A program made the translations under genes and the position numbers. Positions 1 to 64,000 of a stretch of DNA of 64,000 bases are shown here, piece by piece (the first letter of the stretch is position 1; each line of letters starts with the position of its first letter). A model generated the notes under the pieces. That model worked only from the letters and a program-made list of their open reading frames with translations. It was not told where the DNA came from and searched no databases. Source of the stretch: Acidobacteriota bacterium (GTDB taxonomy: Bacteria > Acidobacteriota > Terriglobia > Acidiferrales > 2-02-FULL-67-57); the NCBI GenBank assembly GCA_037442885.1, contig JBBIPK010000005.1:6315-70314 (forward strand), read 5' to 3'.

Positions 1-791
1 CCAAGCGCCTGGCCTTCCAGCGCTACGATATCGGCCTCCGCGGGTGGCCGCAGCAGGCCGAGCGAGACCGGTTCGTTGATGGCGCAGATGAGGAGCGCGT
101 TGTGCTCGTGGCAGAAGCGGGAAAGCGCCGCCACATCCTCCACGCAGCCGAAAAAATTGGGCGACTGGATGGCGACCGCCGCCGTGCGGTCATCCAGTTG
201 CCGCGCCAGTGCCTCCCGATCCACCTGGCCGCTGGCGGCGTAAGGAAGCTCCTCGATCTGGAGTCCCTGGCCACGGGCATAAGTCGAAAGTACCTGCCGG
301 TATTCGGGGTGCAGAGAGCGCGCCACCAGCACGCGGGCGCGATCGCTGATGCGCACCGCCATAATCACGCTTTCGGGCAGGGCGGTTGAGCCGTCGTAGA
401 GGGAGGCATTGGCAATTTCCTGGCCGGTCAACTGGCAGATCAAGGTCTGGAATTCAAAGATCGCCTGCAGCGTGCCCTGGCTGATTTCGGGCTGGTAGGG
501 TGTGTAGGCGGTGAAGAACTCGCCGCGCGAGGCCAGCGCATCCACGACCACCGGACGGAAATGCGAATAGACACCGGCGCCTAGAAAACGCAGATAGCCG
601 CTGGCGTTTTCGCGTGCGCGCGCTTGAAAAAAATCCACGATTTCGGGTTCCGACAGCGGCCCGGGGATGGCCAGCGGCCGACGCAGGCGGATGGCGCCGG
701 GAATCGCCGCGAAGAGCTCTTCGACGGAAGCACACCCGATGCGTTCCAGCATTGCCTTCCGCTCGGCGTCAGACTTCGGCAGGTAGCGCAT
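1..791 (-). CDS. gcvPA: glycine dehydrogenase (decarboxylating) subunit 1 (GcvPA), 3' end runs off the left edge
   Basis: Absent from the ORF track because there is no stop in the window. My minus-strand translation from the ATG at 789-791 reads MRYLPKSDAERKAMLERIGCASVEELF...FFTAYTPYQPEISQGTLQAIFEFQTLICQLTG, the conserved P-protein subunit-1 N-terminus. ATGA overlap with the gcvH stop; gcvT-gcvH-gcvPA order. Confidence 0.85.
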   Translation of the reverse strand, partial: MRYLPKSDAERKAMLERIGCASVEELFAAIPGAIRLRRPLAIPGPLSEPEIVDFFQARARENASGYLRFLGAGVYSHFRPVVVDALASRGEFFTAYTPYQPEISQGTLQAIFEFQTLICQLTGQEIANASLYDGSTALPESVIMAVRISDRARVLVARSLHPEYRQVLSTYARGQGLQIEELPYAASGQVDREALARQLDDRTAAVAIQSPNFFGCVEDVAALSRFCHEHNALLICAINEPVSLGLLRPPAEADIVALEGQAL

Positions 792-1201
792 CAGCTCTCT
801 GCCTGCGCCCCCGTATCGGGCGCGCCCGATTGCAGGAAGGCTTCGTACTGCTCGGCGGTCAGCAGGCTGTTCAACTCGCTCGGATCCTTGATGCGCATCT
901 TGATGAGCCAGGCGGCACCATGGGGTTCCTGATTCAGCAGGGCGGGGTTCTCATTCAGGCTCGTGTTGACTTCTTCTACCCGGCCGGAAACGGGGGAGTA
1001 GAGTTCCGAGACTGCTTTGACGGATTCGACGGTGCCGAAGGCTTCCATGCCGGCAAACTCCGCGCCCGGCTTGGGCAGCTCGACGAAGACAATGTCGCCC
1101 AACTGTTCCTGGGCGTAGTGGGTGATGCCGATGGTGGCTCGGTCGCCCTCCAGCTTGATCCATTCGTGTTCGCGCGTGTAGCGGTAGTCGCGTGGGTACA
1201 T
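791..1201 (-). CDS. gcvH: glycine cleavage system H protein
   Basis: 136-aa ORF with ATG start. EHEWIKLEGDRATIGITHYAQEQLGDIVFVELP and the lipoyl-lysine context GTVESVKAVSELYSPVSGRV are classic GcvH. Confidence 0.95.
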   Translation of the reverse strand: MYPRDYRYTREHEWIKLEGDRATIGITHYAQEQLGDIVFVELPKPGAEFAGMEAFGTVESVKAVSELYSPVSGRVEEVNTSLNENPALLNQEPHGAAWLIKMRIKDPSELNSLLTAEQYEAFLQSGAPDTGAQAES

Positions 1202-1222
1202 CCGCTATCTCCTTCGAGCAGA

Positions 1223-2332
1223 TTACTTCGCTCGTCTGTAGAACGGTGTGGGAACGATTTCAGCCGGAGCCTCACTGCCGCGAATGCGGATGGCGAGGCG
1301 CGTTCCCGGCGCGCTGGCCGAAACGGGCACGTAGGCCAGCCCGACATTCTTCTTGAGCCAGGGCGCAAGAGAACCGCTCGTGACCCGGCCACACACATGG
1401 CCTCCGATGAGCACTGGATAGTCCTCGCGGGCGATACCGCGGTCGCGCATCTCGAAACCCACGAGGATGCGCTCCAGTCCCTTCTCTTTCTGCGCGCGCA
1501 GCGCGTCGCGGCCGATGAACTCGCCCTTCTCCAGTTTGCAAATCCAGTCGAGGCGCGCTTCCCAGACCGTGGTGGTGTCGTCGATCTCGTGGCCGTAGAG
1601 CGGGTAGCAGGCTTCGAGGCGGAGCGTGTTGCGCGCGCCCAGCCCGACGGGCAAGAGCCCTTCGGATTTGCCGGACTTCAGCAGCCCGTTCCAGAGCTTC
1701 TCGGATTCAGCGGGATCACAGTAGAGCTCAAAGCCGTCTTCCCCGGTGTAGCCGGTGCGCGCGACCAAGCAGTTCACCCCTAACACCTTTCCGAAGCTGA
1801 AGCGATAGGTGCGCAGCGCGGAAAGATCGAGCTCGGTGAGCGGCTGCAGGATGGCGGCCGCGCGCGGGCCCTGCACGGCAAGCTGGGTGTAGCGGTCGCT
1901 CGTGTTCTCCACCGTCGCGGCGAAGCGGTTCTGCTGCCGAATCCAGTCGTAGTCCTTCTCCCCGTTGCTCGCGTTGACACAGAGGAAGTAATGGTCGTCG
2001 GCGAGCTTGTGGAGGACGAGGTCGTCCGCAAAGGTGCCTTGCGGATAGAGCAGCGCGGTGTACTGTGCTTGCCCGATCGCCAGTCGGCTCGCGTCATTCG
2101 AGGTGACGTACTGCACCAGCGCCAGGGCTTCGCGGCCGCGGATCTCAATCTGTCCCATGTGGCTCACGTCAAAGAGGCCGGCTGCCGTTCGCACTGCCAG
2201 GTGCTCTGCGATGATTCCGCTGTATTCGAGCGGCAGCTCGAAGCCGCCGAAACTGGTCATGCGTGCGCCCAGGGCGCGATGGGTGGCGTGGAGGGCGGTC
2301 TTGCGCAGAGTGGTTTGGATTTCGGTGGTCAA
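1223..2332 (-). CDS. gcvT: aminomethyltransferase (glycine cleavage T protein)
   Basis: ORF 1223-2470. From LRKTALHATHRALGARMTSFGGFELPLEYSG...FDVSHMGQIEIRG onward it is GcvT-like. The first ~46 ORF codons are Arg/Pro/Gly-rich and unlike GcvT, so the start is placed at TTG 2330-2332 (start uncertain). Confidence 0.85.
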   Translation of the reverse strand: MTTEIQTTLRKTALHATHRALGARMTSFGGFELPLEYSGIIAEHLAVRTAAGLFDVSHMGQIEIRGREALALVQYVTSNDASRLAIGQAQYTALLYPQGTFADDLVLHKLADDHYFLCVNASNGEKDYDWIRQQNRFAATVENTSDRYTQLAVQGPRAAAILQPLTELDLSALRTYRFSFGKVLGVNCLVARTGYTGEDGFELYCDPAESEKLWNGLLKSGKSEGLLPVGLGARNTLRLEACYPLYGHEIDDTTTVWEARLDWICKLEKGEFIGRDALRAQKEKGLERILVGFEMRDRGIAREDYPVLIGGHVCGRVTSGSLAPWLKKNVGLAYVPVSASAPGTRLAIRIRGSEAPAEIVPTPFYRRAK

Positions 2333-2556
2333 CCCAGTTTCTCGCGCCTGCTCGCCGCGCCCGGGCCGCTGGCCGGGGGCGGGTCTGGCGCAGGCAGGCC
2401 GGCCGCGAGAATTCCCAAACCTAACACACGCCTCCCAAGCGGTCAAGGCACGCGGCAACAGGGGAGGCAACGGCGGAGGATAGATTTTAGTTGTGGCGGC
2501 TGTAGTCGGCAGATATAGTGAGGACAGCTCGGTTCGACCCTTCCCGAGGAAGGGGA

Positions 2557-2736
2557 ATGGAAACGCTCTTCACCTGCGCGCAGTGCGACCTGCCGGAGAA
2601 CCGGTGTCAATGCGAGCGCTACTGCATTCTGTGCCAATCCACGTACAACGTGCGGCTGGTGGGCGACGGACTCTACTACTGTGTGGATTGTCGCGAGGCC
2701 TGCGAATACCTTACCCAGGAAGGAACCATCACCTGA
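2557..2736 (+). CDS. small Cys-rich protein (four CxxC/CxC pairs, zinc-ribbon-like), unknown function
   Basis: ATG at 2557 preceded by GAGGAAGGGG. METLFTCAQCDLPENRCQCERYCILCQSTYNVRLVGDGLYYCVDCREACEY. GC-rich third codon positions. Confidence 0.5.
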   Translation: METLFTCAQCDLPENRCQCERYCILCQSTYNVRLVGDGLYYCVDCREACEYLTQEGTIT

Positions 2737-2794
2737 CTGTGCCCGCCGCCGTGCGTCTCCCTACCTGCCGCCGCCTCGACTCACTTCTGTGCGG

Positions 2795-3190
2795 ATGAAC
2801 GAAGAAGCCCGCCTCCGGCAGCTGCGCTTGTCGTTTTCGCCTGACCCGAAGTTATTCGGCGTCGTGCGCGACGCCGCCCAGATCGCCGCCCGCCAGGCTA
2901 CCTTCTCTGAAGCCGATGCCTTCAACCTGGGCCATTCGGTGGAACAGGCGTGCCGCCTGGTGCTCGAAGAGCAACAGGGAAGCGGGGTCGAGGCCGACAT
3001 CCATCTGCAGCTTCATGTCTTTGCCGATCGCATCGAGGCGCTGGTGGAGGACGTGAATCTGGAAGCTCTGCCGGTGTCTTCGCCCGATTTCTTTCTGATG
3101 GCGCGGGGTGTGGATCGGCTCCTCCAGGAAAAGACGACTCCGCCGCGGGGGCAACTCACACTGGTGAAGTATCGGCGGCGGGGAAACTAG
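2795..3190 (+). CDS. RsbW/SpoIIAB-like HATPase-fold protein (anti-sigma regulatory factor-like), possibly degenerate
   Basis: Internal ATG of ORF 2681-3190. Pattern LRLSFSPDPKLFGVVRDAAQIAARQATFSEADAFNLGHSVEQACRLVLEE...IHLQLHVFADRIEALVEDVN resembles the N-terminal half of anti-sigma Ser kinases. No clear N-box Asn. Confidence 0.4.
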   Translation: MNEEARLRQLRLSFSPDPKLFGVVRDAAQIAARQATFSEADAFNLGHSVEQACRLVLEEQQGSGVEADIHLQLHVFADRIEALVEDVNLEALPVSSPDFFLMARGVDRLLQEKTTPPRGQLTLVKYRRRGN

Positions 3191-4161
3191 AGGCCGGAAA
3201 GGAAAATGCGGCGGGTGAGCAGCTTGCGGAGTTCCTGCTCGGCAATCGTGAGCCGCACTTGCAAACGATCCCCCTGCGTGCTCACCTGGCTCTGCTCGAG
3301 CACACGGCTCAGCTCGGGATTGTCATCCTTCATGCGGTAGCGCTGCACGAACAGGCCGGTCTGCAGCAAGAGCGAGAAGGCCTGGGCATCGAGCGAGCTC
3401 TCGCACCAGGCCTGAAAACTGATTTCCATATCGCGGCTCACCTGCACTTGCAGGGTGGAGGCCTGGAAGCGGCGCGCCACGGTCTCGAATTGATCGAAGC
3501 GCGCGGCCTCCGGCACCACCTGGGCCAGCGTGTAGCGCGTGTAGAGTTCGTCGAAGACCGCCCAGACTGGCGCGCGGCCGTTCACTTCGTTGAGCCGCGC
3601 CAGAAACTTCTCGTTGTGGAGCAGGTGGTCGTGGGCGCCGTAACGTGTCTCCAGCAGCAGGGCCAGACCGGGGCGGGTGCCGAAGATGGCGGTGGAGGCA
3701 TCGAGGAAGGAAAAAAACAGGTCTCCTTCTCCCACGCCGCTGCCGAAGGGAAAGAGCGTCTGTCCGCGATAGACGTCGAGGGGGAGTTTCTGGTCGAGGA
3801 AGAAGCGCTCGACGCGCTCGGGGGCAAAATTGCCCTCGGCCAGCCCGATGAAGCGTTCCCCGGCGCCCTCCCCCGGCGGGACGAATATCCACGCCAGCCA
3901 GGAGATGTCCTGGTCCAGGTTCATGCCGATGGAGTTGAGGAAATTGGCGAAGTGCTCGAAGCGCGCGGGCAGCAGTTGCGACTTCAAGTTGGCATAGTGG
4001 GGTGAGCGGCGAGCTTCCTTCAGGTCGACGAAGACGATCTGGCCGGTTTCGGCCGGGAGCAGGTAGAGGACATCCGAGCGCAAAGTTCCCGCCTGCGCCG
4101 CCGGCAGGGCAGACCCCAGCAGAGTTAACGCTGCAACAATGGTGAGGGTTCTTCTGTTCAT
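3187..4161 (-). CDS. exported hypothetical protein
   Basis: 324-aa ORF with signal peptide MNRRTLTIVAALTLLGSALPAAQA. No family recognised. Confidence 0.7.
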   Translation of the reverse strand: MNRRTLTIVAALTLLGSALPAAQAGTLRSDVLYLLPAETGQIVFVDLKEARRSPHYANLKSQLLPARFEHFANFLNSIGMNLDQDISWLAWIFVPPGEGAGERFIGLAEGNFAPERVERFFLDQKLPLDVYRGQTLFPFGSGVGEGDLFFSFLDASTAIFGTRPGLALLLETRYGAHDHLLHNEKFLARLNEVNGRAPVWAVFDELYTRYTLAQVVPEAARFDQFETVARRFQASTLQVQVSRDMEISFQAWCESSLDAQAFSLLLQTGLFVQRYRMKDDNPELSRVLEQSQVSTQGDRLQVRLTIAEQELRKLLTRRIFLSGL

Positions 4162-4166
4162 GGCAG

Positions 4167-5594
4167 CTAGGGGGCCAGCAGTCTGACCCGTTTGGTTATG
4201 ATGCGCCCCTGCCCGACCTGTTCGACAAACAGGCCGCGCACGCCAACGGTCTGTCCGGGCACCATGCTGCCCAGGCCGGCGGGCAGGTCTTCAAACTCGG
4301 TCTCGGCAGCCGTGGCCGACACCAGGGTGGCGAAGCCGACGTCGGGGAAGAAATTGGAAAGCGGCGTGTAGTTGAAGGTGGTAATGCCGACGGTAGCGAC
4401 CTGGCCGGGGATGGTCCCCTGTTTGAGCACGATCTGCGCCGCGCGCGTGGGCGTGGTGCTGTCGGCTTCGAGCAAAACGCTCTGGCCCGGGCGCAACTCC
4501 TGCCGGTCGAAGGTCAGACCAGTGACCGAGAGGTCTTCGATGTTCAGCCGGAACGCAGTGCTGGCGTCGATGGAGAAAGTGAGCTGGTCGCCGGCGTCGA
4601 GGATGACCTGGTCGGGGTTTTCCTCCCGCACCAGCAGGGTCACGCTGGTGGCGTCACCCGTTGCAGGCGAGCGCGCAAGCACGAGTCCCCGGACAAAATT
4701 GGCGGAGCTCGTGGAATCTACCTCCACTACGAGACCACGGTAGTTGCCGCTCGATTGCAGGCGCGCATCCACTTCCACGCGCTGTCCCGTGGCCAGTCCC
4801 GCCAAGCTGGTAACGACGCCATCAAAGATCGTATTGGCGTCGACTTCGATAGTAATCTGCTGCCTGGTGGCCATCAGGGTCATGGTGAAGCGGTTGTTGG
4901 ATGGGTCAACGGTGTCGATGGTGCCGAGGGCGTCGTCAATATCGCCGGGCAATTCGCCCACGAGAAACGAGGTGCTGATGAGCGCGAACTGCGGCGTGAC
5001 CTGCGTGGTGGAGATGACGGAAGCGAGCAGGTCGAAATCCAGGCGGAAGCCCACGATGTCGCCGGCATTGAGTGAGATGTTGACCGAAAGCGTAACCGAG
5101 GACACGGTCAAGGCAGGGCTGTGGCTGTCGAAGAGACCGGTGCTGGGGTTGTACACCACCATCTGCGGGCTGGCTACTAGTACTTCCAGTTGGTTGTAGG
5201 TGCCCGCCGGAACCTGCGTGGTACTCAGCAGGGTGGGCGCGAGGCTCCGCGACACCCATTCCAGTTCGACCGAGGAAGGCAGTAACGAGACAGGGGTGCC
5301 GGTGGTAGAAGTGAGCGTAATGCCGGTGAGCGTCATCTCGAAGGAGTGAACGTTGTCAGCGGCCTGATCTTCGGCAAAGAGGACGAGCGTGGCGTTCTGT
5401 GCCCCTCCCCCGCCTGCGCCACCTCCGCCGCCGCCCCCGAAGCTGCCCCCGCCACCACCGCCGCCGGCCGCCTCAGCTATGGCCTGGACGGCCGTGGGAG
5501 CAAGGCCGCACGAGCTCGTTCCCAGCGCGAGCGCAAGAATCGCGCCGGCCACTGCCAGCCGTACCCTCGGAGACGTCTTCAGCCTCATCGTCAC
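4167..5594 (-). CDS. probable lipoprotein with Gly tract, DUF4382-like / DUF5666-like beta-rich protein
   Basis: 475-aa ORF. Signal peptide ending LALGTSSC, then GGGGGGGSFGGGGGGGAGGGG, then Thr/Val-rich repeats of beta-strand character. Family assignment is from memory only. Confidence 0.7.
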   Translation of the reverse strand: MTMRLKTSPRVRLAVAGAILALALGTSSCGLAPTAVQAIAEAAGGGGGGGSFGGGGGGGAGGGGAQNATLVLFAEDQAADNVHSFEMTLTGITLTSTTGTPVSLLPSSVELEWVSRSLAPTLLSTTQVPAGTYNQLEVLVASPQMVVYNPSTGLFDSHSPALTVSSVTLSVNISLNAGDIVGFRLDFDLLASVISTTQVTPQFALISTSFLVGELPGDIDDALGTIDTVDPSNNRFTMTLMATRQQITIEVDANTIFDGVVTSLAGLATGQRVEVDARLQSSGNYRGLVVEVDSTSSANFVRGLVLARSPATGDATSVTLLVREENPDQVILDAGDQLTFSIDASTAFRLNIEDLSVTGLTFDRQELRPGQSVLLEADSTTPTRAAQIVLKQGTIPGQVATVGITTFNYTPLSNFFPDVGFATLVSATAAETEFEDLPAGLGSMVPGQTVGVRGLFVEQVGQGRIITKRVRLLAP

Positions 5595-5607
5595 CTCACC
5601 TTACACC

Positions 5608-7134
5608 CTATTTTGCCACGAGTTCAGCTTCCGCCAGCCGTGCCTCGAGGCTGGCGATGCGCTGGCGCTGCCGGGCTACGTAGTCCGCATCATCGAGTCC
5701 CTTGAGGTTGATCTCTACGTTCTCCAAGGCACCGCGCACGCCGGCCTGGGCCATGGCGCGTGCGGTGCGAATATCAGACGCCAGGGAGGCGCTGGTGATA
5801 GCCACTAATTGATTCAGATGCTCCAGGACGCGGGCTGTTGCCTCGGCCACTCCCAGCGGCACCTCGGCCGCGTGGCGCAACGCCGCTGCCACTGCCCTCT
5901 GGCGCTCCTGCTTCTCCGCATCGCTCGCTTGCGGCAGGCGGTAGGCGGCCAGCACGGCCTCGTAGCTCTCTGCGTCCAGGTCAATGGCTGCCCGGAGCTG
6001 CTCGGCGAGGCGGGCCAGCTCACTCGCGTGCGCCTCCAGGCGAGCGGCATGCTCGGCGTGAGCCTTCTTGGTTTTCGAGATGCCCGCCACCATCTGCCCC
6101 AGCGCCGCCGCCAGCGCGCCCGCTAGGGCGGCCACCGATCCACCCCCCGGCGTGGGCGTAGGAGCGGCCACGACGGAAATGAATCCTTCCACTTGCGCTG
6201 CCGGGGAGGTGGAGAGGACGGCCGCCAGGCGGTTCTCGAGGATCTGCTTGTCGGGATCGAAGTTTTCGAGCTGGAGGTAGAACTCCGCCGCGTCCTCCAG
6301 CGCCCGCTTGGGCACGAGGCCGACGATTTCACTGCCCACGATGGTGACGCCGTAGCGGGCCGCTTCGCTCCGCACCAGCTCGAAGACGCGGGAGATGGAA
6401 GTTTGTTCGAAGTCGGTGAGGTTGATGGAGACCTGGGCCAGGTTGCGCGCCTTGAGGTCCACGCCCATGGCTTTCACGTAGGGCAGGCCGCCGCTAGAAA
6501 AGCGGATGGTCTTGGCAATGGCCTTGGCGAGGCCGACGTCGGGGGTGTTCAGGTTGATGTTGTAGGCGATGAGAAACTTGCGGGCTCCCACTACCGTGGC
6601 GCCGGCAGTGGGATGAACGCGGGGGGTGCCGAAGTCGGGCGCGCGCTCGGGATTGGTGGCGATCTCCTCCCGCAAGCCTTCAAACTGGCCGCGGCGGATG
6701 TTTTCGAGATTCACGCGGTCGGGCCGCGTGGCGGCGGCTTCGTAGAGATAGACAGGGATGCGGTGGCGTCGCCAAATTTCCGCGCCCACCCAACGGGCGA
6801 TTTCCACGCAATCGTCCAGCGTAACGCCGCGGACAGGGACGAAAGGGACGACGTCAGCGGCCCCGATACGCGGATGCGCGCCCTGGTGCCGGGTCAGATC
6901 AATCAATTCCGCCGCTTTGCCCACCCCGCGGACAGCGGCTTCGCCGATGGCTTCCTTCGGCCCGACGATGGTAATGACCGAGCGGTTATGGTCGGCGTCC
7001 ATTTCCTGGTCGAGGAGGGAAATCCCGGGGACAGAGGTGAGCGCAGCGACAAGCTGGCGGACTTTTTCCGGGTCGCGGCCTTCGCTGAAATTGGGGACGC
7101 ATTCAACCAGGGTAGACACCGGGGGTCTCGTCAC
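5608..7134 (-). CDS. ftcD: bifunctional glutamate formimidoyltransferase / formimidoyl-THF cyclodeaminase
   Basis: 508 aa, GTG start. The N-terminus LVECVPNFSEGRDPEKV...HPRIGAADVVPFVP is the formiminotransferase signature. The C-terminal ~190 aa, an Ala-rich helical domain (GGGSVAALAGALAAALGQMV), is cyclodeaminase-like. Confidence 0.9.
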   Translation of the reverse strand: MTRPPVSTLVECVPNFSEGRDPEKVRQLVAALTSVPGISLLDQEMDADHNRSVITIVGPKEAIGEAAVRGVGKAAELIDLTRHQGAHPRIGAADVVPFVPVRGVTLDDCVEIARWVGAEIWRRHRIPVYLYEAAATRPDRVNLENIRRGQFEGLREEIATNPERAPDFGTPRVHPTAGATVVGARKFLIAYNINLNTPDVGLAKAIAKTIRFSSGGLPYVKAMGVDLKARNLAQVSINLTDFEQTSISRVFELVRSEAARYGVTIVGSEIVGLVPKRALEDAAEFYLQLENFDPDKQILENRLAAVLSTSPAAQVEGFISVVAAPTPTPGGGSVAALAGALAAALGQMVAGISKTKKAHAEHAARLEAHASELARLAEQLRAAIDLDAESYEAVLAAYRLPQASDAEKQERQRAVAAALRHAAEVPLGVAEATARVLEHLNQLVAITSASLASDIRTARAMAQAGVRGALENVEINLKGLDDADYVARQRQRIASLEARLAEAELVAK

Positions 7135-7343
7135 GGTTTGGTCTCAAGGGATTCGCGGAGCCGGCGGGCATACTTGTCGAACCACTTGGGAGCGTCGTCC
7201 TTGCCGACCGCGCGCTCCAGGTAGGCGCGATAGTCCATCAACAGGGCGGCCAGGCGACCGAGGGGGCGGGGGCGATTGGGGTCCATCCCGCAGGCGGCGA
7301 GCCAGCGGTAGAAATCAAGCGGTCGCTGGTCTTGTTCGGCCAT
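7131..7343 (-). CDS. small hypothetical protein between hutI and ftcD
   Basis: ORF 7131-7361 (GTG) with an internal ATG at 7343. Strong GC3 bias and helical-looking sequence (FYRWLAACGMDPNRPRPLGRLAALLMDYRAYLERAV). Its stop overlaps the ftcD GTG (GTGA). Confidence 0.5.
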   Translation of the reverse strand: MAEQDQRPLDFYRWLAACGMDPNRPRPLGRLAALLMDYRAYLERAVGKDDAPKWFDKYARRLRESLETKP

Positions 7344-8595
7344 CGTGAACAACCTGTCCACGTTTCAGGGTCAGGCGGCAGAAATTTACCCCGAAATAAT
7401 ACGGGATTTCGCGGTAATCGGAAAGCTCGAAGGCGATGAGGTCGGCTTGCTTGCCGACTTCAAGCGAGCCGATGCGGTCGGCGCGGCGCAGGGAGAAGGC
7501 GGCGTTCAGGGTGCTGGCGACGATGGCTTCTGCCGGCGTCATCTGCATCTGGGTGCAGGCCAGCGCAAGGATGAGTTGCATGTTGAGCGTGGGGCTGGTG
7601 CCGGGGTTGAAATCGGTGGCGAGGGCAACCGCAGCGCCGGCGTCAAGCAAGGCCCGCGCAGGCGGATAGGTGCCCTTGCCTAGGTGGAAGACTGCACCGG
7701 GGAGCAGCGTGGCGACGGTGTCGGAGCGGGCCAGGGCGCGGATGTCAGCGCGGCTGATGCGCTCGAGGTGGTCGGCGCTGGCGGCGTGGAGGTCAACGGC
7801 CAGGCGGGTGGCGCCGGTACGGGCGAGTTGGTCGGCGTGCAGCCGCGGCTCCATCCCGCAGACGCGCCCTGCCTTCAGGATGTGGCGTGCCTGCGAGGGG
7901 GTAAAGGCGCCGCGGTCGCAGAACACGTCGCAGAACTCGGCCAGGCCCAGGCTTGCCACCGTGGGAATCATGCGATGAACCAGGACGTCCACGTAGGCCT
8001 GCGGCCGACGCCTGTACTCCGGGGGAACCACGTGAGCGCCGAGGAAGGTGGGAACGATTTCGAGGGGGCCCTCGCGATTGAGCAGGCGCAGGACTTCCAG
8101 GGTCTTGAGTTCGTTGGCGAGGTCGAGGCCGTAGCCGCTCTTGGCTTCCAGTGTGGTGGTGCCGTAGCGAGCGAACTCGGCCAGCCGCTGGCGCGCTTCT
8201 TCCAGCAGCAGTTCTGCCGGGGCCTGGCGGAGGCGTTTGACGCTCGCGAGGATGCCGCCGCCGCGGCGGGCGATTTGCTCGTAGGTGGCGCCGCGGATGC
8301 GTTGCTCGTATTCCTCGACGCGGCTGGCAGCGAAGATGAGGTGGGTGTGGGAGTCCACGAAGCCCGGCAGGACGACCCACTGCCGGGCATCAAGTTTGGC
8401 GGCTTTGGCGGCCAGGCGATGGCGCTCGACGGTGCGGGTGGGGCCGACGGCGGCGATGCGCCCGTCAGCCACCAACACGGCGCCGTCAGCGATGAGGCCG
8501 AGTTCGCGCAAGGCGCGGCCGCGGCGGGGCGGCTTGCTCCCCTGCAAGGTGAGCAACTGGCGGCAGGCGGCGATGAGCAGCGGCGGCGATGACAC
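7315..8595 (-). CDS. hutI: imidazolonepropionase
   Basis: ORF 7315-8964. The HutI-like part starts near SSPPLLIAACRQLLTLQG and includes PGFVDSHTHLIF. The upstream 120 codons are Pro/Ser/Cys-rich junk, so the start is placed at GTG 8593-8595 (uncertain). Confidence 0.85.
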   Translation of the reverse strand: MSSPPLLIAACRQLLTLQGSKPPRRGRALRELGLIADGAVLVADGRIAAVGPTRTVERHRLAAKAAKLDARQWVVLPGFVDSHTHLIFAASRVEEYEQRIRGATYEQIARRGGGILASVKRLRQAPAELLLEEARQRLAEFARYGTTTLEAKSGYGLDLANELKTLEVLRLLNREGPLEIVPTFLGAHVVPPEYRRRPQAYVDVLVHRMIPTVASLGLAEFCDVFCDRGAFTPSQARHILKAGRVCGMEPRLHADQLARTGATRLAVDLHAASADHLERISRADIRALARSDTVATLLPGAVFHLGKGTYPPARALLDAGAAVALATDFNPGTSPTLNMQLILALACTQMQMTPAEAIVASTLNAAFSLRRADRIGSLEVGKQADLIAFELSDYREIPYYFGVNFCRLTLKRGQVVHDGRTRPATA

Positions 8596-8957
8596 GGGCG
8601 TTTCTACAGCGATGGTGCGAGGCAGGATACCACAGCGGATGTGTGCGGCAGACGGATAACCTAGCAAGCATGTTGGAGCATATGAACTTGCTTGGGGAGA
8701 ATCTTCGAGGCTGAAGCCGGCGTCTCTCCCGCGTTCTTTCGGCACGGGGCCTTCGGCAGGTAGGACGGAAGTCCTGCCCCAGCAGCCACGACCTGCCGAG
8801 GGCTTGCGGGTGCAGAGCACCTCTTCCAAGCTGACCTCGGTGGGAACCCGGCGGTGGGAGCCAGGGGGTTGAATAGGGCGGCAGGTAGAACTTGGGCTCC
8901 ACTCAGGGCAAGCAGTCGGCCCTGCGAAAGCAGGGGAGCACGAAGCAGTCGCGGCCA

Positions 8958-8985
8958 TTGACACCCGTCGCCACCGGTCTAGAAT
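8958..8985 (+). promoter_or_regulatory. candidate sigma-70 promoter (TTGACA-16 nt-TAGAAT) upstream of the FmdB-like gene
   Basis: TTGACA at 8958-8963 and TAGAAT at 8980-8985, about 33 nt upstream of the ATG at 9018. Confidence 0.35.
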
Positions 8986-9017
8986 TAGGGTTGGAAGTCT
9001 TGTGGGGAGGGTGCCGG

Positions 9018-9182
9018 ATGCCGCTCTACGAATACACTTGCCAGGACTGCAACAAGGAATTCAGCCGGGTGTTGACGCTCGCCGAGTATGAGCGGGGCGA
9101 GGTCGAGTGTCCCCAGTGCAAGAGCAAGAAAGTGGAGCAGAGACCCGCCACGTTCTTCGCCGTCACTTCCAAGAAAAGCTGA
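9018..9182 (+). CDS. FmdB-family zinc-ribbon protein (CxxC_CxxC_SSSS type)
   Basis: MPLYEYTCQDCNKEFSRVLTLAEYERGEVECPQCKSKKVEQ is the typical MPxYEYxCxxC...CPxC pattern. GGGGAGGG Shine-Dalgarno upstream. Confidence 0.85.
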   Translation: MPLYEYTCQDCNKEFSRVLTLAEYERGEVECPQCKSKKVEQRPATFFAVTSKKS

Positions 9183-9188
9183 AGCCGG

Positions 9189-10091
9189 TCAGCGGCCTCC
9201 CACCTGGCCGCGGAAGCGGGGGACGAATTCTTCCGCCACAAAGGTTTCGAACTGCGTGGGGGTGGAGTTGGCCGGCGAGCGGCTTTCCAGCGCCTGCACC
9301 CTGCCTTCGTTGAACGCTGCATACATTTCGTTGAGCGAGCGGGCGGCGCCGCGCGCCAGGCCCATCTGCAGCATCGCCTGTTCGACCTGCTCGTAGGGCA
9401 ACTGCGAATACTTCAGGTCGGCGCGTCCGATGGCGTTGCCGATGATGGTGGCGGCGTCGGTCAGGGTGAGGTCAGCGGAGCCGAGCAGCTCGCGGGTTTG
9501 GTGGCCGCGGAAGTCGAGGCGGAGAAGAGCCTCGGCGGCCCGGACGCCGATGTCGCGGGTGGCGATCATCGGGATGGGGAGATCGGCGCGCAGGGATCCG
9601 GCCAGCATCCCGAAGCGCTGAATGGTGCCAATCTGCCAGAAAAAGTTTTCGAAGAAGTAGCCCGCGCGCAGGTGCAGGACGTTCAGGCCCGGGACCTGAT
9701 TGAGCTGCTGTTCGAAATGATGCAGGCCGCTGATGGGGCCCGCGCCCTCCGGGAGTTGTGCCCCAACGCTGCTCAGGGCGACCACGTACTCGACGCCGGC
9801 CGCTTGCAGTGCCTTGGCGAGCGCTTCGCTGACCCGCTGCTGGTAGCCGCGAAAATCGTCCTGGGAATAGTTGGGCGGGATCAGGGCATAGACGCCGCGG
9901 GCGCCGGTGAAGGCACGTGTCATCGCGGGCGTGTCCAGCACGTCGCCAGCAAAGGCCTCCGCCCCTTTGCCGGTGAAGCGCTGGAGCTTCGCCTCGCTGC
10001 GTCCGACCACGCGCACCTTCTGGCCGGAGGCCGAGAGCTTTTGCGCCACCGCGCTGCCCGTGTTTCCCGTCGCGCCGATGATGACGAACAT
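9189..10091 (-). CDS. NmrA-like NAD(P)H-binding protein
   Basis: 300 aa. The N-terminal Rossmann motif MFVIIGATGNTGSAV and overall layout are typical of the NmrA/atypical SDR family. Confidence 0.8.
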   Translation of the reverse strand: MFVIIGATGNTGSAVAQKLSASGQKVRVVGRSEAKLQRFTGKGAEAFAGDVLDTPAMTRAFTGARGVYALIPPNYSQDDFRGYQQRVSEALAKALQAAGVEYVVALSSVGAQLPEGAGPISGLHHFEQQLNQVPGLNVLHLRAGYFFENFFWQIGTIQRFGMLAGSLRADLPIPMIATRDIGVRAAEALLRLDFRGHQTRELLGSADLTLTDAATIIGNAIGRADLKYSQLPYEQVEQAMLQMGLARGAARSLNEMYAAFNEGRVQALESRSPANSTPTQFETFVAEEFVPRFRGQVGGR

Positions 10092-10259
10092 GACTTCCTC
10101 CCTTGTGTGGCTGCTCGGTTAGATTCGCTCAGGCGGCCGCCGGTAACCTTCGATGCGCTGGCCCGCCAAGAGAAATAGCTTTGTCTCGCGCGGGTGCGCT
10201 TGTCCCTGCGCTGTCCCTGCTTAGCACGGTCTTGTCCACGCGATGAGAGTGGTGCCGAC

Positions 10260-11942
10260 TCAGCGCGAATTGTCCGGCGGCAGGGGAATTTTCACGCCTT
10301 TGCGGCGGGCAAAGGCAATGGCTTCAGGATAGCCGGCGTCGGCGTGGCGCGCAATACCGATGCCGGGGTCGTTGGTCAACACGCGCTCGATGCGCTTGGC
10401 CATCGCTGCCGTCCCGTCGGCCACGGTGACCTGACCGGCGTGCGTCGAGTAGCCGATGCCGACGCCGCCACCATTGTGGATGGAAACCCAGCTTGCCCCG
10501 GAGACGGCGTTGAGCAACGCATTGAGTAAGGGCCAGTCGGCGACGGCGTCCGTGCCATCGCGCATGCCTTCGGTCTCGCGGAAGGGGGAAGCAACCGACC
10601 CGGTGTCGAGGTGATCGCGGCCGATCACGATGGGTGCTTTGAGCTCACCGCGGGCGACCAGTTCGTTGATGCGCAGGCCGAACTCGGCCCGCTCGCCGTA
10701 GCCGAGCCAACAGATGCGCGCTGGCAGGCCTTGGAATCTCACTTTTTTCTGGGCCAACGGGATCCAACGCGACAGAACGCGATCCTGCGGGAACAGTTCG
10801 AGCACGAGCCGGTCGGTGCGATGAATGTCGCCCGGCTCGCCGGAGAGTGCCACCCAGCGGAACGGCCCGCGCCCTTCGCAGAACAGCGGGCGAATGTAGG
10901 CCTGGACGAAGCCGGGGAAGTTGTAGGCGTCCTTGACACCAGCTTCAAACGCCATGGTGCGGATGTTGTTGCCGTAATCGAACGTGACCGCACCCAGGCG
11001 TTGCAGTTCGAGCATGCCCGCGACGTGGCAGGCGATGGAATCCATCGCGCGCTGGCGGTATTCCTTCGGGTCGCACTGGCGCAGCCGGGCGGCCTCTTCT
11101 ACGTTGTAGCCCGCGGGAATGTAGCCGTTCAGCGGGTCATGGGCGCTGGTCTGATCAGTGAGGATGTCGGGCAGCACGCCGCGCTTGGCCAGTGCGGGGA
11201 TAACTTCGGCGCAGTTGCCGACCAGGCCGACAGAGATCGCGTCCTTCTTCCTGATCGCTTCCTTCAGGATGCGCAGGGCTTCGTCGAGATCGTTCACCAT
11301 AATGTCGCAATAACCCGTGCGCACGCGGCGCTTGATGCGCTCGGGATCCACTTCGACCCCAAGGAAGCACGCCCCGTTCATGGTGGCGGCCAGCGGCTGG
11401 GCACCACCCATCCCCCCCAGACCGCCCGAGACCAACAGCTTCCCCCGCAGGTCACCGCTGAAATGCCGCTCCGCTGCTGCCGCGAAGGTTTCGTAGGTGC
11501 CCTGTAAAATTCCCTGCGTGCCGATATAGATCCAACTACCGGCGGTCATTTGTCCGTACATCATCAGGCCCGCGCGCTCCAGTTGCCGGAAGTGGTCCCA
11601 GTTCGACCAGTGGCCGACGAGATTCGCGTTGGCAATGAGAACGCGCGGGGCCCATTCGTGGGTCTGGAAGATTCCGACCGGCTTGCCGGATTGAACCAGC
11701 AGCGTCTCGTCGTTGTCGAGCGTCTTGAGCGACTCGACGATGGCGTGGAAACACTCCCAGTTGCGCGCCGCCTTGCCGGTGCCTCCGTAGACGATGAGCT
11801 CCTCGGGACGCTCCCCCACCTCGGGGTCGAGGTTGTTCATCAGCATCCGCAGTGCGGCTTCTTGGTGCCAGCCCTTGCAGGAAAGCGTGGTACCGCGCGG
11901 GGCCTGCACGGCCTGCGGGCGAGTGGTCGGGGGGGCTGCCAT
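10260..11942 (-). CDS. hutU: urocanate hydratase
   Basis: ORF 10260-11957 (TTG). An ATG at 11942 is preferred. [48 protein letters not shown] is the urocanase signature. Confidence 0.93.
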
Positions 11943-12019
11943 GGTACTTCTGATCAATGATAGCGCGGCCCACGCGAACTTGGAAGCTGGAAAGGGAATG
12001 AGGTAAAGTAGCTGACTAG

Positions 12020-13810
12020 ATGCCTCGTGCCACTCTGAATCAACTCCTCCTCGATAGCTTTCGCCAGTACAACCTTCCCGACTTGCTCTGGTGCAAAGCG
12101 GGCGGTAGCTGGCGAAAGATGTCCACGCAGGACTTTCTGCGCTCGGTGGTGGCTCTCAGCCACGCATTGCGAGAGTTCGGAATCGCGAAAGGTGACCGCG
12201 TGGCCATCTTCAGCGAGAACCGTCCGGAATGGCACATTAGCGACTTTGCCGTCCTCGGCCTCGGCGCAATCATCGTCCCCATCTATCAAACCGAATCGGT
12301 CGAACGAGCCAAGTTCTTGCTGGAAGATTCGGCGGCGCGCATTTGCTTCGTCTCTGGTGCAGCCCAATTCGACAAAGTGGCTGCGGTGTGGCCGGGGCTG
12401 CCCACGCTCGAAAAGGTGGTGGCATTTGCACCGGTCGGCGACGCGCGCGTCGTGGCGTGGCAGTCGGTAGCGGGTCGGAATGTCCACCCGCAGGAGATGG
12501 AGGATTTCGAGCGGGCGGCGCGAGCGGTTGGCCCCAACGACGTGGCCTCCCTCATCTATACTTCGGGTACGACGGGGGCGCCGAAAGGCGTCTTGCTGAC
12601 CCAACATAACTTCGCTTCGAACGTGCTCGCGGTGCAGGTGCTGGGTTTCAGTCGGCCGGACGTGGCGCTCTCCATGCTGCCGCTCTGTCACGTGTACGAG
12701 CGGATGAACGCCTACTGCTACCTCGTCTACGGCGTTCCTCTCGCCTATGCGGAGAGCATTGAAGCCGTGCCGCAGAACCTCCTCGAAGTGCGGCCCACCG
12801 TGATGGCGACCGTGCCACGCTTTTTTGAAAAGTTCTATGCCCGCATTCAAGAACAAAGAGCTAAGCATTCACCGCTGAAGAGGGAGCTGTTCGACTGGGC
12901 AGTCGAAGTCGGCCGGAAGACGTTGCCCTACCGGCTCCGCGGCCAACCCGTTCCGGGCGGCTTGGCCTGGCGCCAGCGTCTGGCCGCCTGGCTTGTCTAT
13001 CGCAAGATTCAAGCCCGACTCGGTGGCCGCATGCGCCTGCTCATCTCGGGGGGCGGGCCGCTCTCGCGGGAATTGAACGAATTCCTGCAGGCCTTGCACG
13101 TGCCTATCTACGAAGGCTACGGGCTGACGGAGACGTCGCCGGTGGTGGCCGTCAACGCGCCCGGGCGGTCGAAGATTGGCACCGTGGGCAAACCCATCCC
13201 GGGCGTCGAAGTGCGCATCGCCGAGGACGGAGAGATTCTCACGCGCGGGCCACACGTCATGAAGGCCTACTACAAGCGCGAGCAGGAAACGCGCGCGGCT
13301 ATGGCCAACGGCTGGTTCCACACGGGTGACATCGGGTTCCTCGATGAGGAGGGCTACCTTGTCATCACCGACCGCAAGCGCGACGTCCTCAAAACCTCGG
13401 GTGGAAAAATGATTGCGCCGCAAGCCATTGAGAACCGCCTGAAGGCCAGCCCCTACATCCAGAATGCTGTTGTTGTCGGCGATGGCCGCAAGTACGCTTC
13501 GGCGCTCGTGGTGCCCAATTTCGCCACCCTCGAGCAGTTCGCGCACGACCAGGGGATCAACCCGGACAGCCGCGAAGCCTTGATTGCCCATCCCGCAGTC
13601 AAGAAACTCTTCGAGGAGGAAGTGGGCAAGGTGAATACCCACTTGGCGCAATTCGAGCGCATCAAGCGCTTCGCCGTTCTCTCGCGCGACTTCAGCTTCT
13701 CCGATGGAGAACTGACCTACACCGAGAAGGTGCGCCGCCGCCAGATCGAGGAGAAATATCGCGTCCTCATCGATTCCCTCTACCCGGACGAGCCCCGCTC
13801 AACCGCCTGA
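12020..13810 (+). CDS. long-chain fatty acid--CoA ligase (AMP-dependent synthetase)
   Basis: 596 aa. AMP-binding motif [16 protein letters not shown], plus GYGLTETSP and TGDIG...[13 protein letters not shown] motifs. Confidence 0.9.
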
Positions 13811-13864
13811 GTTGCGCTGATTACCCTCCCAGCGTAGAATGAAATCGAAAGGAAGGAAGCGCAG

Positions 13865-14641
13865 GTGGATGACACTTTTGTTGTTGCCGGTCGGCAGTTC
13901 CGCTCCCGGCTAATCATCGGCACGGGCAAGTATCGTTCCTTGCCGGAAATGGCCCGCGCCCACGTTGCCTCCGGCGCCGAGATGGTCACCGTCGCCGTGC
14001 GCCGCGTCAATCTGACCGACCGGACGAAAGAATCCTTGCTCGATTATGTTGACCGCGAAAAGTTCTTCATCCTGCCCAACACCGCCGGCTGCTACACCGC
14101 CGAGGAAGCGGTCCGTACGGCTCGCCTGGCGCGCGAAGTCGGCCTGTCCAACTGGGTCAAGCTGGAAGTAATCGGGGACGAGCACACGCTCTTCCCAGAC
14201 ACCGAGCAGCTCCTTCAGGCCACGCGCATGCTGGTCAAGGAAGGCTTCGTCGTCTTGCCCTATACGAACGACGACCTCATCGTCGCTCGCAAGCTGATTG
14301 ATGCCGGGGCGGCCGCCGTGATGCCCCTGGCCGCCCCCATCGGCTCCGGCCTCGGCGTGCAAAATGAAGCCAACCTGCGCATCCTGCGCGAAAAAATTAC
14401 GGAGGTGCCCTTGATCGTGGATGCCGGCGTGGGGACGGCCTCGGACGCCGTGATTGCCATGGAACTGGGCGCGGACGGCGTGCTGATGAACACCGCCGTT
14501 GCGCAGGCGCAGGATCCCGTGCTGATGGCGGAGGCAATGCGGCACGCCATCGAAGCCGGCCGCAAGGCCTTCCTGGCCGGGCGCATCCCCAAGCGCCTCT
14601 ATGCCAGTGCCTCCAGCCCCCTGGAGGGCGTCCTCCGCTGA
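13865..14641 (+). CDS. thiG: thiazole synthase
   Basis: 258 aa (GTG start). [19 protein letters not shown]...[11 protein letters not shown] and the [11 protein letters not shown] motif are typical ThiG. Confidence 0.93.
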
Positions 14642-14658
14642 CCGCCTTCCGATAACTC

Positions 14659-15012
14659 CTACCGCTTCTTTTTCGGTGGACTCTCCTGCGGCGGGGTTGC
14701 ACTTCCTTCCTGAGGCAGGCTGTAGACTTTCTCGCCCGGGCGCGCCATCTTCAGTTCTTCCCGTGCCACGCGCTCAACCGCGCGCGGATCGTTCTTCAGC
14801 GCTTTGATCTCCTCCTCCAGGCGCTGGTTCTCTTCCTGCAAAGCTTGCAATTCCTGCTGCAGGCGTTCGTATTCTTGCTGGTGCCGCCGGACCGCCAGGT
14901 AGCCGTGCTCGCCGAAGAGAGTGTGGACGACCAGGGCCAGCAGCCCCAGGCCGAGAATCGTGAGGAAGAATCGTTGCCACGGCGAACTGTGCGGATTGCG
15001 CCGGGGTCTCAT
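14659..15012 (-). CDS. ftsB: septum formation initiator (FtsB/DivIC family)
   Basis: Internal ATG at 15012 of ORF 14659-15324, in ATGA overlap with the upstream gene's stop. One TM (FFLTILGLGLLALVV), then a coiled coil QQELQALQEENQRLEEEIKALKNDPRAVERVAREEL. Confidence 0.8.
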   Translation of the reverse strand: MRPRRNPHSSPWQRFFLTILGLGLLALVVHTLFGEHGYLAVRRHQQEYERLQQELQALQEENQRLEEEIKALKNDPRAVERVAREELKMARPGEKVYSLPQEGSATPPQESPPKKKR

Positions 15013-16424
15013 CCGAGGATGAACCGCTCCGTTGCCTTGACCAGGGTTTCGAGTTCGCGCTGCGAGTGGGCTTCGCAGTAGCAGCGCACCACGGGCTCTG
15101 TTCCCGACGGCCGCAGCAGCACCCACGAGCCATCTTCCAGGATCAGCTTGAGCCCATCCAGACGCTTGATCTCGACGACCTTCTTCCCATCGAATCGTTC
15201 CGGCTCCGTCCGGAGCTGTTTTTGGAAACGTTCCCGGGTGGCGGAGTCCAGGCGCAGGTTGAGCCGGACGGGATAGTAGGGACCGACCGTGGCGAAGAGT
15301 TTCTCGAGTTGTTCGCGCAGGCAAGCCCCGCGGCTGGCCATCATCTCGGCCACCAGCAGGCAGGCCAGGATTCCGTCTTTCTCCGGCACATGCCCGTGGA
15401 TGCTCAACCCCGCGCTTTCTTCCCCTCCAATGATGATCTTGTCCGCCTGGATGAGTTCGCTGATGTACTTGAACCCGACCGGAGTTTCGTGCACGACCAG
15501 ATTCCGGTGCCGCGCCACGGCGTCGATCAGGTGAGTCGTGGCCACGCTGCGCGCCACGCCGACGCGCCCTCCGCGCGTCTCCGCCAGGTAGTCGAGCAGG
15601 AGGCCCAGGATGTGGTTCGGCGAAACAAATGTCCCATCCCCGTCCAAAATCCCGAACCGGTCGGCGTCTCCGTCTGTGGCCAGCACCACCTGGGCGTTGT
15701 TCTCGCGCAGGGCACGCTTCGCTTCCGCCAGGTTCTCTTCGTCCGGCTCCGGGGCATGCCCGCCGAAAAGGACGTCCCGATAATCATGGAGCGTGGTGAC
15801 GCTGATTCCATGCTCGCGCAAGAGCCGATCCAGGTATCCGCGTCCTGTTCCGTAGAGGGGATCAAAAACCACCTTCAGGCCGGCGCGGCGGATTTCCTCC
15901 AGCCGCACTTTTTGACTGAGCATCTCCAGGTAGGGAGCGCGCGGATCGATACTGTGCGTCGTTCCGCGAGCCTTTGACTTAGGCAGCCCCTTCCGCGTGC
16001 GCCCCGGTTGCCGCGCAAGAGATTCAATCCGCCGTGTCACCTCCGGCAGGGCAGGGGCGCCATCCGCGGTCGAGAATTTCAGCCCGTTGTACTCGGCAGG
16101 ATTGTGGCTAGCCGTGAAATTGATGCCTCCGTCGGTTCCACGCCGGCGGATTTCATAGGAAATCGTGGGTGTCGGCGTTGCTTCTTCACACAGATAGCTC
16201 GTGATCCCGTACTCGGAGAGGACGGACACGGACCTGCAGGCGAACTCTTCGGAGAGGAAACGCGTGTCGTAACCGACCACCAGCGCAGGGGTCTTCCGGT
16301 CTTGCTGCCTCACATGGCGGGCGATAGCCGCTACCGCCAACTCGACGTTCGCGAAGGTAAAGTCTTCCCCGATGATCCCGCGCCAACCGGAAGTGCCGAA
16401 GTGAATCGGAGGCTTGTCGGCCAT
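15009..16424 (-). CDS. phosphoglucomutase/phosphomannomutase family protein
   Basis: Start at MADKPPIHFGTSGWRG. Active-site serine loop FTASHNPAEYNGLKF and metal loop ATDGDADRFG. Confidence 0.9.
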   Translation of the reverse strand: MADKPPIHFGTSGWRGIIGEDFTFANVELAVAAIARHVRQQDRKTPALVVGYDTRFLSEEFACRSVSVLSEYGITSYLCEEATPTPTISYEIRRRGTDGGINFTASHNPAEYNGLKFSTADGAPALPEVTRRIESLARQPGRTRKGLPKSKARGTTHSIDPRAPYLEMLSQKVRLEEIRRAGLKVVFDPLYGTGRGYLDRLLREHGISVTTLHDYRDVLFGGHAPEPDEENLAEAKRALRENNAQVVLATDGDADRFGILDGDGTFVSPNHILGLLLDYLAETRGGRVGVARSVATTHLIDAVARHRNLVVHETPVGFKYISELIQADKIIIGGEESAGLSIHGHVPEKDGILACLLVAEMMASRGACLREQLEKLFATVGPYYPVRLNLRLDSATRERFQKQLRTEPERFDGKKVVEIKRLDGLKLILEDGSWVLLRPSGTEPVVRCYCEAHSQRELETLVKATERFILG

Positions 16425-16486
16425 TGGAGCGTATTGTATCGTGTAGGCCGCGACGCGGCAACGCGCCCGGCGGGAACGAGGACGCA

Positions 16487-16864
16487 ATGACGGACAAAGT
16501 GGTGGTTCTGGTTACCTGCTCCAACGCGGACGAAGCCTCGCGTCTCGCCCACGAGCTCGTGCGCAAGCGCTTGGCGGCGTGCGTGAATATCTCCACTCCC
16601 GTGCGCTCCATCTATCGCTGGCAAGGCAAGGTGGAAGACGACCACGAAATCCTCTTGGTCATCAAGACGGCCCGCCCGTTGTTTGATCGTGTCCGCCGAA
16701 CGGTGGAAAGACTCCACAGCTACCAGGTGCCGGAAGTTGTCTGCCTGCCGATTATCGACGGCGCGCCCAACTACTTGAACTGGCTCTCCGCTGCGGTTTC
16801 GGCCCCGACGACGGAGGAGCGGCCGAAACCGCGCCCGCGAGGGACAAAACCGGCCGGCCGATGA
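16487..16864 (+). CDS. cutA: divalent-cation tolerance protein CutA
   Basis: MTDKVVVLVTCSNADEASRLAHELVRKRLAACVNI...SIYRWQGKVEDDHEILLVIKT is CutA1-like. Confidence 0.88.
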   Translation: MTDKVVVLVTCSNADEASRLAHELVRKRLAACVNISTPVRSIYRWQGKVEDDHEILLVIKTARPLFDRVRRTVERLHSYQVPEVVCLPIIDGAPNYLNWLSAAVSAPTTEERPKPRPRGTKPAGR

Positions 16865-17823
16865 CGCAACCCGCGGACAATTCGACAGCTCAGCCGGCCG
16901 TTGCCCCGGCTCCGGCCGAGTTGGCCGGCCTCGAAGTGCTGCGCACGCCAAGTTTTGTCTGGTATCACCTGGAAGACCCCTCCTCGCCGCTCCTGGATTA
17001 TCTGGCTCAGGCCCATCAATTCCACGAATTGGAGGTGGAGGACTGCCGCCATCGCGGCCAGCGGGCCAAACTCGACGAGTACGAGAACCACGTTTTCGTC
17101 GTGGCCACGACACTCCATTTTGTGCCCGAAACCTGTGGCGTGTGGTTCGGCGAGTTGCACATCTTCATCGGTGCCGATTTCCTGCTCACCGTGCATGTGG
17201 GCCCGACGCGCTCGGTGAGCGAGGTTCTGCCCCGCGTCAAGGTCAATCCGAAGCTGCAGCGTCCCGACAAGATCGTTCACGCGCTGCTCGACAACATCAT
17301 TGACCGCTATCCGCCCGTCCTCGACACGATTGGTGAGCGCATTGACGAGCTCGAAGACGAAGTCTGGGCCGGTCCCGCACCCAAGAGCCTCAGCGACATT
17401 TTTGCGCTCAAGCGCAGCCTCATCGAGTTTCGCCGGACCCTGGCGACGATGCGGGAAATGGTGAACGCTTACTTACGCTTGCGGCCGCCTTTCCTGCGCG
17501 CCGACATGACCGCCTACTGGCGCGACCTCTATGACCACATTGTCCGCGCCCTCGACCTGACCGAAACCTTCCGCGACTTGCTCACTGGCGTGCTCGAAGT
17601 CCACCTTTCGGCTATCGCCAACCGCACCAACGAAATCATGAAGGCGCTTACCATCTTCGCCACTATCGTCCTGCCGCTCTATCTGATTTCGGGCTACTTC
17701 GGAATGAACTTCCCCAACCTGCCGCTGCTGCATCACCCGAGCGGCGTCCTCATCGTCAACCTCAGCATGCTGGCGCTGACGGTCGGTCTTTTGTTTTATT
17801 TCCGCTGGCGGCGCTGGCTCTGA
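16861..17823 (+). CDS. corA: magnesium/cobalt transporter CorA
   Basis: 320 aa. C-terminal two TM segments with the YFGMNF (GMN) motif. ATGA overlap with cutA. Confidence 0.9.
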   Translation: MTQPADNSTAQPAVAPAPAELAGLEVLRTPSFVWYHLEDPSSPLLDYLAQAHQFHELEVEDCRHRGQRAKLDEYENHVFVVATTLHFVPETCGVWFGELHIFIGADFLLTVHVGPTRSVSEVLPRVKVNPKLQRPDKIVHALLDNIIDRYPPVLDTIGERIDELEDEVWAGPAPKSLSDIFALKRSLIEFRRTLATMREMVNAYLRLRPPFLRADMTAYWRDLYDHIVRALDLTETFRDLLTGVLEVHLSAIANRTNEIMKALTIFATIVLPLYLISGYFGMNFPNLPLLHHPSGVLIVNLSMLALTVGLLFYFRWRRWL

Positions 17824-17860
17824 ACCATCGCGGCGGGGTTTTCTCTGATCGGAGCAAGCC

Positions 17861-19000
17861 CTAGATTCTTTTCAATGCCTGGTCGAGGTCAGCGATCAGG
17901 TCTTCCACATTCTCGATGCCGACAGAAATCCGCACCAGGCCCTCGGTGATGCCGATCTTTTCACGCTCCGCGGCCGGGACGGAGGCGTGAGTCATGCTCG
18001 CTGGATGTGAAATTAGAGTTTCCACTCCTCCCAGACTCTCTCCCAACGAGCACACCCGAACGTGGTTGAGCATCCGCTCGGCTGCTGGGCGGGTGCCCAA
18101 GTCAAAGCTGAGCATCGCACCAAAGCCGCGCATCTGTCGCCCTGCCAGCGCGTGCTGGGGATGAGTCGGCAGGCCGGGGTAGTGAACTCGTTTCACCTTC
18201 GGGTGCTGGGAGAGGTAGTCCGCAACCGCCATCCCGTTCTGGTTGTGCTGCTCCATCCGCACCGCCAACGTCTTCACGCCCCGCAAAACGAGCCAGGAGT
18301 CGAACGGCGAGAGCACCGCTCCGCCCGATTTCTGAATGAAGTAAATCTGTTCGCCGATCTCTGCCTTGTTCGTGATAGCCACCCCACCCAACGAATCGCT
18401 GTGACCGTTGAGAAACTTGGTGGTCGAGTGGACGACGATGTCGGCGCCGAACTCAAGAGGCCGCTGGAAGTAGGGGCTCATGAAGGTATTGTCCACGACG
18501 AGAATCAAGTTGTGGGCGCGGGCAAGCTGCGCCATCGCCGCCAAATCGGTCACCGCCATCGTCGGGTTCGTAGGGGTCTCGATATAAAGCATCCGGGTTG
18601 ATTTCTGAATCGCGCGTTGGACCGTCTCTACGGAGGTGGTGTCTACGAAGCTGAAGTTGAGGCTGAACTTGGTCAGAATGCGCGTGAACAGCCGGTACAC
18701 GCCGCCGTAGACGGCGTGGGAACAGATCACATGGTCGCCGGCTTTGAGCAGCGTCAGGACAGCATTGATGGCCGCCATTCCGGAAGCGAAGGCATAGGCA
18801 TGTGAGCCGCCTTCCAGGCAGGCGAGGTTCCGCTCCAAAGCCGACCGCGTAGGATTCTGCGAGCGCGCATATTCGTAGCCCTTGTGCTTCCCCATCTCTT
18901 CCTGCACGTAGGTGGACGTCTGATAGATAGGCACGATGATGGCGCCGGTGGTTGGGTCGGGTTCTTGCCCCACATGAATGGCATCGGTGGCAAATCCCAT
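17861..19000 (-). CDS. Cys/Met-metabolism PLP-dependent enzyme (cystathionine gamma-synthase/lyase family)
   Basis: 379 aa. [24 protein letters not shown] and the PLP-lysine context HSTTKFLNGHSD. Confidence 0.9.
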   Translation of the reverse strand: MGFATDAIHVGQEPDPTTGAIIVPIYQTSTYVQEEMGKHKGYEYARSQNPTRSALERNLACLEGGSHAYAFASGMAAINAVLTLLKAGDHVICSHAVYGGVYRLFTRILTKFSLNFSFVDTTSVETVQRAIQKSTRMLYIETPTNPTMAVTDLAAMAQLARAHNLILVVDNTFMSPYFQRPLEFGADIVVHSTTKFLNGHSDSLGGVAITNKAEIGEQIYFIQKSGGAVLSPFDSWLVLRGVKTLAVRMEQHNQNGMAVADYLSQHPKVKRVHYPGLPTHPQHALAGRQMRGFGAMLSFDLGTRPAAERMLNHVRVCSLGESLGGVETLISHPASMTHASVPAAEREKIGITEGLVRISVGIENVEDLIADLDQALKRI

Positions 19001-19148
19001 GGTCAGCTCCTCTTGAACGCTGGGTTGATTCGGCTTGCTCGCCCGCTCTAGAATCTGGCGTGTAGGCTAGCACGGCGGCGGAAAGCTTCCAAGTGATTGG
19101 ATGCGTGGGCACGCGGCGCGTCGCGGCTGGTCAGCAGTAGGCACGAAG

Positions 19149-20072
19149 ATGATTCCTCACGGCAAAATCGGTCTTCTCCTCCTCTCCTTGCTCGCTGCTG
19201 TCATCTGGTTCGCGCTGCCCGCAGAAGCGCAGAAGAACAGCGATATTGAGAATATCGGTAGGCGCGATATCAATAAGGGCTCATGGAATATCTATTCCTG
19301 GGAACGGGAAATCGCCCTGGGACAGCAGCTGGCGCGCGAACTGGAGACGACGAGCGCGATCTTGGCTGACCGCGAAGTACATGAATATCTCTACGATCTG
19401 ACACAGCTGCTGGTGCGCAACTCCGATGCCCAAGTCCCCTTTACGGTTCGCATCATTGACTCTGAAGAAGTCAATGCCATCGCTCTTCCCGGGGGCTATC
19501 TGTACGTAAACACCGGACTGATCCTCGCGGCCCGGAGCGAGGCGGAGTTGGCCGGCATTCTGGCCCACGAGATTGCCCACGTCGCTGCGCGCCACTCGGT
19601 CGAGCAGGCGACGAAAGCCAGCCTCTTCAATTGGCTGAGCCTCCCGCTCCTCTTCGTAGGTGGCTCGGTCGCCTACGCCGCCCATCAGGTGATGAGCATC
19701 GCCGTGCCGCTCACCTTCCTCAAGTTCAGCCGCAACGCCGAGCGCGAAGCCGACTTCTTGGGTCTGCAGTATAGCTTCAAGGCCGGCTACGATCCGGTGG
19801 CGATGATTGATCTTTTGGAGCGGCTCAAGACTGATGAGGCCACAAACGTTCCCGGAATTTTCTCAACCCACCCGATGACCGCCGACCGCATCAAACGGAC
19901 AGAGAAAGCGATCGGGAGTATTCTGCCGCCGCGGCCGGAGCATGTGGTGACGACTTCGCGGTTCGGACGCATCCAGCAGCGCTTGCTCGAGCTGCGTGCC
20001 GCCGATGCTCTCTATGCGCTCCCGGGCAGCCGCACTCCGGTGCTGCGCCGACGTACGGAGCGGGAGGAATAA
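19149..20072 (+). CDS. M48-family zinc metalloprotease, exported
   Basis: ORF from 19101, with an alternative ATG at 19149. Signal peptide IGLLLLSLLAAVIWFALPAEA and an HEIAHVAARH (HExxH) motif. Either start is possible. Confidence 0.85.
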   Translation: MIPHGKIGLLLLSLLAAVIWFALPAEAQKNSDIENIGRRDINKGSWNIYSWEREIALGQQLARELETTSAILADREVHEYLYDLTQLLVRNSDAQVPFTVRIIDSEEVNAIALPGGYLYVNTGLILAARSEAELAGILAHEIAHVAARHSVEQATKASLFNWLSLPLLFVGGSVAYAAHQVMSIAVPLTFLKFSRNAEREADFLGLQYSFKAGYDPVAMIDLLERLKTDEATNVPGIFSTHPMTADRIKRTEKAIGSILPPRPEHVVTTSRFGRIQQRLLELRAADALYALPGSRTPVLRRRTEREE

Positions 20073-20076
20073 AGCC

Positions 20077-20547
20077 ATGCAGGGACGGCGTCTCCTTCTG
20101 GTTATCTTTGGTCTGGCGTTCCTTTCGTGTACCGCCGGGCCGATAGTGTGCCGGGCCGGGGACGATGAACTGGTTCCTATTGACGTTCGGGTGGTGTCGG
20201 CTGCCGACCAGAAGCCAATCACCTATGCCAGCGTCTATGTGACGTTCAAACAACTCAAGTTCCTGCGCGGGGCCACGCAGATCCGCTGGCATGTCAAGAC
20301 CAACTCGGAAGGGCTGGCGCGCTTCCCCGGCGTGAAGCCGGGTCGCGTCCTGATCCAGGTGGTAGCAGAAGGATGGAAGTCCTTCGGACAGTACTACGAA
20401 ATCGAGCCGAAAGAAGAGACGCAGAGTGCCCAGCAGAGTCAGGAGGGTGAGAACAAGGAACCGGAAGAAAAGCAGACCGAGTCTCGTGCTGACCCGAAAC
20501 GCAAACTCATCGAAATCAAATTGGAACGCCCCCGCCGGTGGTACTGA
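20077..20547 (+). CDS. exported CarboxypepD_reg-like domain protein with acidic/lysine-rich tail
   Basis: ATG at 20077 after GGGAGGA. Signal peptide MQGRRLLLVIFGLAFLSC. Beta-sandwich-like VRVVSAADQKPITYASVYV...TNSEGLARFPGVKPGRVLIQV. Confidence 0.7.
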   Translation: MQGRRLLLVIFGLAFLSCTAGPIVCRAGDDELVPIDVRVVSAADQKPITYASVYVTFKQLKFLRGATQIRWHVKTNSEGLARFPGVKPGRVLIQVVAEGWKSFGQYYEIEPKEETQSAQQSQEGENKEPEEKQTESRADPKRKLIEIKLERPRRWY

Positions 20548-20704
20548 GCGTCACACTCTGTTCCCCTCGCAAGTTCTATTCCAGAGTTCTCTTTTTCTTG
20601 GTTGGAGGTGAAAATCTGTTCGCCTGCTGAATTCTTGTGCAGGCTGTACGAAGTTTTTCCTTCCTCGGTGCTTAGGCAGAAGAGCCAGAGTCTTTTCCAC
20701 ACAC

Positions 20705-20726
20705 TTTTCAACACTTGTGTTGAAAA
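20705..20726. terminator. perfect 10-bp inverted repeat (TTTTCAACAC-TT-GTGTTGAAAA) between convergent genes, possible bidirectional terminator
   Basis: Read directly. It lies 47 nt beyond the stop of the minus-strand epimerase gene, in a locally AT-richer convergent intergenic region. There is no long U-run on either side. Confidence 0.3.
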
Positions 20727-20772
20727 AGGCCGGACGCAGCCCCCGGAGTCCTGACTAGGAGGGGAGGGGACG

Positions 20773-21858
20773 TCAGTTCGCTCTTGGCACTGGCCTTTTG
20801 CTCGCGGCATCCCGGAGAGCCTCTTCACTCGTGTAGCGGATAATCCGGTCATACTCCGGGCCCAAGACGCTGCGCAGTCGGTCGCAGTTCATGATGTAGG
20901 AGCCGGTAAAATAGGGGAGCGCCCTTGGCGGGACGCCAGAGAGCCCGCTCCACCACAGGCACCAAAAAATCCCTTCCACCAACCTATAGGAGGGAAGCCG
21001 AAGCAGGCGCGCGCCCACAATCGCGGCCGTCTCCGAATTGGTCAGAGCTTTCCCCTTGCCTTGCACGTTCAATATTACCAGCCTGCCCGGCTCGTACTGG
21101 TGGCACAGCCACTGCAGGAGCCGTGCCACGTCCTCTATGTGCACAAACTGAAATCGCCCTTCATACCGCGGGTCGCGAGGAAGGACAATGGGCAGGCGCC
21201 AGCCGAGTCTCTCTACGAAGCGCGCCAGCCAACCCCGGCCACTGGGCTGGCCACGAAACGCGCGCAGAATGAAGTTGTCTATGGCCGGGCCCAGAAAGAT
21301 GTGAGCGCGCAGAATGTAGACCGCACAGCCTCCCAGCCGCGGATGAAACTCTTGGCAGAGCAGGTCGGTTTCCACCTTGTGCACTGCATAGGAAAATGTA
21401 TGCCCGCCCAGCGGGGCGTCCTCACGAACCGCAGTCGGCAGGTTGGAGCCGTAGGCGGTGACACTGGATAGATACACAAAGAGCCTCACTTGCCCACCGG
21501 CGCGGTTGGCCCGCTCGATGGCTTCCAGCACATGGCGCGTTCCCTGGACATTGATTTCCCATTGACGCTGTTCATCGATGGCACCCATCCGCACCGGATC
21601 CAGAACGAAGGCCAGGTGGATGACAACCTGGACGTTATTCTGCCGGATGAGGTGCGCCAGGAGTTCAGTCGAATCGGGTTGAGAGAGGTCCGCCGAGCAG
21701 AATTGCGTCCAGGGATGGTCCAAGACGGGACACACGACGTCCACGGCCACCAGCAGAAAGTCTTTCAGCAAAGGCGCGAGTTGCCGCCCCAGATGACCGG
21801 CCGCTCCCGTCACAAGCACGGCCGCCCCCGGGATGTTATTCTTCGGTTTCCAGCCCAC
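20773..21858 (-). CDS. NAD-dependent epimerase/dehydratase family protein
   Basis: 361 aa (GTG start). Rossmann motif VLVTGAAGHLGRQL, and YxxxK-type SDR layout (YAVHKVE). Confidence 0.8.
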   Translation of the reverse strand: MGWKPKNNIPGAAVLVTGAAGHLGRQLAPLLKDFLLVAVDVVCPVLDHPWTQFCSADLSQPDSTELLAHLIRQNNVQVVIHLAFVLDPVRMGAIDEQRQWEINVQGTRHVLEAIERANRAGGQVRLFVYLSSVTAYGSNLPTAVREDAPLGGHTFSYAVHKVETDLLCQEFHPRLGGCAVYILRAHIFLGPAIDNFILRAFRGQPSGRGWLARFVERLGWRLPIVLPRDPRYEGRFQFVHIEDVARLLQWLCHQYEPGRLVILNVQGKGKALTNSETAAIVGARLLRLPSYRLVEGIFWCLWWSGLSGVPPRALPYFTGSYIMNCDRLRSVLGPEYDRIIRYTSEEALRDAASKRPVPRAN

Positions 21859-22044
21859 GCAACGCTACTCCGCGTGCCCTCCGTTGGGGAGGTTTCCTCG
21901 TTCGTCCTGCGGCGAACCGCAACCGCTGCCGGCTCATCATAATCAGTGCGGGCGCGATTGACGAGCAAAACTCCTCCCCGCATCGGGTTTGACCGCCGGG
22001 GACCAGGATGCTAGATTGAGGCGCCTGCGCCGAGGCGACACAGA

Positions 22045-23133
22045 ATGCAGGAACTGATCTGGGCGAACCTAAAGACACGGCCGGTGCGCACGCTGCTGAG
22101 CGTCGCGGCGGTTGCCCTGCAGGTTTTCCTGTTGTTGTTCCTGATGGGGTTGACGACCGGTATCCTGCAGGAATGGAGCAAGCGCGTGCAGGGAATCGGA
22201 GCCGACCTGTTGGTGCAACCGCCGAATGCTTCGATTTTCCTGGCCTTTTCCAGCGCCGTCTTGCCCGAACGGCAAGCTCTGCAGGTCTCCCGGGTGGAGG
22301 GGGTAAAGGTGGTGGCGCCGGCCGTCGCCGCGGTGAACACGGAAGGCCTCAGTGTGATTTACGGCATCGACTACGAGAAATTTGACCAACTCGGCAAGGG
22401 CTTCCTCTTTCTGGCGGGAGGGCCGTTTCAACACGCCTACGATGTCATTATTGATGACATCAAAGCGCAGTCGCAGCGGTTGAAGGTCGGCGACCGCGTG
22501 CGCTTGTGGAATGCGGATTTCCGCGTTTCGGGAATCGTCGAGCACGGCCGAGGCGCCCGCTATTTTGTCCCCCTCCGCACGGCGCAGGAACTTCTGGGAG
22601 TGGAAAATCGCGTTTCCTTGTTTTGGGTGCAGACCGATGGGAAGACAGAGCCGGTGCGGCGGGAGCTGGCTCGCCTGCTCCCGCGCTATCAGGTACGCCC
22701 GGTCGAAGAGTATATGTCTCTCATGGTCTCGGATAACTTGCCTGAGGTTCGACCCTTTACCCGCGCGGTCATCCTGGTGGGATTGTTGATCACGTTCCTG
22801 GTGATTCTCCTCAGCATGTACACCATCGTGCTGGAGCGGACGCACGAGATCGGGATTCTGAAGGCGCTGGGCGCGTCGCGGTGGACGATTACGGCCCTGT
22901 TTATGCGCGAGAGTCTGGCCATTGCCGTTGTGGGAATCCTGCTGGGCGTCGGCAGCACCTACGTAGTCAAGTCGATTGTCACCTCCTTGCGCCCCACGCT
23001 CAGCATTGTCGTGACGACTGACTGGCTCCTGCAGGCGCTGGCACTGGCCCTCCTCGGGTGTTTGGCGGGCGCCCTCTATCCCGCGCTCCGCGCTGCGGGC
23101 GCGGAGGCAGCGACGATTCTGGCCTACGAATAA
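22045..23133 (+). CDS. ABC transporter permease, FtsX/MacB-like
   Basis: 362 aa. N-terminal LKTRPVRTLLSVAAVALQVFLLL, a large periplasmic loop, and a C-terminal FtsX-type 3-TM bundle with GILKALGAS. No adjacent ATPase gene. Confidence 0.85.
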   Translation: MQELIWANLKTRPVRTLLSVAAVALQVFLLLFLMGLTTGILQEWSKRVQGIGADLLVQPPNASIFLAFSSAVLPERQALQVSRVEGVKVVAPAVAAVNTEGLSVIYGIDYEKFDQLGKGFLFLAGGPFQHAYDVIIDDIKAQSQRLKVGDRVRLWNADFRVSGIVEHGRGARYFVPLRTAQELLGVENRVSLFWVQTDGKTEPVRRELARLLPRYQVRPVEEYMSLMVSDNLPEVRPFTRAVILVGLLITFLVILLSMYTIVLERTHEIGILKALGASRWTITALFMRESLAIAVVGILLGVGSTYVVKSIVTSLRPTLSIVVTTDWLLQALALALLGCLAGALYPALRAAGAEAATILAYE

Positions 23134-23225
23134 CCGCGCGGCCTCACCTTGCAATTGTCCTGCCTGCCGCCGTACCATAATCGTAACGGCCGCAGTCAGC
23201 ACCACCAGGACGGGCTAGGCGTTCG

Positions 23226-24461
23226 ATGAAAAAGAAGATCCTCATCGCCGATGACGATGATCTGATTCGTTCCCTGGTAAGCGCCCGTCTGAAGAAGGAC
23301 TACGAGGTGTTTACGGCGCAGGATGGGGAAGAAGCGCTTGTCTTGTGCCGCCGGTTGCGTCCGGACTTACTGATCTCGGACTTGCTCATGCCCAAGATCC
23401 ACGGCTTCTCTCTCGTGCAGGAATTGCGGTCCGACAAGAGCCTGGCCGGTTTGAAGATTATCGTTACCACGGCAAAGGTCTACCCCGCCGACCAGAAGGC
23501 CGCGCGGGAGCTGGGTGCGGACGTCTACCTGACGAAACCGTTCGATATCGAAGAGCTTGTTCGGCACGTTCAGGAACTCCTCAGCGAGGAAGGGGCGACA
23601 CCGATCCGGGTGAAGTTTTGGGGGACTCGTGGCTCCATCGCTACCCCCGGCCCCAAAACCGTCAAGTACGGCGGGAACACCGCGTGCACGGAACTTCGCT
23701 ACCGCGGGGAGCTGGTTATTTTCGACGCCGGCACCGGCGCACGCGAACTTGGCCTGGCCTTGTCGGAAGAGTTCCAGGGCCGCCCGCTTGAGGCTCACGT
23801 CTTCATCGGTCACAGTCATTGGGATCACATTCAGGGCTTCCCGTTCTTTCTTCCCGCCTACCAGCAGGGGAACCGGCTGACGGTCTACAGTGTGCGGGGT
23901 GCGCAGCGCAGCCTGGAGAAAATCTTTACCGGCCAGATGGACAGCGACTACTTCCCCGTGGCACTGGGTGACATGCAAGCCAGGCTGAAATTTGTGGAGT
24001 TGGACGGGCCGGTCGCGATTGCCGATGCGACGGTCCGCTATACGTATCTGAATCACCCGGGTCTCGCCATTGGGTTCCGCTTTGATGCCGGCAAGAAATC
24101 AGTGGTCTATATCAGCGACAACGAGCCCTATCGGCGCCTGGCGGGCGAGAGCGGCTTTACCGAAAAGCTTGATCAAGACTTGGTGGCGTTCGTGCGTCAG
24201 GCCGCTCTCCTCATCTGTGAATCCCAGTACACGGACGAGGAGTACAAGCAGAAGCGCGGCTGGGGTCACAGTTCGGTGAGCGATGTGCTCGAGCTGGCCA
24301 TCGCGGCACAAGTGCAGCAACTAGCTTTGTACCACCATGACCCGATGCATACCGACGAGATGATTGATGCCATGGTGGGTCAATGCCAGCAACGCCTCCG
24401 CGCACGAGGGTCCTCGCTCCTCTGCTTTGCCGCGCAAGAAGGCCTGACGCTCACGATCTAG
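23226..24461 (+). CDS. response regulator receiver fused to an MBL-fold metallo-hydrolase domain
   Basis: N-terminus KKILIADDDDLIRSL...DLLISDLLMPKIHG...TKPF (REC). C-terminus with HSHWDHIQGFPFF, an HxHxDH metallo-beta-lactamase motif. Confidence 0.85.
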   Translation: MKKKILIADDDDLIRSLVSARLKKDYEVFTAQDGEEALVLCRRLRPDLLISDLLMPKIHGFSLVQELRSDKSLAGLKIIVTTAKVYPADQKAARELGADVYLTKPFDIEELVRHVQELLSEEGATPIRVKFWGTRGSIATPGPKTVKYGGNTACTELRYRGELVIFDAGTGARELGLALSEEFQGRPLEAHVFIGHSHWDHIQGFPFFLPAYQQGNRLTVYSVRGAQRSLEKIFTGQMDSDYFPVALGDMQARLKFVELDGPVAIADATVRYTYLNHPGLAIGFRFDAGKKSVVYISDNEPYRRLAGESGFTEKLDQDLVAFVRQAALLICESQYTDEEYKQKRGWGHSSVSDVLELAIAAQVQQLALYHHDPMHTDEMIDAMVGQCQQRLRARGSSLLCFAAQEGLTLTI

Positions 24462-24488
24462 CACGTAGGCAGGAGTCAGGCGGGGCGC

Positions 24489-25607
24489 CTAGCTCGCGCG
24501 CTGCGCTGGGGCTTGCGGAATCTGAAAGACGAAACGGCTCCCTTGCCCAACCTGGCTCTCCACCCAGATTTTTCCCTTGTGTTCTTGCACCAGGGCGTGA
24601 GCAATGGCCAGGCCCAAGCCCGTGCCGCCTTTCTTGGGCGCGCCTTCGATTTGCTGGAACTTTCCAAAGATGCGCGGGAGCTGATCGCGCGGGATGCCCG
24701 GACCGCGGTCAACCACCGCACACTCGACGATGCCCCGGCCTTCGCGCAGCTCGACGCGCACGGTTCCCCCGGAAGGAGAAAACTTGACGGCGTTGCCGAG
24801 CAAATTGGTGACAATCTGGTCAATGCGATCCCGGTCTCCCCACACGAGGGGCAGCCTCTCGGGGGCGTCGATTTCCACCTTGACCTGAAAGCCATCGGCG
24901 TAGGCTTTGATCGTGCGCGCGCTCCGTTGCACGGAGTCGAACAGGCTCATTGGCTGGAGTCTGAGTTGCATCCGCCCCGCTTCGATCTTGGAGAGGTCCA
25001 GGATGTCGTTGATGAGGCGAATCAGGCGCTCGCAGCCACTCTGCGCAATCTCGAGCAGTTCGCGCGTTTCGCCCACAATCTCGCCGGCAAAGCCACCGAG
25101 CAGAAGATCGAGCGAGCCCTTGATGGAGGTCATAGGCGTGCGCAGCTCATGGGAGGCAATGGAGATGAACTCTGTTTTCATCCGGTCGATTTCTTTCTCT
25201 CGCGTGATGTCCCGGAAGATGAGCAGGCGGCCGAGCAGCGACCCATCGCTGCGCCACACGGGTGCCGTGATTTCCTGGAGATGCAGGCGTTGGTTGCCCC
25301 GGTAGATGAATTCATTCACCTGGACAGAATCGCGCAGCCGCGCGGTCGCTGTCCAGCGCATCTGCACCGCTTCCGCGTCTTCGAGTCCTTCCGCCAGGAT
25401 CTCCGCCAATTCTCCCAGGCCCTTTTCGTGGAGGCTTTCGCGAGAGAGGCCGAACAATTCCGTGAGGCGGCGATTCACGAAAGCGATACGGTTATCGGCG
25501 TCGGCTACAAGCAGAGCCTCGGGCGTGGCATCGAGGACGGCTCGCAGAGCTTCCGCTTCTCCGGCCAGCGAAGCCGCGCGTGCCCCTTTTGGCGTGTGAG
25601 CAGCCAT
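24489..25607 (-). CDS. PAS-domain sensor histidine kinase (cytoplasmic)
   Basis: 372 aa. PAS-like N-terminus, H-box SIASHELRTPMTSIKG, and N/G boxes (GNAVKFS, GTGLGLAIA). Confidence 0.9.
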   Translation of the reverse strand: MAAHTPKGARAASLAGEAEALRAVLDATPEALLVADADNRIAFVNRRLTELFGLSRESLHEKGLGELAEILAEGLEDAEAVQMRWTATARLRDSVQVNEFIYRGNQRLHLQEITAPVWRSDGSLLGRLLIFRDITREKEIDRMKTEFISIASHELRTPMTSIKGSLDLLLGGFAGEIVGETRELLEIAQSGCERLIRLINDILDLSKIEAGRMQLRLQPMSLFDSVQRSARTIKAYADGFQVKVEIDAPERLPLVWGDRDRIDQIVTNLLGNAVKFSPSGGTVRVELREGRGIVECAVVDRGPGIPRDQLPRIFGKFQQIEGAPKKGGTGLGLAIAHALVQEHKGKIWVESQVGQGSRFVFQIPQAPAQRAS

Positions 25608-25626
25608 TCGGCGCTAGCGATCAGAT

Positions 25627-26028
25627 CTACTCAGTGGACTCAGGCTCGACACCGGCCCGGCGGAGTAATTCCAATACCTGGGCGTGCAGTTGCAGTGGGT
25701 CGAATGGCTTGGTGAGGTAGCCGATGGCACCCATGTCCAGTCCCTGGTGAATCTCGTACTCCTGCGCGCTGGCCGTCAGGAAGATGACAGGGATGCCGGC
25801 CGTGGCAGGGTCTGCTTTGAGCCGGCGGCACGCTTCGAACCCGTCCAACCGGGGCATCTTGGCGTCGAGCAGGATGACGTCGGGGCGGGAGGACTTGGCC
25901 AGGTTCAGACATTCCTCTCCGTCCCCGGCCACAACCACTTCCCAGTGTCCGCCGCGTGCCAAGCTCAGTTGGGCGAGGCGGCGAATATCTTCTTCGTCTT
26001 CCGCCAGGAGAACCTTCTTGACGTTCAC
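25627..26028 (-). CDS. single-domain response regulator (CheY-like)
   Basis: 133 aa. VLLAEDEEDIRRL...DVILLDAKMPRLDG...LTKPF. Confidence 0.9.
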   Translation of the reverse strand: MNVKKVLLAEDEEDIRRLAQLSLARGGHWEVVVAGDGEECLNLAKSSRPDVILLDAKMPRLDGFEACRRLKADPATAGIPVIFLTASAQEYEIHQGLDMGAIGYLTKPFDPLQLHAQVLELLRRAGVEPESTE

Positions 26029-26177
26029 CGTACGGTCCCACTCGCAAGCTGTTGCGCCCCCATTGTGCCGCGTGCTGCTCGAATAGGCAAGCGGGGACGA
26101 AGAGCGGCGAGAGGTGGTTTGATTCCAGGTTCTGTGGTATCAAGGGCACGAATGGCTGGCAGGGAAGCGAGGCAGCA

Positions 26178-26416
26178 GTGGCAGGAAAGCGAGTCGTGAT
26201 TTACACGCAACCCCGCTGAGCTGCCTGCACGAGGGCGAAGGAGTTTCTTTCGTCGCGGGGATCGCGTTCGAGGAAAAGGACATTACGCAGGAGCGGGAAG
26301 CCTTGGTGGAGCTGGTGGAGATGCACCAGAGCCGCGCGACCCCCACTCTCCTCGTGGAGGGAGAAGTCATTATCGGGTTCGACCGCGACCGGCTCGAGCG
26401 CATCCTAGCGTCCTAG
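26178..26416 (+). pseudogene. glutaredoxin/NrdH-like gene interrupted by TGA at the first CxxC cysteine and by an apparent 1-nt frame break (selenoprotein candidate or pseudogene)
   Basis: Not in the ORF track. GAGG-N5-GTG at 26178 gives VAGKRVVIYTQPR-TGA(26217-26219)-AACTRAKEFLSSRG. After the GGGG run at 26257-26260 the -1 frame continues IAFEEKDITQEREALVELVEMHQSRATPTLLVEGEVIIGFDRDRLERILAS-stop (26414-26416). Joined, this is a full ~79-aa glutaredoxin fold. Confidence 0.55.
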
Positions 26417-26437
26417 ACAACTGCACAAGAGCAACCG

Positions 26438-27199
26438 ATGGCAGAGATGAGTGAAAAATTTAGCCGGGCCGTGATCACCGAGCGCCGGGATCTCGCCGAC
26501 GATCTCTGGGTTATTCGCGTGCAACCGGAAAACAAATTAGCCTTCCAACCTGGGCAGTATGCCACCTTCGGGCTCGTGGAAGACACGACGGTGGTCGAAC
26601 GGCCGTACTCGATTGTTTCTTCGCCCTACGAGAAGGATCTGGAATTCTTCATTGAGTTGGTCCCGCAAGGCGCGTTGACGCCGCGGCTGCACAAGCTGCA
26701 AGTTGGGGCCGAGCTGGTGATCCGAAAGGTGGCGAAGGGACGCTTTACGCTCGACCGCAAGAGCGGGCGGAAGAAGCATCTGTTCGTCGCCACCGTGACC
26801 GGGATTGCTCCCTACTGCAGCATGATTCGCACGCTCCACCGGGAGGGGAAGGAAGGCAGGTTCCCGGAGGGCTTCCAGGTTTTCCTCCTGCAGGGGGCCA
26901 GCCGCTCCTGGGAGTTCGGCTATCGGGAAGAGATGGAGCGACTGGCAGCGGAGGTGCCGTGGCTTGCCTATATCCCGACCATCAGCCGGCCTTGGGAAGA
27001 CAAGCAGTGGCAAGGCGAGGTGGGGCGTGTGGAGGATGTCCTCCGGAAGTATGCCGACCAGTTCGCCTTCACGCCCGAAAACTCGACTGCCTACCTCTGC
27101 GGCCATCCGCAGATGATTGAAACTGCCAGGGCCATCCTTCTCCGGCGCGGTTTCCCGAAGGAGTCCCTTCTGGAAGAACAGTATTGGGTGCAGAAGTAG
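26438..27199 (+). CDS. ferredoxin--NADP(+) reductase-type FAD/NAD(P)-binding oxidoreductase
   Basis: 253 aa. The RPYSIVS FAD-binding motif, GTGIAP-like VTGIAPY, and overall plant-type FNR layout. Confidence 0.85.
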   Translation: MAEMSEKFSRAVITERRDLADDLWVIRVQPENKLAFQPGQYATFGLVEDTTVVERPYSIVSSPYEKDLEFFIELVPQGALTPRLHKLQVGAELVIRKVAKGRFTLDRKSGRKKHLFVATVTGIAPYCSMIRTLHREGKEGRFPEGFQVFLLQGASRSWEFGYREEMERLAAEVPWLAYIPTISRPWEDKQWQGEVGRVEDVLRKYADQFAFTPENSTAYLCGHPQMIETARAILLRRGFPKESLLEEQYWVQK

Positions 27200-27202
27200 A
27201 GT

Positions 27203-27430
27203 CTACTCGATCACGATGTGGGTATCGGTGGACTCAACACCGTCAATCGCCTGAATATTGGCGAGTACCGTGTCGGCCAGCGTTTTTTCGTCTTTCACTT
27301 CGACGAACGTGAAGACGTCAGGCCGTCCCCAGCAGGGATGAACTTCTTTGACGGCCGAAATCGCCCGGACTTTCCGCACGACTTCGCGTGCCTTTCCCGC
27401 CCGCACGTTAACCAAGACGTAGGCTTTCAT
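27203..27430 (-). CDS. stand-alone Lrp/AsnC ligand-binding (RAM) domain protein
   Basis: ATG at 27430 preceded by GGAGGA at 7-nt spacing. MKAYVLVNVRAGKAREVVRKVRAISAVKEVHPCWGRPDVFTFVEV... Confidence 0.75.
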   Translation of the reverse strand: MKAYVLVNVRAGKAREVVRKVRAISAVKEVHPCWGRPDVFTFVEVKDEKTLADTVLANIQAIDGVESTDTHIVIE

Positions 27431-27489
27431 GGACGTTTCCTCCACCCTGAGCGGATTCTACCGCAGTTGGCGGGCACATCGCCAGGGAG

Positions 27490-27879
27490 TCAAGGCCGGA
27501 GCGGGGAGTCCGGGCGCTCGCCGCAACGCAGAGAGAGTTCTGCGCCTTCGCTGGCCAGGCCCAGGCATTCGAAGAGGTTGCGCACGTACTGGCCTAAGCG
27601 GTCTCCGTGGTAGCAGACTCGCTCACACTCTTCGGCTAGTCGCCGCGCCCATACCGCCACTTCGTCGGCAACCCGCACGGCAACGGCAGGCGGCGGGTCT
27701 TCCGGATAGGGACGCAGCAGGCGGTCAAGCGCCGCCAGCATGTCGGGGAGCGGCGTTTCTTCGTACCGGCAGGGCGACTCCTGATACTCGAGCCAGCGGA
27801 CGATGCGGGTGAGGATGGTGTGCGCGTGGGGAAGGTTGATGAAGGCGTAGCGACTTGTCGGACCTGACATCCGTTGCAT
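27490..27879 (-). CDS. hypothetical protein
   Basis: Internal ATG (MQRMSGPTSRY...) of ORF 27490-28038, chosen to avoid overlap with sppA. No family recognised. Coding status is only moderately supported by GC3 bias. Confidence 0.45.
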   Translation of the reverse strand: MQRMSGPTSRYAFINLPHAHTILTRIVRWLEYQESPCRYEETPLPDMLAALDRLLRPYPEDPPPAVAVRVADEVAVWARRLAEECERVCYHGDRLGQYVRNLFECLGLASEGAELSLRCGERPDSPLRP

Positions 27880-27967
27880 TGTAGCGCGATCTGGCCGTCG
27901 CCAGGTGGGCGGTTGCTTGTCTTCGAGCGCTCGGTCTAAGATGGGGTTTCTTCGCGGGAGGTCAACC

Positions 27968-29665
27968 ATGGCGCGAAGGACAACCAGAATCATCGGCTGG
28001 AGTTTGCTTCTGCTTCTTGTGTTGGCGGTCGTGGCCAATCAACTGGGGCGTCGCATCCCCGCTCAGACGGTGCTCGACATCCGGATTGACGGCACGGTGG
28101 CGGAAGAGCCGCCACTGGATCTGCGGGCACGTTTCTGGATGGGCGATGTGCTGGTGGTCCGGGACCTCTTGGAAGCCCTCGATCGAGCCAAGACGGACCC
28201 ACACATTGCCGGTGTTCTGGTGCGCATTCATCCGTTCGATATGAACATGGCAAAAGTGCAGGAGCTGCGGGGCAAACTGGAGGAGCTCGGGCAGGCGGGG
28301 AAATTCACCGTGGCGTTTCTGGAAATCGCGGACAACCGCATGTATTATCTGGCCACGGGCTGCCAGGAAGTCTATCTCGTGCCCACAACCCAGCTAGGCT
28401 TGCTGGGTTTGATGGCCGACAGCACGTTCCTGCGGGGCACGCTGGACAAGCTGCGCATCTACCCAGATCTCTACCACATCGCTGAGTACAAGACGGCCTC
28501 GAATCTGCTCACGGAGAAGAAATTCACCCCCGCCCATCGCGAAATGATCAACGACCTGGTGCGCGGGTGGTCGCAGCAATTCGTGCAAGGCATCGCCGCG
28601 GGGCGGCAACTCCAGCCCGCACAGGTGGAGGAAAAAATCCGTCAGGGGCCCTACAGTGCCGAGGGAGCGAAGCAGGCAGGTCTGGTGGACGACTTGTTGT
28701 ACGCAGACCAGTTGAAGGACGTGCTGAAAAAGAAGACGGGCCAGGACCCGCCTCGGACCATCGGTCTGGGTGAGTATCTGCAGCGCACGGAGCGGACGGG
28801 GCGGCACAAGATTGCCATCGTGCACGGCACAGGAGGCATCGATATCGGCCGCAGCCGCTACGACCCCATGCTCGGGCTGACGATGGGATCGGACACGGTC
28901 GGCGCAGCCTTGCGAGCGGCCCGGGAAGACAATTCCGTCAAAGCGATTGTTTTTCGCATCGACAGCCCCGGGGGATCGGCCATTGCCTCCGAGATCGTTC
29001 GCCGCGAAGTGGAGCTGGCTCGGGAAAAGAAGCCCGTGGTCGTCTCCATGTCGGATGTGGCCGGTTCGGGCGGCTACTGGATTGCCATGTCGGCGAACAA
29101 GATTGTGGCGCAGGCCGGAACCCTCACCGGCTCGATTGGCGTTGTCTTCGGGAAACTCAACTATCGGGGTTTCTATGAGCTGCTCGGGATGACGAAGGAT
29201 CAAGTCGCTACCACGGAGAATGCGACGCTCCTCTACCCGTTTGAGAACTTTACGCCGAAACAGCGAGCGATTGTGCTGCAGTTGATGCGGGAGATTTATG
29301 ACAATTTTCTCGCTGGTGTCTCGCAGGGGCGCAATCTTCCCGTTCCGGAAGTGGACCGGATCGGCAAGGGACGCGTGTGGCTGGGGGACAGAGCGAAGGA
29401 GTTGAAGCTCGTAGACGAGCTCGGAGGTCTCGACCGCGCGATTGCCCTGGCCAAAGAGCTGGCAAAGATTCCCGCTGAGGAGAGCGTGACCTACGTCGTT
29501 TATCCCCGACCCAAGACCACTTGGGAGGAATTCACCGAGTGGTTCGGCGTGACCACCAATCCCATTCCCCCGAGCGGGGCAAAGGAGTGGCTTGATCCCT
29601 CCCAGTCGCTGTTAGCGCGCAATCCGGTTCTGGCACTGATGCCGTTCGAGCTGCGCGTGCGCTAA
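27968..29665 (+). CDS. sppA: signal peptide peptidase SppA, 67K (tandem-domain) type
   Basis: ATG at 27968 after GGGAGG. N-terminal TM, then two ClpP/crotonase-like halves. The second half carries SMSDVAGSGGYWIA (catalytic Ser context). Confidence 0.88.
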   Translation: MARRTTRIIGWSLLLLLVLAVVANQLGRRIPAQTVLDIRIDGTVAEEPPLDLRARFWMGDVLVVRDLLEALDRAKTDPHIAGVLVRIHPFDMNMAKVQELRGKLEELGQAGKFTVAFLEIADNRMYYLATGCQEVYLVPTTQLGLLGLMADSTFLRGTLDKLRIYPDLYHIAEYKTASNLLTEKKFTPAHREMINDLVRGWSQQFVQGIAAGRQLQPAQVEEKIRQGPYSAEGAKQAGLVDDLLYADQLKDVLKKKTGQDPPRTIGLGEYLQRTERTGRHKIAIVHGTGGIDIGRSRYDPMLGLTMGSDTVGAALRAAREDNSVKAIVFRIDSPGGSAIASEIVRREVELAREKKPVVVSMSDVAGSGGYWIAMSANKIVAQAGTLTGSIGVVFGKLNYRGFYELLGMTKDQVATTENATLLYPFENFTPKQRAIVLQLMREIYDNFLAGVSQGRNLPVPEVDRIGKGRVWLGDRAKELKLVDELGGLDRAIALAKELAKIPAEESVTYVVYPRPKTTWEEFTEWFGVTTNPIPPSGAKEWLDPSQSLLARNPVLALMPFELRVR

Positions 29666-30330
29666 GGGCCATAAAGATTGCGCGTCCGGATGTAGCTAGC
29701 CACCTCCGCAGGGACGAGACCTTCCAGAGATTTCCCCTGCCCGCAGAGCTCGCGCACTCGAGTGGAAGAGATGCGCTGGACTTCGGTGGGCATCTCCAGG
29801 GTGTGGATGCGCGCGCGATAGGGCGCGAGCTCCGGGTCATTGGGCAATTGGAGCTCGCCTTCCCGACGGGCTATCGCGAGTTCAAATCGGTGGAACATTT
29901 CGCGCAAGGCTTCCTTGCGGTCTGGATAGTCCCATAGAAGAATGCGGTTGGCGGCATCGGCACCAATCAGAAAGAGCAGGCGAGCCTCCCGCGGATAGTG
30001 GGATTCGAGTGCCTGTGCAATATCGAGGAAGATCCCATGGGTTGAGACAGCCAGCGAGTAGCATGGATAGGGCTGGAGCGCGAGTTCGAGCATGGCGAGG
30101 CGGTCCTCCAGACTTGCTTCTCTCGGTTCGCGATGCGGAAGCCGCGCGGGCAGGACGAAGAGAATCTCATCGAGCTGGAAATGCTCTTGGGCCTGGTTGG
30201 CGAGGGCCAGGTGTCCGCTGGTCACCGGATTGAAGGTTCCGCCGAGCACGCCCAGGGCTGCCTTGCCGCCGGTTGCGACAATGCCTCGCGGAGCGCGGCG
30301 GATGAAGCGCAGCGCAGGTGCTGATTCCAT
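29662..30330 (-). CDS. nadD: nicotinate-nucleotide adenylyltransferase
   Basis: The ORF extends to TTG 30360, but ATG 30330 is preferred. GVLGGTFNPVTSGHLALA (the (H/T)xGH motif) and a C-terminal ISSTRVRE motif. Confidence 0.88.
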   Translation of the reverse strand: MESAPALRFIRRAPRGIVATGGKAALGVLGGTFNPVTSGHLALANQAQEHFQLDEILFVLPARLPHREPREASLEDRLAMLELALQPYPCYSLAVSTHGIFLDIAQALESHYPREARLLFLIGADAANRILLWDYPDRKEALREMFHRFELAIARREGELQLPNDPELAPYRARIHTLEMPTEVQRISSTRVRELCGQGKSLEGLVPAEVASYIRTRNLYGP

Positions 30331-30340
30331 CTCGAATGAT

Positions 30341-31237
30341 TCAGGGCCAGGCAACTTCAATCCAGACCGGGTCGTGGTCGGAGCTCTTGACCTTGCGAGC
30401 TACGCCGGAGGCGCGCACCTGCAGGCCGCGCGTGTAAATGCTGTCGAGGTGAAACCGAAAGAAGCCCCGGCGGCTGGTGGAGCCGGCTTCTCGCAAGGAG
30501 GTTTCCAAGCCGTGTTCCAGCATGAACTCATCAACGGATTTGGCCTGGTTGGAACGAAAAATCGGAACGACGTGTCCCAGCCAGCGGAAGGGCGAGGTGT
30601 TGAAGTCGCCCCCCACGACGACGCGCGCTATCGAGTCTCTGGCCGCCCGCTCGGCGATGGGGCGGAGTTGTTCGCGGCGGTCGCCGGGATTGAGGCGAGT
30701 ATCGAGGTGGAGGTTATAGACGCGCAACGCAACGCGGCCGACCTCGACGAGGGCAGTCAGGGCGATCCGTTGCCGGGTCCGGTAGCGGAGATTGAATTGC
30801 GGGAGCCGAATGACTTCGGTGTCGCGCAAGGGATAGCGGCTCAGTATGGCGAGGCCGTGAGTGCCGCCGGTTTCGGTTGTCCGGGCGGGGGCATAGACAT
30901 AGTTCAACCCGAGCGCCTCAGCCAGTTTCGCGGTTCGGCTTGAGCCTTCCGCGGGATAGTCCTCTATTTCCTGAATCAAGAACACGTCGGCGGCGCCAAC
31001 TTCCTCGCTCGTGCGGATAGCCTCGGCCAGCTTCAGCGGCTCAAGGGCATAGTGGACGTTGAAGGAAACAATGCGGAGCACCGAAGGGACTTCCGCGGGT
31101 GGCGGGCGGAGATTGGCAACAACGGGTGCAAAGTTCGCCTCCGGCGGACCCTGTGCGGAAACGAAAGCCTGGACGAAAGTCAGGAGCAGGAGGCCCAGAG
31201 TCGGGGGTGATGTCATTTCTTCCCGGTGCCCTGTCAT
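30341..31237 (-). CDS. exported endonuclease/exonuclease/phosphatase (EEP) family protein
   Basis: 298 aa. Signal peptide LGLLLLTFVQAFVSA. EEP blocks RIVSFNVHY, FLIQEI, GGDFN and SDHDPVW. Confidence 0.85.
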   Translation of the reverse strand: MTGHREEMTSPPTLGLLLLTFVQAFVSAQGPPEANFAPVVANLRPPPAEVPSVLRIVSFNVHYALEPLKLAEAIRTSEEVGAADVFLIQEIEDYPAEGSSRTAKLAEALGLNYVYAPARTTETGGTHGLAILSRYPLRDTEVIRLPQFNLRYRTRQRIALTALVEVGRVALRVYNLHLDTRLNPGDRREQLRPIAERAARDSIARVVVGGDFNTSPFRWLGHVVPIFRSNQAKSVDEFMLEHGLETSLREAGSTSRRGFFRFHLDSIYTRGLQVRASGVARKVKSSDHDPVWIEVAWP

Positions 31238-31323
31238 TCTACTTGTGGCTTAGAGGATTGCCAACTTGCCTTCCCCACATTTCTTGCCGAATGCCGCATG
31301 CAACAGCCCAACTGCAGGCGCCC

Positions 31324-32103
31324 TCAGGGCCACTGGTCGGCAAGGCGCGAGCGCAGGCGTTGCACGCAGGAAAAGAATGCCTGGGGCCGCTGCCTTTCGC
31401 TGCCGGCACACTCCTCCAACACAGCCTCGACCTGGGGCTTCAGTTTTCCCGGTTGAATCGCACCGAGAATCATCAGTGACGGCGCTACGCAGACCTCCCC
31501 AAAGGAAGCATGGGCGGGCTCGGCGAGAAACCGGAGGATGTCGCGAGCAGTCTCTTCATCCCAGCGCCGCGCGGTCACCTCGTTGTTCGGCTTTTCAGCC
31601 CAGAGTTTTTGCTGGCCTTCCCAGCCGCCCTCGGCGAGGTAGAAGAAGCGCACGGAGCGAAAGCCGGAGTCGAAGAGAAGGGTGCCAAGTGGTGTGAGGA
31701 CAGGTGGCACGCGGCGCATGAGCAAGCGGTAGGAGGTCTCGTGCTGAGGCGCTTCGCAGGCCAGCATGACGTGGCCGCCGGGCGGGATAAGCGCGCTGAG
31801 ATGCCGGAAGAGAAAGCGGTCGAGGCCGGCGGTCGCCAGGTTGGCTTCAATGGAGCGATCCCGGGCGGCCGTGACACTCGAATGATACTCGGTGATCTCG
31901 AGCCAAGGGAACACACCGCGCCCGCCGCGACTGAAGACTGCCTCGACCACCGGAGGAAGAAAGGTGTGTTTGCCCGCTGTGAGCAGGAGGCGGAAGGAGG
32001 TCCAACCGGACTTACTTCCCGGTCGAACATCGACGAGCCGCAGGGAGTAGGGCCCGAGCGGCGTGCCGTCCAGCGCAGCTGAGAGTTCAGGGACCTGCGT
32101 CAT
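31324..32103 (-). CDS. hypothetical protein
   Basis: 259-aa ORF with ATG start and good GC3 bias. No motif I can name with confidence. Confidence 0.6.
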   Translation of the reverse strand: MTQVPELSAALDGTPLGPYSLRLVDVRPGSKSGWTSFRLLLTAGKHTFLPPVVEAVFSRGGRGVFPWLEITEYHSSVTAARDRSIEANLATAGLDRFLFRHLSALIPPGGHVMLACEAPQHETSYRLLMRRVPPVLTPLGTLLFDSGFRSVRFFYLAEGGWEGQQKLWAEKPNNEVTARRWDEETARDILRFLAEPAHASFGEVCVAPSLMILGAIQPGKLKPQVEAVLEECAGSERQRPQAFFSCVQRLRSRLADQWP

Positions 32104-32184
32104 CGCGCGATGCTCTGTCGTATGCTTCTGGCCGATCCTTCGCTACTATAGCGCCGCAGCCCTCCGTCGGATAGGGGGAGGAAA

Positions 32185-33543
32185 ATGGAATTCAAGACGA
32201 TTATTGAGCCGTTCAAGATCAAGATGGTCGAGCCGATTCGCTGGACCACGCAGGGCGAGCGCGAGCAACTCTTGCACGAAGCGGGCTACAACCTGTTCCT
32301 GGTCCCGGCCGAAGACATCTTGATTGACCTGCTCTCGGACTCCGGCACCGGTGCGATGAGCACGGAGCAGTGGGCTGCCATGATGCGGGGAGACGAGAGC
32401 TACGCCGGGAGCGTGAGCTTTGACCATCTGCGCCGCACCGTGCAGGAGATTTTCGGCTACCAGCACGTGATTCCCACTCACCAGGGGCGCGCTGCCGAAC
32501 GCATTCTCTTCACTGTGATGTGCAAGAAAGGCGACGTCGTGCCCAACAACACGCACTTTGACACCACGCGCGCCAATGTCGAGTTCGTCGGCGCTGAGGC
32601 GGTGGACCTTCCCATCCCCGAAGGGAGGGAGCCGGCGACTCTCCATCCCTTCAAGGGGAACATGGACGTGGCCGCGTTGGAGCAACTGATCGAGCGCGTG
32701 GGTGCTCAGCGCATTCCGCTGGTGATGATGACGATAACGAACAATTCCGGCGGCGGGCAGCCGGTTTCGCTGGAGAACATCCGCGCCGTGCGCGCTGTCT
32801 GCGACCGCCACCATCTGCCTCTCTACTTCGACGCCTGCCGCTTTGCCGAGAACTCCTACTTCATCAAGCAGCGCGAGCCAGGCTATGCCGCGAAGACACC
32901 GAAAGAGATTGCACAGGAAACGTTCCGCCTAGGCGATGGCTGCACGATGTCGGCGAAGAAAGACGGCCTGGCAAACATCGGCGGGTTTCTCTGTACGAAC
33001 GACGACCGGCTGGCTCAACAGGAGAAGAACCTTCTCATCCTGACGGAAGGCTACCCCACCTACGGCGGACTGGCGGGGCGCGACCTGGAAGCCATTGCCG
33101 TCGGATTGGAAGAGGTGTTGGATGAAGACTACCTCCGCTACCGCATTGTTTCGACGGCCTATCTGGGCAAGCACATCGCCGAGTACGGCGTCCCCATCGT
33201 GCAGCCGCCGGGCGGGCATGCCATCTATTTGGATGCGCGCGCCTTCTGCCCGCATATCCCACCGCGTGAATTTCCGGGCGTGACGCTGGCGGGTGAACTC
33301 TATCTGGCCGGAGGCATCCGCTCCTGCGAGATCGGGACGCTGATGTTCGGGGAGCATGCCACGATGGATCTGGTGCGGCTGGCGATTCCGCGCCGCGTCT
33401 ATACGCAAAGCCATGTGGACTATGTGATTGAAGTCATCCGGCGCGTTTGGGAGCAGCGCGAGCGCATTGTCGGGCTGCGGCTGGTCTACAGCGCGCCCTT
33501 TCTGCGGCATTTCACGGCCCGCTTTGAGCGGTTGGAGCGGTAA
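32185..33543 (+). CDS. beta-eliminating lyase: tryptophanase / tyrosine phenol-lyase family
   Basis: 452 aa, GGGGGAGG Shine-Dalgarno. EPFKIKMVEPI..., DLLSDSGTGAMS, PTHQGRAAE, the PLP-lysine context CTMSAKKDGLANIGGFL, and C-terminal FLRHFTARFE. Confidence 0.9.
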   Translation: MEFKTIIEPFKIKMVEPIRWTTQGEREQLLHEAGYNLFLVPAEDILIDLLSDSGTGAMSTEQWAAMMRGDESYAGSVSFDHLRRTVQEIFGYQHVIPTHQGRAAERILFTVMCKKGDVVPNNTHFDTTRANVEFVGAEAVDLPIPEGREPATLHPFKGNMDVAALEQLIERVGAQRIPLVMMTITNNSGGGQPVSLENIRAVRAVCDRHHLPLYFDACRFAENSYFIKQREPGYAAKTPKEIAQETFRLGDGCTMSAKKDGLANIGGFLCTNDDRLAQQEKNLLILTEGYPTYGGLAGRDLEAIAVGLEEVLDEDYLRYRIVSTAYLGKHIAEYGVPIVQPPGGHAIYLDARAFCPHIPPREFPGVTLAGELYLAGGIRSCEIGTLMFGEHATMDLVRLAIPRRVYTQSHVDYVIEVIRRVWEQRERIVGLRLVYSAPFLRHFTARFERLER

Positions 33544-35743
33544 GCACCGGGTTGGGCACGGTGGGCGAGAAAAAGTGGGCAAACGGCTCAAAGGCATCCC
33601 GCAGCAGTTCGAGGTATTTCTCCCGGTCATAGCCTTCGGTGCCATTCAACAAGGCAAACGCGCGGGCGCGTTCGTGGGGGAGCGTGGCCTTTGCGTTGGT
33701 GACCACGTAGGTGATGCATTCGCCTGGACGCAGACCAATGCCGCGGGCGGCCAGTTGCTGCGCGGCGACGGCCACCAGACTCGCTTTCTCGTAGCCTTCG
33801 GGTGATTGGGTCAGGCGTTTGTGGATGAGGAGATCTTCCCAGGCAATCTGTCCGCTCTGCAGTTTTTCCTCGTAGCGTTCGAGCACGGCGCGTGCTTCCA
33901 CAAGCTTCTGCCGGTAGGAGGGAGCATCGTAGGCTTCGCTCAGCAACTGCAAGACTTCTTCCTGCATGCGCGCGACGATGCGCGGCGTGTCGTGCCGGCG
34001 CAGCTCCAGCCCTCGCACTTTCAGCTCCCCCGCTTCGGACACAGCAAAAAACCGATTCGGTACGGGGATGTAGTCGAACTGTTTCGAAGGCAAGAACACG
34101 ATGTAGCGATAGACCGCTTCGAGGGCAATGGGCAGGCGCGTGGCGGCGGAAAGTGTGCGGGCAAGCTGTTCGTAGTCGGCGCGGGTTGCTTCTTCTTTCT
34201 GCACATACATGGAATCCACGATGGCGTGGAGGAGCCGGAAGCCCGCTCCTTCGGCGATTTCCTTGGCACGCAGCAAGGTTTCGCGGGCGATGGCATTGAT
34301 GGCTTCGTGCGCCTCGATGCGGCCGACGCGGGCGTTCTTGTAACCGAGATAGCCGAAGCAGCAGACAAGCAGCCACTTGGCGGCGTCGCGGCGCAGTTGG
34401 TAGCTGCGACGCAGCGCAGGTGCAAGCGCCGGGCCGAGCTGCTCTTTGTAGCGTCGGCGCTTTTCGATCAGCGGCGCCACCGTACGTCCCGCGACGCCGC
34501 GCCGCCGCTGGCAGATGCGGTAGCCGAGCTCGGGTAGGGGCGGGCTCTGCGGGCAGCAACCACAGTTGATCGTTTCCGAGGAAACATTGCACCGAGCCAT
34601 GATGGTGGGGAACATCGAAGGCCAGTCCAGCTCCGCCACGTTTTCGTGGAAGCCGAGGCGGGGCGGAAAAATCAAGCCGCCGCGGTCGGCGAGTTGCAGT
34701 TGGTCGGGGCGCTTGAAGGCCTCGGGCTCGCTCTTCTGCTCGGGGATGAGAACGCCGTCGCGATAGAGCACTTCCATCTGCATGTAGCTGATGCCCGTGC
34801 CGGTGGTGGTGCGGGCGGCGTACTGCACGGGCAGCTTCGTCAGCCGCGCGAGTTCCCACAGTCCTGCCAGCTCGCATTCTTCCGTGATGAATGAGTTCTG
34901 CGTGTCCACATGCAGGCGGCCGAAGAGCGTGGTGCTGCTGGCTTTGAAGAGAATGCGGCCGTAGGAAATGAGGCTGCGCGCCCGCGTGCGCTGCACGGCG
35001 TGGTCAGGGTCGCGGTTCAACGGCAGCGGAATCCGGTATCGCGCTGCCTGGCGCAATAGCCCGGGCAGCAGCGTTGAATCTCCGTAGTCCGAGACGATCA
35101 GGTCAGGATCGTAGCGTGCCAGCAACCGCTGGAAAGTCTTGGCTACCGGTTCGTCGGCGTCGCTGATCTCGCAGCTTTCGTCGCCCACCTCGACTTCGAG
35201 CGCTGCGCGCACGCCATGGCCGGGATTCAAAGCCTCTGCCCCGTGCAGCCGCAGGCGCATCACTTGCAAGGGAGGCAGCGCATAGTCGAGTGCCCATTCA
35301 TCATCCTGGCAGGCCAGGGCGCGGACGCGCCCGGAGGCGTCGGCTTCCAGCTCGCACCAGGCGAGGGGGAAAACCTGCTTCTCAAAGCAGTAGAGGGCAG
35401 CCGGCAGCAAGTCACTGTTGTAGAGACGCAGCGTTGGATCGAAACGCCGAACAAACGTGCGGATGGCGGTGGATCGCGTGGGGATGGCGATGGAAAGCGC
35501 CAGCACGCGGCAGGTTCGATTGTCCCAGAAGTTACGCCGCTCGGTGAGCCGGCAGGTCACCGGCCAACCCCGTGCCCCGAGCACCCATTGCAGGCGGAGC
35601 AGCCGTGCCTCCGGCCCCTGCACGTAGAACACCGGGGAGAATGCATCACTCAGCCGGTAGCGTTTCCGGTTCGGATCCATCACCCACAGCGTCATCCCCT
35701 GTGGGTTGGGGTAGAGGTCGAACAGCCAGCCGCGAATCTGCAT
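33512..35743 (-). CDS. divergent family-B (Pol II-like) DNA polymerase with substituted exonuclease motifs
   Basis: ATG at 35743 preceded by AAGGA. 743 aa. Motif A ELDWPSMFPTI, motif B KWLLVCCFGYLGY, motif C LLHAIVDSMYV, and KxY-region KVRGLELRRHDTP. ExoI/II/III positions read RLRLH, SDYGDSTLL and FITEE. The ORF-track extension to 35965 is rejected. Confidence 0.8.
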   Translation of the reverse strand: MQIRGWLFDLYPNPQGMTLWVMDPNRKRYRLSDAFSPVFYVQGPEARLLRLQWVLGARGWPVTCRLTERRNFWDNRTCRVLALSIAIPTRSTAIRTFVRRFDPTLRLYNSDLLPAALYCFEKQVFPLAWCELEADASGRVRALACQDDEWALDYALPPLQVMRLRLHGAEALNPGHGVRAALEVEVGDESCEISDADEPVAKTFQRLLARYDPDLIVSDYGDSTLLPGLLRQAARYRIPLPLNRDPDHAVQRTRARSLISYGRILFKASSTTLFGRLHVDTQNSFITEECELAGLWELARLTKLPVQYAARTTTGTGISYMQMEVLYRDGVLIPEQKSEPEAFKRPDQLQLADRGGLIFPPRLGFHENVAELDWPSMFPTIMARCNVSSETINCGCCPQSPPLPELGYRICQRRRGVAGRTVAPLIEKRRRYKEQLGPALAPALRRSYQLRRDAAKWLLVCCFGYLGYKNARVGRIEAHEAINAIARETLLRAKEIAEGAGFRLLHAIVDSMYVQKEEATRADYEQLARTLSAATRLPIALEAVYRYIVFLPSKQFDYIPVPNRFFAVSEAGELKVRGLELRRHDTPRIVARMQEEVLQLLSEAYDAPSYRQKLVEARAVLERYEEKLQSGQIAWEDLLIHKRLTQSPEGYEKASLVAVAAQQLAARGIGLRPGECITYVVTNAKATLPHERARAFALLNGTEGYDREKYLELLRDAFEPFAHFFSPTVPNPVLTAPTAQSGP

Positions 35744-35999
35744 CGAGCAGTCCTTTCGCACGTACAATTCGTTCCATTGCCTCCAGCCGCTTCTCCTGGT
35801 CAATCGCCACAGCCAGCAGGATGGCTTCGAGTGGGTTCGCGTGACACTGGTAGGTGGCAGCCTCGGTATAGAGCCGCACTCGTTGGAATACCTGGTCGAA
35901 ATAGGCCTGGTCTTCGCGATAGAGCGCACGCCGGAACTTCCCCCAGCGGCGCGCTTCTTCATCAATCTGCTGGCGAAACGTCGGAACCGTGCGACCCAT
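35646..35999 (-). CDS. hypothetical 117-aa protein, middle gene of the polymerase operon
   Basis: ATG at 35999 preceded by GAGGTG that overlaps the stop of the upstream gene. Helical-looking FRRALYREDQAYFDQVFQRVRLYTEAATYQCHANPLEAILLAVAIDQEKRLEAMERIV. The last ~33 codons overlap the polymerase start out of frame. Confidence 0.6.
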   Translation of the reverse strand: MGRTVPTFRQQIDEEARRWGKFRRALYREDQAYFDQVFQRVRLYTEAATYQCHANPLEAILLAVAIDQEKRLEAMERIVRAKGLLDADSRLAVRPLPQPTGDDAVGDGSEPETLPAE

Positions 36000-36007
36000 G
36001 GCTCACC

Positions 36008-36634
36008 TCAAGCCGCCGGCAGCCGCGACCGCTCGCAGACGAGCGCGATCCCTGCGTCGGCGTCCACCGCAAAACGCCAGACTTGTTCTGCCTGACGCTC
36101 GAGCTGGAAGAAAAAACCTGCCCGCGCGGCCGCGGGGCGGGGAAGTGTCCCGCCGGAAAACACTGCTGTGGCTATGGGCCATTGCCGCAGTCGCGTCAGG
36201 GCGGCGAGCGTCTTCCGGTAGGAAGCAGCGGCGTCAAAGTCGCTGATGTCCTCGTCGCAAAACAGGTCGGGCAGCCCGGTGATCACCGCCACTTGAGCCG
36301 GGAAGCGAGCCAGCACATCCGGCAGGCGGCGGATCAGCTCTTCCAATTGAAAACAGGTGAAGGCGCGTGCCACCCGGATGGATTCGTTCAGTTGTGCAGA
36401 GGGAATGCGCCGCGAGCACGCCAGCCGTGCCAGCAGCAGGGGGTTGAAGCAGTTCGCGCCGTCCACAAACAACACCAAGCGCCGGCTCAGGTACACACCT
36501 GGCAGGAGGTAGTGCGCCAGCCGCGGTGTTTCCTCACAGCCGTAGAAAACTGCCAGCCCGCGCCGCGGCAGTACCCAGGGGCGAGAGGAAGAGGAGAGAA
36601 ATGGAAGCGATGCAGCCATCCGGCGGTACCCCAC
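36008..36634 (-). CDS. RecA/RadA-fold protein with degenerate Walker A/B motifs (ImuA-analogous?)
   Basis: 208 aa from GTG 36634 (alternative ATG 36619). The layout GLAVFYGCEETPRLAHYLL / LVLFVDGANCFNPLLLARLA / IRVARAFTCFQLEELI / VAVITGLPDLFCDEDI mirrors the Rad51/RadA core blocks, but there is no GxxGxGKT and no Walker-B Asp. Confidence 0.6.
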   Translation of the reverse strand: MGYRRMAASLPFLSSSSRPWVLPRRGLAVFYGCEETPRLAHYLLPGVYLSRRLVLFVDGANCFNPLLLARLACSRRIPSAQLNESIRVARAFTCFQLEELIRRLPDVLARFPAQVAVITGLPDLFCDEDISDFDAAASYRKTLAALTRLRQWPIATAVFSGGTLPRPAAARAGFFFQLERQAEQVWRFAVDADAGIALVCERSRLPAA

Positions 36635-36651
36635 GAGCCAGCTCGCAGGGC

Positions 36652-36680
36652 ATTGTAAGCGAATAAAAAGCGAAAGTCAA
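36652..36680 (-). promoter_or_regulatory. near-consensus sigma-70 promoter (TTGACT-17 nt-TACAAT) with the direct repeat TTCGCT-N5-TTCGCT filling the spacer
   Basis: The minus strand reads TTGACT TTCGCTTTTTATTCGCT TACAAT. It lies in the only AT-rich patch of the divergent intergenic region, 17-33 nt upstream of the candidate starts of the RecA-like gene. Confidence 0.55.
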
Positions 36681-36814
36681 GAGAAATTTCAAAAAGCCTC
36701 TTCTGCGCGAAATAGCTCACTCGAAGCTGAGTCTCGCAACCTCTTCAACGCCTGGTTGCTTTCCTATCTCTTTTGTTTTCTTTGCAATAGCCAAGTGACT
36801 TTTTGGCAGTGCGG

Positions 36815-38560
36815 ATGCACATCTTGTTCTGGATTATGACTGGTTCGGACTCAAAGCTGTCGCGCACATGGCTGATCGGCCTGGCCATCTCTGGCCTGCT
36901 CATTGTCGCTTTCGCTCTCCTAGCCCTCGTCCTCTACACTCGTACCGAACGCGGCGTGCTCGAAAAGCACAGCCAGGATCAGCAGGTTCTGGCACAGGTT
37001 GCAGCCTCAGTTCTGGCCGAGCGGGTGGATTCGCTTCTGTTTGCGGCGCAATCTCTCAGCGAGCGGCTCCAGCGAGCAAGCGTGGCGAGCTGGGAGCAAG
37101 AGATTGCGACACTTCCCCCGTTGGTGCCCGGCGGCAAGGTGCTGCTGCTGCGCTCCGACAGCGGGTTTGTCTGGACGGGAAAACTCCCTGGCGAGGCGGG
37201 CTGGGAAAGCGCGCTCACGCTTTGGCAAGGAAAATCGCATGCGGTGCTGACCAATCCACGGGTGGACCCCTCGGGCCAAGCGCAGGTGGTGCTGCTGGTT
37301 CCTTTGTATCGGGGCGAAGCGCTGGCCGCCCAGGTTGGCTTCACCCTGCCGTTCGCGCACCTGACCGACTCTATCCTGCCCCCTTCAGCAGCGGTTCGCG
37401 TCAGCTTGTCGCTGCTGGATGAACAGGGGCTGGTGCTGGCCAACAGCCGCCATCCCGAGATGGTGGGCAGGCGACTCCCTGAGCCGCAAGGAAACTGTCT
37501 GCCCTGCCACGCCGACTTTTCTCTCGAACACCGCATGCTGCGGAATGAGAGCGGCGTGGGGAGCGTGCGGGTGGCGAACGAGCCCCTGGCGCTTGTTTCC
37601 TTTACGGCTGTGCATCTGCCCGGGCGACGCTGGAGTCTCGCGCTGACGGAACCCTATTCGAGCGTGATCGCCGACACGCGCCACGGATTTCAAGCCATCA
37701 CCCTGTTGCTCGGGCTGGTGCTGATGGTCGGGATCGGGGCCACCACCCTCACGCTTCAGTACCGGTTGCAGCGTCGGCGGGCTGAGGAACGCGCCCACCT
37801 GGCCGAGCGGCGCGCCGCGCTCGAGCAGCAACTCCGGCAGAGCCAGCAGCTGGCCACCATCGGCAAGATGACCTCGCAGATTGCCCACCAGATCAACACA
37901 CCGCTGGCCACGCTGGCACTGAATGTGGAGTATCTGCGCGCCGAGCTGGCGCGGACCTACGGTGGGGCGAGCGCGGGGCTGGGAGAAGTGAGCAACGCCA
38001 TCCTGGAGGAAATCGAGCGCCTGAAGCGCGTGGTGAACGATTATCTACGTTTTTCGCGTTTGCCGCAGGCGGTGCTTGCGCGTGAATCGCTGACTGAATT
38101 GCTTCGCAGTTTCCTGGATTTTATCGAGCCGGAGGCCCGGCAGCGCAACGTGCGCGTGGAGGCCGACCTGGGCACGGAGGCGATGGAGGCGGAGCTGGAT
38201 GCGGAGCTCTTTCGTCAGGCCTTTCTGAATCTCGTCCGCAACAGCTTTGAAGCCATGCCCGAGGGCGGCACGCTGCGGATTCGTATCGCCCGCCAGGATA
38301 CAGAAGTGGCGGTGCGGCTCGAAGACACCGGCCGCGGCATCTCCCCCGAAGCTTTGCCACATATCTTCGAGCCGTTCTTTACCACCAAGAAGGACGGCAC
38401 TGGCCTGGGACTGGCCCATACGCTGCGTGTCATCGAACAGCATGGTGGCACGATCCGCTGCGACAGCAGGCCCGGCCAGGGCACGGCGTTTGAGATTCGA
38501 CTCCCGGCGGCATCTGCCGCCGTAGAGCTTTCCCGCGAACTGGCGGGGAAAGGAAGATGA
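36815..38560 (+). CDS. membrane sensor histidine kinase with a CxxCH motif in the extracytoplasmic domain
   Basis: ORF from TTG 36803, with ATGs at 36815 and 36836 (start ambiguous). Two TMs flank a ~250-aa sensor domain containing NCLPCHA. H-box IAHQINTPLATL. G-boxes GTGLGLAH. Confidence 0.88.
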   Translation: MHILFWIMTGSDSKLSRTWLIGLAISGLLIVAFALLALVLYTRTERGVLEKHSQDQQVLAQVAASVLAERVDSLLFAAQSLSERLQRASVASWEQEIATLPPLVPGGKVLLLRSDSGFVWTGKLPGEAGWESALTLWQGKSHAVLTNPRVDPSGQAQVVLLVPLYRGEALAAQVGFTLPFAHLTDSILPPSAAVRVSLSLLDEQGLVLANSRHPEMVGRRLPEPQGNCLPCHADFSLEHRMLRNESGVGSVRVANEPLALVSFTAVHLPGRRWSLALTEPYSSVIADTRHGFQAITLLLGLVLMVGIGATTLTLQYRLQRRRAEERAHLAERRAALEQQLRQSQQLATIGKMTSQIAHQINTPLATLALNVEYLRAELARTYGGASAGLGEVSNAILEEIERLKRVVNDYLRFSRLPQAVLARESLTELLRSFLDFIEPEARQRNVRVEADLGTEAMEAELDAELFRQAFLNLVRNSFEAMPEGGTLRIRIARQDTEVAVRLEDTGRGISPEALPHIFEPFFTTKKDGTGLGLAHTLRVIEQHGGTIRCDSRPGQGTAFEIRLPAASAAVELSRELAGKGR

Positions 38561-38563
38561 ACC

Positions 38564-40000
38564 ATGGCAACCAGAGATGTGGTGACCCCGACGCAGCTTC
38601 TGTCGGTGGGCGAAGGATCGTTGCGCGTCCTCGTGGTGGACGATGATGCGGCGCTGCGGGGATCATTGGAGCGCGTGCTGGCACAGAACGGGTGCGAGGT
38701 GGTCGCGGCTGAGAACGCGGCGACAGCGCGCGAAGTGCTTCTGGAGAAAAGCGTGGCCGTCGTCGTGCTCGATCTCGTCCTGCCGGACGCCGAAGGGCTC
38801 GACCTGTTGCGCGAACTCAAGGTTACGCAACCGGAAGCCGAAATCGTCGTCGTCACCGCCTATGGCAGCATTGAGAGCGCCGTGGAAGCGATGCGCTGGG
38901 GCGCCTACGACTACTTGACCAAGCCCTTCAATGCCACCGAACTCCTGACCACTGTGAGCAAGGCAGTGGAAAAGTTTGCCCTCGTGCGCGAAAACCGCAC
39001 CTTACGCCAGCAACTGAGTCAGCAAACCATCAACCGCATCCTGGTGGGCAACAGCGCCGCCATGCAGCGGGTGAAGAAGTTGATCGAGCAGGTCGCGCCC
39101 AGCTCGGCGCCGGTCATCATCGAAGGTGAAAGCGGAACGGGCAAGGAAGTTGTGGCGGAGGCCATCCACCAGGCCAGCAGCCGCGCCCACAAGCCGCTCA
39201 TCAAACTCAGTTGCGCGGCCTTACCGGAGACTCTGCTCGAAGCCGAACTCTTCGGGTACGAGCGCGGCGCCTTTACCGGTGCCGTCAGCCGCAAGCCCGG
39301 CCGCTTTGACCTCGCCAACGGCGGCACGCTCTTCCTGGACGAAATCGTTGACATCCCGCTCACCACGCAGGTTAAGCTACTCCGCGTTCTCCAGGACGGC
39401 AAATACGAACGGCTGGGCGGTCGCGAGACTCTGTGCTCCGACGTTCGGATCATTGCTGCCACCAACCGCAACCTCGAGCAGGCCGTGCGCGACGGCCGCT
39501 TCCGTGAAGACCTGTATTACCGACTCAACGTCATCACTATCCCCCTGCCCTCCTTGCGCGCCCGCAAGGACGAGATCCCGGTCCTGGCGCACCACTTCCG
39601 CCAACTCTATGCCGCACGGAATCAGAAGAACATCCGCGACATCTCTCCCGCGGCCATGAGCTGCCTGCTCGCCTACGACTGGCCCGGAAACGTGCGCGAA
39701 CTGGAGAACGTGATCGAGCGGGCGGTGGTTCTCTGCGAGGGCGAAGTGATCCAGGCCCACCTGCTGCCGGAGACTATCAACCCAACCGCTCATCGCGCCA
39801 GCCGGGACGCCGGCCAGCCTGACAAGCCACCCATCATCACTCTCAGCTTCCCCGTAGGCACCTCGATGCAGGACGTCGAAGACCTCGCTATAGAGGCACT
39901 GCTCGAGTACACACAAAACGACCGGTCGGCGGCCGCGTCCCTGCTTGACATCCACCCCCGCACCATCGCCCGCCACCTCGCCAACAAGAACGTCACCTAG
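38564..40000 (+). CDS. sigma-54-dependent response regulator (NtrC/Fis family)
   Basis: 478 aa. REC (VLVVDDD...VVLDLVLPDAEG), AAA+ (GESGTGKE, ELFGYERGAFTGA, the GAFTGA motif), and a C-terminal HTH. Confidence 0.93.
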   Translation: MATRDVVTPTQLLSVGEGSLRVLVVDDDAALRGSLERVLAQNGCEVVAAENAATAREVLLEKSVAVVVLDLVLPDAEGLDLLRELKVTQPEAEIVVVTAYGSIESAVEAMRWGAYDYLTKPFNATELLTTVSKAVEKFALVRENRTLRQQLSQQTINRILVGNSAAMQRVKKLIEQVAPSSAPVIIEGESGTGKEVVAEAIHQASSRAHKPLIKLSCAALPETLLEAELFGYERGAFTGAVSRKPGRFDLANGGTLFLDEIVDIPLTTQVKLLRVLQDGKYERLGGRETLCSDVRIIAATNRNLEQAVRDGRFREDLYYRLNVITIPLPSLRARKDEIPVLAHHFRQLYAARNQKNIRDISPAAMSCLLAYDWPGNVRELENVIERAVVLCEGEVIQAHLLPETINPTAHRASRDAGQPDKPPIITLSFPVGTSMQDVEDLAIEALLEYTQNDRSAAASLLDIHPRTIARHLANKNVT

Positions 40001-40433
40001 AGCCCTCTGCGGGCGGCGGGATCCTCGAGCTTCTAGCGTCACCCGGGGCCCCAGGCGGGAGCCTGGGATACCGTGCATTACTACACGGTCGCAATACTAA
40101 CCAGAGCCCGGAGGTTCCTGCCTCCGGGAGATTCTCCACATCCTGCCCATGAAGTCCTAATCTCAGGCCGAGGGATGCCCCGGGGGGAGCCGGCTGAAAA
40201 AGCGCGGGGCAGGCCCGGCGACTCAGTGCGTTCTCGCAAGCTGCGCCTATTGATTCCGAGTCCCGAGGCTCCACGGGGGCCCTGCTAGCCGGAGGAGCGA
40301 GAAAATCTGTCCCAGCCGGTACGAGTTGGCACCCCGTCCTGACAATTTGTCGCTCGGCCAAGCTGGCAGACGCGAAGCCTAAGTTTTCTTCTACGTTATC
40401 AAGTAGATACGTGCAGGCCCCATCGCGGCCATC

Positions 40434-40449
40434 TGGCATCGGCTGTGCT
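40434..40449 (+). promoter_or_regulatory. candidate sigma-54 promoter TGGCAT-N5-GTGCT
   Basis: GG at 40435-40436 and GC at 40447-40448 have the canonical -24/-12 spacing. It lies 43 nt upstream of the ATG at 40492 and immediately downstream of an NtrC-type activator gene. Confidence 0.55.
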
Positions 40450-40491
40450 ACCTCTGGAAGTGGGCTGGATAAAAGGCCCCGGCGGTGAAAG

Positions 40492-41670
40492 ATGGCAGAG
40501 CCACTCACAAAAATCCTGACGACCACTCCGCCCCGGGCACTCGTCCTCGCCGAGGACCCCTGGGTTCGCTTTCGTCTCAAGCGCGAACTGGAACGGGCCG
40601 GCTGCAGCGTCCGCGTGCTCACGCAGTTGCGCACCGGTGAGCCGCCCGGGAAGACCCCCTACGATCTTGTCATTGCTGATGCTGCGCTGCTTCCGGAAGG
40701 AAGCCGCCTGGAAGCCCTGCGCGCCTTGCGGGCGGGGTCTCCCCAACCGCGGTTTGTCCTGCTCGTTGGCCCGGGGGAGAAGGCCTTAGCCGAACAAGCC
40801 CGCCAGAGCGGGTTCGATCTCGTTCTGGAGCGCACCAGCCGAGCCGAGTCCGTGGCCGAACTGGTGCGTGAGATCTTGGAGCCTCCTCGCCCGACACTGG
40901 CACTCCCGCCTGTTTCTGCGCCCGTTCATTTCGATGTCTTACTCGAGCTGCCGGGAGGGGAACGGAAGCGCCGGGCAGGTTCTGCCCTAGCCGGTGCAAT
41001 GCTGCAAGGACTCGTGCTGGCGGTCTTGGTCATTGTGCCGATGGCGTTCACGGAGACGCTCGACGTCCGAGAACTGGTCAACACCTGGGTGGTGGCGCCG
41101 CCGCCTCCTCCTCCGCCACCGCCGCCGCCCGCGCCTGCCACTGCCATGCAGGTGCGGCCAAAGCGTGTCACGCAGATGCTGGCGGGCAAGCTCGTGGCTC
41201 CGACCGTGATTCCCAAGGAAATCGCTCAGGTCGTCGAGGCGCCCGAGCTTGCCCCGGGGCCCGGCGTAGTAGGCGGAGTTCCGGGGGGAGTTCCCGGCGG
41301 CCAGATCGGAGGAGTGATTGGCGGGGTCATCGGCGGAATCCCGGCAGCGATTCCCAAGCCCCCGCCTCCGACGAAGCCCATCCGCGTGGGCGGTCGTGTT
41401 ACTGCACCGCGGCTGATTCGGAGGGTGGAGCCTGTCTATCCCGCCTTGGCGCGGCAGGCGCGCATTGAAGGTTCGGTTCGAATTGATGCCGTCATTGATG
41501 AAACCGGCCACGTGGTGGAGATGAAGGTTCTCTCCGGCCACCCCATCCTGGTAAAGGCAGCGCTGGATGCGGTGCAACAGTGGGTCTATGAGCCCACCCT
41601 CCTGAATGACCAAGCGGTCCCGGTGCTGCTCGAGGTCACGGTGAATTTCGTGCTCGCAGGGTTGCGCTGA
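40492..41670 (+). CDS. receiver-like domain fused to a TonB-type energy transducer
   Basis: 392 aa. The N-terminal ~130 aa are REC-like (ALVLAEDPW...YDLVIADAALLPEGS). Then a TM (LQGLVLAVLVIVPMAF), a Pro tract (PPPPPPPPPPPPAPA) and a TonB C-terminal domain (APRLIRRVEPVYPALARQARIEGSVRIDAVIDETGHV). Confidence 0.85.
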   Translation: MAEPLTKILTTTPPRALVLAEDPWVRFRLKRELERAGCSVRVLTQLRTGEPPGKTPYDLVIADAALLPEGSRLEALRALRAGSPQPRFVLLVGPGEKALAEQARQSGFDLVLERTSRAESVAELVREILEPPRPTLALPPVSAPVHFDVLLELPGGERKRRAGSALAGAMLQGLVLAVLVIVPMAFTETLDVRELVNTWVVAPPPPPPPPPPPAPATAMQVRPKRVTQMLAGKLVAPTVIPKEIAQVVEAPELAPGPGVVGGVPGGVPGGQIGGVIGGVIGGIPAAIPKPPPPTKPIRVGGRVTAPRLIRRVEPVYPALARQARIEGSVRIDAVIDETGHVVEMKVLSGHPILVKAALDAVQQWVYEPTLLNDQAVPVLLEVTVNFVLAGLR

Positions 41671-41678
41671 GGTGCGCG

Positions 41679-42053
41679 ATGGCCACGATCCTGTTGGTGG
41701 ACGACGACGCCAACTTCCGCTCCGCCCTCGAGCGCGTCCTCCTCTTGGATGGGCATTCCCTCCAGTTTGCCTCGGATACGCTGGCCGCGCTCGCTCTGGC
41801 GGAGAAAGCGGCGGTGGATATCGTGATCGCCGACCTGAACCTGTGTCAGGAGAGTGGCCTCGACCTTGTGCTCGCGCTGCGAGAACGGCGCCCAGGCTTG
41901 CCCGTCATCCTGCTCAGCGCTGCCCCCGATGCCAGTTCCTATCTCGAAGCTCTTCGCTTGGGCGCCTATGAGTATCTTGCTAAACCTCTCGACTTCACCG
42001 AATTGAGGCAGGTAGTGCAACAAGCTCTCAAGCCGGTGGGGAGACCCTCATGA
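41679..42053 (+). CDS. single-domain response regulator
   Basis: 124 aa. ILLVDDDANFRSAL...DIVIADLNLCQESG...LAKPLDF. Confidence 0.9.
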   Translation: MATILLVDDDANFRSALERVLLLDGHSLQFASDTLAALALAEKAAVDIVIADLNLCQESGLDLVLALRERRPGLPVILLSAAPDASSYLEALRLGAYEYLAKPLDFTELRQVVQQALKPVGRPS

Positions 42054-42379
42054 CCGAAAAGAAAAAGAAGCGTGTCGCTGACCTCCTGCATTTTTCCTGG
42101 ACCTGCCCGTTGTGTCACTGGAAGGGGGAGGTGGTGACCGAAACCCACTTTGGGAACGACCGCGGGCGCAACCTCCACATCGGCGACTGCCTCTTCGATT
42201 GCGACAAGCAGGTTGAGCCGCGCCACCTCTACTTCCTCGAGCTCTTCACCTGCCCGGGATGCGCCACCGAAGACGAGCCATTTTTCTTCGTCGCCGAGAT
42301 CCACTGCATCGGGAACCGTTGGGTCGCGCTGCAAACCTACGCTGCCTGCGATCTGGTTCCGGCAGAGCCCCGCGTTTGA
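42050..42379 (+). CDS. Cys-rich hypothetical protein (CPLC...CPGC zinc-ribbon-like)
   Basis: 109 aa. ATGA overlap with the preceding response regulator gene. WTCPLCHW ... FTCPGCATED. Confidence 0.6.
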   Translation: MTEKKKKRVADLLHFSWTCPLCHWKGEVVTETHFGNDRGRNLHIGDCLFDCDKQVEPRHLYFLELFTCPGCATEDEPFFFVAEIHCIGNRWVALQTYAACDLVPAEPRV

Positions 42380-42389
42380 GAGGTGCCGC

Positions 42390-42851
42390 ATGGCGTGGCC
42401 GAGCAATTTGTTGGAACACTTTTCCCCCACAGTCCGCGAAAAGCTCTTATCGCTCGCCGAGCCGGTTCATTTCACGGCCGGCCAGGTGATCTTCGAGGAA
42501 GGGTCGCCGAGTCTCTATCTCTTTCTCGTCAAGAGCGGGCGGGTGGCCATTGAACTTCACTTTCCGGGGTGGGGCCGCCGGCAGATCCTGACAGTGGGCC
42601 CGGGAGAACTCTTCAGTTGGTCCGCCTTGGTGGAGCCGCGGCTGGAAACCGCCTCGGCGCGGGCTCTGGAAAACACCGAAGTCTTGGCCATTCGCGGGGG
42701 TGCGCTGATGGACCTGTGCCTGGAAGACTCGGAGTTCGGGTTTCAGCTTTACCGCGCCCTGGCAGAAGTGATTACTGACCGCTTGGCCTCCACGCGTCAC
42801 CAGTTGCTGCAGGGAGCGGCCTGGCCCCAGGACATACCCGTCCCCAAGTAA
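42390..42851 (+). CDS. cyclic nucleotide-binding domain protein
   Basis: Internal ATG of ORF 42150-42851. FTAGQVIFEEGSPSLYLFLVKSGRVAIEL...GPGELFSWSALV...ASARALENTEVLAI is a cNMP-binding beta-barrel pattern. Confidence 0.8.
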   Translation: MAWPSNLLEHFSPTVREKLLSLAEPVHFTAGQVIFEEGSPSLYLFLVKSGRVAIELHFPGWGRRQILTVGPGELFSWSALVEPRLETASARALENTEVLAIRGGALMDLCLEDSEFGFQLYRALAEVITDRLASTRHQLLQGAAWPQDIPVPK

Positions 42852-42887
42852 GATTCGCCTCCCTTTGTATCTCTGCTTTATCGGCGT

Positions 42888-43667
42888 TCAGGAGAAGGCG
42901 CGTACGAGAACGGCAACGAGCAGAAAACCGGCCAGTAGGGCCAGCGAGGGTGCCTTATCGCTCGGCTGGCGGTGGCTTTCGGGGATCAATTGGTCGGACA
43001 CAACAAATACCATCGCCCCGGCGGCGAATGCCAAGCCGAAGGGAATCAGCGGGCGCGCCGAGCTCACGAAGTGATAGCCGGCAGCCGCCGCCAGCGGCTC
43101 CGCCAGCCCTGACAGGGTCGCCCACACCACCGCCCGTGCCGGAGAGCAACCATGGGCGCGCAAGGGCGTCGCTACCGCCAACCCCTCGGGAATGTTCTGC
43201 AACGCAATCGCCAGCGCCACAATCACGCCGAATTGTGCTGTGCCGGGAGCGAACGCAACCCCTACCGCCAGTCCCTCCGGCAAGTTGTGCAGGGTGATGG
43301 CCGAGGCCAGCAACACCCCCAGACGGATTCCCGGACCGTTGCCCGCGTTGAGCCAGGGAGCGAAGTGCGGTTCGAGATGGGGTACTTTGCGCTCCAGTCC
43401 GAGCACGACCAGGCCGCCGAGAAACAGGCCGATTGTCACCGAGCCGATGCCGCCGCGCTCCAGGGCAGGCCACAAGAGCGTCAGGGCCGCGGCGGACAGC
43501 ATGACGCCACCGGAGAAGCCGAGCAAAGCGTCATAGACGCGACGGGAGAGGCGAGGAAGCAGGATGACCAGCAGGCCGCCCAGGCCAGTGGCCAGCCCGG
43601 CCAGCAGGCTGGCCAGCACCGCCTGAGCGTGCGGCCCCAGTCCACTCGTCTCGGCCGCTGCCATCAT
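42888..43667 (-). CDS. ZIP-family divalent metal transporter
   Basis: 259 aa, multi-TM. Paired HNLPEGLAVG and LQNIPEGLAV motifs. Confidence 0.88.
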   Translation of the reverse strand: MMAAAETSGLGPHAQAVLASLLAGLATGLGGLLVILLPRLSRRVYDALLGFSGGVMLSAAALTLLWPALERGGIGSVTIGLFLGGLVVLGLERKVPHLEPHFAPWLNAGNGPGIRLGVLLASAITLHNLPEGLAVGVAFAPGTAQFGVIVALAIALQNIPEGLAVATPLRAHGCSPARAVVWATLSGLAEPLAAAAGYHFVSSARPLIPFGLAFAAGAMVFVVSDQLIPESHRQPSDKAPSLALLAGFLLVAVLVRAFS

Positions 43668-43712
43668 TTTTCTTCTCCCGTGGCGGCCTCGACAAGGGGG
43701 GCCCGCCGAAGG

Positions 43713-46052
<2,340 letters not shown>

Positions 46053-46077
46053 CGTCGTGCTCCTCGGTCCGGCCTGG

Positions 46078-47034
46078 CTAAGCAGCTCGGGCCTGGACCT
46101 GTGTGCGATAGACCGGATAAACCCAGTTGCGATAGGCCGGGAGGCGGCCGCGGGTGGCGTCGGTGTAGAGCTGGCGCAGGCGAGCGGTGATGGGCCCAAT
46201 CTGGCCCTTGCCCACCGGTCGGTGGTCCACCTTCACAATCGGCGCAATCTCCACCGCCGTGCCGGTGAAAAACAGCTCGTCGCAGACGTAGAGTTCGCTG
46301 CGATCCACGCGGCGCTCCTCGACTTCGAGGTGCAGCTCCTTCCGCGCCAATTCCATCACGCAGGCACGGGTGATGCCTTCGAGGATGTTCTCGGTCACCG
46401 GCGGTGTGATCAGCCTGGCGTCGCGCACGAGAAAGATGTTCGAAGCGGCGCCTTCCGCCACGTGGCCACTCTCGGTCAGGAAGATGCCCTCGTCATAGCC
46501 GTTGCGCCGCGCCTCGTCTCCGGCCAGGGCGCTGTTGACGTAGGCGCCGCAAATCTTTGCCCGGCCCGGAATCGCGTTGTCCTCAATCCGCCGCCACGAC
46601 ACCACGCCCGCGTGCAAGCCCTTCTGGCTGTCCAGATAGTCGCCGAAGGGCAGGGCCACGATGGCAAAGGCATCGTTTTCGTCCGGATGCACGCCGATGC
46701 GTTCTGCCGACTTGTAGGCGAGCGGCCGGACGTAGAGATTGGTTTGGAAGCGATTCTGGCGGACCAGTGCGGCGGTGAGTGCGGTCAATTCGGTCGGCGA
46801 GAGGGGAAGTTCAATGTTGAGAATCCGGCAGTTGGTGCGCCAGCGCGCGTAGTGCTCGACGGGTCGAACCAGATAAAGATCGCGGGCGTCGGGTTCCCAA
46901 TAGCCGCGGATGCCTTCAAACACCCCGGTGCCGTAGTGCAGGGCGTGGGTCAGGATGCCCACCTTGGCTTCCCGCAGCGGCACGAACCGGTTGTCAAAAA
47001 ACACCAACATGTCCGCGAGCTTCTCAGTGTTCAT
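46078..47034 (-). CDS. ilvE: branched-chain amino acid aminotransferase
   Basis: 318 aa. [18 protein letters not shown], and [10 protein letters not shown] with the class IV aminotransferase layout. Confidence 0.9.
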
Positions 47035-48466
47035 GAGCCGCCTCGTTCTTTACAGATTCGCGCCCGCGCAACAAGGCGCGCCGGTCAATCTCCAACCAGT
47101 GCTCCGATTTCACGACTCGCTGCAGAGCCGTCAGAACTTCTGTCTCCTTGAGCACGCCGGTGGCTTCCAGCAACGCACCCAGCATCACCAAGTTGGCGGC
47201 GCGGGGCTCGCCCAGCTCATCGGCGAGTTGGGTGAAGGGGCGAACGACGAAGTGCACGTCCTCGCGCCGGCAATTGTCCGGCAGGCCACTTCCGTTGTAG
47301 AACACCCACCCGTCCGAAGTGACAGTAGGAAGAAACTTCTCGAGCGAAGGCTCGTTCAGGGCCAGCAGCACGTTGGGGCGCGACACGAGCGGGGAGTCAA
47401 CCGGCTGCGTGCCTAGGCGCACGTGGCAGTTCGACGTGCCCGAGCGCATCTCGGGGCCGTAGGAAGGCAGCCAGGAAACTTCCAGTCCGGCGTCCAACCC
47501 GGCCTCGGCCAGCAATTGGCCCAGGAGCAGCACTCCCTGGCCGCCGAAGCCCGCCACTTTGATGCGGAAATCCACTTCGGCGTGCGTCTGGCGGGTTGTT
47601 TCTCCGCCGGCCGGGCCGCTGGTGATGCCGATGAGCTCGGGGATGTTCTCCGCCGGCGGCGCGGGGGCGGGCGCCGGCCGTGCCTGTGTCTCTTTGGTTC
47701 GGTCGCGGAAGACACCCAGGGGGAAGGCTTTCATCATTTCGTCCGCCACCCAGCGCTGCGCCTCCACCGGTGTCATTTTCCAGATGGTGGGGCAAGGAGA
47801 GAGGATTTCAACGAGTGAGAAACCGAGGTCACGCACCTGGTTTTCGATGGCGCGCCGCACGGCCCGCGCAGTCTTCATGATCTGCTTGTTGTCGGAGAGA
47901 GAGACGCGCTCGAGATAAACCGGCGCCTCCAGCGCAGCCAGCAGTTCGCAGACGCGCAGAGGATAGCCTTCGTTCCAGAGATCGCGGCCAAATGGCGTGG
48001 TCGTGCTCTTCTGTCCCAACAGCGTGGTCGGGGCCATCTGCCCGCCCGTCATCCCGTAGATGGCGTTGTTGATGAAAAAGACAGTGATGTTTTCGCCGCG
48101 ATTGGCGGCATGGACGATTTCGGCCGTGCCGATGGCCGCCAGGTCGCCATCGCCCTGGTAGTCAAGCACGATGCTTTGCGGCCGCGCGCGCTTGACGGCG
48201 GCCGCGACCGCCGCGGCCCGGCCATGGGCGGCCTGGATGTTGCCGACATCGAAGTAGTAATAGGCAAACACCGAGCAGCCGACCGGGCTGATGAAGATGG
48301 TGCGGTCTTGAATTCCCAGCTCGTCAATGGTCTTAGCAATCAGCTTGTGCACGATGCCGTGACCGCAGCCGGGGCAGTAGTGGGTTTGGTGCTGGAGCTC
48401 CGACTTGCGGAAATAGCGGTCGTAGAAGCTGGCGGCCTTCGCGTGGGTGACAGCGTAGCTAGCCAA
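47024..48466 (-). CDS. 2-oxoacid:ferredoxin oxidoreductase, fused beta (TPP-binding) and gamma subunits
   Basis: 480 aa. The N-terminal [10 protein letters not shown]...GDGDLAAIG is the TPP-binding beta subunit. The C-terminal [22 protein letters not shown]...SYGPEMRSG is gamma-subunit-like. Confidence 0.88.
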
Positions 48467-49550
48467 GGGCGACTCCTTGCGCCGGGGCGTACTCGGTCAT
48501 CCTGCGCCCGGTCCTATCTTTGATGAATTCCAGGATCTCTTCCGCAGAGGGCACGTTGCCGCCCACCCGACTGTAGAACTCGACTGGGGTCCGACCCTGA
48601 AGCACCAGGCGGACGTCGTCGAGCAACTGGCCTGTGCTCATCTCCACCACCACGAAGGCATGCGCCTGGCGGCTCAACTGCAGCAGGGAAGCGACCGGAA
48701 ACGGGTAGAGGGTGATGGGCCGCAGCAGGCCTAGCCGCAGCCCATTCGCACGACCCAGCTCCACAACGGCCTTCAGGATGCGCGCGATGATTCCGTAGCC
48801 GACCAGGATGATTTCCGCGTCCTGGGTACGCCAGAGTTCCGCCCGCGCCTCGCGCTGCTCGGCGCGGCGGTACTTCGCTTCCAGGCGGTGGATGTGTGCC
48901 TCCAATTCGTCGGGCTCGAGATAGATCGAGGTGATCAGGTTGGCGCGCGTCTCTGCGGTTCCTTCCACCGCCCAGCTCATCTGCCGCGGCCGGACCACCC
49001 GGGTGGGAAACTCCACCGGCTCCATCATCTGCCCGATGTAGCCATCGGCCAGCACGACCGCGGGGTTGCGGTACTCGTCGGCCAGCTCGAAGGCGTACCA
49101 AGTAAGGTCGGCCATCTCCTGCACCGAGGCCGGCGCCAGGACAAAGGTGCGGTAGTTCCCATGTCCGCCGCCCTTGACCATCTGGCGGTAGTCGCCCTGC
49201 TCGGGGGCAATGTTTCCCAGGCCGGGACCGCCGCGCATGATGTCAGCAATCACGCAGGGAAGCTCGGCGCCGGCCAGGTAGCTGATGCCTTCCTGCATCA
49301 GGCTGAGTCCCGGGCCGCTCGAGGCGGTCATCGCGCGCACACCGGCAGCGGCCGCCCCGTAGACCATGTTGATGGCTGCGACCTCGCTTTCGGCCTGCAG
49401 GAACACACCGCCGACCGGAGGCAGGTAGAGGGCAGCAGCTTCGGCGATTTCGCTGGCCGGGGTGATGGGGTAGCCATAGAACGCACGGCAGCCGCCCAGG
49501 ATCGCGCCTTTGATGATTGCGTCGTTGCCTTTGATGAGTTGTTTGGCCAT
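48459..49550 (-). CDS. 2-oxoacid:ferredoxin oxidoreductase alpha subunit
   Basis: 363 aa. [29 protein letters not shown]... Confidence 0.9.
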
Positions 49551-49553
49551 CGG

Positions 49554-49826
49554 CTATGCTGCTGCCTCCGCCTCTGCGTCTCGCTGGCTCTGCTCGACCA
49601 ACCGGAGCACTCGAATCGCCCCCGGCTCGGGGCAGACAAAGAAACAGATGCCGCACCCGGTGCAGCCCGAGCCGAGGTAGGCCACCGGATGAATACCGTA
49701 GCGGTTCAGCTCTTCCGCCAGATGGAGCACGCGCGGCGGGCAAGCTTCGACGCAGAGCCCGCAGCCCTTGCACTCTTGCGAGTCAAGCTCCACCAGTCCA
49801 CGGGCGTCCGCATTCGTTTTCTTCAT
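49554..49826 (-). CDS. 4Fe-4S dicluster ferredoxin (oxidoreductase delta subunit)
   Basis: Internal ATG at 49826 of ORF 49554-50192. Two CxxCxxCxxxCP motifs ([24 protein letters not shown]). ATGA overlap with the upstream CoA-transferase gene. Confidence 0.85.
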
Positions 49827-51145
49827 GCCACCTTCTCCAGCTCCAGTGCTTGCCGCTTGGGCAGCAAGTTGGCGCGCACGGCCCAAGCCGTCAATTCGTC
49901 GCGGAAGCGGGGATGTGCAATGCGAATGAGCTCCCGAGCACGCTCGCGAACCGATTTCCCGAACAAGTGAGCGATGCCGTATTCGGTAACCACGTAGTGA
50001 ACATCTGCACGGGTGTCCACCACCCCCGCCCCGGAATCCAGCATCGGCACAATCCGCGAAACCGTTCCATCCTTGGCCGTGGAGGGCAGGGCGATGATGG
50101 GCTTGCCGCCCTTCGAGCGCGCCGCGCCGCGGATGAAGTCGGTTTGCCCGCCAAAGCCGCTGTAGAAGCTTCGCCCGATGGAATCCGAGCACACCTGCCC
50201 GGTCAAGTCCACCTGCAGGGCCGAGTTGATGGCGACCATCTTCTCGTTCTGGGCGATGACGAAGGGGTCGTTGGTGTAATAGACGGGATGAAACTCGATG
50301 AGCGGGTTGTTGTGGATGAAGTCAAACAGTGCGCGGCTGCCCAGCACAAAGCTAGCGATGATCTTGTGCGGATGGAGGGTCTTGCGTTCGCAGGTGACGA
50401 CGCCGGCCTTGACCAGTTCCATGATTCCGTCGGAGAACATCTCGGTGTGGATGCCGAGGTCATTCTTGTCCTGCAGGTAGAGGAGCACGGCATCGGGGAT
50501 GCCGCCGATGCCCATCTGCAGGGTGGAGCCGTCTTCGATAAGGCCGGCAATGTTGCGTCCAATAGCGCGGTGCAGCCCGGTGATGGGATAGCGGGGCAGC
50601 TCGAGCAGCGGCCGATTTGTCCGTACCATGTAGTCAATGTCCTGCACGCGCAAGAAAGAATCACCGAGGGTGCGGGGCATCTGTTCGTTCACTTCGGCCA
50701 CGACCAGGCGGGCACACTTGGCGGCGGTGAGCGTGGTATCCACGCCGACACCGAGGCTGCAGAAACCGTGCGCGTCGGGCGGGGAGACTTGGATAAGGGC
50801 CACATCGAGCGGCATCGTACCCGACCAGAACAGGCGCTCAATCTCACTGAGGAAAATCGGCACGAAGTCGGCCCGGCCGGCGTTCACGGCTTCGCGCACG
50901 TTGGCTCCGATGAAAAAAGCCACATGGCGGAAATGGCTCTCCATATCCGGGCGGATGTAGTCAGCCTCGCCAAAGGTCAAGAGGTGGACAACTTCAACAT
51001 CGGTCAGTTCCGGCGCACGGCGGGCGAGAGCCTTGACCAGGGGTTCGGGGGTGGCACAACCAGGGTGAATGTAGACGCGGTGGCCACTTTCCACGCAGCG
51101 GAGAGCCTCTTCGGCAGAGGTTTCTCTTGGCAGTCGCGGCGGCAT
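49823..51145 (-). CDS. acetyl-CoA hydrolase/transferase family protein (4-hydroxybutyrate CoA-transferase-like)
   Basis: 440 aa. Family-typical blocks [30 protein letters not shown] and [13 protein letters not shown]. Confidence 0.88.
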
Positions 51146-51670
51146 ACTCTCCTTTCGCGTACCTCTGTTTCCACCCTAAGGAGGGCAATTCAAGGGCCGG
51201 TTAGGGGAGGTGTGGGACAGGCCGGGTCGCGATTATCCTCATTTCTCTGAAGTACTTAGGGCATAGCTCGAAGAGGCCGACACCCAGCATCACGCGCCAG
51301 GGAACAAATTGTCCTTCTGCTCGAGGAGCCTTCTGCTCCCCGCCGACAGAAAGTCGGCCTAGAACCGGACTAGGCAAGGGGCCCTGCTTTGGGGTGGGAG
51401 CGAGCCAAGGTGGGCACCTACGGAGGATCGGCGGCAGACCTTTCCCTTGTTGTCGAGTTCCGCGGCGCCCGCGTGGGAAAATGCCACACCCCCGAAAGTC
51501 CTAGCGCCGTCGGCTTCTTCGAAGGGACGCGGCGAATAGCGCCACGCTTTGCGTTGTGCTCTTCGACACGCCTGGTTTGGTTGCGAGCAAGGGTTGCCTC
51601 GCCGTGCGTTGGAAGTCTATGGAAACGTACCAGTTAGAATCCTCGTGTGCGTGCTCGCTCCGGCGCGGTT

Positions 51671-51685
51671 TGGCGGCGTGAGTGC
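51671..51685 (+). promoter_or_regulatory. weak candidate sigma-54 promoter TGGCGG-N5-GTGC
   Basis: GG at 51672-51673 and GC at 51684-51685 with -24/-12 spacing, 67 nt upstream of the ATG at 51752. The operon ends with an NtrC-type activator. Confidence 0.3.
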
Positions 51686-51751
51686 GTCTAGGTGAGGTGG
51701 CTGTGTGAGGCCCGCCCGGCCCCACGAGGTCGGGAGAAAGGAAGGTGAGCC

Positions 51752-52420
51752 ATGACAGTCATCCTTGTGCTCCTGACGCTGCTCGCGTTCATTGTCCTCG
51801 ACGCGCTGCTGACGCGGAGGAAAGCTCCTCAGCCAGCCACTCGTCCCCAGCCACGACGCGTCCCCGGTGTGCTCGAGCCTTCCTATGTGGAAGGGTTCCT
51901 AGTTCCGGAGGCGTTGCACTACCACCCCGGCCATTCCTGGCTGCTGCGCGAGCGGAAGCACGTCGTGCGTGTGGGCGCAGACGAATTCGCGGCTGCACTC
52001 GCCGGGCAGATGGCGAAAGTGGAGCTTCCCAAGCCCGGGCAGTGGCTCCGGCAGGGACAGAAAGCCTGGACGTTCTATCGGAACGGCGAGAAGGCCGAGA
52101 TGGTGTCGCCCATCGAAGGCGAGGTGCTTGAGGTGAACGCCGAAGTTCTGGCCGAGCCGTCGCTGATCCGCGAGGACCCATATGGTCGCGGTTGGCTGAT
52201 GACCGTCTATGTGCCGGACGAGGAAAACACGGCGCGGAATCTGCTGCCCACCAAGCTCGTGCGGGATTGGATGCGCGATGCCGTGGAGCGTCTCTACGCT
52301 CGCCAGCCGCAACTGGCCGGCGCCGTTGCTGCCGATGGTGGACGCCCGGCGAACGATGTGTTTGCCGCTCTGCCGGATGTCTCCTGGAGAGAGTTGACGC
52401 GGGAATTCTTCCTCTCCTAG
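51752..52420 (+). CDS. membrane-anchored GcvH-like (glycine cleavage H fold) protein without the lipoyl-lysine motif
   Basis: 222 aa. N-terminal TM MTVILVLLTLLAFIVLDALL, then YHPGHSWLL...VRVGADEFAA...VSPIEGEVLEVNAEVLAEPSLIREDPYGRGWLM, a GcvH-like fold. No ESVKA-type lysine context. Confidence 0.75.
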   Translation: MTVILVLLTLLAFIVLDALLTRRKAPQPATRPQPRRVPGVLEPSYVEGFLVPEALHYHPGHSWLLRERKHVVRVGADEFAAALAGQMAKVELPKPGQWLRQGQKAWTFYRNGEKAEMVSPIEGEVLEVNAEVLAEPSLIREDPYGRGWLMTVYVPDEENTARNLLPTKLVRDWMRDAVERLYARQPQLAGAVAADGGRPANDVFAALPDVSWRELTREFFLS

Positions 52421-52633
52421 GGGGGCGGGGGAGGTTCCAGGCGCCGCTCCGGCCGGGGAGGTCGTGGAGAAACTCTGTCGTCTTTCCCGACGATGGGGGA
52501 GCGACGCGTGACAAGTTGTCCACCGACCTCCGACACGGCTCGCAAGAGTGCGCCTATCACATTGCGATTCCGATGCTTAGGGGCAGTCCCGCCTGGCTGG
52601 GGAATTGCCCTACAGAAGGCGAGAGGTGGCGAC

Positions 52634-53395
52634 ATGGGAAAGGCCATCTTATACGACACCACACGCTGCATCGGCTGCCGCCTGTGCGAGGCCGCCTGTG
52701 CCGAGCGTTGGGGGTTACCCTACGACGAGAGAATTGCCGCTGAGGAACAGCTCTCTGAGCACAAGCTAACCACCGTGGTCACGCACGGCGAGCGGTTCAC
52801 GCGCCGGCTGTGCATGCATTGCTTGGAACCCACTTGTGTTTCTGTATGCCCGGTCGCGGCGCTGCAAAAGACTTCGCTCGGGCCTGTCATCTACGACGAA
52901 ACGCGCTGCATCGGGTGTCGCTATTGCATGCTGGCATGCCCCTTCCAGGTTCCGGTCTATGAGTGGAGCCGGCGTCTGCCCCGCGTCAAGAAATGCGACA
53001 TGTGTTACCAGCGCCAGTTGGCCGGACAACCGACGGCTTGCGCCGAGATCTGCCCAACCGGAGCCACCATCAGTGGCGACCGCGACGAGTTGATCGCGGA
53101 GGCACGTCGCCGCATTGCCGAAAGCCCCGGCGACTACTACGACCACATCTATGGCCTCGAAGACGTGGGCGGCACATCTGTCCTGGTTCTGGCCTCCGTG
53201 CCCATCGAGCAACTGGGAATGAACCACCGCCTGCCGCACGAGCCGCTTCCCATCCTGACCTGGCGTGTGCTCTCGCTCATTCCCGACATCGTGGCCGTGG
53301 GGACGGTGTTGCTGGGCGGCATCTGGTGGATTACGCATCGCCGCGATGAAGTGGCGGCCTCCGAGCTCGCGGAAAAGGAGAAGCAGAAGCGATGA
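52634..53395 (+). CDS. 4Fe-4S ferredoxin-type subunit (HybA/NrfC/PsrB-like) with C-terminal TM anchor, no Tat signal
   Basis: ATG at 52634 after GAGAGGTGG. MGKAILYDTTRCIGCRLCEAAC, CMHCLEPTCVSVCP, CIGCRYCMLACP, CDMC...CAEICP, and a C-terminal TM IVAVGTVLLGGIWWI. Confidence 0.88.
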   Translation: MGKAILYDTTRCIGCRLCEAACAERWGLPYDERIAAEEQLSEHKLTTVVTHGERFTRRLCMHCLEPTCVSVCPVAALQKTSLGPVIYDETRCIGCRYCMLACPFQVPVYEWSRRLPRVKKCDMCYQRQLAGQPTACAEICPTGATISGDRDELIAEARRRIAESPGDYYDHIYGLEDVGGTSVLVLASVPIEQLGMNHRLPHEPLPILTWRVLSLIPDIVAVGTVLLGGIWWITHRRDEVAASELAEKEKQKR

Positions 53396-54558
53396 ATCTG
53401 TCTCTGCGCTGGCCTCGGCTCACGGTCTGGCAATGGATCTTTGCGCTCGTAATGCTGGCGGGCCTCTATGCAGCCTATGTACGAGTACTCTACGGCCTCG
53501 GCGGCGCCACCAACCTGAGCAACCAGTTCCCCTGGGGACTCTGGATCGGCTTTGATGTTCTCTGCGGTGTCGGTCTGGCCGCAGGGGGCTTCACGCTCGC
53601 CGCGATCGTTCACATCTTCAACATCGAGCGCTACAAGCCCATCCTGCGCGCCACCATCCTCACCGCGTTCCTCGGTTACCTGCTGGTCATCCTGGCGCTG
53701 CTGTTCGACCTCGGCCGCCCCTACCGCATTTGGCACCCACTGGTGATGTGGAACCCACGCTCGGTAATGTTCGAGGTGGCCTGGTGCGTGATGCTCTACA
53801 CGGCGGTGCTGGCCCTGGAGTTTGCCCCTGTCGTGTTTGAACGCTATGGATGGAAAGCGCCGCTGCGCTGGATGCACGCGGTTTCCCTGCCGCTCGTGAT
53901 TGCGGGCGTGATCCTGTCCACCCTCCACCAGTCCTCGCTCGGCAGCCTCTACCTCATCGTCCCGCACAAGCTCTATCCGCTTTGGTACAGCCCGCTGCTT
54001 CCTCTGTTCTTCTTTGTCTCCGCGATTTGTGTGGGCTTTGCGATGACCATCTTCGAGTCCTGGCACAGCAGCCGGGCTTTCGGGAAGCAGTTGGAACGGC
54101 CGCTGCTGGCCAGTATGGCGCGAGTGTTGGTGGTGCTGCTGCTCGTGTATCTGGGCATGCGCTTCCTCGACCTGCACCACCGCGGTGCCTTGCCGTTGCT
54201 GCGGCAGAACCGGACGGAGACCTATCTGTTTGGGCTGGAGATCGCCCTGCTCTTGATTCCGGTGGTCTTCCTGTTCCGCCGGCGGGTTCGCATGAATCCG
54301 GCTGCGCTCTATGCCTGCGCCGTGGCGGTGATTTTCGGGTTCGTGACCAACCGACTGAACGTGAGCGTAACCGGAATGGAGGCGGGTTCGGGGACAAGTT
54401 ATCTGCCGCGGTGGACGGAGGTGGCAGTGACGCTCGCCATCATTGCGCTTGGCTTCGCCATCTTCCGCTTTGCCGCCAAGCATCTGCCCATCTTCGCGGC
54501 GGCAGAGGCGGCCGTGGAGAAGGCAGCAGAGGAGGCGGTGGCTGTTTACACAGGGTGA
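53392..54558 (+). CDS. NrfD/PsrC/HybB-family integral membrane quinone-interacting subunit
   Basis: 388 aa, ~10 TM. FPWGLWIGFDVLCGVGLAAGGF and the LFDLGRPYRIWHP motif typical of the NrfD family. ATGA overlap with the upstream gene. Confidence 0.85.
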   Translation: MNLSLRWPRLTVWQWIFALVMLAGLYAAYVRVLYGLGGATNLSNQFPWGLWIGFDVLCGVGLAAGGFTLAAIVHIFNIERYKPILRATILTAFLGYLLVILALLFDLGRPYRIWHPLVMWNPRSVMFEVAWCVMLYTAVLALEFAPVVFERYGWKAPLRWMHAVSLPLVIAGVILSTLHQSSLGSLYLIVPHKLYPLWYSPLLPLFFFVSAICVGFAMTIFESWHSSRAFGKQLERPLLASMARVLVVLLLVYLGMRFLDLHHRGALPLLRQNRTETYLFGLEIALLLIPVVFLFRRRVRMNPAALYACAVAVIFGFVTNRLNVSVTGMEAGSGTSYLPRWTEVAVTLAIIALGFAIFRFAAKHLPIFAAAEAAVEKAAEEAVAVYTG

Positions 54559-54561
54559 GCT

Positions 54562-56229
54562 ATGGAGTCGCTGAATCCCAGGGCGCGTTCGCTCCGCGTG
54601 CGGCTGGCGGTGAAGCTGGGGGTGGCGCTGGTGTTGAGTACTGCCGCGCTGTTCAGCTTGTTCGGTTATCTGAATCTGCGCCTGCAGCGCAGCCATGCCG
54701 AGGAAATCGTTCTGCAGAGCGCCGACCGCATCAGCGACTTGATCCTGCGCAGCACGCGGTACCAGATGCTGCGCAACGACCGGGAGGCCCTCTACCAGGT
54801 GATCGACACGATTGGCAGCGAGCCCGGCATCCGCCGCATCCGCATTTTCAGCGAAGAAGGACGCATCAGCTTCTCGACCGAACTCAGCGAACTCAACACG
54901 CTGGTGGACAAACGGGCAGAGGCCTGTTTTGCCTGCCACGCGCAGGCTGCCCCCTTGACGAAGCTCGATCGCCCGGACCGCGCCCGCATCTTCACCGACG
55001 CGCGCGGGGATCGTGTGTTGGGACTGATTCGGCCCATCGAGAACGAACCGGCCTGCACCAATGCCGCCTGCCACGCGCATCCGCCGGAACGCCGCATCCT
55101 GGGCGTGATTGATACGGACCTTACTCTGGCTACCGTGGACCGCCAACTCGCCGAGCAGCAACGCAACCTCCTGCGCTTCACGGTCATAGCCGTTGTTTTG
55201 ATGTCACTCATCAGTGTGGTGTTCATCTGGCTCGTCGTCCACAAACCTGTCAAAGAACTGACCGCAGGGACGCAGCGGGTCGCGCAAGGAGACCTGACCT
55301 ACCAGTTGCCTGTGCGCTCGGGTGACGAGCTGGGCGACCTGGCTGCTTCCTTCAACAAGATGACAGCTGAACTAGCGGCAGCCCAGGCCGAACTGACGTC
55401 GTGGGGGCGTACGCTGGAGGAACGCGTCGAGGCCAAGAGCCAGGAGTTGCTGCGCGCGCACGCTTCCCTGGCCGCCAGCGAGAAGATGGTGTCGCTGGGC
55501 AAGCTGGCGGCCACCGTGGCCCACGAGGTGAACAACCCGCTTTCGGGAATCCTGACCTACGCCCGGCTCACACACCGCGCATTGGAGAAATCTGCGCTTG
55601 AGGGGCTGCCAAAGGAAGAGATTCTGGAGCATCTGCGCATCATCGAGCGTGAGAGCCGTCGCTGCGGCCAGATCATGCGCAACCTGCTCACCTTTGCGCG
55701 GCAGGCACCAGCCCAGCGCGAACCCAACGACGTTAACACACTGGTGGAACGCGCGCTGACGCTGGTGCGCAATCAGCTCGAACTCCAGGGTGTCGAACTC
55801 GTGAAGAAGCTGGCCGCAGGTTTGCCGACGGTCGCCTGCGACGCCGGCCAGGTTCAGCAGGTGGTGTTGACGCTGCTGGTCAACGCCTGCGACGCGATGC
55901 CGCGCGGCGGGAAACTGGAGGTTGCGACCGAACTGGGAGCAGATGGATGGAGCGTGCGCATCGGCGTCCGCGATACAGGTTTCGGGATTCCGTCAGAGGT
56001 GCTGCCGCGCATCTTTGAACCGTTCTTCACGACCAAGGAAGATCCTGGGCGAACGGGCTTGGGGCTGGCGGTGGCGCGCAGCATAGTCGAGGCGCACGGA
56101 GGCTCAATCGCTGTCCGCTCCCGTCCGGGGGAGGGAACTGAATTCAGCATCACGATTCCGCTGGATGGTAGGGGAAGCGTCTCGTCAGTCGAAGAAGTTG
56201 TCGTTCAGTCTGAACGGGAAAGAAGGTGA
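54562..56229 (+). CDS. membrane sensor histidine kinase (HAMP) with CxxCH and Cx4CH motifs in the extracytoplasmic domain
   Basis: 555 aa. TM1, a sensor domain with ACFACHA and ACTNAACHA, TM2, HAMP (GDLTYQLPVRSGDELGDLAASFNKM), H-box VAHEVNNPLSGI, and G-box GLGLAVA. Confidence 0.9.
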   Translation: MESLNPRARSLRVRLAVKLGVALVLSTAALFSLFGYLNLRLQRSHAEEIVLQSADRISDLILRSTRYQMLRNDREALYQVIDTIGSEPGIRRIRIFSEEGRISFSTELSELNTLVDKRAEACFACHAQAAPLTKLDRPDRARIFTDARGDRVLGLIRPIENEPACTNAACHAHPPERRILGVIDTDLTLATVDRQLAEQQRNLLRFTVIAVVLMSLISVVFIWLVVHKPVKELTAGTQRVAQGDLTYQLPVRSGDELGDLAASFNKMTAELAAAQAELTSWGRTLEERVEAKSQELLRAHASLAASEKMVSLGKLAATVAHEVNNPLSGILTYARLTHRALEKSALEGLPKEEILEHLRIIERESRRCGQIMRNLLTFARQAPAQREPNDVNTLVERALTLVRNQLELQGVELVKKLAAGLPTVACDAGQVQQVVLTLLVNACDAMPRGGKLEVATELGADGWSVRIGVRDTGFGIPSEVLPRIFEPFFTTKEDPGRTGLGLAVARSIVEAHGGSIAVRSRPGEGTEFSITIPLDGRGSVSSVEEVVVQSERERR

Positions 56230-57593
56230 GTGTGGTGGAAACCATGGAAGTAAAAACCAAGGGAAGGATTCTGGTCGTAGATGACGAGCCGGTGGTACGC
56301 GACTCCCTCGGCAAGTGGTTCACAACCGAAGGCTACGAGGTGCGCGCGGTGGCCAGTGCCCGCGAAGCGTTGGAGGCCCTGCAGAAGGACGAGCCCGACC
56401 TGGTGCTGATTGACATCAAAATGCCGGGCATGGATGGGATGGAGCTGCAACGTCGGCTGCACGAGATTGCGCCGGACGTCATCCTGATCATCATGACTGG
56501 CTACGCCTCCGTCGAGACCGCCGTGCAGGCGCTGAAGGGAGGGGCCTACGACTACATCACGAAGCCCGTTGACCCGGACGAGTTGGAGCACCTGATCGCC
56601 AACGCCCTTGCACATCGTCAGGCAAAGCGCGAAGTGGTGCGCCTGCGCGAGAACCTGCAAGAAATCTTTCCTGAGACGCAGCTCATCGGCCGGAGCGCGG
56701 GGATGAAGCGGGTCTACGAGTTGGTGGAGATGGTGGCGCCGACCGATGCCACCGTCTTGATTACTGGGGAAAGCGGGACGGGGAAGGAGTTGGTCGCCCG
56801 CGCCATCCATGCGGCCAGCCCGCGCCGCTACATGCCTCTGGTCGTCATCCATTGCGGTGCCCTCACAGAAACGCTGCTCGAAAGCGAACTCTTCGGCCAC
56901 GAGCGAGGCGCCTTCACGGGTGCGCAGTACCGCAAGAAGGGGAAGTTCGAAGTGGCCGATGGCGGGACTGTTTTCCTGGACGAGATCAGCGACATCAGCC
57001 TCAAAACGCAGACCGACCTCCTGCGTGTCCTGCAGGAGAAGGAAATTGTGCGAGTGGGAGGAACGCAGCCCATCAAAGTGGATTTCCGGTGCATTACGGC
57101 TACCAACAAAGACCTCGATGAATTGGTAAAGGCGGGCTCCTTCCGCCCTGACCTCTACTATCGGTTGAACGTGTTTCGCATCGATTTGCCTCCGCTGCGG
57201 GCGCGACGGGAAGATATTCCGCTGCTGGCGGAACACTTCTTGGAGAAGTACGCGACGGCAATGAACCGACCGGTGCCGCGCGTGACAGCCTCGGCCCTGG
57301 ACCTCCTGATGAACTACGAGTGGCCGGGCAACGTGCGCGAGTTGGAAAACGCCGTGGAGCGGGCGCTGGTGATTGGCCGGGGCACAGAGATTCAGGCCAG
57401 TGACTTCCCCTTCCAGTTGCATCCCTCCGCAGCCCAGGCTGGCCGCAGCCTGGAGGATGTGGAGCGCGTGCACATCGAGCGGGTGTTGGAGGAGACGGAG
57501 TGGAATCTGTCGCGGGCAGCGCGCATCCTGGACATTGACCGCACGACCCTCTACAACAAGCTGCGACGCTACGGGCTCAGACGGCACGAGTGA
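56226..57593 (+). CDS. sigma-54-dependent response regulator (NtrC/Fis family)
   Basis: GTG at 56226 overlaps the kinase stop (alternative ATG at 56244). ILVVDDE...LVLIDIKMPGMDG, GESGTGKE, ELFGHERGAFTGA, and a C-terminal HTH. Confidence 0.93.
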   Translation: MSVVETMEVKTKGRILVVDDEPVVRDSLGKWFTTEGYEVRAVASAREALEALQKDEPDLVLIDIKMPGMDGMELQRRLHEIAPDVILIIMTGYASVETAVQALKGGAYDYITKPVDPDELEHLIANALAHRQAKREVVRLRENLQEIFPETQLIGRSAGMKRVYELVEMVAPTDATVLITGESGTGKELVARAIHAASPRRYMPLVVIHCGALTETLLESELFGHERGAFTGAQYRKKGKFEVADGGTVFLDEISDISLKTQTDLLRVLQEKEIVRVGGTQPIKVDFRCITATNKDLDELVKAGSFRPDLYYRLNVFRIDLPPLRARREDIPLLAEHFLEKYATAMNRPVPRVTASALDLLMNYEWPGNVRELENAVERALVIGRGTEIQASDFPFQLHPSAAQAGRSLEDVERVHIERVLEETEWNLSRAARILDIDRTTLYNKLRRYGLRRHE

Positions 57594-58201
57594 ACGCCGT
57601 GATTCAGACAATCCACCTGCAGCGGGTGGGCCGGTCAGGTCTTTCTGTGATCGGCCCGGGCGAGCAGGCCGAGAACGAGAGGATGGGCCTCTTGGACGAA
57701 TTGGCAGCCGCTCTCGCGTCAGTCTTTCGGATCTCGTGTCACGTGCGCACGGAAGCCGTGGAGGCTGGCTCTGCCTTCGATCCCGTGAGGAACCAGTACT
57801 ACTCCACCGCCATCCTGCAACTGCTGGCCAGAGACAATGACGCGGAAGGCATGCGCCTGCTGGCGGTTACCTCCCTAGACCTGTATGTGCCGGTGCTGAC
57901 GTTTGTTTTCGGTGAAGCGCAGCTGGGTGGGCGGTGTGCGGTGGTTTCACTCCATCGGCTGCGGGAAGAGTTTTACGGGCTGCCGGCCAACGGCAATCTC
58001 CTGCGGGAGCGGTTGCGGAAGGAAGCCATTCATGAGCTCGGGCACACGTTTGGCCTTCGCCATTGTGCCGATTGGCGGTGCGTTATGGCCTCTGCGCATG
58101 CGGTGGAGCGGCTGGATGTCAAGACGGCAGAGTTCTGCCCGGCCTGCCGCGTACAGATTGACCGCGCCCTGGCGGGCAATCTTTCCTCCTTGTCTGTCTG
58201 A
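57590..58201 (+). CDS. archaemetzincin-like zinc metallopeptidase (M54)
   Basis: 203 aa. GTGA overlap with the regulator's stop. HELGHTFGLRHCADWRCVM-x16-CPAC matches the HExxHxxGxxxCxxxxCxM...CxxC archaemetzincin signature as I remember it. Confidence 0.75.
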   Translation: MNAVIQTIHLQRVGRSGLSVIGPGEQAENERMGLLDELAAALASVFRISCHVRTEAVEAGSAFDPVRNQYYSTAILQLLARDNDAEGMRLLAVTSLDLYVPVLTFVFGEAQLGGRCAVVSLHRLREEFYGLPANGNLLRERLRKEAIHELGHTFGLRHCADWRCVMASAHAVERLDVKTAEFCPACRVQIDRALAGNLSSLSV

Positions 58202-58220
58202 CGGACTCGCCGGTGGAGTC

Positions 58221-59927
58221 CTAGTCCGCAGTGAACACCTGAGGCTGTGGCGACAACCGGATCAATTCCGAACTGGTGGGAATGTGCGGCCGGAGACGCT
58301 CCTCGGGAATCTCCACGCTCTCCGGCACACGGTAGCGAGCGGGCGTGCCGTTGCTGAAATCCAGGTAGAGTTTGCGCCGCAGAAAGCGTTCCGGGAAGTG
58401 GGCGAGCCGCAGCAAGGGATACTTGATTTCGGGGCCGAAGAGGCGCCGGCCCAGGAAGTAGTAGTAGATGGGCACGCCGAGATTGAAGGGCCATTGCACG
58501 CGGCGTTGCTTGCGCCAGAAGTCGATGTTGTAGCGCCAGCAGGTGAAGAAGAATTCCCACTGCAAGTCGGTGAGCTCTAGCAGGCGGGCGCCGGGCTTTT
58601 TCTCCAGACGCGTTCCTTCCAGCGGGACGAACAGCGTCGGCACGACGCACCATTTCGAATCCTTGAGGGCATAGAGCAGATCGAGGGACTCTCGGGTGTC
58701 CTGTGAGGTTTCTCCGGGCAGCCCGAGAATGAAGGTGCAGAAGGGGAACCAGTTGTGCTTGTTCAGAATCTCCATCCCTTTCAGCACCACGTCGGGCCAT
58801 TGCTCGGGGCGGAAGGGGTAGCACTTGCCCTTCATGTATTGCTTGAAGAGGCGCACCGAGCCGGTTTCGAGTCCAATGAAGAGGTCTTGGAAGCGCTGCT
58901 CCGGGTGGGTGGAGGCTTCGTGCTGGTGGATGCTGCGTCCGACTCCGACGGGCGTCAATTCTTCGATGATCTGGGGATTGACGACCACGGGGGTCATGGT
59001 GCCGTGGGTCAGCATGATGTGCTTCACACCGGGAACGGCAACGACCGATTCAAACAAGCGCTTGAGGGCCGGCAGGTTCACTTCGAACCGCGGCCCCTGC
59101 TCGTAGAGGAAGAGGTCTTCGGTGACGAACAGGATGGTGTCAGCGCCTTCGGCCGCCTGCACGCGAACGTTGTGCAGGATTTGCTTGAGGGGGATGCTCT
59201 TGCCCGCACGCAGCGCCACGGAACAGAATTGACAGCCGCGACCACAGCCCCGGGTGATCTCAACCGCTCCAAAGCTGGAGCGGTGGTGGATGGGGGGCAC
59301 TCGATCCAGCAGCGGGCTGTGGCCTTCCACCTTGCGGGGCAGAGGCTCGCCGCGCAGAGCCACCTCGAACAGCGGCCCCACGACATCCTCTGCCTCTCCA
59401 TCCACGAGACAGTCCACCAACCACTCGTCCTGCAGACCCATCTTCTCAATTTGCCAGGCGCCTGGTCCCCCCACGATAATCTTGAGGTGGGGTTTGTGCT
59501 TGCGCAGGACAGGATGGAGAATCAGCTTGCGGAATTCGGTGGCGTTGATGGGTTCGGCCCCGAGCCCGTAGAGGTGGGAGTAGATATCCGTGGCGAAGGT
59601 GATCCCGAGCGGATTGTGGGCGTGGATGCCGACGACACGCGTGTCTTCGCCGACAAAGCGCGGCAGCTGGTCCGGATAACAGACGGCAATATCTTGGGGT
59701 GGGAGTTTTTGCAGGAGCAGAGACTCGACAACGCGCAGCCCGTGCGGCACCCAGGCTGCCTGCCCATCCGGCATAGTCTCATTCTTGATGGACCAATCGG
59801 CGCGAATGAGCTTGGCGTAACGCGCCGGCAGCGTTGCCAGCAGCATCTGCCGCCAGGTGCTTTTCAGGTACTCGCTCGACTCAGAATCACTGGCTGCAAG
59901 TACAATCTTTCGCCCTCGCGTCACCAT
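58221..59927 (-). CDS. radical SAM protein with N-terminal B12-binding-like domain
   Basis: 568 aa. ITRGCGRGCQFCSV (CxxxCxxC). The N-terminal ~190 aa resemble the cobalamin-binding domain of class B enzymes (weak). Confidence 0.8.
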   Translation of the reverse strand: MVTRGRKIVLAASDSESSEYLKSTWRQMLLATLPARYAKLIRADWSIKNETMPDGQAAWVPHGLRVVESLLLQKLPPQDIAVCYPDQLPRFVGEDTRVVGIHAHNPLGITFATDIYSHLYGLGAEPINATEFRKLILHPVLRKHKPHLKIIVGGPGAWQIEKMGLQDEWLVDCLVDGEAEDVVGPLFEVALRGEPLPRKVEGHSPLLDRVPPIHHRSSFGAVEITRGCGRGCQFCSVALRAGKSIPLKQILHNVRVQAAEGADTILFVTEDLFLYEQGPRFEVNLPALKRLFESVVAVPGVKHIMLTHGTMTPVVVNPQIIEELTPVGVGRSIHQHEASTHPEQRFQDLFIGLETGSVRLFKQYMKGKCYPFRPEQWPDVVLKGMEILNKHNWFPFCTFILGLPGETSQDTRESLDLLYALKDSKWCVVPTLFVPLEGTRLEKKPGARLLELTDLQWEFFFTCWRYNIDFWRKQRRVQWPFNLGVPIYYYFLGRRLFGPEIKYPLLRLAHFPERFLRRKLYLDFSNGTPARYRVPESVEIPEERLRPHIPTSSELIRLSPQPQVFTAD

Positions 59928-60301
59928 TCTTGGGTACCCTCGCCCGCCTTTCGAACGGCCCCAGCCCTGCGGGCATTCGATGTGGCCTCCTTACTACTTG
60001 ATTCACAAAGTTTTGGCAAGTATTTCGTGTTCGCTCCGGTCTCTGATACAGCGAATGGCGCCAGAGGGCGGTTCGGAGGCTTGGAGACGAGGTTCATTGG
60101 AAGGCAGGTTCTGGGGAAGAGGAGTCTTCGCCAACTGTTACAGTTCTTGTCAGCTCGCTCACTCTGTTACACTCGGGCGCAAGCAAGTAGAGAGGTAGCC
60201 GACTGTTCGCGGGAAGTGATTGGATGCGGAAACGGTAACCTTTCCCTTGCTTCGTCTGAACGGAAGGAGGCGTGCAAGGGTTAGACGCAGGAGGCCAAGC
60301 T

Positions 60302-60682
60302 ATGACCGAGCTGCCGAGAATGGCAATGGCCAAACCGCTGCAAGGAATCGAGAAGCGGCGGAGCATTCGAGCGGAGTTACGTATTCCGGTGACCGCGAGG
60401 TGGAAGGGATCGGATGGCTCCGCGGTGGAGGAGCGAACAGAGACTCGGGTGGTCAACGCCCACGGGTGTCTCCTGCTGCTCAAGGCACCTGTGTTCCAGG
60501 GGCAGCGCATTGACGTGGTGAACCGCAATACCGGCCATGCGCACGGCGGCCGGGTGGTCTGGTGCGGCGCCATTGAAGCCGATGGGCGGACGCAGGTCGG
60601 GGTTGAGCTGGACACGCCAGATTTCCAGTTCTGGGGAGAGCAGTACACGGCATTCCTGCAGTGGGCGGCGTTGCAGAAGTGA
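60302..60682 (+). CDS. PilZ domain protein
   Basis: ATG at 60302 after GGAGG (ORF track starts at GTG 60272). EKRRSIRAEL (the RxxxR motif) and VNAHGCLLL (D/NxSxxG-like). Confidence 0.65.
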   Translation: MTELPRMAMAKPLQGIEKRRSIRAELRIPVTARWKGSDGSAVEERTETRVVNAHGCLLLLKAPVFQGQRIDVVNRNTGHAHGGRVVWCGAIEADGRTQVGVELDTPDFQFWGEQYTAFLQWAALQK

Positions 60683-60717
60683 AAAGCTACCGGAGCGATT
60701 GGTGAGGGAGAGGAGCC

Positions 60718-61137
60718 ATGCCGAAAACCAAGCCACAGAGGCCGGGCCCCGTGCAGGTTCCAGAGCACTTTGAAGAAAATCTCAGGCGATTAACTCTGGA
60801 TTGCAAGGAGGCGACGCGGTATCTCGTGCACGCTGAGTTGCCGGAGCGAACCGTAGAGGAACTGAGCGAGGCCGTGGATCACCTGCGGGGCACAGTCTGG
60901 GCCGTCCTGAACTCGCTCGTGGACGAGTTCAGCGACGCACAGCGCGCCCGCCTCGTCCTCACCTCGCACCGCATTCAGCGTGCCCAGGCGTTGCTGGAAG
61001 CGTTGAATGATGAGATCGAAACTCGACGCATCACCGGCGCCACAGCTGGCGTCCGGGAGCTGCTTGCGGCGATGGGCCGTGTATACAAGAAACTCCACTA
61101 CCTGACCACGGGAAAAGTCGCGCCCGACGACAAGTAG
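60718..61137 (+). CDS. hypothetical protein
   Basis: 139 aa. Strong GGGAGAGGAG Shine-Dalgarno, helical sequence, no family recognised. Confidence 0.6.
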   Translation: MPKTKPQRPGPVQVPEHFEENLRRLTLDCKEATRYLVHAELPERTVEELSEAVDHLRGTVWAVLNSLVDEFSDAQRARLVLTSHRIQRAQALLEALNDEIETRRITGATAGVRELLAAMGRVYKKLHYLTTGKVAPDDK

Positions 61138-61175
61138 TCTTCCGAGCTTTCTTCCAACACGCGACGGGCAAGCCG

Positions 61176-61823
61176 TCAGCCACTCCCGCGAATGCCGAGG
61201 AGAGCACGCACGCGCAGCACGGCATTGGCGGCATCGTAGCCGTAGGCATCGGCTCCAATCGCTCGCGCGAACTCCGCGGAAACAGGCGCGCCACCGACAA
61301 TCGTTTTGATCCGACCGCGCAGGCCGCGCTGCTCCAGGAGGTGCACGACCTCTCTCATGCGCGGCATGGTGGTGGTCAACAAGGCCGACATGCCAATGAC
61401 GGACGCGTTCTCGGCGAGCGCCGCGTCCACGAACCGCTCTGACGAGACGTCATGACCGAGGTCAACCACCGCGAAGCCGGCCCCGGTCAGCATGACCCCG
61501 ACCAAGTTCTTGCCGATATCGTGGAGATCTCCCTGCACCGTGCCCAAAACTACTTTCCCGAGGGTGGATACATTCTCCTGGCCCAGGAGCGGCTTGACCA
61601 CCTCCAGCCCGGCGTACAGAGCTCTGGCAGCCAGCAGCACATCGGGGAGGAAGATCTCGTGCCGGCGAAAGCGGTCGCTGGCGACATTCATGCCTGCGAG
61701 GAGGGCTTCGTGCAGGATTTCTGCTGCGGGCGTGCCACCCGCCAGGGCTTGCCGGGTCAACCGGCGAACCTGCTCGTGATCGCCGCGTTCCAGGCTCTCC
61801 GCGATTGCCCGCAAGATCTCCAT
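61176..61823 (-). CDS. cobalamin-binding corrinoid protein (methyltransferase cognate)
   Basis: Internal ATG at 61823 (MEILRAIAESL...). B12-binding cap helix bundle, then the GTVQGDLHDIGKN (DxHxxG) and SALLTTT motifs. Confidence 0.88.
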   Translation of the reverse strand: MEILRAIAESLERGDHEQVRRLTRQALAGGTPAAEILHEALLAGMNVASDRFRRHEIFLPDVLLAARALYAGLEVVKPLLGQENVSTLGKVVLGTVQGDLHDIGKNLVGVMLTGAGFAVVDLGHDVSSERFVDAALAENASVIGMSALLTTTMPRMREVVHLLEQRGLRGRIKTIVGGAPVSAEFARAIGADAYGYDAANAVLRVRALLGIRGSG

Positions 61824-61824
61824 C

Positions 61825-62565
61825 TCAGACCTCTCTCTGGTGACGGCTGTGCTTCCTTCGGAGCGCAAATGCCATTCGCTCCAAGCATTCCCGCTCCTTG
61901 CACTCGACGCAGAAGGAGTAGGCAGGGCGGAAACAATGGATTCCTGCCGGCCCCGCAATCAGCACCCCGGAGACTGACTTCAGCGGGCGCATCAGGAAAC
62001 TGTTGTTCAGTGTGATGCCGATCTCCTCGGGGCGTAGATAGGCAAACAATTGGGCTTGGCCACTCATGTCCCAGCCGCAGTAGCCGGGGGCATAGGGGAG
62101 CACCCGGGTGTCTTCCGAGGCGCGACCCGTGCTGATGAGCATGCCAGAGTAGCAGTCGGCCAGCAGCCCAGCGAGTCTATCGGCGGCTTCCGAGACCACT
62201 GCATCCAGCATGACGCCCAGAGCCAGTTCACCTTGCTGGAAGAGTTCGCCGGGACGTGTGCTCGCGGCGTCACCGGTGGTGGCGGCGAACAAAGCCAGGC
62301 TGTCTGCGGAGGGAAAGATCTCGGCCAGGGGACTTTCGATTGCATTCCTGCCTTCACCTTGATAGACGCGGGCGAAATCTGTCGCCTTGATTTCCTCCCA
62401 GATACCCTGCGGAGCAGCCAGCGCGGCATAGAGATCGAAGGCGGAGTGGAGCAGTTCGCGCACGCGCGGAGATGGGGCTGCGCCTTCCGGAAGGTTCTGC
62501 CGGTGAAGGACGGCCGCAGGCTCGGGCAGCGTTTCCCGTGCCGAGAATTGGATGATCGTTCTCAT
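61825..62565 (-). CDS. methionine synthase activation-domain-like protein
   Basis: 246 aa. APGYCGWDMSGQAQLFAYL...GITLNNSFLMRPLKSVSGV resembles the vitamin-B12-dependent methionine synthase activation region. C-terminal Cys cluster CVECKERECL. Confidence 0.65.
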   Translation of the reverse strand: MRTIIQFSARETLPEPAAVLHRQNLPEGAAPSPRVRELLHSAFDLYAALAAPQGIWEEIKATDFARVYQGEGRNAIESPLAEIFPSADSLALFAATTGDAASTRPGELFQQGELALGVMLDAVVSEAADRLAGLLADCYSGMLISTGRASEDTRVLPYAPGYCGWDMSGQAQLFAYLRPEEIGITLNNSFLMRPLKSVSGVLIAGPAGIHCFRPAYSFCVECKERECLERMAFALRRKHSRHQREV

Positions 62566-64000
62566 GGTTCCTGCGCGGGGAGTTTCTCCATTCCCACGCG
62601 TGCCGCTTCTGTTTTCATCAGGCGGGTCAGCTCCGTTTTAACCTCCGGAGAGAGGCGCGAAGGAGTGTAGGCTGCCAGGAGACGGCCGACTTCCTGTTCG
62701 GCTCTCTCGCGCAACGTCGTTTGACCCTCCTCCAGCCAACGGGAGCGGCTGGCCCGATCAATAACAGGACCAGGAAAGAGAATCTCCTCCGAGAGGTGGC
62801 GGCGGGTGTGGTTGGCAATCAGCAGGTGCTGTTCCCGCAGCAGTTGTTCCAGAAGCGGGAGGGCGGGGAAATCTTCGCGGGGTTCGATTCCCCGGAGCAA
62901 GCGGTAGGCCATTCCGCAGATTTCGTTATCCACCACGAGTTTTTCCAGGCTCTGGCAGCTCTCGAAGTCCAGCATACCCGGTCCTGAAATGCTGTTGATG
63001 CCGGCGAGGGCCGCCAGGAATGCTCCGGCGGCAGTTTCCAATCCTGCCTGCGCGTCCAGTTGCTTGGCGTCGGAGAGCGAGACGTAGCCCTGCGTCGGCA
63101 TCCCCAGATGCCTTCCGATCTCGCTGGCCGCACAGCTCAGCATCATGGTTTCGATTGCGCCCATGGGCGTGGTTTCGTAGCGGATGTCGAAGATGGCCGT
63201 CGAGCTGCCGTAGAGGACGGGCGCACCGGGACGAGCGAGTTGGCTGATGACGAGCCCACTCAGGTTCTCGGCCGTGTGTTGGATCAGAGTCCCCACCAGG
63301 GTGACCGGCGCCATAAAGCCCGACAGCGGGACAGCCACCAGCTCAACCGGAATCCCCCAGCGGGCGCAGTCCACTAAATTCTGGCTCGTGACCTCACTCC
63401 ATTTCAGCGGCGAGGTGGGGCAGCAGGTGAAAATGGTAAGGGGCCGCGCTTGCAGTTCGGCGGCACTGCCTCGAATCGCCAACTGCATGTCCTTCATGAC
63501 CGCGAAGGACTCGATGGTAAACGCACCGGTTACGACTGGCTTCTCGCTGGTGAGCAAGCTCAGATAGAGCCGGTAGCTATCCGAGATGTTCTCGTGGATA
63601 TCAGCGGGGATGAGGGCCGTGCTCTGGGAGGCGAGATGGGGCAGGCCACTGACCACTTTGGCGTACTGGATGTAATCACACGTGTCCGGGGTACGCATTT
63701 CGCCTGTCCGGCTATCGAGAATGCGGATGGCGGCTGAGCCGGGCGTGAAGTAAACGCTGTCAGGAGAAAAGTCATGCGTTTGGGTTCCCAGGACATCGTA
63801 GAGCCGGAAACTGTGGGGAACCGTCTGAAGGGCGCGGTCAAGAAGGTCGGGCGGAAGCTGCACGCGGCCGTCCCGGGAACCGACCCGGGCGCCGTGGTCG
63901 GAGAGCAGTGAGACAACGCGCTGATTGTGGATTTCAACGCCCAGGGTCGAAAGTACTTGGCGCGCCTCGCTGACAATCTCCTTGATGAGCTCATCCTCAA
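62562..64000 (-). CDS. MttB-superfamily (trimethylamine methyltransferase-like) protein, non-pyrrolysine; 5' end runs off the right edge
   Basis: ORF track gives 62562-63863 (GTG). The same frame stays open to 64000 and reads EDELIKEIVSEARQVLSTLGVEIHNQRVVSLLSDHGARV..., a typical MttB N-terminus, so the gene is truncated by the window. No in-frame TAG. Confidence 0.88.
   Translation of the reverse strand, partial: EDELIKEIVSEARQVLSTLGVEIHNQRVVSLLSDHGARVGSRDGRVQLPPDLLDRALQTVPHSFRLYDVLGTQTHDFSPDSVYFTPGSAAIRILDSRTGEMRTPDTCDYIQYAKVVSGLPHLASQSTALIPADIHENISDSYRLYLSLLTSEKPVVTGAFTIESFAVMKDMQLAIRGSAAELQARPLTIFTCCPTSPLKWSEVTSQNLVDCARWGIPVELVAVPLSGFMAPVTLVGTLIQHTAENLSGLVISQLARPGAPVLYGSSTAIFDIRYETTPMGAIETMMLSCAASEIGRHLGMPTQGYVSLSDAKQLDAQAGLETAAGAFLAALAGINSISGPGMLDFESCQSLEKLVVDNEICGMAYRLLRGIEPREDFPALPLLEQLLREQHLLIANHTRRHLSEEILFPGPVIDRASRSRWLEEGQTTLRERAEQEVGRLLAAYTPSRLSPEVKTELTRLMKTEAARVGMEKLPAQEP

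What the first reader, a model, noticed from the sequence alone, without database searches (positions are those of the whole stretch)
34202..35257. Polymerase catalytic motifs: ExoI DxE -> RLRLH, ExoII NxxxFD -> DYGDSTLL, ExoIII YxxxD -> FITEE, motif C YGDTDS -> HAIVDS
Seen in my translation, with residues counted from the ATG at 35743:
- aa 163-167 RLRLH (35243-35257) sits where ExoI D-I-E is expected.
- aa 211-244 YDPDLIVSDYGDSTLLPGLLRQAARYRIPLPL lines up by eye with the ExoII region of Pol II-type enzymes but lacks the Asn and the F/Y-D.
- FITEECEL replaces Y-x3-D.
- Motif A retains its Asp (ELDWPSMFPTI, 34601-34633).
- Motif B is KWLLVCCFGYLGY (34340-34378).
- Motif C is LLHAIVDSMYV (34202-34234), keeping only the second Asp of DTD.

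Established knowledge: the exo carboxylates are essential for proofreading, and the motif A Asp plus the second motif C Asp are the main metal ligands in B-family polymerases.

Inference: the enzyme is proofreading-dead. It may be an active low-fidelity polymerase or a catalytically crippled scaffold. An extra Cys cluster (NCGCCPQSPPLPELGYRIC) sits just after motif A.
Basis: partly seen in the sequence, partly recalled or inferred. Interest (0 to 1): 0.7.

Follow-up and report, generated by a model that had tools for sequence, protein, structure and literature searches.

The report
Known proofreading-dead bacterial PolB2 repair polymerase
The gene is an ordinary bacterial member of the already described PolB2 family: a B-family DNA polymerase that has lost proofreading but kept its catalytic residues, sits in a three-gene operon, and here lies behind a DNA-damage (SOS) operator.

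Summary
The gene (33512-35743, minus strand, 743 aa) is a real family-B polymerase. A profile-profile alignment confirms R165/H167 at the ExoI Asp/Glu and Y220/L225 at the ExoII Asn/Asp. It does not confirm FITEE as ExoIII, because ExoIII falls in a ~53-residue deletion. Across 78 diverse homologues the motif A Asp, motif B Lys, motif C His and second motif C Asp are invariant or nearly so.

This is the published signature of PolB2 (archaeal B2, bacterial G2): ExoI not conserved, ExoIII missing, YxDTD changed to HxxxD. The two upstream genes complete the published "PolB2 mutasome" operon:
- an inactive RadA homologue (iRadA);
- a small protein starting MGRT (PPB2).

The archaeal enzyme Dpo2 is an active, exonuclease-free extender of mismatched and lesion-containing primer ends.

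The Cys cluster is family-wide, and two of its four Cys align with the KOD Cys428 and Cys442.

One addition of my own: the operon promoter carries a direct repeat, TTCGC-N6-TTCGC. Elsewhere this repeat precedes lexA, recA and Y-family polymerase genes, so the operon is probably SOS-controlled.

Verdict: a correct observation of an already known system; low interest.

The parts
33512..35743 (-). polB2: catalytic subunit, 743 aa, family-B DNA polymerase of the B2/G2 (PolB2) group
   Evidence: ORF and translation. Pfam DNA_pol_B. PDB matches. AF2 model with pLDDT 95 and Foldseek hits to archaeal PolBs. More than 3400 homologues. Homologue N-termini agree with the ATG at 35743; D9 and W20 are at least 90% conserved.
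35243..35257 (-). Degenerate ExoI strand (aa 163-167, RLRLH): R165 replaces the Asp and H167 replaces the Glu
   Evidence: hhalign against canonical PolB exo domains. The columns are not conserved in the family: position 165 is R23/S13/E11 and position 167 is E26/D9 of 78.
35066..35089 (-). Degenerate ExoII (aa 219-226, DYGDSTLL): Y220 replaces the Asn and L225 replaces the catalytic Asp
   Evidence: Family column 225 is L29/I27 of 78. G221 and D222 are conserved.
35012..35017 (-). N243-R244: the position of the PolB2-specific D(K/R) loop motif. In the published models it contacts the PPB2 N-terminal arm.
   Evidence: R244 is in 75/78 homologues. Position 243 is N23/D21/G18. Motif described in PMC7544198 and PMC11791011.
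34877..34912 (-). HVD...NSFITEE (aa 278-289): the junction of a ~53-residue deletion that removes ExoIII
   Evidence: hhalign places YxxxD in a gap. H278, D280 and F285 are at least 90% conserved. Position 289 is Glu in 54 and Asp in 7 of 78 sequences.
34601..34633 (-). Motif A (ELDWPSMFPTI) with the catalytic D373. F378 sits at the usual steric-gate Tyr.
   Evidence: D373 is in 78/78. Position 378 is Y73/F5. Alignment to KOD DFRSLYPS.
34511..34567 (-). Cys4 cluster (aa 393-411): C394, C396, C397, C411
   Evidence: Conserved in 75, 69, 74 and 75 of 78 homologues. C397 and C411 align with KOD C428 and C442.
34340..34378 (-). Motif B (KWLLVCCFGYLGY). K456 is kept; the canonical Asn-Ser is replaced.
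   Evidence: K456 is in 77/78. Position 461 is T/V/C and position 462 is C/S. Homologues carry an intein at this site.
34202..34234 (-). Motif C as HxxxD (H506-A-I-V-D510): the PolB2 version of YxDTD
   Evidence: H506 is in 75/78 and D510 in 78/78. Position 508 is I48/L21. PMC8764526 gives HxxxD as the PolB2 form.
35646..35999 (-). PPB2: 117-aa helical partner protein with N-terminus MGRTVPTFR. Its 3' end overlaps polB2 by 98 nt.
   Evidence: ORF. The MGRT start is seen in nearly all of the loci with a PPB2 match, and 60 of 64 loci with enough upstream DNA have such a match. Homologues are annotated PF26485 DUF8156. PMC11791011.
36008..36634 (-). iRadA: 208-aa inactivated RadA/Rad51 homologue (GTG start at 36634; alternative ATG at 36619)
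   Evidence: A profile of 23 homologues hits P. furiosus RadA at E = 4.3e-9, with the Walker B Asp column not Asp. There is no G....GK[ST] motif. It lies upstream of PPB2 and PolB2 in 51 of 64 loci.
36652..36685 (-). Operon promoter (TTGACT-17-TACAAT). The direct-repeat operator TTCGCTTTTTATTCGCT lies between -35 and -10, and a third degenerate repeat lies upstream. Probable LexA (SOS) box.
   Evidence: The same element lies upstream of iRadA in 16 acidobacterial loci. The same motif precedes recA, lexA, Y-family polymerase, DinB-superfamily and fpg/nei genes in metagenome contigs.

Best explanation
The gene encodes the catalytic subunit of a bacterial PolB2 mutasome (group G2 of family-B polymerases, derived from archaeal B2).

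Shown here:
- It has the complete family-B fold.
- Its exonuclease domain is a decayed remnant. ExoI and ExoII have no carboxylates, and ExoIII lies in a ~53-residue deletion.
- Its polymerase site keeps the two metal-binding Asp (D373, D510) and the motif B Lys. Motif C has the family's characteristic HxxxD form.
- It is the last gene of a three-gene operon, iRadA-PPB2-polB2.
- The operon's sigma-70 promoter contains a direct-repeat operator. Elsewhere that operator precedes lexA, recA and dinB-type genes.

Inferred from the literature on homologues:
- After DNA damage, LexA cleavage derepresses the operon.
- PolB2, one iRadA and a PPB2 trimer assemble. The PPB2 MGRT arm inserts near the active site.
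- The complex acts as a proofreading-free, distributive polymerase that extends primer ends opposite lesions or mismatches. This fixes damage-targeted mutations, much as eukaryotic Pol zeta does.
For: Family-B identity and fold.

Exo remnant.

Conserved catalytic residues in 78 homologues of 29-75% identity.

Family size and spread:
- More than 3400 word-index hits at E <= 1e-10, and 761 50%-identity clusters at E <= 1e-30.
- Found in Acidobacteriota, Nitrospirota, Chloroflexota, Bacteroidota and others, plus Bathyarchaeia and Thermoplasmatota.

Operon:
- iRadA before PPB2 before PolB2 on one strand in 51 of 64 loci with enough flank. PPB2 is present in 60 of 64.
- MGRT start nearly universal.
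- A Thermoplasmatota homologue has the same three-gene layout.
- iRadA is a RadA homologue without Walker A or B.

Operator.

Literature:
- PMC7544198: in B2/G2, ExoI is not conserved, ExoIII is missing, motif C has one Asp, and there is a D(K/R) motif.
- PMC8764526 and PMC7390963: Dpo2 is active, lacks exonuclease, extends mismatches, is damage-inducible, and is responsible for targeted mutagenesis.
- PMC11791011: predicted iRadA-PPB2-PolB2 heteropentamer; bacteria have only this gene order; lexA is enriched nearby.
- PMC12926913: G2/PolB2 among bacterial polymerases.
Against: - No bacterial PolB2 has been assayed, so activity, fidelity and complex formation are extrapolated from Sulfolobus Dpo2 and from AlphaFold models.
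- Neither iRadA nor PolB2 here has a recognisable beta-clamp motif.
- The Asp of the D(K/R) motif is Asn in this protein.
- F378 replaces the usual motif A Tyr, as in only 5 of 78 homologues.
- I built no phylogenetic tree.
- LexA binding to the operator is inferred from gene association only. An exact GTTC-N7-GTTC is not present at the operon.
Confidence: 0.87

Rival explanations
1. The protein is a catalytically dead pseudo-polymerase. It serves only as a scaffold or DNA-binding subunit. This was the original prediction for PolB2.
For: - The first Asp of DTD is lost.
- The motif B Asn-Ser and all exo carboxylates are lost.
- It travels with two non-enzymatic partner proteins.
Against: - D373 and D510 are invariant and K456 and H506 nearly so across 78 divergent homologues. 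A pure scaffold would not need this.
- Homologues carry homing inteins in motif B.
- Dpo2, with the same HxxxD motif, is as active as the replicase Dpo1 (PMC8764526).
- In B-family structures the second Asp is the metal ligand (PMC8764526 discussion).
Confidence: 0.06
2. The protein is an E. coli Pol II-type SOS polymerase (polB) that merely looks divergent and still has a working proofreading site built from other residues.
For: - JGI annotations call homologues 'DNA polymerase II'.
- D147 is 86% acidic and E289 78% acidic within the exo remnant.
Against: - NCBIfam Pol II models score E = 5e-8, against 8e-108 for the archaeal-type PRK05761 model.
- PDB Pol II scores 5e-33, against 2e-108 for archaeal PolB.
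- ExoI and ExoII carboxylates are absent in both candidate registers, and ExoIII is deleted.
- The archaeal homologue has no exonuclease (PMC8764526).
Confidence: 0.03
3. The polymerase belongs to a mobile element or defence system, such as a casposon, a protein-primed PolB element or an anti-phage module, and is not a chromosomal repair operon.
For: - A PADLOC model named 'HEase' hits the protein at E = 6e-27.
- The family reached bacteria by horizontal transfer (PMC7544198).
Against: - The PADLOC hit covers only the polymerase part of an intein-bearing PolB model (positions 1390-1631 of 1671).
- G+C content is flat across the window.
- Flanking genes differ between genomes and are housekeeping genes.
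- No integrase, cas1 or terminal repeats were seen near the operon.
- The operon shares its operator with recA and lexA.
Confidence: 0.03

Closest known systems
Bacterial PolB2 (group G2) with iRadA and PPB2, the predicted 'PolB2 mutasome' (Kazlauskas 2020, PMC7544198; Timinskas 2025, PMC11791011; PMC12926913)
   Same: - Degenerate ExoI and ExoII, ExoIII missing, HxxxD motif C.
- Gene order iRadA-PPB2-PolB2.
- PPB2 MGRT arm with R3 and R9.
- iRadA lacks the ATPase motifs and the N-terminal domain.
   Different: - No clamp-binding motif was found in either protein.
- The D(K/R) position is N-R.
- The direct-repeat SOS operator in the promoter is not mentioned in the papers I read, which report only lexA enrichment nearby.
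Sulfolobus islandicus / S. solfataricus Dpo2 (archaeal PolB2) (PMC7390963, PMC8764526)
   Same: - Same family.
- IID/IVD-type motif C with an invariant His.
- No exo active site.
- Same two partner genes, and damage-inducible expression.
   Different: - Dpo2 is about 120 residues shorter and its exo domain is more decayed.
- Its regulation is archaeal (Orc1/Cdc6-type) rather than by LexA.
- It would use PCNA rather than the beta clamp.
Eukaryotic Pol zeta (Rev3-Rev7-Pol31-Pol32)
   Same: A B-family polymerase with an inactivated exonuclease domain. It is multisubunit, extends mismatched or lesion termini, and is responsible for damage-induced mutagenesis. This is a functional analogy drawn in PMC8764526 and PMC11791011.
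   Different: It is not a member of the same clade, has unrelated accessory subunits, and keeps the canonical DTD motif.
E. coli Pol V mutasome (UmuD'2C-RecA)
   Same: An SOS-controlled mutasome built from a polymerase, a RecA/Rad51-family protein and a small oligomeric subunit whose N-terminal arm reaches the active site (PMC11791011).
   Different: The catalytic subunit is Y-family, RecA is the active recombinase, and the stoichiometry differs.
E. coli Pol II (polB)
   Same: A bacterial family-B polymerase that is SOS-induced and acts as an extender.
   Different: Pol II is a single subunit with an active DEDDy exonuclease and YxDTD. It is only a distant match.

Membership tests
PolB2 (archaeal B2 / bacterial G2 family-B polymerases) | Family-B polymerase fold with N-terminal, exo-like, palm, fingers and thumb regions | tested here: met
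   Pfam DNA_pol_B, E = 3e-24. PDB profile hit at 2e-108. AF2 pLDDT 95 and TM-score 0.71-0.74 to archaeal PolBs.
PolB2 (archaeal B2 / bacterial G2 family-B polymerases) | ExoI not conserved (no DxE) | tested here: met
   R165 and H167 sit at the ExoI Asp and Glu. The family columns are variable.
PolB2 (archaeal B2 / bacterial G2 family-B polymerases) | ExoII catalytic Asp substituted | tested here: met
   L225 is aligned to the ExoII Asp. The column is L/I in 56 of 78.
PolB2 (archaeal B2 / bacterial G2 family-B polymerases) | ExoIII missing | tested here: met
   YxxxD falls in a ~53-residue gap of the query in hhalign. There are 23 residues between HxD and ELxRL, against about 76 in KOD.
PolB2 (archaeal B2 / bacterial G2 family-B polymerases) | Motif C is HxxxD instead of YxDTD: invariant His and a single Asp | tested here: met
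   H506-A-I-V-D510. His is in 75/78 and Asp in 78/78.
PolB2 (archaeal B2 / bacterial G2 family-B polymerases) | Group-specific D(K/R) motif in the loop after the ExoII helix | tested here: inconclusive
   The query has N243-R244-D245. R is in 75/78, but the preceding position is N23/D21/G18/S12 in my alignment.
PolB2 (archaeal B2 / bacterial G2 family-B polymerases) | Closer to archaeal PolB groups than to bacterial Pol II, with archaeal relatives in the same family | tested here: met
   NCBIfam PRK05761-type model 8e-108, against Pol II 5e-8. PDB 2e-108, against 5e-33. Bathyarchaeia and Thermoplasmatota homologues at 34-37% identity, one with the same operon. No tree was built.
PolB2 mutasome operon | Genes in the order iRadA-PPB2-PolB2 on one strand (the only order reported in bacteria) | tested here: met
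   Window genes at 36634-36008, 35999-35646 and 35743-33512, all on the minus strand. The same order occurs in 51 of 64 related loci.
PolB2 mutasome operon | PPB2: a small helical protein with a conserved N-terminal MGRT arm and Arg at positions 3 and 9 | tested here: met
   MGRTVPTFR. MGRT is seen in nearly all related loci. Homologues carry PF26485. The helical fold was not modelled here.
PolB2 mutasome operon | iRadA: a RadA/Rad51 core without ATPase motifs and without the N-terminal domain | tested here: met
   Profile hit to RadA at 4.3e-9, with the Walker B Asp column not Asp. No G....GK[ST] motif and only 208 aa long.
PolB2 mutasome operon | C-terminal beta-clamp motif in iRadA or PolB2 (present in only a fraction of systems) | tested here: not met
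   No Q-h-x-h-[FLWM] motif lies near either C-terminus. Chloroflexota iRadA homologues do end in QLRLF-type motifs. The literature does not treat this as a defining feature.
PolB2 mutasome operon | DNA-damage-inducible expression | tested here: inconclusive
   The operator in the promoter is shared with recA, lexA, Y-family polymerase, DinB-superfamily and fpg/nei genes. No expression or binding data can be obtained here.
PolB2 mutasome operon | Heteropentamer PolB2:iRadA:PPB2(3); polymerase active without exonuclease; mismatch/lesion extender | not testable with these tools
   Known only from Sulfolobus biochemistry (PMC8764526) and AlphaFold-Multimer models (PMC11791011).
E. coli Pol II-type polymerase | Active DEDDy 3'-5' exonuclease and a YxDTD motif C | tested here: not met

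The most novel reading that the evidence does not exclude
The four nearly invariant cysteines between motif A and the fingers (C394, C396, C397, C411) may form a PolB2-specific metal site (Zn or Fe-S) or a redox-sensitive site. This would be more than the single disulfide of Thermococcales PolB. The site could couple polymerase activity or complex assembly to oxidative damage. None of the PolB2 papers I read mention this cluster.
Probability: 0.2. Interest if true: 0.45.

Novelty: already known. Interest (0 to 1): 0.15.

Why it matters
The finding adds little as a discovery. The loss of ExoI-III, the HxxxD motif C and the iRadA-PPB2 partners of bacterial PolB2 were published between 2020 and 2026.

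It is useful for annotation. Sources currently label this protein and its homologues 'hypothetical', 'DNA polymerase domain-containing protein' or 'DNA polymerase II'. They should be read as the catalytic subunit of an SOS-type mutasome.

The modest new point is the direct-repeat operator. It ties the acidobacterial PolB2 operon to the lexA/recA regulon. That gives a concrete, testable handle on how a system acquired from archaea was wired into bacterial damage signalling.

Tried and rejected
- **HMMER's ExoI register.** HMMER put ExoI at A142/A144. I rejected this in favour of R165/H167. The reasons were profile-profile alignment, canonical PolBs that share the pre-ExoI hairpin, and the P-x-L-(K/R)-h-h-x-h register. 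Neither register has carboxylates.
- **FITEE as ExoIII.** Rejected. hhalign leaves YxxxD in a gap, and the literature says ExoIII is missing (PMC7544198).
- **PADLOC 'homing endonuclease' hit.** This is an artefact of a model built on an intein-containing PolB.
- **Single-sequence searches with iRadA.** These gave only E of about 0.07-0.9. A 23-sequence profile was needed.
- **PPB2 family searches.** PPB2 gave no hit in the local Pfam, NCBIfam or PADLOC libraries. It was identified by synteny, the MGRT motif and precomputed PF26485 on homologues.
- **Exact alpha-proteobacterial LexA box.** GTTC-N7-GTTC occurs twice in the window at chance level and not at the operon. The real element is TTCGC-N6-TTCGC.
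- **Clamp-binding motif.** Not found.
- **Cluster look-up for names.** It gave few names.
- **Search with the P. abyssi exo fragment.** It returned only 26 proteins, but these were enough for the canonical alignment A3.
Full report
**1. The observation**

The minus-strand ORF 33512-35965 contains an ATG at 35743. From that start it encodes 743 residues.
- RLRLH, aa 163-167;
- DYGDSTLL, aa 219-226;
- FITEE, aa 285-289;
- ELDWPSMFPTI, aa 371-381;
- the Cys cluster, aa 393-411;
- KWLLVCCFGYLGY, aa 456-468;
- LLHAIVDSMYV, aa 504-514.

The start at 35743 fits the N-termini of homologues (MRIEGW..., MRLQGW...). It also fits conserved residues D9 and W20.

The protein is a real family-B polymerase:
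- Pfam DNA_pol_B, E = 3e-24.
- Thermococcales PolB structures, E = 2.5e-46 with the single sequence and 2e-108 with a family profile.
- An AlphaFold2 model with mean pLDDT 95 and pTM 0.93. It superposes on archaeal PolB structures at TM-score 0.71-0.74.

**2. Motif equivalences**

I built an alignment of 78 homologues at 29-75% identity (A1). They came from a word-index search and an exhaustive HMMER search of 1.84 billion representatives. I built a second alignment of canonical, exo-proficient archaeal PolB N-terminal halves (A3).

hhalign of A1 against A3 (probability 99.9) gives the following:
- R165 lies on the ExoI Asp and H167 on the ExoI Glu.
- Y220 lies on the ExoII Asn and L225 on the ExoII Asp.
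- The ExoIII YxxxD falls in a gap.

The query has 23 residues between the conserved HxD and the ELxRL helix. KOD polymerase has about 76. ExoIII is therefore deleted rather than replaced by FITEE.

HMMER alone had chosen a different ExoI register, A142/A144. I reject that register for two reasons. Several canonical PolBs carry the same beta-hairpin insertion before ExoI. Neither register supplies carboxylates.

In the family, the ExoI columns are variable and the ExoII Asp column is Leu or Ile in 56 of 78 sequences.

The polymerase site, in contrast, is under strong constraint:
- D373 in 78/78;
- K456 in 77/78;
- H506 in 75/78;
- D510 in 78/78;
- the position of the first DTD Asp is Ile or Leu in 69/78.

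**3. What it is**

These features are the published definition of PolB2.
- Kazlauskas et al. [quoted passage not shown] They also report that motif C has one conserved Asp, the motif C His is highly conserved, and a D(K/R) motif is group-specific.
- Feng et al. 2022 (PMC8764526) give the motif C change as YxDTD to HxxxD.

The window adds the genomic signature described by Timinskas et al. 2025 (PMC11791011). Directly upstream on the same strand lie two genes.
- A 208-aa protein (36008-36634). A profile of it matches P. furiosus RadA at E = 4.3e-9. It has no Walker A motif and no Walker B Asp. This is iRadA.
- A 117-aa protein (35646-35999) that begins MGRTVPTFR. This is the conserved MGRT arm of PPB2, with Arg at positions 3 and 9.

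In 64 related genome loci with enough upstream sequence, 60 have PPB2. In 51 the order is iRadA-PPB2-PolB2. A Thermoplasmatota homologue at 34% identity has the same layout.

The family occurs in Acidobacteriota (the closest relatives, 56-77% identity), Nitrospirota, Chloroflexota, Bacteroidota, Ignavibacteria and others. It also occurs in Bathyarchaeia and Thermoplasmatota.

E. coli Pol II is a much poorer match than archaeal PolBs.

**4. How it most likely works**

*Shown here:*
- The polymerase has an intact, conserved two-Asp and Lys active site.
- It has a gutted exonuclease site.
- It is encoded with iRadA and PPB2.

*Inferred from homologues:*
- Sulfolobus Dpo2, which has IID in motif C, is as active as the replicase in primer extension.
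- It has no detectable 3'-5' exonuclease and is distributive.
- It inserts nucleotides with 1e-4 to 1e-5 error frequencies.
- It extends mismatched and lesion-paired termini efficiently (PMC8764526).
- It is damage-inducible and solely responsible for targeted mutagenesis (PMC7390963).
- AlphaFold-Multimer models predict a PolB2:iRadA:PPB2(3) heteropentamer. In those models the PPB2 arm lies near the active site (PMC11791011).

The acidobacterial enzyme is therefore best read as an exonuclease-free translesion 'extender'. It is not a generally low-fidelity enzyme and not a dead scaffold.

Some homologues carry LAGLIDADG inteins inserted at motif B. This is a further indirect sign that the site matters.

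**5. Regulation (my addition)**

The only sigma-70-like promoter in the region is TTGACT-17-TACAAT at 36680-36652 on the minus strand. It lies just upstream of iRadA.
- Its spacer is TTCGCTTTTTATTCGCT. This is a direct repeat of TTCGCT with an 11-bp period, and a third degenerate repeat lies upstream.
- The same element sits between -35 and -10 upstream of iRadA in 16 acidobacterial loci.

I scanned metagenome contigs for TTCGCYTTTTNTTCGC. I then took the first ORF downstream of each match on the motif strand. The downstream genes were:
- recA, 4 loci;
- lexA, 4 loci;
- Y-family polymerases, 2 loci;
- DinB-superfamily proteins, 3 loci;
- an fpg/nei glycosylase;
- a UvrD-like helicase (assigned by eye);
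- iRadA, 2 loci.

I confirmed a representative subset with Pfam (one RecA, two LexA, both Y-family polymerases, one DinB-superfamily protein and the fpg/nei glycosylase).

The element has the geometry of the alpha-proteobacterial GTTC-N7-GTTC direct-repeat LexA box (PMC3323433, PMC8565304). The title of Mazon et al. 2006 links that box to Acidobacterium capsulatum; I know this paper only from the reference list of PMC3323433. It is therefore very probably the SOS box, and the operon is probably repressed by LexA. This fits the reported enrichment of lexA near bacterial polB2 (PMC11791011). I did not find the operator described in the PolB2 papers I read.

**6. The Cys cluster**

C394, C396, C397 and C411 are conserved in 69-75 of the 78 homologues. 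They are a family trait, not a peculiarity of this gene.

C397 and C411 align with KOD Cys428 and Cys442. From my own knowledge, those two residues form a disulfide in that enzyme. The other two Cys have no counterpart in KOD.

Whether the four bind a metal cannot be decided here. The PolB2 papers I read do not mention them.

**7. Differences from the published description**
- No beta-clamp motif was found in iRadA or PolB2. The literature reports such motifs in only a fraction of systems.
- The D(K/R) position reads N-R.
- Motif A has Phe instead of the usual Tyr, as in only 5 of 78 homologues.

None of these conflicts with membership.

**8. Verdict**

The main inference, proofreading-dead and possibly active, is right as far as it goes.

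All the listed features are already in the literature for bacterial PolB2. Novelty: already known. Interest: low.

Noticed in passing
window 36652-36685 (-); L001 ~6946-6975; L002 ~7024-7056; L083-L162: The direct-repeat operator TTCGC-N6-TTCGC is embedded between -35 and -10 of the operon promoter. It is conserved upstream of iRadA in 16 acidobacterial loci. In metagenome contigs it also precedes recA, lexA, Y-family polymerase, DinB-superfamily and fpg/nei genes. It is probably the LexA (SOS) box of these bacteria.
   Followed up: yes
window 35646-35743 (-): The 3' end of PPB2 overlaps the 5' end of polB2 by 98 nt in another frame (50 nt in L001). The PPB2 tail PLPQP(T/A)GDD is conserved and overlies the conserved PolB2 N-terminus GW(L/I)xDLYPxPQG. 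The tail's conservation may therefore be a by-product of the overlap. The overlap also suggests translational coupling.
   Followed up: partly
homologues P0128, P0133, P0170 (and about 10 other representatives of 900-1300 aa): Some PolB2-family proteins carry an intein at motif B, some with a LAGLIDADG homing endonuclease. The insertion lies at about query residues 461-463, just before the conserved Cys/Ser.
   Followed up: partly
window 34511-34567 (-): The C-x-C-C...C cluster is nearly invariant across the PolB2 family. Two of the four Cys align with KOD Cys428 and Cys442. The other two have no KOD counterpart. This may be a metal or redox site, and the PolB2 papers I read do not mention it.
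   Followed up: partly
L002 6996-7030: A second, inverted copy of the operator with its own TTGACA/TATACT promoter points away from the PolB2 operon. No obvious gene lies downstream of it.
   Followed up: no
iRadA homologues in L029, L030, L032, L033, L046: The Chloroflexota/Anaerolineales iRadA proteins (L030, L032, L033, L046) and the Terriglobia iRadA (L029) end in QLRLF-, QLNMF- or PRLF-type beta-clamp motifs. The acidobacterial proteins, including the one in the window, do not.
   Followed up: partly
window 34610-34612 (-), residue F378: The motif A residue that is normally the steric-gate Tyr is Phe here. Only 5 of 78 homologues have Phe. Any effect on ribonucleotide discrimination is unknown.
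   Followed up: no
window 30341-32103 (-): A DUF1122 protein (31324-32103) and an endonuclease/exonuclease/phosphatase-family protein with a signal-like N-terminus (30341-31237) lie just beyond the convergent 452-aa plus-strand ORF at 32185-33543 (not annotated). I did not examine whether they are linked to the PolB2 operon.
   Followed up: no
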